DNA from: Candidatus Hydrogenedens sp.
Lineage (GTDB): Bacteria; Hydrogenedentota; Hydrogenedentia; Hydrogenedentales; Hydrogenedentaceae
Length of the DNA stretch: 5,672 bases
NCBI GenBank assembly: GCA_049968235.1
Contig: JBMFRC010000041.1
Location: 1 to 5,672 of the forward strand
Direction: 5' to 3'
Shown here: in pieces, positions 1 to 5,672 of the stretch
Layout of the letters: each line of letters starts with the position of its first letter
Position numbering within the stretch: position 1 is the stretch's first letter
The notes under the pieces: generated by a model
The model's input: the letters and a program-made list of their open reading frames with translations, nothing else
The model's database searches: none
Told to the model about the DNA's origin: nothing
Made by a program: the position numbers and the translations under genes

Positions 1-43
1 ATTTATGCTGAAAAAAATATTTTAAAATTTTTTCATAAAATGC

Positions 44-75
44 TTGACATATGAAAAAAAATGCTAAACTATAGG
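44..75 (+). promoter_or_regulatory. candidate sigma70-like promoter upstream of the cys-rich gene
   Basis: There is a perfect TTGACA -35 hexamer at 44-49. Downstream lies TGcTAAACT at 62-70, which resembles an extended -10, and TATAGG at 70-75 is an alternative -10. Spacing is suboptimal for either. The direct repeat AAAATGCT occurs at 37-44 and 58-65, 21 bp apart, flanking the -35. An AAGGGA Shine-Dalgarno site at 131-136 lies 7 nt before the ATG at 144. Confidence 0.3.
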
Positions 76-143
76 TATTGGAAAGTTGAATAACGAAAGT
101 AGTAGTCAATCAAACCAGAAGCATCAAAATAAGGGAACCTGCC

Positions 144-620
144 ATGCATATCACAAACTTCATCAAAAATTACCCTTGTATACTACTTACATTATTACTA
201 ACCTTAATATCTCCTTTATTTATTTTGAGCGAAACAAAAGTATATGCGTCTACAAAAAATCCTAAAAGCGGAGAATGCGATTGTATTTCTCAAACATCAT
301 GTCCTTATAATTTAACATATGCTATATATGGACTGGAAGGCTTTAAATGTGGACTTATAAATAATCATTGTAAGTGTAATGGTCCAGATCCTCTCAAACA
401 TTGTTCTTACCCAAAAGCAGAACTATGTGCCCCTACATCCGGAGGTTGTAGTTGTAGTAATGATTGCATGCCATCAGATTGTCCCAGGCCATGTTACCCT
501 TCTTCATGTGAAGGATGTAAGGAATACCAATTAAGTACTATTCCCTGTTCAGGGACTCCTGAACCAGGAAATTGTGGAAGATGTAATTACAAATTCAAAC
601 AACCAGGATGCGGACAATAA
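144..620 (+). CDS. small cysteine-rich secreted protein (hypothetical)
   Basis: Complete ORF of 158 aa. An AAGGGA Shine-Dalgarno site lies 7 nt upstream. The N-terminus has a long hydrophobic stretch (ILLTLLLTLISPLFIL) followed by VYA-ST, consistent with a Sec signal peptide. The mature part of about 123 aa contains 19 cysteines (about 15%) in CxC and CxxC arrangements: CDC, CKC, CSC, CEGC and CGRC. I recognise no known family. The stop at 618-620 abuts the next gene. Confidence 0.7.
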   Translation: MHITNFIKNYPCILLTLLLTLISPLFILSETKVYASTKNPKSGECDCISQTSCPYNLTYAIYGLEGFKCGLINNHCKCNGPDPLKHCSYPKAELCAPTSGGCSCSNDCMPSDCPRPCYPSSCEGCKEYQLSTIPCSGTPEPGNCGRCNYKFKQPGCGQ

Positions 621-651
621 CAATGCTATATTAATAGTAAAGAAAAATAAT

Positions 652-2034
652 ATGGAAGTATACAAAAAATTACTTTTTATAGGATTGATATTTTATAGTT
701 CCCTATTTGCACATAGTTTAGAAATATATGAAGTATCTCGGGACAGCCAGGAAGTAAAGAACTTAATCCGTATTGTGAAAACGAGATTTAATGTCTTTTC
801 GTTGAAATGTAATTATACCTCTATTGTTGATGAGGAACCATACATTTCTTATTTTGAAGATAAATATGGGAAATCTATACTTGATGAAAAAAAAGAACAA
901 GCACTATCCATAAAAAATTTTGAATTTGTCTTTCAAAAAGGGAATTTTGTCCGTATTCAAACATATACACCTCCAATAAAAAAATTATCAACAATTGATA
1001 AGCCTAGAAACTTGATAGAATTATTATCTCAAAAATTTACAACTTATCAGCAGGATAGTAATCAGGATAAATTGTTTCAAACTATAAATTATTTTTACAA
1101 CGAGGAATTAAAAACAAGGGATTACTACTATGATAGTATGCTAAATAAATATGCTTATTGGGAGTGTGCACATGACAATGAAGATATGGATCCATATACT
1201 CTTGACCCTCGTATCTGCATTGGACTATGTTCTGGAACCGCGTTTAATTGGGGAAATCTTTGGCCAAAAGAGGGCTTATTTTTCTTTATTGAAGAATTCT
1301 TAGAGAAAGAGGGGATTTTTTTCTATTGTGAAGAAGAATATAAAATTTTTTGGCATTATGTAGTATATGAACATAAAACAAAGTATAAACATGAATCTAA
1401 TTTCAGTTTCTTAGACCCCATTGGTATTGAAATATGGGTTGATAAAAATGAAAACATTTCAAAAATTGCATGTATGTTTTATCCTTGTCGTATTTTAGGA
1501 CTCCAGGAAGTAAAACAAATTATTAATAAAGATACAGAAATAACATATAACACTCCAAGTATTTTATATTGGGAATATCAGTATCAAAACTATAAAGAAT
1601 TCGAAAGTGGAATACGGATTCCGCTAAAAACTACGGTTTTACAATATTCTTTTGATAATGATAATCCATGTTTTCAATCTATTGTAAAAAAATATTTTGA
1701 CACCATTAACAAAACAAAAAATGAAATGGACATAATTAAATATCGTACAGAATTGAGTGCTTGTAATGATATATCTTTTCTATCAAGAAAAATAGAACTC
1801 ACTATATATCCAGAATCAGTAATTGTAAACAAACTAATACCGGAGGAAACATTTATCGCCCCTAAACCTGATATCTCTTTATTCAAAAATATAAATGAAG
1901 CAGAACAGTTTAAAAATAGTATAGAAAGAAACAATTCTTCTTTCCCTTCATATTTGATTTTATCTTTATTTGGTTTAATCATTATTCTTTTTTTAACTTT
2001 CCTTACATATAAATTTTGGAGATGGAGTATTTAA
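652..2034 (+). CDS. hypothetical exported protein with N-terminal signal peptide and C-terminal transmembrane anchor
   Basis: The ORF is open from 574 to 2034. The ATG at 652 is preferred as the start because it yields a classic signal peptide (MEVYKKLLFIGLIFYSSLFAHS) and avoids a 47-nt out-of-frame overlap with the upstream gene. The C-terminus is a hydrophobic helix (YLILSLFGLIIILFLTFLTY) followed by KFWRW. The ectodomain is rich in Tyr, Lys, Glu and Asn with scattered Cys and Trp, and I recognise no domain. There is no Shine-Dalgarno site, but the start lies 31 nt after the upstream stop, which suggests translational coupling within an operon. Confidence 0.7.
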   Translation: MEVYKKLLFIGLIFYSSLFAHSLEIYEVSRDSQEVKNLIRIVKTRFNVFSLKCNYTSIVDEEPYISYFEDKYGKSILDEKKEQALSIKNFEFVFQKGNFVRIQTYTPPIKKLSTIDKPRNLIELLSQKFTTYQQDSNQDKLFQTINYFYNEELKTRDYYYDSMLNKYAYWECAHDNEDMDPYTLDPRICIGLCSGTAFNWGNLWPKEGLFFFIEEFLEKEGIFFYCEEEYKIFWHYVVYEHKTKYKHESNFSFLDPIGIEIWVDKNENISKIACMFYPCRILGLQEVKQIINKDTEITYNTPSILYWEYQYQNYKEFESGIRIPLKTTVLQYSFDNDNPCFQSIVKKYFDTINKTKNEMDIIKYRTELSACNDISFLSRKIELTIYPESVIVNKLIPEETFIAPKPDISLFKNINEAEQFKNSIERNNSSFPSYLILSLFGLIIILFLTFLTYKFWRWSI

Positions 2035-2095
2035 TACATAAGAGATAGTTGAAGAATTCCATTAGAAAAAAAAATGAAAAGGGCTTTCAATAAAG

Positions 2096-2437
2096 ATGTT
2101 TCCTTTTATTAAAATATCGACATATTTTGCAGAATTTTACAACATTTTTAATTTTCTTGCGGTGTTTGTTATTGTTTTATTAGGTGTTCGGTGGAATTAT
2201 AGGTATGGGAAGAAATATCCCTTAAGATTGGGGATGTTGCTTCTGTCAGCACCGTTTGCTTTTCTGATTGACAGGATATTTTTCTTTCTTTTCCTTGCCC
2301 GTCCTTCTTCTAAGATGCAGTTTTTTAATCTGGAGAGAGGGGGAAGTATGTTTTTAGGAGCCTTTACAGGGGCTGTCTTTGGGGCTTTCATCTATAATGT
2401 TTGGGTACATTATGTATATTTTCCGATTTTATCCTGA
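2096..2437 (+). CDS. lgt: Lgt-like (prolipoprotein diacylglyceryl transferase) N-terminal fragment, probably truncated or a pseudogene
   Basis: The 113-aa polytopic membrane ORF resembles Lgt N-terminal regions. It begins FPF near the N-terminus; DRIFFFLFLA compares with ARIYYVLFEW or GRIGYVLFYNF in Lgt, and LERGGSMFLGAFTGAVFGAFIY compares with [22 protein letters not shown]. Spacing between these segments fits Lgt. However, the conserved WYG motif and the His in the GG-x-x-HGG segment are replaced. The ORF stops at about 40% of normal Lgt length. No Lgt-like continuation, including the GRxGNFxNxExxG signature, is found in the three + frames checked downstream. This is recall-based similarity, not a database search. 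Confidence 0.5.
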   Translation: MFPFIKISTYFAEFYNIFNFLAVFVIVLLGVRWNYRYGKKYPLRLGMLLLSAPFAFLIDRIFFFLFLARPSSKMQFFNLERGGSMFLGAFTGAVFGAFIYNVWVHYVYFPILS

Positions 2438-2458
2438 CGGATATATATGGACACATGT

Positions 2459-2474
2459 AAATCTGCAGATTTTT
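2459..2474 (+). terminator. weak palindromic hairpin plus T-run after the lgt-like ORF
   Basis: AAATCTGCAGATTT is a perfect palindrome that can form a short AT-rich stem with a TGCA loop, followed by TT. The stem is weak (about 5 bp, AU-rich) and the U-tract overlaps the stem, so terminator function is doubtful. Confidence 0.15.
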
Positions 2475-2634
2475 CAGAGAGAATGATTATTCGTACTTAT
2501 ATACTCATATTTTTTTATGAAACACAATGGTTCTTATATAAAACCTTCAAATTACCTTATTAAACAAAAAAAATACACAGAACCTAAATAATTTAAAATA
2601 CTGAATATCGTGTAACCATCTCTGCAAAAAAAGA

Positions 2635-2732
2635 GCGGGAACCGCATGGTTTCGCTGTTTATTAGCGGGCTATACCCGTAGCCCGTATAGTCCTGTTCGG
2701 GACTTTGTCGAAACTCTTATAGCAGTTCCCGC
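2635..2732. ncRNA. candidate structured RNA or GC-rich multi-stem element (unclassified)
   Basis: This 98-nt island is markedly more GC-rich than its flanks. Four stems are directly visible. The outer stem is GCGGGAAC (2635-2642) paired with GTTCCCGC (2725-2732), 8 bp. The inner stem is GTTTCG (2649-2654) paired with CGAAAC (2709-2714), 6 bp. Hairpin A is GCGGGCTA (2665-2672) paired with TAGCCCGT (2679-2686), 8 bp including one G-U, with loop TACCCG. Hairpin B is AGTCC (2689-2693) paired with GGACT (2700-2704), 5 bp, with loop TGTTCG. The result is a closed three-way junction inside a stacked outer helix. No ORF covers it. The transcribed strand and the family are unknown. Confidence 0.3.
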
Positions 2733-3068
2733 AAAACTTGTAAAGGCTTTTAACAAACCTTCGTATTCAATTTTCTAATAAAATTATGACACAAAAATAA
2801 AAAAAATGCAAGCAGTTTTTAAAATTTTTTATTCCCAGACTTATTCTTCATCAAAAAGACCTATTGTCCCCAATGATTTTGTATTTCCGAAAGAATTAAC
2901 TCGATTATATCTATCAAAACTTCCTATAGCACTATCACGGTTTCTTGATGGTCCCAAAAAATTCGGAGCATTATAATTATAGTTATTAAGGTTTTCCAAA
3001 GGGTTAGGAATCTTTGTTAAATCATTAATTCTATCTTCAATAGATGGTAGTTTCCAATTATTTTCCCT

Positions 3069-3130
3069 TTCACAATATTTATTATTATAATATACTATTA
3101 TAAATAAATAGAATTTATTTGCAAAAGGAG
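3069..3130 (+). promoter_or_regulatory. candidate promoter and ribosome-binding site for the large surface-protein gene
   Basis: TTCACA at 3069-3074 matches 5 of 6 positions of the -35 consensus. A 16-nt spacer precedes TATACT at 3091-3096, and an alternative TATAAT lies at 3086-3091. A strong Shine-Dalgarno site, AAGGAG at 3125-3130, sits 8 nt upstream of the ATG at 3139. The AT-rich context makes many alternative -10 elements possible. Confidence 0.3.
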
Positions 3131-3138
3131 TTTTGGCA

Positions 3139-5672
3139 ATGAAAAATAAACTGTTTATTTTAATTACATTTTTTATCTTTCTTCTACCCATTACTTCTTA
3201 CCCACTCGTTTGGGAATTTAATGCTGATGAAGGTTGGTCCGCAGGAAGTAATGTGGCAAATTTGCAAACCACAGGGGGATATTTATCTTTCGATACAACA
3301 GGGAGTGACCCAAGTGTTTATACACCTGATAATTTAGGTGTTACTGGTTCCAATTTTCGATTTATACATTTTGATATGGAGTTAAGTGCAACACCGACAC
3401 AAGGTGGACAAATTTATTTCATTACGAATGCAGATGGAGGTTGGGGAGAAGATAAAGTCATATACTTCTCTCCTACGGCAGGTAGAAACACTTATCTTAT
3501 TAATGTTCCCCAAACTATGTCAGCCAATGGAAAAGACCCGAATAAATGGTTGGGGCAAACAATAAAAAGATTAAGATTTGACCCTCCGAACAATTACATT
3601 GGAAATGTAAAAATCTACTGGTTTGGTATCACATTCGGCAGTAATTCACGCGGTGCTGTTTGGGATTTCGAAACAAACGGTGATTTTGAAGGCTGGGGTG
3701 GATTCAGTTGTGCTTCAGGACAACAGGTTACAGGCGGTTACTTAACTTTCAATTTTATCTGTACCGACCCCTTTGTATACTCCCCAAATGATTTAAGAAT
3801 CAGTGGCTCTGATTATCCATGGCTACAGGCGGATATTGAATATACTGCAAGTTATAACGACACTTTTCAGATTTTCTTCATAACAAACATGGATGGAAAT
3901 TGGACTGAAGGGAAATCTATAACTTTCCCCGGAAGAGTAGGTAGATTTACCTATTTAGTCAATATTCCACAAAGGTTAACTGAAAACAGCAAAGACCCTA
4001 ACACCTGGAACGGAAAAACAATAATGCAAATCCGGTTCGATACAGGTGGACAATCATCTGGTAGTGTCAAAATCCACTGGATAGGTATCCGTCGTGAGCC
4101 TATTCCCGATTGGCAATTCGATGTCGGTGACCATAAACAAGGCTGGACTGCTGTAAACCAAATATCAAATCTGACTGTAAGTAGTGGTGCTCTTAGTTGT
4201 AATACCACAGGGGGTGACCCATATATACAAGTTTACAACCAACATTTTAACCCTTCTACATATCGCTATTTATTAGTCCGTGCCAATATTACAAACTACG
4301 AGAATGATAACCCGGGAATTATGCAAACTTTCGGCTTCCCCGGAACCGGCGGAACAGGATATGTTAATAAAGACTACTATTTCTACCCCAACAATGGTTA
4401 TCAATGCATTCTCGTTGATATGGGAACACGCACTACTAACTCTTCCTGGTTAGGGGCTCCAGGAACTATTTCTTCCTTCCGCATTGACCCTGCAACTGTG
4501 AATACCTCTGCTACTTTCTATTATGACTATATTAAGTTATATGATTCATCCTCTCTACCTGCAGGTCCGTATAATTGGGACTTCTCAACTGCCGGAAACA
4601 ATAATTTATCCGGAAATAACTGCGGTAGTTGGGTTTCTGCCCGGCATTCACCCTATAGCGGAACTTCATTGAGTATTGCCAGTAATGTAGGTATCATAAC
4701 CGGCACCGGAACACTCGGAATAGAAAACCTCGGCTTTGCTGTAGGAAATACTTCCGCTTATCAATGGGTTCAAATTGATGTGAATCCATCTACACAAACA
4801 GATAGAAATGATTTGACTTTCCGTTATTTATGGAGAAAGGATGGACTTCGGTTAGGCGATGATTACAACACGCGAAGAAAATGGATTATTCCAACCAATA
4901 AAGGAATAAAACGCTATAATTTTTATCTCCCATACATTGCAGACCAGGATACAAACCATAATGGTACATGGGATGGCATCCCCCATGGAATATTACTCCA
5001 ATTTGGTGAAGGAGAAGCAGGTATTAATTCTATTACTATTGATAATTTCAACCTTCTTTCCTCTGCAAGCGTTCCTGCACCATCTGTATCTGAAGTTAAA
5101 GTTTCAGGAACAAGAACTGTCGATGTTTCCTTTACAAATCAAATGGATTCCAGCACCATTACTGCCTCAATGTTTACAATTTCAGGAACAGGAAGAGGCA
5201 CCTTAGGAGCAAATCCTTTCAGCGTTACATATCTTACAGGACATACTTATCGTTTGACCTGGATTGCAGGAGAAATGCGTGACGGTAGCGATATTACCAT
5301 AACTGTATCGAATTCTGTACAAGACGCTGCAGGAAGAAATTTAACATCTCCCACAAGCGGAACTCATACCGGTGGTGGTATAAAAATAGATGCCCCTACT
5401 GTCTCTGCTGTAACCTCTCCCGCTTTTGCAAATACATTGCCCATAACAATTAGTTATACGGGTGCTGCAGACAATACAAGCAATGTTAGTAGCATAGAAC
5501 TATGGGCTAAAAAAGGTTCCGAAGGAACCTGGGCTTTTACAGGTCAAACATCTGTTTCTGCCCCCAATGGAAGTATCAATTTCAATAGTCCCACAGGAGA
5601 AGATACATACTACTTTGATGTTGTGGTAATTGATGGTGCCGGTAATCGGAGCGATACTCCTACGGGAAATGG
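3139..5672 (+). CDS. large secreted repetitive surface protein (adhesin or glycan-binding-like), 3' partial and continuing beyond the window
   Basis: The frame is open from the ATG at 3139 to the window end, so at least 844 codons, and it has an optimal Shine-Dalgarno site. The N-terminus MKNKLFILITFFIFLLPITSYP is a typical signal peptide. There are four tandem modules of about 140-160 aa. Each begins with a W-(E/D)-F motif and ends with a segment such as IYWFGI, IHWIGI, IKLY or IDNFNL. Modules 1 and 2 are clearly homologous (GGYLSFDTTGSDPSVYTPDNL compares with GGYLTFNFICTDPFVYSPNDL, and GRNTYLINVPQ...KDPNKW...RFD compares with GRFTYLVNIPQ...KDPNTW...RFD). These are followed by at least two Ig-like modules of about 100 aa (for example TYYFDVVVIDGAGNRS). 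The composition is rich in Gly, Thr, Ser and Asn. The C-terminal sorting signal cannot be seen. Confidence 0.85.
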   Translation, partial: MKNKLFILITFFIFLLPITSYPLVWEFNADEGWSAGSNVANLQTTGGYLSFDTTGSDPSVYTPDNLGVTGSNFRFIHFDMELSATPTQGGQIYFITNADGGWGEDKVIYFSPTAGRNTYLINVPQTMSANGKDPNKWLGQTIKRLRFDPPNNYIGNVKIYWFGITFGSNSRGAVWDFETNGDFEGWGGFSCASGQQVTGGYLTFNFICTDPFVYSPNDLRISGSDYPWLQADIEYTASYNDTFQIFFITNMDGNWTEGKSITFPGRVGRFTYLVNIPQRLTENSKDPNTWNGKTIMQIRFDTGGQSSGSVKIHWIGIRREPIPDWQFDVGDHKQGWTAVNQISNLTVSSGALSCNTTGGDPYIQVYNQHFNPSTYRYLLVRANITNYENDNPGIMQTFGFPGTGGTGYVNKDYYFYPNNGYQCILVDMGTRTTNSSWLGAPGTISSFRIDPATVNTSATFYYDYIKLYDSSSLPAGPYNWDFSTAGNNNLSGNNCGSWVSARHSPYSGTSLSIASNVGIITGTGTLGIENLGFAVGNTSAYQWVQIDVNPSTQTDRNDLTFRYLWRKDGLRLGDDYNTRRKWIIPTNKGIKRYNFYLPYIADQDTNHNGTWDGIPHGILLQFGEGEAGINSITIDNFNLLSSASVPAPSVSEVKVSGTRTVDVSFTNQMDSSTITASMFTISGTGRGTLGANPFSVTYLTGHTYRLTWIAGEMRDGSDITITVSNSVQDAAGRNLTSPTSGTHTGGGIKIDAPTVSAVTSPAFANTLPITISYTGAADNTSNVSSIELWAKKGSEGTWAFTGQTSVSAPNGSINFNSPTGEDTYYFDVVVIDGAGNRSDTPTGN
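3208..5055 (+). repeat. intragenic tandem domain duplication (four modules, R1 to R4) at protein level
   Basis: R1 is 3208-3630, R2 is 3658-4089, R3 is 4108-4542 and R4 is 4570-5055. R1 and R2 share an estimated 35-40% identity judged by eye across the full module. R3 and R4 are more divergent but keep the W-x-F ... GW ... GDP start and the hydrophobic end motif. The DNA-level repeat is weak; the duplication is ancient. Confidence 0.55.

Follow-up and report, generated by a model that had tools for sequence, protein, structure and literature searches.

A cysteine-rich exported protein of Candidatus Hydrogenedens is encoded in three-gene cassettes with an Lgt homologue that are tandemly arrayed, mosaic and probably phase-variable

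The stretch of DNA analysed here (the window) is 5,672 nucleotides of a contig from Candidatus Hydrogenedens sp. A promoter and a leader precede a gene for a small cysteine-rich protein (CRP), and this is followed by a gene for a larger membrane-anchored protein (gene 2) and by a truncated gene of the Lgt type (Table 1).

Table 1. Features of the CRP cassette in the window.
Feature	Position	Strand	Description
Cassette promoter	44..70	+	-35 TTGACA (44-49), 15-nt spacer, extended -10 TGcTAAACT (62-70)
A8 homopolymer in promoter spacer	54..61	+	Candidate slipped-strand phase-variation switch
Conserved unstructured 5' UTR	71..143	+	Shine-Dalgarno AAGGGA (131-136)
CRP gene	144..620	+	158 aa; NCBI ACP5UA_14220, annotated as hypothetical protein, Candidatus Hydrogenedens sp.
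CRP signal peptide, aa 1-35	144..248	+	n-region MxITNFIKNYP, ~20-aa h-region, [VAIM]-x-A cleavage motif
CRP mature Cys-rich domain	249..617	+	123 aa, 19 Cys
Gene 2	652..2034	+	460 aa: signal peptide, periplasmic domain, C-terminal transmembrane anchor
Truncated Lgt-type gene	2096..2437	+	Homologous to residues 1-98 of ~273, to nt 2395

The original prediction described CRP as a small secreted protein with about 19 Cys in the 123 residues after the signal peptide. This count is exact with cleavage after V-Y-A35, and all six of the motifs named with it (CDC, CKC, CSCSNDC, CPRPC, CEGC and CGRC) are present. The 20 Cys of the whole protein are residues 12, 45, 47, 53, 69, 76, 78, 87, 95, 102, 104, 108, 113, 117, 122, 125, 135, 144, 147 and 156. 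A random ORF at the base composition of the window would be expected to contain 2.9% Cys, the probability of at least 19 in 122 residues is approximately 3e-9, and the ORFs adjoining the CRP gene contain 0–2% Cys. At the N-terminus, a basic n-region is followed by a stretch of hydrophobic residues, with a maximum Kyte-Doolittle value of 2.26 over 19 residues, and in the AlphaFold2 model this signal region contains a helix at residues 10–37. In two alignments, Ala35 at the -1 position of the cleavage motif is invariant (11/11 and 13/13 homologues), and the -3 position is V, A, I or M. A Sec-type signal with a -3/-1 motif conserved across homologues agrees with the predicted secretion. Judged from these features, CRP is a predicted Sec-exported small protein that is cleaved after VYA. 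The first 11 codons carry synonymous changes, which indicates constraint on the peptide as well as on the DNA. The mature part contains 7 Tyr and 2 Phe, and its AlphaFold2 model shows defined beta structure with strands at pLDDT of about 90.

Searches with CRP against Pfam, NCBIfam, PHROGs, PADLOC and PDB sequences found no match, and its model had no fold match among solved structures. The absence of a recognisable family had been claimed before, and these searches bear it out. When 1.8 billion representative proteins were scanned exhaustively with HMMER, 10 homologues were found (E 3e-19 to 7e-5), and the retrieved loci gave a family of 13 distinct members. All homologues come from AT-rich Candidatus Hydrogenedens contigs, and in the GTDB species genomes and JGI metagenomes scanned, relatives occurred in the same narrow lineage only. 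The family has a Cys framework of 17 positions with Cys in at least 11 of the 13 members. The original prediction had taken a lack of homologues with conserved Cys spacing as a sign of a spurious or decaying ORF; homologues exist, and they keep the spacing. An ORF of this kind, with accidental Cys richness, would fit the merely hypothetical annotation, the partly degenerate state of the cassette in the window and a word-indexed protein search, which returned only CRP itself or a few members. This explanation is refuted by ten full-length homologues that share both the Cys framework and the signal peptide, by the conserved promoter and Shine-Dalgarno sequence, by the improbable Cys count, by a CRP sequence that is identical in three MAGs, and by a dN/dS in the closest pair of 0.20 for mature CRP and 0.16 for gene 2, which indicates purifying selection; practically no weight is left to it. 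The CRP gene is real and selectively maintained, and it belongs to an unnamed family confined to Candidatus Hydrogenedens.

The Cys content of CRP could reflect metal binding, for example of Zn, Cu or Fe in thiolate clusters or zinc-ribbon-like knuckles, with a role in periplasmic metal buffering or redox in an anaerobe. Members of the host lineage are usually taken to be anaerobes. CRP has CxC and CxxC motifs, C122-x2-C125 and C144-x2-C147 lie on two predicted beta-hairpins in a zinc-ribbon-like arrangement, and the odd and variable Cys totals of the family (odd in the mature part of 8 of 13 members) fit full disulfide pairing imperfectly. However, no metallothionein or other metal-binding family in Pfam and NCBIfam matched CRP even at E <= 1, no transporter or metal regulator is nearby, and mature CRP is rich in aromatic and hydrophobic residues with a defined beta structure in the model. 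The hypervariability, phase variation and multi-copy arrays described below are also unexpected for metal homeostasis. We therefore consider metal binding as the function of CRP very unlikely. A metallothionein, one of the candidates proposed originally, is disfavoured by the Tyr and Phe residues, the modelled beta structure, the signal peptide and the lack of a family match. A eukaryote-like mimic domain had also been suggested, and no such domain was found in CRP. A Cys-rich RiPP precursor (SCIFF/ranthipeptide or lanthipeptide-like) was ruled out by the length of 158 aa, the Sec-type signal and the lack of an adjoining maturase; no RiPP maturase family (radical SAM, LanM/LanBC and similar) occurs within the window.

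Gene 2 starts 31 nt downstream of the CRP gene. In every locus that is long enough (the window, L003, L007, L008, L010/11, L015, L018a, L018b/L021/L023 and L020), CRP is followed by gene 2, and an Lgt gene is next wherever the sequence continues. The intergenic gaps within cassettes are 6–73 nt. The proposed two-gene operon thus held as to the pairing of CRP with a membrane-anchored protein, which is kept in every locus recovered, but the unit has three genes, the third encoding an Lgt homologue. In at least nine cassettes, the LolA-fold protein of gene 2 and Lgt are the only conserved neighbours of CRP. A literature search found no description of this three-gene cassette.

Full-length gene 3 products score 120–128 bits against Pfam LGT (PF01790, cutoff 24.9 bits), covering positions 5–238 of the 240 of the profile, and match E. 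coli Lgt (5azb) with E 3e-11. On this evidence, full-length cassette gene 3 belongs to the Lgt family PF01790. Its products score 65–69 bits against NCBIfam TIGR00544, whose cutoff is 118.9 bits, and carry the motif GRLGCFC[EQT]GCC[HY]G in place of GRLGNFINGELWG. Compared at the residues essential in E. coli Lgt (Y26, H103, R143, N146, G154 and R239), cassette Lgt retains R143, G154 and R239, and also Y235; N146 and E151 are replaced by C and H103 by L, and the alignment at Y26 is unreliable. N146C/E151C are found in distant but functional Lgts, for example in Leptospira, and H103 is not universally conserved (PMC13251419). These substitutions were therefore rejected as proof of a neofunctionalised Lgt. 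Between cassettes, the N-terminal third of Lgt is 34–92% identical and the remainder 75–91%. The variable third spans TM1–TM3 and the arms, which have been tied to binding and specificity of the peptide substrate (PMC4728403, PMC13251419).

The Lgt gene of the window is truncated. Past nt 2395 it continues with 15 unrelated codons and then a stop, as seen by tblastn and alignment, and neither the signature motif nor the catalytic region with R143 and R239 is present. It scores 16.7 bits against Pfam LGT, below the cutoff. The junction is identical in three independent assemblies.

The product of gene 2 had no match in Pfam, NCBIfam, PHROGs or PADLOC and no meaningful match to PDB profiles. An AlphaFold2 model of its periplasmic domain (pTM 0.71, 10 sequences) predicts a LolA/LolB/DUF1329-like fold with an unclosed antiparallel beta-barrel, a helical lid and a hydrophobic cavity, as in LolA/LolB. 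No Pfam LolA, LolA_like, DUF1329 or MucB_RseB match was found for 10 members at E <= 10, and according to the model, gene 2 is related to the LolA/LolB superfamily at the level of fold only. A simple receptor or immunity protein, as once suggested for ORF2, is disfavoured, since the predicted fold points to lipoprotein or lipid handling. The anchor would tether the protein to the inner membrane and is followed by a short basic/aromatic tail (consensus ITKRYFGWG, YKFWRWSI in the window). A PEP-CTERM/exosortase signal at this C-terminus was rejected, because the conserved APEP lies not directly before the TM helix but roughly 25–50 residues upstream of it, and the tail had no NCBIfam match at E <= 1. 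The GTG-574 start given by NCBI for gene 2 has no support in the alignment of homologues.

CRP has no lipobox ([LVI][ASTVI][GAS]C). Its signal ends in K-V-Y-A35|S, the first Cys after the signal is C45, 10 residues beyond the cleavage site, and position +1 is not Cys in any family member. The missing lipobox and the lack of a +1 Cys rule out CRP as a canonical Lgt/LspA lipoprotein. We also considered gene 2 as the lipoprotein substrate, with the window losing its Cys together with Lgt. Gene 2 of the window lacks two usually conserved Cys. The Cys near the N-terminus of gene 2 is missing in 2 of 11 members, one of which (L018b) has an intact Lgt, and acidic residues precede it in about half of the members. 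As a general rule this idea was rejected, because L018b/P0030 lacks the Cys and yet has an intact Lgt, and because of the acidic residues before the Cys. No universally conserved Lgt acceptor is assignable in CRP or in gene 2.

Tandem arrays of cassettes occur in L018, L007, L015 and L020. An IS1595 transposase flanks one array; another has housekeeping genes around it, on a chromosomal contig of 219 kb. A phage or mobile-element origin was rejected in view of this chromosomal context and because neither relatives on viral contigs nor PHROG matches were found. The cassettes are mosaics of a constant module and a variable interior. The constant module, which is 80–100% identical, consists of the last two-thirds of Lgt, the spacer, the strong promoter, the 5' UTR and the first 11 codons. 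The variable interior comprises mature CRP, gene 2 and the first ~90 codons of Lgt, with ~33% protein identity, and it keeps the Cys scaffold. In a sliding comparison of two cassettes on one contig, identity was 0.88–0.94 in the promoter and UTR, 0.31–0.58 in the interior and 0.81–1.00 from Lgt codon ~90 to 170 nt beyond its stop. Family-wide medians are 84% nucleotide identity upstream versus 33% amino acid identity for mature CRP and 34% for gene 2. Decaying or orphan copies also occur, such as L021 8309-9153. The cassette in the window appears from its sequence to be a terminal, partly decayed copy, because its Lgt is cut at residue 98, its gene 2 has lost two Cys and its promoter spacer is 15 nt. 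Its CRP and gene 2 ORFs are nevertheless intact and identical in three MAGs despite the loss of a functional Lgt, which suggests that Lgt acts in trans or is dispensable.

The promoter element precedes every CRP gene in those related loci that include upstream sequence, as shown by alignment and a regex scan. It was missed by a generic promoter scan because this demands a 16–18 nt spacer; the commonest spacer in the family is 16 nt. The 84% median identity given above is that of the 100 nt preceding the start codons, between cassettes whose proteins are ~33% identical, and the consensus Shine-Dalgarno sequence of the family is AAGGAG, versus AAGGGA in the window. A riboswitch or structured leader in the 5' UTR was rejected, as the sequence folds no better than shuffled sequence (z = +0.93) and has no Rfam match. 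The poly-A tract in the promoter spacer varies in length. For the same cassette, tract and spacer are A7 and 14 nt in L002, A8 and 15 nt in the window, and A9 and 16 nt in L001; between L018b and L021 the tract is A8 versus A9. It differs by 1 nt in 3/3 comparisons of near-identical copies, in contigs that are otherwise 99.8–99.9% identical. Among A/T runs of at least 7 nt, 10/11 others in the window set and 7/7 in L018b/L021 were invariant; one other A7 tract varied once in the window set. The length change could reflect assembly or sequencing errors. The variation between near-identical copies suggests phase variation of the putative switch. Taken together, the gene and its family, the three-gene operon, the tandem mosaic arrays and the change in poly-A length carry high confidence. 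The cassettes are tandemly arrayed, mosaic and probably phase-variable.

Such arrays may also arise from an arms race, in which CRP would be a secreted disulfide-knotted bacteriocin-like toxin and gene 2 its immunity protein at the periplasmic face. Both genes are hypervariable and yet linked, while the leader and promoter are conserved; decaying or orphan copies occur in tandem arrays, among them L021 8309-9153 and the truncated cassette of the window; and a conserved signal with a variable mature part on a Cys framework resembles the conotoxin superfamilies. Against this, no toxin, bacteriocin or immunity family matched in searches that included PADLOC and Pfam, and the cassette has no dedicated exporter or outer-membrane release function. 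The partner is large (~450 aa) with a predicted lipid-carrier fold, and the Lgt gene would have no obvious role. ON/OFF switching would leave OFF cells exposed to their siblings. A toxin–immunity pair is, in our view, distinctly unlikely.

A further alternative is that CRP joins the LolA-fold protein in a complex of the periplasmic envelope, which would sense a ligand or lipid or serve as a structural module, and that the cassette products are not lipidated. RseB/MucB, which bind partners and lipids, offer a parallel. The cassette Lgt copies might be ordinary lgt, passively duplicated with the 3' part serving as a recombination arm, and would then have a housekeeping role. However, Lgt lies 6–73 nt after gene 2 in every cassette despite ~30% identity of the other genes, and this linkage in the face of their divergence indicates long-term retention as an operon. 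The LolA fold beside Lgt provides two independent signatures of the lipoprotein pathway, for which coincidence is unlikely, and the N-terminal third of Lgt co-varies with the cassette. We regard this alternative as unlikely.

We tentatively favour, at slightly less than an even chance, the general model in which CRP, a variable protein, is exported as a component of the envelope and a private pathway of the lipoprotein type takes charge of it. Each cassette may be an independently switchable unit, turned ON or OFF by slipped-strand events, for one variant of the envelope component. Sec would export CRP as the cargo, or display subunit, that varies between cassettes; the signal would be removed after VYA, and about eight disulfides or else metal-thiolate sites would keep the mature protein stable. 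On the periplasmic side of the inner membrane, cassette Lgt may add diacylglycerol to a cysteine. The acceptor would most plausibly be a conserved unpaired Cys of the CRP cargo, as the CRP framework has an odd number of positions (17). With its LolA fold, the gene 2 protein could shield the partner that carries the lipid or is hydrophobic, or pass it on. The hypervariable interior, the arrays and the phase variation would fit frequency-dependent selection acting on a structure exposed at the surface, as in evasion of phages or predators or in partner recognition. That CRP itself is lipidated is unlikely. The same low probability is given to a self-contained pathway in which a dedicated Lgt paralogue lipidates a non-lipobox Cys of CRP, a co-evolving LolA-fold carrier escorts the product to the surface, and the poly-A tract switches it stochastically.

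The canonical lipoprotein pathway (Lgt, LspA, Lnt, LolCDE/LolA/LolB) is represented in the cassette by gene 3 (PF01790) and by the predicted LolA/LolB-superfamily fold of gene 2. Housekeeping lgt and lolA are single-copy and unlinked to specific cargo. In contrast, the lgt and lolA-like genes of the cassettes are multi-copy and linked to their cargo, the LolA-like protein is ~450 aa and tethered to the membrane by a C-terminal helix, and the cassette encodes no canonical lipobox substrate. Conotoxin-type superfamilies combine a conserved signal, a hypervariable mature peptide, a fixed cysteine framework and multigene expansion, and the CRP family shares the pattern of conserved signal, variable mature part and fixed Cys. 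Conotoxins are eukaryotic peptides of 10–40 aa with 2–5 disulfides and a propeptide; the cassettes differ in a much longer product and in their organisation as tandem operon cassettes with recombination arms. Polymorphic toxin-immunity arrays (CDI cdiA-CT/cdiI, Rhs orphan cassettes) are likewise mosaics of constant and variable parts, in which orphan cassettes stand in tandem, copies decay at the ends of the array and neighbouring genes co-vary in pairs. What stays constant there, however, is the N-terminal region by which a giant toxin is delivered, and in our cassettes neither a toxin or immunity domain nor a delivery system could be recognised.

In Mycoplasma, indels in the promoter spacer switch the surface-protein genes vlp, maa2 and vmm, and vlp encodes surface lipoproteins (PMC2268961). 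M. hyorhinis Vlp, maa2 and vmm are similar to the cassettes as clusters of paralogous exported envelope genes with a highly conserved 5' region of promoter, UTR and signal peptide and a divergent mature part. Mycoplasma Vlp also shares a length-variable homopolymer in the -35/-10 spacer (PMC2268961), whose effect on transcription is inferred for the cassettes. Unlike in Mycoplasma Vlp, switching here is deduced solely from polymorphism between assemblies. Vlp proteins are canonical lipoproteins, and their mature regions, which have the lipobox Cys as residue +1, are repetitive and contain little Cys. CRP has no lipobox and a 17-Cys scaffold, and a LolA-fold protein and a copy of Lgt come with each cassette. 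Vlp belongs to a wall-less pathogen, the cassettes to a free-living diderm of a candidate phylum. Skillet-1 Lipocone operons combine a membrane lipid-transferase with a specific exported non-lipobox substrate (Burroughs et al., bioRxiv 10.1101/2025.01.14.632903) and are a precedent for the coupling of transferase and substrate in an operon. They differ in that the enzyme belongs to the Lipocone superfamily rather than to Lgt, the acceptor is a serine and there is no LolA-fold partner or Cys-rich cargo; unlike the cassettes, they have not been reported as hypervariable arrays. The nuSa-alpha lpl genes of S. aureus form a tandem lipoprotein-like cluster (PMC4470592), in which paralogues of an exported envelope protein are likewise arrayed in tandem, in a region resembling a genomic island. 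The lpl products differ in being canonical lipoproteins served by a single housekeeping Lgt, with neither cassette-borne Lgt/LolA-like genes nor a Cys-rich scaffold.

Here, genes of the Lgt and LolA type are tied to one Cys-rich cargo, arrayed, diversified and apparently phase-switched. Lgt and LolA are otherwise treated as single-copy housekeeping machinery, with one lipobox rule for all lipoproteins. If the link is functional, lipidation and trafficking of the lipoprotein type can be cargo-specific and recognise non-lipobox sites. Elaborate surface-variation systems are known mainly from pathogens; if our reading is correct, free-living candidate phyla use such systems as well, presumably as a defence against phages or grazers. 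The private pathway, if it exists, would represent both a new substrate-specific mode of lipidation and a new surface-variation system in an uncultured phylum. CRP itself offers a new compact protein scaffold, putatively disulfide- or metal-stabilised, with no solved structural relative. The arrays also explain the poor assembly of these regions in Hydrogenedens MAGs, in which contigs break at the constant modules.

The original prediction's Cys density for the part after the signal holds: the Cys-rich protein (CRP), product of the first gene of the cassette, contains 20 Cys, one in its hydrophobic N-terminal segment and 19 in the 123 residues past V-Y-A35, and all six of the predicted motifs (CDC, CKC, CSCSNDC, CPRPC, CEGC and CGRC) are present. 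A random open frame with the base composition of the window (5672 nt, 34.6% G+C) is expected to contain 2.9% Cys, with a probability of ~3e-9 for at least 19 of 122, and the other ORFs of the window contain 0-2%. The protein was also said to belong to no recognisable family, and sequence and profile searches of Pfam, NCBIfam, PHROGs, PADLOC and PDB gave no match. A word-indexed protein search returned only CRP itself, a MAG-derived Candidatus Hydrogenedens sequence that NCBI labels hypothetical protein. When 1.84 billion cluster representatives were scanned exhaustively with HMMER, 10 further full-length homologues of 143-158 aa (E 3e-19 to 7e-5) came up, and two extra paralogues from the fetched loci bring the family to 13 distinct members. 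The Cys pattern is conserved, with 17 positions being Cys in at least 11 of the 13 members and 11 positions invariant. In the closest pair, from loci L008 and L020, dN/dS is 0.20 for mature CRP and 0.08 for the signal, and the CRP of the window is identical across three independent MAG assemblies. A spurious ORF was excluded by the conserved homologues and Cys framework, this dN/dS of 0.20 and the identity in the three assemblies; an artefact is scarcely conceivable. These data show that CRP founds a family of exported Cys-scaffold proteins that is new and has a narrow distribution.

In the family alignment the N-terminus reads MxITNFIKNYP, followed by an h-region of ~20 residues and [VAIM]-x-Ala, in which Ala35 is invariant. 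Judged from sequence, this layout is that of a Sec signal carrying a cleavage site for signal peptidase I. An AlphaFold2 model built on an 11-sequence alignment (mean pLDDT 79.6) has a signal helix at residues 10-37, a compact alpha/beta unit at 45-97 and a beta-hairpin pair at 126-151, the latter two with pLDDT ~90, and CRP apparently has no known fold. The mature part has an odd number of Cys in 8 of the 13 members; given these odd counts and the 17-position framework, at least one conserved Cys probably lies outside any intramolecular disulfide. The same framework could be read as that of a metal-binding protein, which we consider very improbable.

CRP had been placed at the head of an apparent two-gene operon with a membrane-anchored protein. 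The pairing is real and syntenic, but the operon is not limited to two genes. In all related loci that reach far enough, a gene for 410-473 aa (gene 2) lies 3' of the CRP gene on the same strand, and wherever the contig goes on, a homologue of Lgt, the prolipoprotein diacylglyceryl transferase (PF01790), comes next. The intergenic gaps are 17-130 nt between the CRP gene and gene 2 and 6-73 nt between gene 2 and Lgt. The operon led by the CRP gene is conserved, mosaic and present in multiple copies, and also contains Lgt and a membrane-tethered protein whose LolA fold is predicted. Read as a toxin-immunity pair, CRP and its membrane-anchored neighbour would be accompanied in each cassette by Lgt; this reading is rather improbable. 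For gene 2 of the window, the NCBI start at GTG 574 (486 aa, with a 47-nt overlap with the CRP gene) is not supported, and an alignment of ten homologues favours ATG 652. Of the Cys common to most members, the product lacks two, the first located past the signal peptide and the second within the C-terminal helix.

Features of the cassette and its surroundings in the window
Feature	Coordinates	Strand	Details
Cassette promoter	44-70	+	15-nt spacer
A8 tract in promoter spacer	54-61	+	homopolymer
Shine-Dalgarno AAGGGA	131-136	+	5' of CRP gene
CRP gene	144..620	+	ORF, 158 aa; intact
Gene 2	652-2034	+	intact; ATG 652, 460 aa, signal peptide begins there
Lgt remnant	2096-2437	+	homology stops at residue 98 (nt 2395)
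Large secreted protein, >844 aa	3139-5672, past window end	+	signal peptide, repeats, Big_5

Where upstream sequence exists, every cassette has TTGACA, 14-16 nt and TGcTAAACT, and 7-9 consecutive A stand within the spacer. Three comparisons of near-identical copies underlie the analysis of this run. It is A8 in the window, A7 in locus L002 and A9 in locus L001, copies that are 99.8-99.9% identical over 3.3-3.8 kb, and the other eleven A/T runs of at least 7 nt are constant among them save for a single A7 whose length is different in L001. The second cassette of locus L018 (A8) and that of L021 (A9) differ at 4 sites in 3081 nt, all four within the promoter or UTR, and the seven further long homopolymers are the same in both. 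The Mycoplasma surface-protein genes vlp (for surface lipoproteins), maa2 and vmm are known to be switched ON and OFF by indels between -35 and -10 (PMC2268961). The length variation of the cassette lies likewise in the -35/-10 spacer and is seen between assemblies. Drawn from assemblies rather than reads, this pattern is suggestive of a phase-variation switch at the poly-A tract. The conserved 5'UTR is unstructured (RNA fold z = +0.93) and matched no Rfam family.

The cassettes occur in arrays. L018 has two complete cassettes in tandem, and in L007, L015 and L020 Lgt flanks the cassette on both sides or the last part of another cassette stands before it. The L021 cassette occupies one end of a 219-kb chromosomal contig; the adjoining housekeeping genes match Candidatus Hydrogenedens proteins with identities of 90% or more. 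Between these genes and the intact cassette is a decayed cassette (L021 8309-9153), whose three short ORFs are frameshifted pieces of another gene-2 homologue that retain the PE..F..PP motif and the C-terminal TM helix with its HRYWGWSFF tail. In L015 (197-1844), an Lgt copy just upstream of the cassette, with a tblastn match that starts at residue 10, directly adjoins a transposase gene of the IS1595 family; therefore, insertion sequences are associated with at least one array.

Sliding-window comparison of the two L018 cassettes gave nucleotide identities of 0.88-0.94 in the promoter and 5'UTR, 0.31-0.58 in the Cys-rich body, gene 2 and the first ~90 Lgt codons, and 0.81-1.00 from Lgt codon ~90 to 170 nt past the stop. 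Family-wide, median identity is 84% in the 100 nt 5' of the start codon (95-100% for some paralogue pairs), and protein identity is 33% for mature CRP and 34% for gene 2. Between cassettes, identity is 34-92% in the N-terminal third of Lgt and 75-91% in the rest. The constant module, comprising the last two-thirds of Lgt, the spacer, promoter, 5'UTR and first 11 CRP codons, probably acts as a recombination arm, which would explain why most contigs break just 5' of the CRP gene or within Lgt. L001 (1-1527) and L002 (1-1495) share the cassette at 99% identity and are unrelated more than ~480 nt upstream of the CRP gene, with a fucose-isomerase-like gene on one contig and a response regulator on the other; the window contig breaks 143 nt 5' of the gene. 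This divergence points to strain-level rearrangement or to assembly breaks at an array boundary.

Full-length cassette Lgt copies (273-280 aa) score 120-128 bits with Pfam LGT, align with E. coli Lgt (5azb, E 3e-11) and reach 65-69 bits with the NCBIfam equivalog, under its cutoff of 118.9. They keep R143, G154, Y235 and R239, and the H103 position is Leu. The signature GRLGNFINGELWG is changed to GRLGCFC[EQT]GCC[HY]G, in which N146 and E151 are both Cys. A neofunctionalised Lgt was considered from N146C/E151C/H103L and dropped: according to a 2026 survey, distant Lgts, among them the one of Leptospira interrogans, carry N146C and E151C/D, and not all Lgts have H103 (PMC13251419). The substitutions are therefore no argument against transferase activity. 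The four Cys (GRLG-C-F-C-x-G-C-C-[HY]-G) stand at E. coli N146, I148, E151 and L152, of which N146C and E151C are mentioned among published variants (PMC13251419). Facing the periplasmic active site, they may form a candidate disulfide or metal site (examples are L015 4381-5202 and L018 2261-3082 and 5417-6241). TM1-TM3, both arms and the HGGL-equivalent fall in the variable N-terminal third, a part that published work ties to the binding of peptide substrates and to specificity between species (PMC4728403, PMC13251419).

In general terms, the cassette may be an envelope module that can be switched, with CRP as its variable exported cargo and with a private pathway of lipoprotein type; we favour this model with slightly less than even confidence. 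The cassette Lgt would lipidate a cassette product, the LolA-fold protein would handle a lipidated or hydrophobic partner, and cassette diversity would be driven by selection on surface-exposed structure. Against this, CRP has no lipobox, gene 2 has no universally conserved acceptor Cys near the membrane boundary, and the cassette copies of lgt may be nothing more than duplicates of the ordinary gene of the organism that serve as a recombination arm. Lipidation of CRP itself at a non-lipobox Cys is doubtful, and a periplasmic complex unrelated to lipidation is an unlikely alternative to the cargo model. Lgt, the LolA fold and phase-variable paralogue arrays are components of known kinds; neither the libraries nor the searchable literature contained the CRP family or the coupling, in each cassette, of Lgt and a LolA-like protein to a single hypervariable cargo. 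We think it unlikely that the cassette is a new cargo-specific lipidation and display system.

The homology of the Lgt remnant in the window ends just past the start of the constant module (Lgt residue ~91), and the truncation junction is the same in three assemblies. The cassette looks like a terminal, partly decayed one in which the CRP gene and gene 2 are still intact. About 235 nt beyond the truncation point, a G+C-rich island (2630-2740) lies inside the AT-rich spacer. Its best fold is on the minus strand (MFE -52.5 kcal/mol, z = -4.2; plus strand z = -2.8), where an 11-bp closing stem, GCGGGAACUGC/GCGGUUCCCGC, surrounds two hairpins and is directly followed by UCUUUUUUU. The island has no Rfam match at E <= 1 and no tRNA, and was not found in other cassette loci; an sRNA, an elaborate terminator and the end of a mobile element are possible identities. 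Two ORFs, one of 116 aa (2841-3191, minus strand) overlapping the 5' end of the gene for the large surface protein and an NCBI-called one of 56 aa in the same spacer (2806-2976, plus strand), match no family and look like doubtful gene calls. The large protein has at least two tandem repeats of ~150 aa (residues ~23-172 and ~173-323; 45% identical, E 3e-44) that match no Pfam family, followed by a Big_5 Ig-like domain at 648-739, and is probably a surface/adhesin-type protein unrelated to the cassette.

Follow-up and report, generated by a model that had tools for sequence, protein, structure and literature searches.

A probable pseudogene stump of a cassette-borne Lgt-family gene in Candidatus Hydrogenedens

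How should an open reading frame (ORF) be read when it resembles only the beginning of Lgt: as the remains of a gene, as a small protein in its own right, or as an artefact of how the DNA was assembled? The question is raised by a stretch of 5,672 nucleotides (nt) from Candidatus Hydrogenedens sp. (GCA_049968235.1, contig JBMFRC010000041.1), referred to here in its entirety as the window, in which an ATG-started ORF of 113 codons occupies positions 2096-2437 of the forward strand, with the coordinates earlier described. A preliminary description, made from the letters alone, took this ORF for a remnant or decaying duplicate of lgt lying in an accessory region, and offered a neofunctionalised small membrane protein as the alternative. 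Here, we describe the evidence from related genomes by which the ORF is very probably a non-functional pseudogene stump of a Hydrogenedentes-specific Lgt-family paralogue, before covering the cassette to which it belongs and the systems to which that cassette may be compared.

Pfam-A returns a single match for the ORF, to LGT (PF01790), in which residues 12-101 align with positions 11-101 of the 240-position profile with an E value of 0.0047 and 16.7 bits, below the gathering score of 24.9 bits; alone, this match is marginal and suggestive only, and the full-length match above the gathering score that would place a protein among functional Lgt enzymes is not seen. The NCBIfam scan gives no match, and phmmer against PDB sequences gives just a chance match of 20 amino acids (aa). 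It is through its relatives that the ORF can be placed. A search of 5.8 billion proteins recovers the ORF itself, as a ‘hypothetical protein’ of a Candidatus Hydrogenedens metagenome-assembled genome (MAG), together with five relatives, of which four have a precomputed PF01790 assignment and all are 59-72% identical in their first ~100 residues, and a scan of one genome per species adds 10 further loci with relatives. Across 15 or more such relatives, residues 1-100 are 53-78% identical; the match to protein P0002 has an E value of 6e-39, and that to the protein of locus L007, which itself matches PF01790 at 3.6e-34, reaches 66% identity over 100 aa. Because the full-length forms of these relatives match PF01790 end to end, the homology of the stump to the Lgt-family N-terminus is secure, and descent from an Lgt-family gene follows from its similarity to full members of the family.

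The preliminary description was right to confine the resemblance to the N-terminus of Lgt, as the profile alignment bears out, and somewhat generous in extending it to ~110 residues, since all DNA and protein alignments to relatives (L005, L009, L023, L025, L026, L027 and others) stop at nt 2395, at Tyr100. Sensitive blastn of positions 2396-2612 against all fetched loci returns noise only, and no C-terminal remnant turns up when full-length relatives are searched by tblastn against every frame of both strands of the entire window, where the best other match has an E value of 0.75; the earlier observation that nothing continues past 2437 is thereby upheld. As homology ends at 2395 and no frame carries it on, the truncation is a breakpoint rather than a frameshift or a nonsense mutation, and with no match past residue 100 in any frame the Lgt signature box is absent from the ORF, as had been noted before. 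A self-repeat search for microhomology or duplication at the junction gives nothing informative, and 2395/2396 does not lie at a repeat. Upstream, 61 nt separate the stop of the preceding gene, ORF2, from the start of the stump ORF, with a purine-rich stretch before the ATG, while some 700 nt on its 3' side are without credible coding potential. The features of the window are collected in Table 1.

Table 1. Positions of the features described in the window.
Feature	Position	Strand	Basis
Cassette promoter and 5' leader	37..143	+	80-91% identical across cassettes; alignment A3
ORF1: 158-aa secreted protein, 20 Cys, hypervariable	144..620	+	same position in L014, L009, L015, L012
ORF2: 460 aa (460-486); signal peptide, LolA/LolB-fold domain, C-terminal transmembrane (TM) anchor	652..2034	+	
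Homologous part of stump: codons 1-100 of a cassette-type Lgt-family gene	2096..2395	+	alignments to relatives; Pfam LGT
13 unrelated read-through codons (NVWVHYVYFPILS, residues 101-113) and stop codon	2396..2437	+	no similar relative in any frame
AT-rich spacer, in the window lineage only, between stump and conserved block from ~2613-2627	2438..2612	.	blastn
Candidate small-RNA gene	~2812 -> ~2628 (core 2732 -> 2635)	-	conserved promoter, fold, U run
Second gene stump: C-terminal 74 codons of a ~300-aa secreted-protein gene	2841..3062	-	tblastn, 66-70% identity

The truncated allele and its junction are found, identically, in three separately deposited MAG contigs, namely the window, L016 (GCA_049971155.1; 99.8% identical to window 1-3807) and L017 (GCA_049969095.1; 99.94% identical to window 1-3299), and the junction is unlikely to be an assembly chimera. 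Upstream of the window the last two contigs part company: L016 1-1528 and L017 1-1496 have in common ~340 nt upstream of the window start and are wholly different beyond that, with a fucose-isomerase-like gene in L016 and a response regulator in L017, so either the cassette occupies two places or one of the contigs is chimeric. Hairpin motifs of the type CACAAGC-AAGATT-GCTTGTG are also recurrent in L016 and L017 upstream of window position 1.

What a complete member of the family looks like can be seen in L007, L008, L010, L011, L012, L025 and P0014, where the full-length proteins have 268-280 aa; the three that were scanned (L007, L010 and L011) match PF01790 over positions 6-238 of 240, with E values from 3.6e-34 to 8.5e-37 and 118-127 bits. 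In the Lgt of E. coli, R143, N146, Y235 and R239 are needed for activity and His103, the proposed catalytic histidine, is also important (PMC8689077). When an intact relative is aligned to this enzyme (PDB 5AZB), R143, the HPxQLYE motif, Y235 and R239 are kept and E243 appears as Asp, His103 is replaced by Leu, and Asn146 and Glu151 are both replaced by Cys, giving a box that reads GRLGCFCxGCCYG. The equivalents of R143, Y235, R239, E243 and HPSQLYE all lie past residue 100 in this alignment. Of the positions important in E. coli, only that of His103 falls within the part that the stump retains, so whatever chemistry the intact paralogues carry out is beyond the stump. Accordingly, the stump has no signature box of the form G-R-x-G-N-F-x-N-x-E (R143, N146, E151), and the C-terminal pocket of Y235, R239 and E243 with HPxQLYE, present in the full-length relatives, is absent too, while in place of the His103-Gly-Gly-Leu motif it has GGSMFLGAF, with Leu at the His position.

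These comparisons change how the substitutions first noticed in the ORF are to be understood. The His of GGxxFHGG is indeed replaced, as had been said, and its replacement by Leu, like the GRLGCFCxGCCYG box, is common to all members of the family, the intact ones included. Of the W-Y-G of the first helix, which had been thought to be lost as a whole, W and G are replaced and the tyrosine remains, as Tyr15, which does not vary within the family and in alignment corresponds to the tyrosine of the SYG or SFG found in other Lgt-family proteins. Since the replaced ‘invariant’ residues are shared with intact members, they are no sign of decay in the window copy, and, with His103 and Asn146 replaced throughout a large and apparently functional branch of Lgt, loss of these motifs cannot on its own be read as decay.

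The stump is the last gene of a cassette. In the Hydrogenedentes this cassette runs from a promoter and leader through the Cys-rich ORF1 and the LolA-fold ORF2, which has a C-terminal GW motif, to the Lgt-like gene, which starts 25-105 nt past ORF2. At every locus the Lgt-like gene stands behind an ORF2 homologue (22-42% identical to that of the window), usually accompanied by the small Cys-rich ORF1, and this holds as far out as P0029, at 43% identity the most distant member of the clade to be found, which follows three ORF1/ORF2 units in tandem. In the window every element is present and in order, and the sole incomplete part is the Lgt-like gene. As the family is always found behind ORF1 and ORF2, with two to three or more copies in a genome, the stump descends from a cassette-specific paralogue and not from the housekeeping lgt, so that an origin from an essential gene for lipoprotein maturation, which the preliminary description had in mind, has to be given up.

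The cassette promoter is close to consensus and comprises TTGACA, a spacer of ~17 nt and a TG-extended TAAACT (TGcTAAACT), followed by a leader of ~85 nt and an AAGGGA/AAGGAG Shine-Dalgarno sequence before ORF1; the element of ~110-140 nt upstream of ORF1 is 80-91% identical where the coding parts of the cassettes are ~70% identical, and ORF1, ORF2 and the stump presumably form one transcript from it. Homologues of ORF1 share a conserved M-x-I-x-N-F-I-K-N-Y-P ... KVYA signal and have 13-20 Cys in a mature part of ~120 residues, the rest being hypervariable, and neither Pfam nor NCBIfam has a match for ORF1. ORF2, for which NCBI gives a GTG start at 574, has no sequence-level match in Pfam, NCBIfam or the PDB (the last searched by profile), and a homologous-protein search with it found ORF2 itself only; an exhaustive search of 1.84 billion cluster representatives finds 32 representatives, and the AF2 model built from their alignment is confident (pLDDT 84.6, pTM 0.77). 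Its C-terminus is a TM helix followed by [KRH][KRH]Y[FLW]GW[GS]x. For the cassette as a whole, Pfam and NCBIfam hold nothing beyond LGT itself, and a search of the literature on Lgt paralogues, Hydrogenedentes lipoproteins and modules combining Lgt, LolA and Cys-rich proteins found nothing relevant.

The copies of the Lgt-like gene, which occur in cassettes that are single or tandem and in neighbourhoods that differ, form a series of states. The gene is intact in L018 and L026/27; it is frameshifted in L023/24, L013, L005 and L002; in L003 and L004 it is a 95-codon stump followed by the promoter of the next cassette; and in L009, L010 and L012 only the first 9-13 nt are left. In L023/24 the frameshifts are seen in two single-cell assemblies, and ORF1 there also has a stop codon. 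The genome GCA_049971155.1 carries the stump on L016 and an intact paralogue, P0012, on L018, which runs on into the promoter and ORF1 of another cassette; the intact paralogue was thus seen in the 99.8%-identical sister MAG rather than in the assembly of the window itself. The breakpoint in L003 and L004 falls after Phe95, 15 nt from that of the window after Tyr100, and the tails differ; in both cases the break comes immediately 3' of the DNA block that is best conserved in the gene (GGAAGTATGTTTTTAGGGGCGTTTACAGGGGG), and we infer this block to be a favoured recombination site. Such stumps are dispensable, as L004 keeps its 95 codons where L009, 93% identical in the flanking ORF2, has 9 nt.

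Several further features of these loci are recorded here. P0012 (365 aa, L018 1230-2327) has lost its normal stop and gained ~95 read-through codons, which span the intergenic spacer, the promoter and leader of the next cassette and the start of the next ORF1; its annotation as a 365-aa ‘Lgt’ is therefore that of a read-through product. In L002, L005 and L013, three independent single-base frameshifts lie at codons ~83-105 in homopolymer runs (A5, G5 and T4/A3), which may reflect either true slippage mutations or mistakes in the sequencing of contigs with low coverage; L005 has its intact counterpart in L025. The Lgt-like proteins of L007 and L012, from the same genome (CAZJTZ01), are almost identical in their C-terminal ~130 residues and differ in their N-terminal parts, and L003 and L004 are identical from about codon 80 to the end of the stump tail, with upstream parts that are orthologues of different paralogues (L009 and L010), a mosaicism that suggests gene conversion between cassettes. 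Nextera adapter (…AGATGTGTATAAGAGACAG) is found at contig ends in L003 (1-38 and 624-661) and L004 (2-72 and 1554-1624), a sign that the reads had not been trimmed before assembly; the junctions used here lie well inside both contigs, far from the adapter-bearing ends.

Could the short product have a function of its own? It is possible to picture a neofunctionalised small membrane protein with three TM helices, for instance a modulator of, or scaffold for, the intact Lgt-like paralogues or ORF2, and some properties of the ORF would suit such a protein: the frame is open, the position in the operon and the purine-rich stretch upstream have been kept, and stumps with 95 N-terminal codons occur in L003 and L004 as well. 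The AF2 model (pLDDT 71.8) is coherent, with a strand region at residues 4-13 and helices at 14-36, 45-66, 70-77 and 84-112, of which codons 1-100 supply a beta-hairpin, TM1, TM2, a short helix and the start of TM3, and the hydrophobic tail of residues 101-113 lengthens this start into a complete TM3-like helix. When the model is compared with the PDB by Foldseek the sole hit is Lgt 5AZB, at a level that is not significant (E 4, probability 0.13, TMq 0.39). The pairwise dN/dS against the nearest relative is 0.16, a value to be read with dS saturated (0.9 to above 3) and three-point branch estimates unstable; most of the divergence arose under purifying selection, and either the truncation is recent or the N-terminal part is still constrained, two histories between which a saturated dS does not discriminate.

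Against a functional short form stands its distribution, as it is confined to strains that are 99.8-99.9% identical, while the stumps of L003 and L004, with their earlier break and other tail, show that there is no conserved short isoform, and the stump of the L004 type is gone from the orthologous junction of a 93%-identical strain. The sequence of the window copy points the same way. I12A, G44R and G93A are peculiar to it and fall at sites that do not vary in 13 relatives, and it has the charged substitutions G59D and C69R within TM2. G44R, G59D and C69R are radical changes at otherwise invariant positions; the lone difference from L017 inside the ORF is the non-synonymous E13K. We therefore hold the small-protein alternative of the preliminary description, for which the comparisons give no support, to be improbable, and return to the reading of the ORF as a pseudogene stump.

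To the right of the stump, the window changes character. Positions 2613-5672 form a separate conserved block that is also present in L019-L022, with the left edge of similarity at 2613-2627 and, left of ~2613, a different neighbour in every locus; G+C is 0.26-0.33 across the cassette and 0.38-0.43 to its right. From left to right, the block holds a candidate small RNA on the minus strand, a gene stump of 74 codons and a large secreted protein with a Big_5 domain. The 74 codons are the part of the minus-strand ORF 2841-3191 that is matched in tblastn (aa 43-116), and the NCBIfam scan of this ORF gives no match. The ~300-aa secreted-protein gene from which they come is intact in L019 (6090-6992), L020 and L021, and ~700 nt of its 5' part are gone from the window, L019 6085-6786 being without a window counterpart; the 56-aa plus-strand ORF that NCBI places at 2806-2976 is probably spurious. 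This second truncated gene lies ~400 nt from the Lgt-like stump, and a synteny breakpoint with a gene stump on either side is in keeping with an accessory region prone to deletion. The accessory character first proposed for the locus is thus sustained by a multi-copy, lineage-specific family in which disruption is frequent, and by the second truncated gene close by.

The same block bears on whether the gene was interrupted and not lost, that is, whether an insertion of more than 3.2 kb or a rearrangement parts codons 1-100 from a remainder that lies beyond the window or elsewhere. The window does end at 5672 inside a large ORF, and C-terminal-only Lgt-like ORFs are known from other genomes, as with P0026 in L023/24; P0026, however, results from frameshifts within one contiguous gene and is not a split, the DNA downstream of the stump is without a mobile-element gene, and block 2613-5672 is a conserved chromosomal neighbourhood that no Lgt-like gene adjoins in L019-L022, which leaves interruption very improbable. 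Least probable of all, by a slight further step, is that the truncation is an artefact, whether through an indel error or through chimeric joining at a repeat. Although the family is multi-copy, contigs end at cassette boundaries (both the window and L005 begin within the leader) and several relatives have homopolymer frameshifts that may be errors, the junction is the same in three separate assemblies and away from any repeat, and no downstream frame carries on the homology in the way that an indel would demand.

The candidate small-RNA gene at the left edge of the block is preceded by a conserved -35 element, TTGCAT, a 17-nt spacer and a TG-extended -10 element (TGTGTCATAAT), and its predicted transcript of ~155 nt would consist of a small 5' hairpin, a GC-rich core of 98 nt and a run of 6-7 U. 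The core, which has a folding z-score of about -4, is made up of P1 (GCGGGAAC/GUUCCCGC), P2 and a pair of hairpins, and is invariant in five loci (the window and L019-L022) while the adjoining ORF is only 69-75% identical; conservation collapses directly past the U run. Because the stems do not vary, they show no covariation. Rfam gives nothing credible for the whole window (E<=1) or for 2580-2860 (E<=10), and ARAGORN finds no tRNA or tmRNA in the window. The first ~25 transcribed nt of the cassette leader (TTATTGGAAA[AG]TTGAATAA, with arms TTATT/AATAA) are seen again where the candidate small RNA begins, window 2782-2759 being 96% identical to L025 4642-4666, and this common sequence may be an operator or an initial transcribed sequence. 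The core of an attC site is GTTRRRY, and the GC-rich palindromic island at 2635-2732, the stem of which ends in GTTCCCG, was rejected by eye as an integron attC site or mobile-element end that could account for the breakpoint; it belongs to the conserved block of the chromosome, with a promoter and a terminator of its own.

What history would account for the stump? In its normal form, as seen in relatives, the gene encodes a protein of 268-275 aa and is the last of the three genes under a strong promoter of the sigma-70 type. In the lineage of the window, a deletion or an illegitimate recombination event would then have taken away all that follows codon 100, leaving the gene fused to AT-rich DNA of unrelated sequence, into which translation would run for 13 codons before meeting a stop, and the product, if made, would be a peptide with three TM helices. 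That the neighbouring gene is also truncated marks the region as prone to deletion. The stump probably still shares a transcript with ORF1 and ORF2, both intact, and, with its open frame of 113 codons, the purine-rich stretch upstream and an apparently intact operon, the peptide may well be made; as it is without every residue of the Lgt headgroup pocket (R143, Y235, R239, E243 and HPxQLYE), it cannot be a transferase. The loss may have been tolerated because cassettes are multi-copy, intact paralogues elsewhere presumably acting in trans on the intact ORF1 and ORF2. The core of the preliminary description, a remnant or decaying duplicate, has thus held up: the gene has lost its 3' two thirds, relatives have full-length genes of 268-275 aa, an intact paralogue exists in the sister MAG and comparable stumps have been lost in close strains.

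As one more pseudogene of a Pfam family the stump matters little in itself, and annotators should neither call it lgt nor deduce from it a capacity for lipoprotein maturation. It has been useful as a marker that led to a lineage-specific multi-copy cassette, and this cassette, together with the candidate small RNA, is of more interest than the stump. The pairing of an Lgt-like protein with a LolA-fold protein and a hypervariable Cys-rich protein suggests a dedicated system for protein lipidation and handling in an uncultivated phylum. A more specific and tentative proposal, which we regard as rather unlikely, is that the Hydrogenedentes have an as yet undescribed lipidation module of three components, one unit of which is marked by the stump, and in which an enzyme with the GRLGCFCxGCCYG box, without His103 or Asn146, would lipidate the ORF1 protein or ORF2, and the membrane-anchored LolA/LolB-fold ORF2 would hold acyl chains. 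Were this so, the enzyme would act in trans across units, many of which are without a working Lgt-like gene, and the stump would record a division of labour and not the loss of a pathway.

Set beside the Lgt of E. coli (PDB 5AZB/5AZC), the stump keeps the counterpart of E. coli Tyr26 and, in TM2, the GR pair, but has three of the seven TM helices and no headgroup-pocket residue. The intact family, for its part, differs from the housekeeping lgt in being multi-copy and cassette-linked instead of single-copy, and ORF2 differs from the LolA/LolB superfamily of lipoprotein carriers in having an extra N-terminal part and a C-terminal TM anchor. Closer in its motifs is a subgroup of Lgt-family proteins, annotated as Lgt in many phyla, with the box GRxGCFxxGCCxG (P0031-P0085, including Longimicrobiales), for which we know of no biochemistry; its members likewise have a Cys-containing box and Tyr or Leu at His103, but they are single genes, 27-38% identical, whereas the proteins of the Hydrogenedentes clade are 43-100% identical and tied to ORF1/ORF2 cassettes. 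As a genetic object, the stump is best likened to those left at tandem-duplication or deletion junctions in multi-copy arrays of surface-protein genes, where a 5' fragment of the last gene of the repeat unit is similarly kept at the junction of the rearrangement, and where the graded series of shorter stumps seen among the relatives of the window copy also has its counterpart. The difference lies in what follows the break, for the stumps of L003 and L004 abut the next cassette, while that of the window abuts unrelated single-copy DNA.

What the first reader, a model, noticed from the sequence alone, without database searches (positions are those of the whole stretch)
2635..2732. 98-nt GC-rich cloverleaf-like structured element in the long intergenic region
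In roughly 25% GC surroundings, this island forms four perfectly or near-perfectly complementary stems: an 8-bp outer stem, a 6-bp inner stem, and two terminal hairpins of 8 and 5 bp. They arrange as a closed three-way junction, with about 27 of 49 possible nested pairs. This density of nested complementarity is unlikely by chance. I can assign it to no ncRNA class; I tested tRNA, tRNA-Sec, SRP RNA and common riboswitch consensuses by eye. It could be a small regulatory RNA, a 5'-UTR element of the downstream surface-protein gene, or a mobile-element or recombination DNA site.
Basis: seen in the sequence. Interest (0 to 1): 0.65.

Follow-up and report, generated by a model that had tools for sequence, protein, structure and literature searches.

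The report
Conserved small RNA gene in Hydrogenedens
The GC-rich folded island is real and is the core of a roughly 150-base, single-copy small RNA gene on the opposite strand, with its own promoter-like box and terminator-like end, found only in a narrow group of uncultured Hydrogenedens bacteria and matching no catalogued RNA family; its function is still unknown.

Summary
Window 2635-2732 folds into a Y-shaped three-way junction far better than shuffled sequence (z -5.1 on +, -6.6 on -) and is about 48-50% GC against 19-31% GC flanks.

It is best read on the minus strand, as the core of a transcript of about 150 nt (about 2776 to 2626). In order, the unit has:
- a conserved extended -10 promoter-like box (TTGCAT, 17 nt, TGnCATAAT);
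- a 5' hairpin domain;
- the 98-nt core;
- a U-tract directly after the closing helix P1.

I found nine distinct homologues in Candidatus Hydrogenedens-type MAGs and metagenomes, one copy per genome or contig. The core stays 90-98% identical while flanks drop to about 52%. Conservation ends exactly at the U-tract.

All 30 core pairs are kept in every sequence. Substitutions fall mainly in unpaired positions (Fisher p=0.004). Only one pair, in P1, shows a compensatory change, so covariation support is thin.

Neighbouring genes differ between genomes. That argues against a 5'-UTR of the surface-protein gene, a 3'-UTR element, a riboswitch or a dispersed repeat. Rfam 15, ARAGORN, and the phage, plasmid and viral collections give nothing.

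Verdict: a new, lineage-restricted, free-standing structured sRNA of unknown function. Interest is moderate to low.

The parts
2806..2811 (-). -35-like hexamer TTGCAT (TTGCTT in L035)
   Evidence: It sits 17 nt upstream of the -10 box in all 9 distinct homologues. Promoter function is inferred from consensus and conservation only.
2783..2791 (-). Extended -10 box TGtCATAAT
   Evidence: TGnCATAAT is invariant in all 9 homologues and lies 50-56 nt upstream of the core. The consensus scan picks the same box in L041. In L024 and L038 the nearest upstream gene is on the opposite strand, so the box belongs to the RNA.
2733..2776 (-). 5' domain of the predicted transcript. The TSS is inferred at about 2776/2775. 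It holds an invariant UUGAAUA (2770->2764), hairpin P0 (2761->2743: AAGGUUU / GUUAA / AAGCCUU), and a possible outer helix AAAAUU/AGUUUU.
   Evidence: P0 forms in all 9 sequences although its inner stem and loop sequences differ. RNAalifold predicts P0 plus an enclosing helix, with one-sided changes and changes on both sides. The TSS is inferred, not measured.
2635..2732 (-). RNA position n corresponds to window 2733-n.
- P1: 2732-2722 with 2645-2635
- Internal loop UAUAAGA: 2721-2715
- P2: 2714-2709 with 2654-2649
- J2/4 ACAA: 2708-2705
- P4 hairpin: 2704-2689 (loop CGAACA)
- P3 hairpin: 2685-2666 (loop CGGGUA)
- J3/2: 2665-2655
   Evidence: Fold statistics are. It is 90-98% identical across homologues while flanks are about 52%. 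All 30 pairs are 100% paired in 9 sequences. In P1, G10-C89 becomes A-U in 2 sequences, U9.G90 becomes U-A in 3, and G4-C95 becomes G.U in 1.
2626..2634 (-). U-tract (UCUUUUUUU) directly after the 3' strand of P1; putative intrinsic-terminator tail and 3' end
   Evidence: At least 6 T are present in all 9 homologues, and sequence identity collapses immediately after it. Termination is inferred.

Best explanation
The element is the structured core of a free-standing small RNA gene on the minus strand, about 150 nt long (window about 2776 to 2626).

Proposed mechanism:
- Transcription starts from a conserved extended -10 promoter (TTGCAT, 17 nt, TGnCATAAT).
- The RNA first forms a 5' stem-loop domain.
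- It then forms hairpins P4 and P3, which P2 closes into a three-way junction.
- Last, the 11-bp GC-rich helix P1 closes. Its 3' strand is followed at once by a run of U, so P1 closure most likely doubles as the intrinsic terminator and defines the 3' end.

The gene is single-copy and restricted to a narrow clade of Candidatus Hydrogenedens-type bacteria. It keeps its sequence while the neighbouring genes change, so it acts in trans rather than on an adjacent gene.

The highly structured core is far more conserved than the 5' domain: helices P2-P4, loop L4 and junction J2/4 are invariant. I therefore think the more likely mode is a protein-binding or scaffold RNA, in the manner of 6S, Y or SRP-type RNAs. 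A classic seed-pairing sRNA, possibly using the invariant UUGAAUA, is the second choice.

Shown: the fold, the conservation pattern, copy number, variable context and absence from Rfam.
Inferred: transcription, strand, transcript ends, and mode of action.
For: Fold: z -5.1 and -6.6, with no shuffle as good. The full 155-nt minus-strand transcript folds at -51.6 kcal/mol, z -4.5.

Homologues: 9 distinct sequences from 14 loci beside the window. They came from orthologous loci, a metagenome scan and a scan of GTDB species representatives. Each has one copy.

Conservation block, in minus-strand order:
- promoter plus 5' domain, 66-85% identical;
- core, 90-98% identical;
- U-tract;
- then a drop to 51-54% identity.

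Promoter-like box: TGnCATAAT with TTGC(A/T)T 17 nt upstream is invariant in all 9. It is present where the nearest upstream gene is on the opposite strand (L024 and L038).

Structure: 30 of 30 core pairs are paired in all sequences. P1 shows one compensatory and two wobble-compatible changes. Variable sites are 4 of 60 paired positions against 11 of 38 unpaired positions, Fisher p=0.004. The 5' hairpin P0 is kept with different sequences.

Context: neighbouring genes vary. The upstream gene is a 299-aa orphan, PHO4, Hsp20 (divergent) or an acyltransferase-like gene (divergent). The downstream gene is on the opposite strand in most loci.

No known family: Rfam 15 at gathering score and at E<=10; ARAGORN.
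Against: There are no expression data, so promoter, TSS, terminator and strand are all inferred from sequence.

Base pairing alone does not fix the strand. The plus strand's own MFE structure is also 98.2% paired across the homologues.

Covariation is thin. There is one pair with changes on both sides (two sequences), and 17 of 500 column shuffles reach the observed score. Helices P2-P4 never vary, which says nothing for or against pairing.

The family is shallow, with 9 closely related sequences, so high identity partly reflects short divergence times.

A helix that closes a 76-nt branched insert is an atypical intrinsic terminator, and the consensus scan did not call one.

In 3 of 9 lineages a co-directional operon follows 120-170 nt downstream.
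Confidence: 0.7

Rival explanations
1. Cis-regulatory leader or riboswitch. The Y-shaped junction would be a ligand-binding aptamer, and ligand-stabilised P1 plus the U-tract would terminate transcription ahead of a downstream DUF6141 / NupC-type nucleoside transporter / ThiD / LexA gene cluster.
For: In L035, L036 and L041 the RNA lies 120-170 nt upstream of exactly this cluster, on the same strand. Three-way-junction aptamers followed by a terminator are the classic riboswitch layout. L036 carries both the upstream 299-aa gene and the downstream cluster, so this arrangement may be ancestral.
Against: In 6 of 9 lineages (window, L003, L005, L008, L010, L038) no co-directional gene follows. 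The RNA and its promoter are nevertheless 97-98% and about 80% conserved, while the sequence just past the U-tract has decayed to about 52% identity.

In L035 and L041 the gap contains a separate TGtTATAAT box directly in front of the DUF6141 gene.

No alternative anti-terminator pairing is evident. There is no Rfam riboswitch hit at E<=10.
Confidence: 0.1
2. An RNA on the plus strand, as the reader implicitly drew it, for example an antisense or 3'-extended transcript.
For: The plus strand folds equally well (-42.8 kcal/mol, z -5.1). Its MFE structure is 98.2% paired across the homologues.
Against: Conservation stops at 2625, which is where a plus-strand promoter would be. It continues for about 80 nt on the other side, into a box that reads as TGnCATAAT only on the minus strand.

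The T-run follows the structure only on the minus strand.

The U9.G90 wobble (6 of 9 sequences) and the G4.U95 wobble (1 of 9) become C-A and A-C mismatches on the plus strand. The mirrored structure is 97.5% paired against 100%.
Confidence: 0.07
3. 3'-UTR structure or elaborate terminator of the upstream co-directional gene, the 299-aa secreted orphan protein. The window keeps only a remnant of that gene, at 2841-3191 on the minus strand.
For: In the window, L003, L005-L011 and L036 the RNA lies 100-110 nt downstream of that gene's stop codon, on the same strand. The whole interval is conserved.
Against: L024/L041 and L038 have the RNA and its promoter box but no co-directional upstream gene. 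L035 has a different upstream gene, PHO4.

In the window the upstream gene has lost its N-terminal three quarters, yet the RNA is intact.

The RNA core is 98% identical where the adjacent coding sequence is 77-78%.
Confidence: 0.05
4. A DNA-level site such as a cruciform or single-strand hairpin used for recombination, integration or replication, or the relic of a mobile element.
For: The element is palindrome-rich and folds on both strands. Sequence downstream of it differs between lineages. The compensatory change would also preserve a DNA hairpin.
Against: It is single-copy per genome. No integrase or transposase lies next to it; the nearest, a transposase-like ORF in L035, is about 2.4 kb away and absent elsewhere.

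Phage, plasmid and viral collections gave nothing.

The arms are GCGGGAAC/GTTCCCGC, which do not fit the attC R''/R' consensus (RYYYAAC/GTTRRRY). This is read from the sequence, with the consensus recalled from memory.

The adjacent promoter-like box, the structurally conserved but sequence-variable 5' hairpin, and the U-tract fit a transcript better. Wobble pairs are used in P1.
Confidence: 0.05

Closest known systems
Free-standing bacterial sRNA genes with sigma-70-type promoters and Rho-independent terminators (generic class, e.g. Hfq-associated sRNAs)
   Same: It is a compact unit of about 150 nt in an intergenic region. It has its own conserved promoter-like box, ends in a GC-rich helix plus U-tract, is single-copy and is lineage-restricted. 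It also carries an invariant short single-stranded motif (UUGAAUA) that could serve as a seed.
   Different: The terminal helix is not a simple hairpin but closes a 76-nt three-way junction. The structured core, not a seed, is the most conserved part. No chaperone or target is known, and expression has not been shown.
Structured protein-binding housekeeping RNAs (6S RNA, bacterial Y RNA/YrlA, 4.5S SRP RNA)
   Same: It is a single-copy gene with its own promoter. The helices and loops are very strongly conserved in sequence in an otherwise fast-evolving AT-rich genome. The size range is 100-180 nt.
   Different: No Rfam model for these families matches, even at E<=10. The fold is a Y on a stalk plus a separate 5' hairpin. 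It is not the long rod with a central bubble of 6S. The SRP domain-IV motif (GGAA loop, AGCA/GGA loops) is absent. The window and the neighbouring genes that were annotated show no rsr/Ro gene, though most related loci were not fully annotated.
Three-way-junction riboswitch aptamers with terminator expression platforms (e.g. purine riboswitch RF00167)
   Same: It has a three-way junction with two hairpin arms, conserved junction nucleotides, and a U-tract after the closing helix. In 3 lineages it lies upstream of a nucleoside-transporter operon.
   Different: There is no sequence or structure match in Rfam. P1 is 11 bp plus an internal loop plus P2, rather than a short P1 directly at the junction. 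No anti-terminator is evident. Most members have no downstream co-directional gene.

Membership tests
Any Rfam 15 family (4227 covariance models) | Score at or above the family's gathering threshold | tested here: not met
   The whole window gave 0 matches at gathering score. At E<=10 nothing overlapped the element in 2400-3150 except an L20-leader match at E=6.3. In 2620-2780 the only hits were ArcZ (12.4 bits against a threshold of 66) and Hairpin ribozyme (11 bits against 65), which is noise.
tRNA / tmRNA | Cloverleaf with anticodon arm and T-loop, or a tmRNA tag | tested here: not met
   ARAGORN found 0 genes in the window. The fold has three helices at the junction, not four.
Riboswitch / cis-regulatory 5' leader | Consistently located in the 5' UTR of a co-directional downstream gene | tested here: not met
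   Only 3 of 9 lineages have a co-directional downstream gene, and in two of these that gene has its own -10 box in the gap.
Riboswitch / cis-regulatory 5' leader | Ligand-dependent structural switch (aptamer versus expression platform) | not testable with these tools
   This needs in-line probing or ITC. No alternative anti-terminator pairing was seen by inspection.
Free-standing sRNA gene | Own promoter, independent of neighbouring genes | tested here: met
   TTGC(A/T)T, 17 nt, TGnCATAAT is invariant in 9 of 9. It is present where the nearest upstream gene is on the opposite strand. This is sequence evidence only.
Free-standing sRNA gene | Defined 3' end: GC-rich helix followed by a U-tract | tested here: inconclusive
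   An 11-bp P1 followed by at least 6 U is present in 9 of 9, and conservation ends there. However, the helix closes a branched 76-nt insert, and the consensus terminator scan does not call it.
Free-standing sRNA gene | A discrete transcript detected | not testable with these tools
   No transcriptome data are available here.
Conserved structured RNA (general) | Compensatory base changes supporting the helices | tested here: inconclusive
   All cells are paired (100%). One pair has changes on both sides and two pairs have wobble-compatible changes, all in P1. P2-P4 are invariant. 17 of 500 shuffles reach the observed score. The paired versus unpaired substitution bias gives p=0.004.
REP / MITE-like dispersed repeat | Many copies per genome | tested here: not met
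   Each of the 4 species-representative genomes had one hit, and each metagenome contig had one. A CM search of 291 kb found only the known single copies. There is no second copy in the window.
Integron attC site | R''/R' core sites RYYYAAC ... GTTRRRY, arrayed next to an integron integrase | tested here: not met
   The arms are GCGGGAAC/GTTCCCGC (RRR and YYY are swapped). The element is single rather than arrayed, and no integrase lies in any locus examined. The consensus was recalled from memory.
6S RNA | Long irregular rod of about 180 nt whose 5' and 3' ends pair around a central bubble | tested here: not met
   The predicted fold is a separate 5' hairpin domain plus a 3' Y-shaped domain. 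No 6S or 6S-Flavo hit appears in Rfam.

The most novel reading that the evidence does not exclude
The RNA is the founding member of a new functional class specific to Hydrogenedentota. It would be either the RNA subunit or sequestering partner of a still unidentified protein, or a new ligand-sensing or self-processing fold. In that case the invariant internal loop (UAUAAGA), J2/4 (ACAA) and L4 (CGAACA) would form a functional core. Nothing here excludes this, because no known family matches and the helices and loops are invariant at the sequence level.
Probability: 0.12. Interest if true: 0.65.

Novelty: new member of a known kind. Interest (0 to 1): 0.38.

Why it matters
Hydrogenedentota is an uncultured candidate phylum, and two full-text literature searches turned up no description of its non-coding RNAs. 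This locus gives a concrete small RNA with well-bounded ends predicted from sequence, a covariance model (R1), and nine homologues. It can be looked for directly in digester or activated-sludge metatranscriptomes. The RNA is one of the most conserved non-coding sequences in these AT-rich genomes, staying 90-98% identical where neighbouring coding DNA is about 77% identical or unalignable. That suggests a function under strong selection. Beyond that it is one more lineage-specific sRNA candidate of unknown function, which is useful for annotation but not surprising.

Tried and rejected
- tRNA or tmRNA: ARAGORN found 0 genes.
- Known RNA families: nothing in Rfam at gathering score or at E<=10 on three different spans. 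The weak ArcZ, Hairpin-ribozyme and L20-leader rows are far below threshold.
- Phage or plasmid origin: blastn in distant mode found nothing relevant. Three viral-contig scans found nothing real; L049 and L050 are the same chance matches as L012 and L033.
- Synteny through the 460-aa neighbour: that protein is an orphan with no homologue besides itself.
- Surface-protein orthologue L002 and the distant homologue loci L046-L048: no copy of the RNA.
- L004, holding the 63%-identical homologue of the upstream gene: the contig ends 69 nt after the stop codon. It shows only a diverged promoter and leader-like stretch, and the core lies off the contig.
- Kissing or pseudoknot ideas (L3 CGGG with CCCG of P4/L4; L3 with J3/2; L4 with the P0 loop): the variants in L024 and L035 break them without compensation, by inspection of A2/A3.
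- K-turn or loop-E reading of the P1/P2 internal loop: the required G.A pairs are absent, by inspection.
- Using base pairing to fix the strand: not decisive.
- 18 of 22 metagenome hits and 8 of 12 genome hits to the degenerate patterns were chance matches in unrelated, mostly coding sequence.
- Literature: two full-text terms, 'Hydrogenedentes' and 'small RNA', gave nothing relevant.

Full report
**1. The observation**

The 98-nt stretch 2635-2732 reads GCGGGAACCGCATGGTTTCGCTGTTTATTAGCGGGCTATACCCGTAGCCCGTATAGTCCTGTTCGGGACTTTGTCGAAACTCTTATAGCAGTTCCCGC.

RNAfold gives these results:
- Plus strand: -42.8 kcal/mol, z -5.12, no shuffle of 200 as stable.
- Minus strand: -42.2 kcal/mol, z -6.59, no shuffle of 200 as stable.

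Both folds are a closing helix, an inner helix, and two hairpins around a three-way junction. GC content is 0.46-0.48 over the element against 0.19-0.31 in the flanks. The shape is a Y on a stalk rather than a cloverleaf.

**2. Known classes**

- ARAGORN finds no tRNA or tmRNA.
- Rfam 15 finds nothing at gathering score in the whole window.
- Rfam finds nothing meaningful at E<=10 on 2400-3150 or on 2620-2780.
- Blastn against phage and plasmid collections finds nothing relevant.
- The window holds no second copy.

**3. Source and homologues**

Window 1-3807 is 99.8% identical to part of contig JBMFLO010000181.1 of GCA_049971155.1, a Candidatus Hydrogenedens sp. MAG. The element is identical there.

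The 460-aa neighbour protein is an orphan, so it gave no route to related loci. The downstream surface protein has orthologues:
- L002, 69% identical, lacks the element.
- L003, 73% identical, carries it.

In L003 a 299-aa secreted orphan gene ends just before the element, on the strand that corresponds to the window's minus strand. The window's 116-aa minus-strand ORF (2841-3191) is the C-terminal 74-aa remnant of that gene, at 66% identity.

Homologues of the 299-aa protein led to L005-L011. All of these carry the element immediately downstream, on the same strand as that gene.

Two degenerate-pattern scans added further members:
- Metagenome scan: L024, from activated sludge.
- Scan of GTDB species representatives: L035, L036, L038 and L041.

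All other pattern hits were chance matches. In total there are nine distinct sequences, always one per contig or genome. A covariance model (R1) searched over 291 kb of held loci finds only those copies.

**4. Anatomy on the minus strand**

Alignments show one conserved block. Read 5' to 3' on the minus strand it contains:
- TTGCAT (2811-2806);
- a 17-nt spacer;
- TGtCATAAT (2791-2783);
- about 7 nt to a likely start at A2776 or G2775;
- a 5' domain with an invariant UUGAAUA (2770-2764) and hairpin P0 (2761-2743);
- the 98-nt core (2732-2635);
- UCUUUUUUU (2634-2626).

Past the U-tract, identity falls to 51-54%, which is the background level for these AT-rich sequences. Against that, identity to the window is 90-98% for the core and 66-85% for the promoter plus 5' domain. 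The adjacent coding DNA is 77-78% identical to the window in the closest loci.

The extended -10 box and the -35-like hexamer are present in all nine sequences at a fixed spacing. That includes L024 and L038, where the nearest upstream gene is on the opposite strand. The unit therefore carries its own promoter-like signal and is not simply the tail of the upstream gene.

**5. Structure support**

With RNA numbering n = 2733 - window coordinate, the core is:

| Element | RNA positions |
|---|---|
| P1 | 1-11 / 88-98 |
| Internal loop | 12-18 |
| P2 | 19-24 / 79-84, plus G17-C85 |
| J2/4 | 25-28 |
| P4 | 29-33 / 40-44 (L4 CGAACA) |
| P3 | 48-54 / 61-67 (L3 CGGGUA) |
| J3/2 | 68-78 |

All 30 pairs are standard pairs in all 9 sequences. 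All the variation in paired positions lies in P1:
- G10-C89 becomes A-U in two sequences.
- U9.G90 becomes U-A in three.
- G4-C95 becomes G.U in one.

P2-P4 never vary. The shuffle control is only mildly exceeded (17 of 500), so covariation alone is weak evidence.

Substitutions avoid paired positions: 4 of 60 paired positions vary against 11 of 38 unpaired positions, Fisher p=0.004.

The 5' hairpin P0 is maintained with different inner-stem and loop sequences in each lineage. That is what an RNA-level constraint predicts.

**6. Strand**

Pairing alone does not settle the strand. The plus strand's own MFE structure is 98.2% paired across the homologues, while the minus-strand structure is 100% paired.

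The minus strand is chosen for four reasons:
- The promoter-like box reads correctly only on that strand.
- The U-tract follows the closing helix only there.
- The conserved block is asymmetric. It runs about 80 nt beyond the core on the 2733+ side and stops within 10 nt on the 2634 side.
- The wobble pairs in P1 become C-A mismatches on the plus strand.

**7. Context and what it excludes**

Neighbouring genes differ between lineages.

| Side | Neighbours seen |
|---|---|
| Upstream | 299-aa orphan (window clade, L036); PHO4/PhoU (L035); divergent Hsp20 genes (L024/L041); a divergent acyltransferase-like gene (L038) |
| Downstream | Opposite-strand genes in the window clade and L038; a co-directional DUF6141 / NupC-type transporter / ThiD / LexA cluster in L035, L036 and L041 |

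The co-directional cluster raises a riboswitch or leader reading, but three points count against it:
- Six of nine lineages lack any co-directional downstream gene, yet they keep the RNA and its promoter intact.
- The sequence beyond the U-tract has decayed.
- In L035 and L041 the gap holds a separate TGtTATAAT box directly before the DUF6141 gene.

The 5'-UTR-of-surface-protein idea fails on strand, on L002, and on the unrelated contexts. The repeat or mobile-element idea fails on copy number and on the absence from viral, phage and plasmid data.

**8. Mechanism proposed**

Shown:
- a single-copy, strongly conserved, structured non-coding block;
- promoter-like and terminator-like signals on the minus strand;
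- independence from neighbouring genes.

Inferred:
- It is transcribed as an RNA of about 150 nt.
- P4 and P3 fold first, P2 closes the junction, and P1 closure in front of the U-tract ends transcription.
- The RNA acts in trans.

The structured core, including helix sequences, L4, J2/4 and the internal loop, is much more conserved than the 5' domain. I therefore favour a protein-binding or scaffold role over seed-pairing. The invariant single-stranded UUGAAUA keeps seed-pairing open. I could not identify a partner or target.

**9. Comparison and novelty**

The unit works like an ordinary free-standing bacterial sRNA gene with a promoter, a structured body, a GC-rich helix and a U-tail. In its conservation pattern it resembles protein-binding housekeeping RNAs. 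It meets none of the tested membership criteria for Rfam families, tRNA, 6S, SRP, riboswitch leaders, REP/MITE repeats or attC sites.

It is best filed as a new, lineage-restricted member of the known kind 'structured small RNA gene'. A literature search found no description of it.

**10. Limits**

- The most divergent candidate, L004, is cut off before the core.
- No transcript data exist here.

Noticed in passing
window 2841-3191 (-): The 116-aa ORF is only the C-terminal 74 aa (66% identity) of a 299-aa secreted orphan protein that is intact in L003, L005, L010 and L011. The N-terminal part is missing, and the ORF overlaps the start of the surface-protein gene at 3139. It is probably a decaying gene remnant.
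   Followed up: partly
L041 (CAZJTZ010000010.1, titled 'uncultured Nitrospirales bacterium'): It carries the same RNA sequence as L024. It also has the same DUF6141-NupC gene order downstream of the RNA as the Ca. Hydrogenedens contig L035, and shares the full DUF6141-NupC-ThiD-LexA order with L036. The contig, or the bin's label, is probably misassigned.
   Followed up: no
L035 2832-3013 (-), L041 570-727 (+): A conserved TGtTATAAT extended -10 box and a GGAG ribosome-binding site lie directly upstream of the DUF6141 gene, in the gap after the RNA's U-tract. The 28-nt segment that holds them is absent in L036.
   Followed up: partly
L003 9110-11891 (+): The surface-protein orthologue appears split into three consecutive ORFs (9110-9757, 9759-9938, 10001-end). 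This suggests frameshifts or assembly errors at its 5' end.
   Followed up: no
window 3808-5672 versus GCA_049971155.1: The window continues 1865 nt beyond the end of the matching NCBI contig (L001). In that assembly the remainder of the surface-protein gene sits on a separate 1906-nt contig (P0002). The window therefore comes from a different, more contiguous assembly of a near-identical strain. Three of the five mismatches and both gaps lie within the first 60 nt.
   Followed up: partly
window 144-620 (+) and 652-2034 (+): These are a 158-aa cysteine-rich protein with a signal-peptide-like N-terminus and a 460-aa protein. Neither has a Pfam domain. For the 460-aa protein the only match among 5.8 billion sequences is the identical gene call (P0001, 486 aa); the 158-aa protein was not searched.
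   Followed up: partly
window 2096-2437 (+): A 113-aa hydrophobic ORF has a sub-threshold match (E=0.005, 16.7 bits against a cutoff of 24.9) to the N-terminal 100 positions of prolipoprotein diacylglyceryl transferase (Lgt). It is either a truncated lgt or an unrelated small membrane protein.
   Followed up: no
L004 3389-3457 (+): Downstream of the most divergent (63% identical) homologue of the 299-aa gene there is a diverged version of the promoter and leader (TTTTTGTATTCAATATCTAAAGG...ATGAATTATAAAC). The contig ends before the core. It would be the most informative homologue for covariation if it could be extended.
   Followed up: partly

What the first reader, a model, noticed from the sequence alone, without database searches (positions are those of the whole stretch)
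3139..5672. Giant secreted protein built from four tandem W-x-F ... GW modules followed by Ig-like domains
The gene encodes at least 844 aa and is still open at the window end. Four successive modules of about 140-160 aa each show the same skeleton: a W-(D/E)-F start, a G-W about 7 residues later, a GG-Y-L-(S/T)-F or GDP core, and a terminal hydrophobic beta-strand such as I-(Y/H)-W-(F/I)-G-I or YIKLY. That skeleton suggests a beta-sandwich binding module like a carbohydrate-binding module (CBM), discoidin or jelly-roll fold. I cannot place it in a named family. The modules are followed by Ig-like domains of the type found in Big, cadherin or SbsA-like families (TYYFDVVVIDGAGNRS). This architecture fits an adhesin or a polysaccharide-binding surface protein.
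Basis: partly seen in the sequence, partly recalled or inferred. Interest (0 to 1): 0.55.

Follow-up and report, generated by a model that had tools for sequence, protein, structure and literature searches.

The report
Surface adhesin with CBM-like head
This is the first 844 residues of a roughly 1,800-residue secreted protein from a Hydrogenedentota bacterium: four copies of an unnamed but widespread sugar-binding-type beta-sandwich module sit on a stalk of Ig-like domains, which is an ordinary adhesin design built from an uncatalogued module family.

Summary
Window 3139-5672(+) is an intact 844-codon ORF with a Sec-type leader, four tandem ~150-170-aa modules and two Ig-like domains. M1/M2 are clear duplicates (45% identity, E=3e-44). 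M3 is a distant copy (E=5e-8). M4 links only through profile comparison, its orthologues and its predicted fold.

A 77%-identical full-length orthologue (L004, 1,800 aa) shows the rest: seven Ig2-type repeats, Big_13 domains and a C-terminal TM helix. It has no catalytic domain and no recognised sorting signal. Related genes place PA14 lectin domains on the same stalk.

Best reading: an envelope-anchored, multivalent glycan-binding adhesin. The architecture is shown; sugar binding and surface exposure are inferred. It is a new member of a known kind and of modest interest. Its main value is pointing to a large uncatalogued CBM-like family shared by bacteria and phage tails.

The parts
3069..3096 (+). 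Promoter-like site, TTCACA-16 nt-TATACT, about 43 nt upstream of the start codon
   Evidence: Consensus scan, 10 of 12 matches. The region is AT-rich and such matches are common there (10 found against 4.9 expected), so this is only a candidate.
3125..3130 (+). Shine-Dalgarno-like AAGGAG, 8 nt before the ATG at 3139
   Evidence: Read directly from the sequence.
3139..3198 (+). Sec-type signal peptide (about aa 1-20): MKNK + hydrophobic LFILITFFIFLLPI + TS; no lipobox Cys
   Evidence: Sequence. Orthologues and relatives have equivalent leaders ending in VHA, AFA or AQA immediately before the first module. No signal-peptide predictor was available, so the cleavage site is approximate.
3199..3654 (+). 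Module M1 (aa 21-172): CBM-like beta-jelly-roll of the unnamed W-x-F...GW family
3655..4104 (+). Module M2 (aa 173-322): tandem duplicate of M1
   Evidence: The duplication predates the split from P0002: M2~P0002-M2 is 70% and M1~P0002-M1 is 57%, against 44% for M1~M2. Relatives P0004-P0007 have a single M1-type module.
4105..4560 (+). Module M3 (aa 323-474): divergent copy of the same family, with an inserted G/P-rich loop (FGFPGTGGTGY)
   Evidence: M1~M3 is 27% identical, E=5e-8. It aligns over its full length in A1 and keeps the conserved W, GW, GDP, W and R-x-D-P positions.
4561..5073 (+). Module M4 (aa 475-645): very divergent fourth jelly-roll module
5074..5373 (+). Ig-like domain 1 (aa 646-745): Pfam Big_5 (PF13205)
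   Evidence: 30.7 bits against a cutoff of 23.6, E=5.4e-7.
5374..5672 (+). Ig/FnIII-like domain 2 (aa 746-844): first of seven tandem repeats in the orthologue; the window ends at its last residues
   Evidence: A repeat HMM finds 7 copies in L004 and 4 in the L003 ORF. The profile matches SiiE BIg (2yn3, E=7e-5) and ChiA1 FnIII (1k85, E=6e-4). In the orthologue, NCBIfam barrel_OmpL47 scores 44.4 bits against a cutoff of 40, and Pfam Big_3_2 scores 30.7 against 23.3. The window copy alone is below cutoff.

Best explanation
The gene encodes the N-terminal 844 residues of a non-enzymatic envelope protein of about 1,800 aa from a Candidatus Hydrogenedens-like bacterium.

Proposed mechanism:
- A Sec leader exports the protein.
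- The mature N-terminus is a 'head' of four CBM-like beta-jelly-roll modules. M1 and M2 are recent duplicates; M3 and M4 are old, divergent paralogues.
- Behind the head, a rod of Ig-like domains acts as a spacer: Big_5, then about seven BIg/FnIII-like repeats, then Big_13 domains.
- A single C-terminal hydrophobic helix with a short basic tail holds the protein in, or hands it over to, the cell envelope.
- The head binds polysaccharide or glycoconjugate ligands on other cells, on particles or in a matrix. Four modules give avidity and probably more than one specificity.

Shown here: the reading frame, the repeat relationships, the fold (predicted), homology to the phage Megatron domain, the full-length architecture in a 77%-identical orthologue, and the interchange with PA14 heads.

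Inferred: carbohydrate as the ligand, exposure at the cell surface, and that the window gene continues like its orthologue.
For: ORF and leader.

Repeats.

Homology to the Megatron domain: the profile hits 8gtc_M residues 490-626 at E=1.8e-12 and nothing else in the PDB. The authors call this stretch the carbohydrate-binding domain, 482-629, on similarity to CtCBM11 (PMC10276861).

Other phage tail proteins: a true module copy sits in a Klebsiella phage tail-fibre protein (32 bits). The closest viral folds are tail-tip and straight-fibre proteins.

Family context: 5,474 representatives carry the module, commonly as 2-8 tandem copies. In 45 relatives it co-occurs with WbsX/GH99-like, beta-helix/pectate-lyase-like, GH28, GH5, CBM96, sialidase-like CBM and F5/8-C domains.

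Full-length orthologue L004 (1,800 aa, 77% identity over aa 2-844): head, Big_5, 7 repeats, Big_13 and a TM helix, with no catalytic domain. Full-length P0005 (1,421 aa) has the same logic with a different Ig stalk.

Head swapping: the L006 and L003 genes carry three PA14 domains (E=3.6e-47 and 4.5e-51) on the same Big_5/Ig2 stalk, 63% identical to L004's stalk. PA14 is an experimentally established lectin domain of a bacterial adhesin (PMC8092209).
Against: - No ligand has been measured for any member of this module family. The Megatron label rests only on topology in a backbone-level model.
- The window protein and its full-length orthologue carry no carbohydrate-active enzyme domain. No glycan-utilisation genes are adjacent in the window.
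- The C-terminal anchor matches no known sorting signal. In a diderm cell, a Sec leader plus a C-terminal TM helix would by default leave the protein in the periplasm, tethered to the inner membrane, so surface exposure is unproven.
- The C-terminal 950 residues are inferred from an orthologue, not seen in the window.
- M4's model is only moderately confident (pLDDT 70).
Confidence: 0.6

Rival explanations
1. The head binds something other than carbohydrate (a protein, mineral or lipid surface), or the protein is a structural sheath or S-layer-like envelope component. The jelly-roll modules would then act as generic interaction or spacer domains.
Against: The top structural neighbours are overwhelmingly CBMs. 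The family recurs beside glycoside hydrolase and lyase-type domains and in phage tail tips that target polysaccharide-coated hosts. PA14 lectin heads replace it on the same stalk.
Confidence: 0.25
2. The modules are accessory CBMs of a carbohydrate-active enzyme whose catalytic domain lies beyond the window end.
For: The window ends inside the gene. In other lineages the module is fused to beta-helix, GH5, GH28 and GH99/WbsX-like domains.
Against: The 77%-identical, collinear full-length orthologue has only Ig-like domains and a TM helix after residue 648. Full-length P0005 likewise has only Ig-type repeats. P0002 and P0003 continue into a second Ig2 repeat.
Confidence: 0.05
3. The gene is phage-derived (a prophage tail or receptor-binding protein) rather than a cellular surface protein.
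For: The only solved homologue and several sequence and fold matches are phage tail proteins.
Against: The gene has an N-terminal Sec leader and a C-terminal TM anchor. There are no PHROGs hits. There are no phage-type neighbours in the window, L002, L004 or L006. The great majority of the 5,474 family members sampled are cellular multidomain proteins.
Confidence: 0.03
4. The ORF is a pseudogene or an assembly artefact.
For: Every database copy from this lineage is partial. The neighbourhood holds decayed genes: a truncated Lgt-like ORF and a 75-codon remnant.
Against: There are 844 codons without a stop, and a collinear, intact 1,800-aa orthologue. A copy from another assembly (P0001) differs at a single residue over the 634 shared residues. 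The partial copies all break at orthologue residues 848-878, the start of the 7x tandem repeat, which is a typical short-read assembly break.
Confidence: 0.02

Closest known systems
'Carbohydrate-binding domain' (residues 482-629) of the Megatron baseplate protein of roseophage vB_DshS-R4C (PDB 8gtc chain M; PMC10276861)
   Different: It is a single copy inserted in a phage baseplate protein, not a tandem array on a cellular Sec-exported protein. Its name rests on topology similarity to CtCBM11 in a backbone-only model, and no ligand is known.
Type-B beta-jelly-roll carbohydrate-binding modules (CBM11, CBM29, CBM28, CBM22, CBM15, CBM4, CBM27, CBM30, laminarin-binding X584)
   Different: Sequence identity is only 7-18%. 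No Pfam CBM model and no CBM sequence in the PDB is detected even with the family profile. No binding data exist. Here the modules sit on a non-enzymatic protein.
Lectin-headed fibrillar adhesins with Ig-like stalks (e.g. the PA14-bearing Marinomonas MpIBP, PMC8092209; Salmonella SiiE BIg repeats, PDB 2yn3)
   Same: The design logic is the same: ligand-binding domain(s) at the distal end of a rod of tandem Ig-like repeats. The Ig2 repeat shares the C-terminal '...Y..V.D.AGN.S' strand motif with SiiE BIg domains. Sister genes in the same phylum carry PA14 heads on the same stalk.
   Different: The topology is opposite. Here a Sec leader sits at the N-terminus, the head is N-terminal and the anchor is a C-terminal TM helix. 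RTX adhesins have a C-terminal T1SS signal and an N-terminal retention module. No RTX repeats were found. The protein is also much shorter (1.8 k aa, versus the 1.5-MDa MpIBP).
Hydrogenedentota relatives P0005, P0006 and P0007 ('DUF5011 domain-containing protein' or unnamed)
   Same: The same head family in the same order, M1-type, M3-type then M4-type, at 33-39% identity, with a Sec leader.
   Different: They have three modules, not four (no M1/M2 duplication). The stalk differs: He_PIG + Bact_surface_Ig-like/HYR. The tail differs: VPVAGPAGL...RRRA.

Membership tests
Unnamed W-x-F...GW module family (Megatron 'carbohydrate-binding domain' family) | Significant sequence similarity over the whole ~140-aa module | tested here: met
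   M1 alone against 8gtc_M gives E=1.9e-5. The M1-M3 profile gives E=1.8e-12 over profile positions 7-140. 5,474 representatives match at E<=1e-3. M4 is met only transitively.
Unnamed W-x-F...GW module family (Megatron 'carbohydrate-binding domain' family) | Shared three-dimensional fold | tested here: met
Carbohydrate-binding module (CAZy sense) | Beta-sandwich/jelly-roll fold typical of type-B CBMs | tested here: met
Carbohydrate-binding module (CAZy sense) | Sequence membership in a numbered CBM family | tested here: not met
   No Pfam CBM model hits at E<=10, in the window protein or in 10 module-rich relatives. The family profile finds no CBM chain in the PDB. CAZy/dbCAN HMMs were not available, so families without a Pfam model or a structure remain untested.
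Carbohydrate-binding module (CAZy sense) | Demonstrated binding to a carbohydrate | not testable with these tools
   No experimental data exist for any member. The Megatron label is by topology only.
Carbohydrate-binding module (CAZy sense) | Contiguous with a carbohydrate-active catalytic module | tested here: not met
   The orthologue L004 and P0005 have no catalytic domain. Other family members do: WbsX/GH99-like, beta-helix, GH28 and GH5.
Bacterial Ig-like domain Big_5 (PF13205) | Score above Pfam's gathering threshold | tested here: met
   aa 648-739 score 27.4 bits in the whole protein and 30.7 bits in the fragment, against a cutoff of 23.6.
Big_3_2 (PF12245) / OmpL47-type beta-domain (NF047446) for the second Ig-like domain | Score above the curated threshold | tested here: inconclusive
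   The window copy scores 14.5 bits against a cutoff of 23.3. The orthologue with 7 copies passes: Big_3_2 30.7 against 23.3, NF047446 44.4 against 40. The repeat profile hits SiiE BIg at E=7e-5 and an FnIII domain at E=6e-4.
Known C-terminal sorting signals (T9SS CTD, LPXTG, PEP-CTERM and relatives, SLH) | Match to the corresponding Pfam/NCBIfam model at the C-terminus | tested here: not met
   The C-terminus is outside the window. In orthologue L004 nothing matches: the best is srtB_target at 12.8 bits against 18.15. Tails of relatives fall below cutoff for PVV-CTERM (18 against 27) and IPTL-CTERM (17.6 against 20.5).
RTX / T1SS giant adhesins (SiiE, MpIBP type) | RTX repeats and a C-terminal T1SS signal, with no N-terminal Sec leader | tested here: not met
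   A Sec-type leader is present. There are no RTX/HemolysinCabind hits in the orthologue, and its C-terminus is a TM helix.
PA14 lectin-domain adhesins | Presence of a PA14 domain (PF07691) | tested here: not met
   There is no PA14 hit in the window protein or in L004. PA14 occurs only in sister genes L003 and L006 on the same stalk. This is a functional analogy, not membership.

The most novel reading that the evidence does not exclude
The W-x-F...GW module defines a large (at least 5,000 clusters at 50% identity), still uncatalogued carbohydrate-binding module family. It is shared by bacterial surface proteins, carbohydrate-active enzymes and phage tail tips (Megatron, a Klebsiella phage giant tail fibre). 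In Hydrogenedentota it forms an exchangeable adhesin head, alternating with PA14, that attaches these uncultured cells to polysaccharide-coated partners, prey or particles. A not-yet-described C-terminal sorting tail would mediate surface display.
Probability: 0.3. Interest if true: 0.5.

Novelty: new member of a known kind. Interest (0 to 1): 0.3.

Why it matters
If the modules bind glycans, this gene would give a handle on how members of an uncultured phylum (Hydrogenedentota) attach to substrates or other cells.

More generally, it flags a domain family of thousands of members with no Pfam or NCBIfam model. That family links cellular adhesins and CAZymes to phage receptor-binding proteins. 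Defining its ligand(s) would improve annotation of many 'hypothetical' or 'Ig-like domain-containing' proteins and of phage host-range determinants.

The design itself, a lectin-like head on an Ig-like stalk with a C-terminal anchor, is conventional.

Tried and rejected
- Self-BLAST of the whole protein gave only the trivial hit; module-by-module BLAST was needed.
- My first iterative HMM run pulled M4 in through an 8.7-bit match and then reinforced itself. I rejected it as circular and replaced it with separate profiles.
- The search for homologous proteins with the module alignment returned nothing, not even the known relatives. I treat that as a limit of the word index, not as evidence.
- The same tool with M4 alone found only P0166, a mis-called fragment.
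- The genome-contig scan found only a distant PA14-headed relative.
- An exact-match DNA scan of the metagenomes with the window's 3' end found nothing. The peptide-pattern scan then found L004.
- The neighbouring ORFs of the window are not conserved in L001-L003.
- Rival readings considered and rejected: enzyme with a downstream catalytic domain, prophage tail protein, pseudogene (see rivals).
- A literature search for a prior description of Hydrogenedentota adhesins or of this module found nothing relevant.
Full report
**1. The observation**

Window 3139-5672 (+) translates into 844 codons without a stop and runs off the window end. An AAGGAG lies 8 nt before the ATG, and a sigma-70-like TTCACA-16-TATACT pair lies at 3069-3096. 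The N-terminus (MKNK, then a 14-residue hydrophobic core, then TS) is a Sec-type leader without a lipobox cysteine. Relatives have equivalent leaders ending in VHA, AFA or AQA directly before the first module.

I set the module boundaries at M1 aa 21-172, M2 173-322, M3 323-474 and M4 475-645, followed by two ~100-aa domains (646-745 and 746-844).

- M1 and M2 are 45% identical (E=3e-44).
- M1 and M3 are 27% identical (E=5e-8).
- M4 shows no significant BLAST similarity to the others.

It fits M4 only loosely: M4 has no GDP and no GG-Y-L-S/T-F, and its G-S-W comes 17 residues after W-D-F.

**2. Is M4 a fourth copy?**

A naive iterative HMM search recruited M4 through an 8.7-bit match, which is circular. 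I therefore built separate alignments: A1 holds 18 M1/M2/M3-type modules and A2 holds 7 M4-type modules.

- Profile-profile comparison gives 78% probability, E=1.8e-5, with 138 collinear columns.
- An A1 HMM with no M4 sequences scores the orthologous M4 modules of P0007 and P0006 at 24.8 and 23.2 bits, and that of P0026 at 17.7 bits. It scores the window's own M4 at only 5.3 bits.
- The A2 HMM weakly hits ordinary modules in return.

I conclude that M4 is a very divergent member of the same family. This is probable, not certain.

**3. What the module is**

No Pfam, NCBIfam or PHROGs model matches the modules. This holds for the window protein at E<=10 and for ten module-rich relatives.

The only solved structure detectable by sequence is the Megatron baseplate protein of roseophage vB_DshS-R4C. 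M1 alone gives E=1.9e-5, and the A1 profile gives E=1.8e-12 on residues 490-626. That stretch is exactly what the authors call the 'carbohydrate-binding domain (482-629)'. They named it for its topology similarity to CtCBM11, in a backbone-level model, with no binding data (PMC10276861).

**4. How widespread it is**

An exhaustive profile search of 1.84 billion cluster representatives finds 5,474 proteins at E<=1e-3, 2,401 at E<=1e-10 and 307 at E<=1e-30. The 148 listed best-scoring proteins not already fetched carry 2-8 copies each, with a median inter-copy gap of 9 residues. Tandem arrays are therefore the norm among the strongest hits.

Members come from Omnitrophota, Paenibacillus, Hydrogenedentota and metagenomes. 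Their sources name them only by their other domains, or as hypothetical.

In 45 relatives with substantial non-module sequence, the co-occurring Pfam families are these:

- Glyco_tran_WbsX (6)
- fn3 (5)
- Beta_helix (4)
- GH99, pectate-lyase-like, sialidase-like CBM and F5/8-C-like (2 each)
- GH28, GH5, CBM96 and SLH (1 each)

This association fits an accessory glycan-binding role, although most relatives carry no recognisable enzyme domain.

**5. The rest of the gene**

The closest database proteins are partial Candidatus Hydrogenedens MAG proteins: P0001 (one substitution over 634 shared residues), P0002 (69%) and P0003 (73%). A JGI metagenome contig (L004) carries a collinear orthologue, 77% identical over window residues 2-844, that is complete at 1,800 aa. 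Its architecture is:

| Segment | Residues |
|---|---|
| Signal peptide | N-terminus |
| M1 | 23-174 |
| M2 | 176-325 |
| M3 | 326-476 |
| M4 | ~480-648 |
| Big_5 | 651-743 |
| Seven Ig2-type repeats | 757-1465 |
| Big_13 domains | ~1470-1740 |
| C-terminal tail | ...GGYGLILLMVLIGVISFTVLI-RPTKQQE* |

There is no catalytic domain and no T9SS CTD, LPXTG, PEP-CTERM-type or SLH match.

The window, P0001, P0002 and P0003 all break at orthologue residues 848-878, the boundary between the first and second Ig2 repeats. That is what short-read assemblies do at tandem repeats, and it explains why the window ends there.

The Ig2 repeat profile matches the BIg domains of the Salmonella adhesin SiiE (2yn3, E=7e-5) and a chitinase FnIII domain (1k85, E=6e-4).

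**6. Evidence from architecture swaps**

More distant relatives (P0004-P0007) keep the head in the order M1-type, M3-type, M4-type, with three modules. M1/M2 is a lineage-specific duplication that predates the window/P0002 split. These relatives carry a different stalk (He_PIG, Bact_surface_Ig-like/HYR) and a 'VPVAGPAGL...RRRA' tail.

The converse also occurs. The L003 gene (1,701 aa) and the L006 gene place three PA14 domains (E=4.5e-51 and 3.6e-47) in front of the same Big_5/Ig2 stalk, which in L006 is 63% identical to L004's. In L006 a start-less remnant of M3-M4 lies immediately upstream of the PA14-headed gene.

PA14 is an experimentally established lectin domain of a bacterial adhesin (PMC8092209). 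A known sugar-binding head thus occupies the position of the W-x-F array on the same stalk. This is the best indirect evidence here that the array is the ligand-binding end of an adhesin.

**7. Mechanism and its weak points**

The proposed steps are Sec export, then an N-terminal multivalent CBM-like head, then an Ig-like rod as spacer, then C-terminal anchoring.

- Shown: frame, repeats, predicted fold, homology and the orthologue's architecture.
- Inferred: glycan as the ligand, surface exposure, and identity of the unseen C-terminal half with that of L004.

The anchor is unresolved. In a diderm cell, a C-terminal TM helix would by default tether the protein to the inner membrane. The tripartite tails of relatives (motif, TM helix, basic cluster) look like sorting signals but fall below every NCBIfam cutoff.

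**8. Rivals**

- A non-glycan ligand or a purely structural role is the only serious rival (about 0.25). The fold also serves protein-binding domains, and no member of the family has a measured ligand.
- An enzyme with a downstream catalytic domain is contradicted by the complete orthologues.
- A prophage origin is contradicted by the leader, the anchor, the context and the PHROGs result.
- A pseudogene or artefact is contradicted by the intact collinear orthologue and by a near-identical independent assembly.

**9. Novelty and score**

The protein is a new member of a known kind: a lectin-type head on an Ig-like stalk. What is mildly notable is that the head module belongs to a large family with no curated model. 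Its one solved representative sits in a phage baseplate.

That is useful for annotation and for phage receptor-binding biology, but it would not surprise a specialist. Interest is 0.3. The most novel reading not excluded, a new CBM family plus an undescribed sorting tail used for cell attachment in an uncultured phylum, gets probability about 0.3 and interest 0.5.

**10. Side observations**

The notebook and the list below record several things outside the finding. The main one is a ~100-nt, almost perfectly conserved and strongly folding element at 2635-2733 with no Rfam match.

Noticed in passing
window 2633-2745 (core 2635-2733): A ~110-nt block is almost identical (2 mismatches) between the window and L004 561-675, although the flanking coding DNA is only 75-85% identical. 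Its ends are complementary (GCGGGAAC / GTTCCCGC). It folds into an 8-bp closing stem plus two hairpins (MFE -44 kcal/mol, z about -4.2 on either strand, 0 of 200 shuffles as good). There is no Rfam or tRNA match and no copy in the viral contigs or the other loci. It is a candidate small RNA or repeat element. With only two copies, no covariation test is possible.
   Followed up: partly
window 2841-3191 (-), homologous part 2841-3065: The minus-strand ORF that overlaps the adhesin start codon is a 75-codon C-terminal remnant (71% identity). The intact version is a 300-aa secreted repeat protein encoded divergently from the adhesin gene in L004 (777-1679). The window lacks about 700 bp (L004 984-1683). 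The N-terminal part of the window ORF looks like a chance extension through AT-rich DNA.
   Followed up: yes
window 2096-2437 (+): This 113-aa membrane ORF has weak similarity to the first ~100 of 240 positions of prolipoprotein diacylglyceryl transferase (Pfam LGT, E=0.005, below cutoff). It looks like a truncated or frameshifted Lgt-like gene.
   Followed up: partly
window 144-620 (+) and 574-2034 (+): The first is a small exported protein of 158 aa with 20 cysteines (12.7%) and no family hit. The second is a 486-aa protein with an N-terminal signal/TM segment and a C-terminal TM helix, also without a family hit. Neither is conserved next to the adhesin gene in L001-L004.
   Followed up: partly
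window 1-3138 versus 3139-5672; L004: The adhesin gene is markedly more GC-rich than its surroundings: 40.3% against 30.1% in the window, and 46.7% against 36-37% in L004. This may reflect its G/T/S/N-rich composition or a separate history. It was not resolved.
   Followed up: no
L006 7782-8645 and 8787-12089; L003 7520-12625: Heads are swapped on a shared stalk. Genes with three PA14 domains carry the same Big_5/Ig2 stalk as the window protein's orthologue. In L006 a start-less M3-M4 remnant lies just upstream of the PA14-headed gene, as if one head had replaced the other.
   Followed up: yes
C-termini of P0005 (aa 1387-1421), the L003 ORF (last 36 aa) and the L004 ORF (last 42 aa): The tails are tripartite (short motif, TM helix, basic cluster): 'VPVAGPAGLMLAGLGLALLGARSFRRRA', 'VPVGGVAGLAALVAALAAGAAGVMRRRR' and 'GGYGLILLMVLIGVISFTVLIRPTKQQE'. 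They resemble exosortase- or sortase-type sorting signals but fall below all NCBIfam cutoffs (PVV-CTERM 18 against 27; IPTL-CTERM 17.6 against 20.5). They may be an undescribed sorting signal in Hydrogenedentota.
   Followed up: partly
window end (5672); P0001, P0002, P0003: All four independent partial copies of this gene stop at orthologue residues 848-878, the junction of the first and second of seven ~100-aa tandem repeats. This is a systematic assembly break, so database entries for this protein family are truncated there.
   Followed up: yes
L005 (Klebsiella phage 48ST307, KY271402.1, tail fiber protein AQN32347.1), locus aa ~1002-1135: A giant (9.6-kb) phage tail-fibre gene contains one full-length copy of the W-x-F...GW module (32 bits). 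It is the second phage lineage, besides roseophage R4C, to carry the module.
   Followed up: yes
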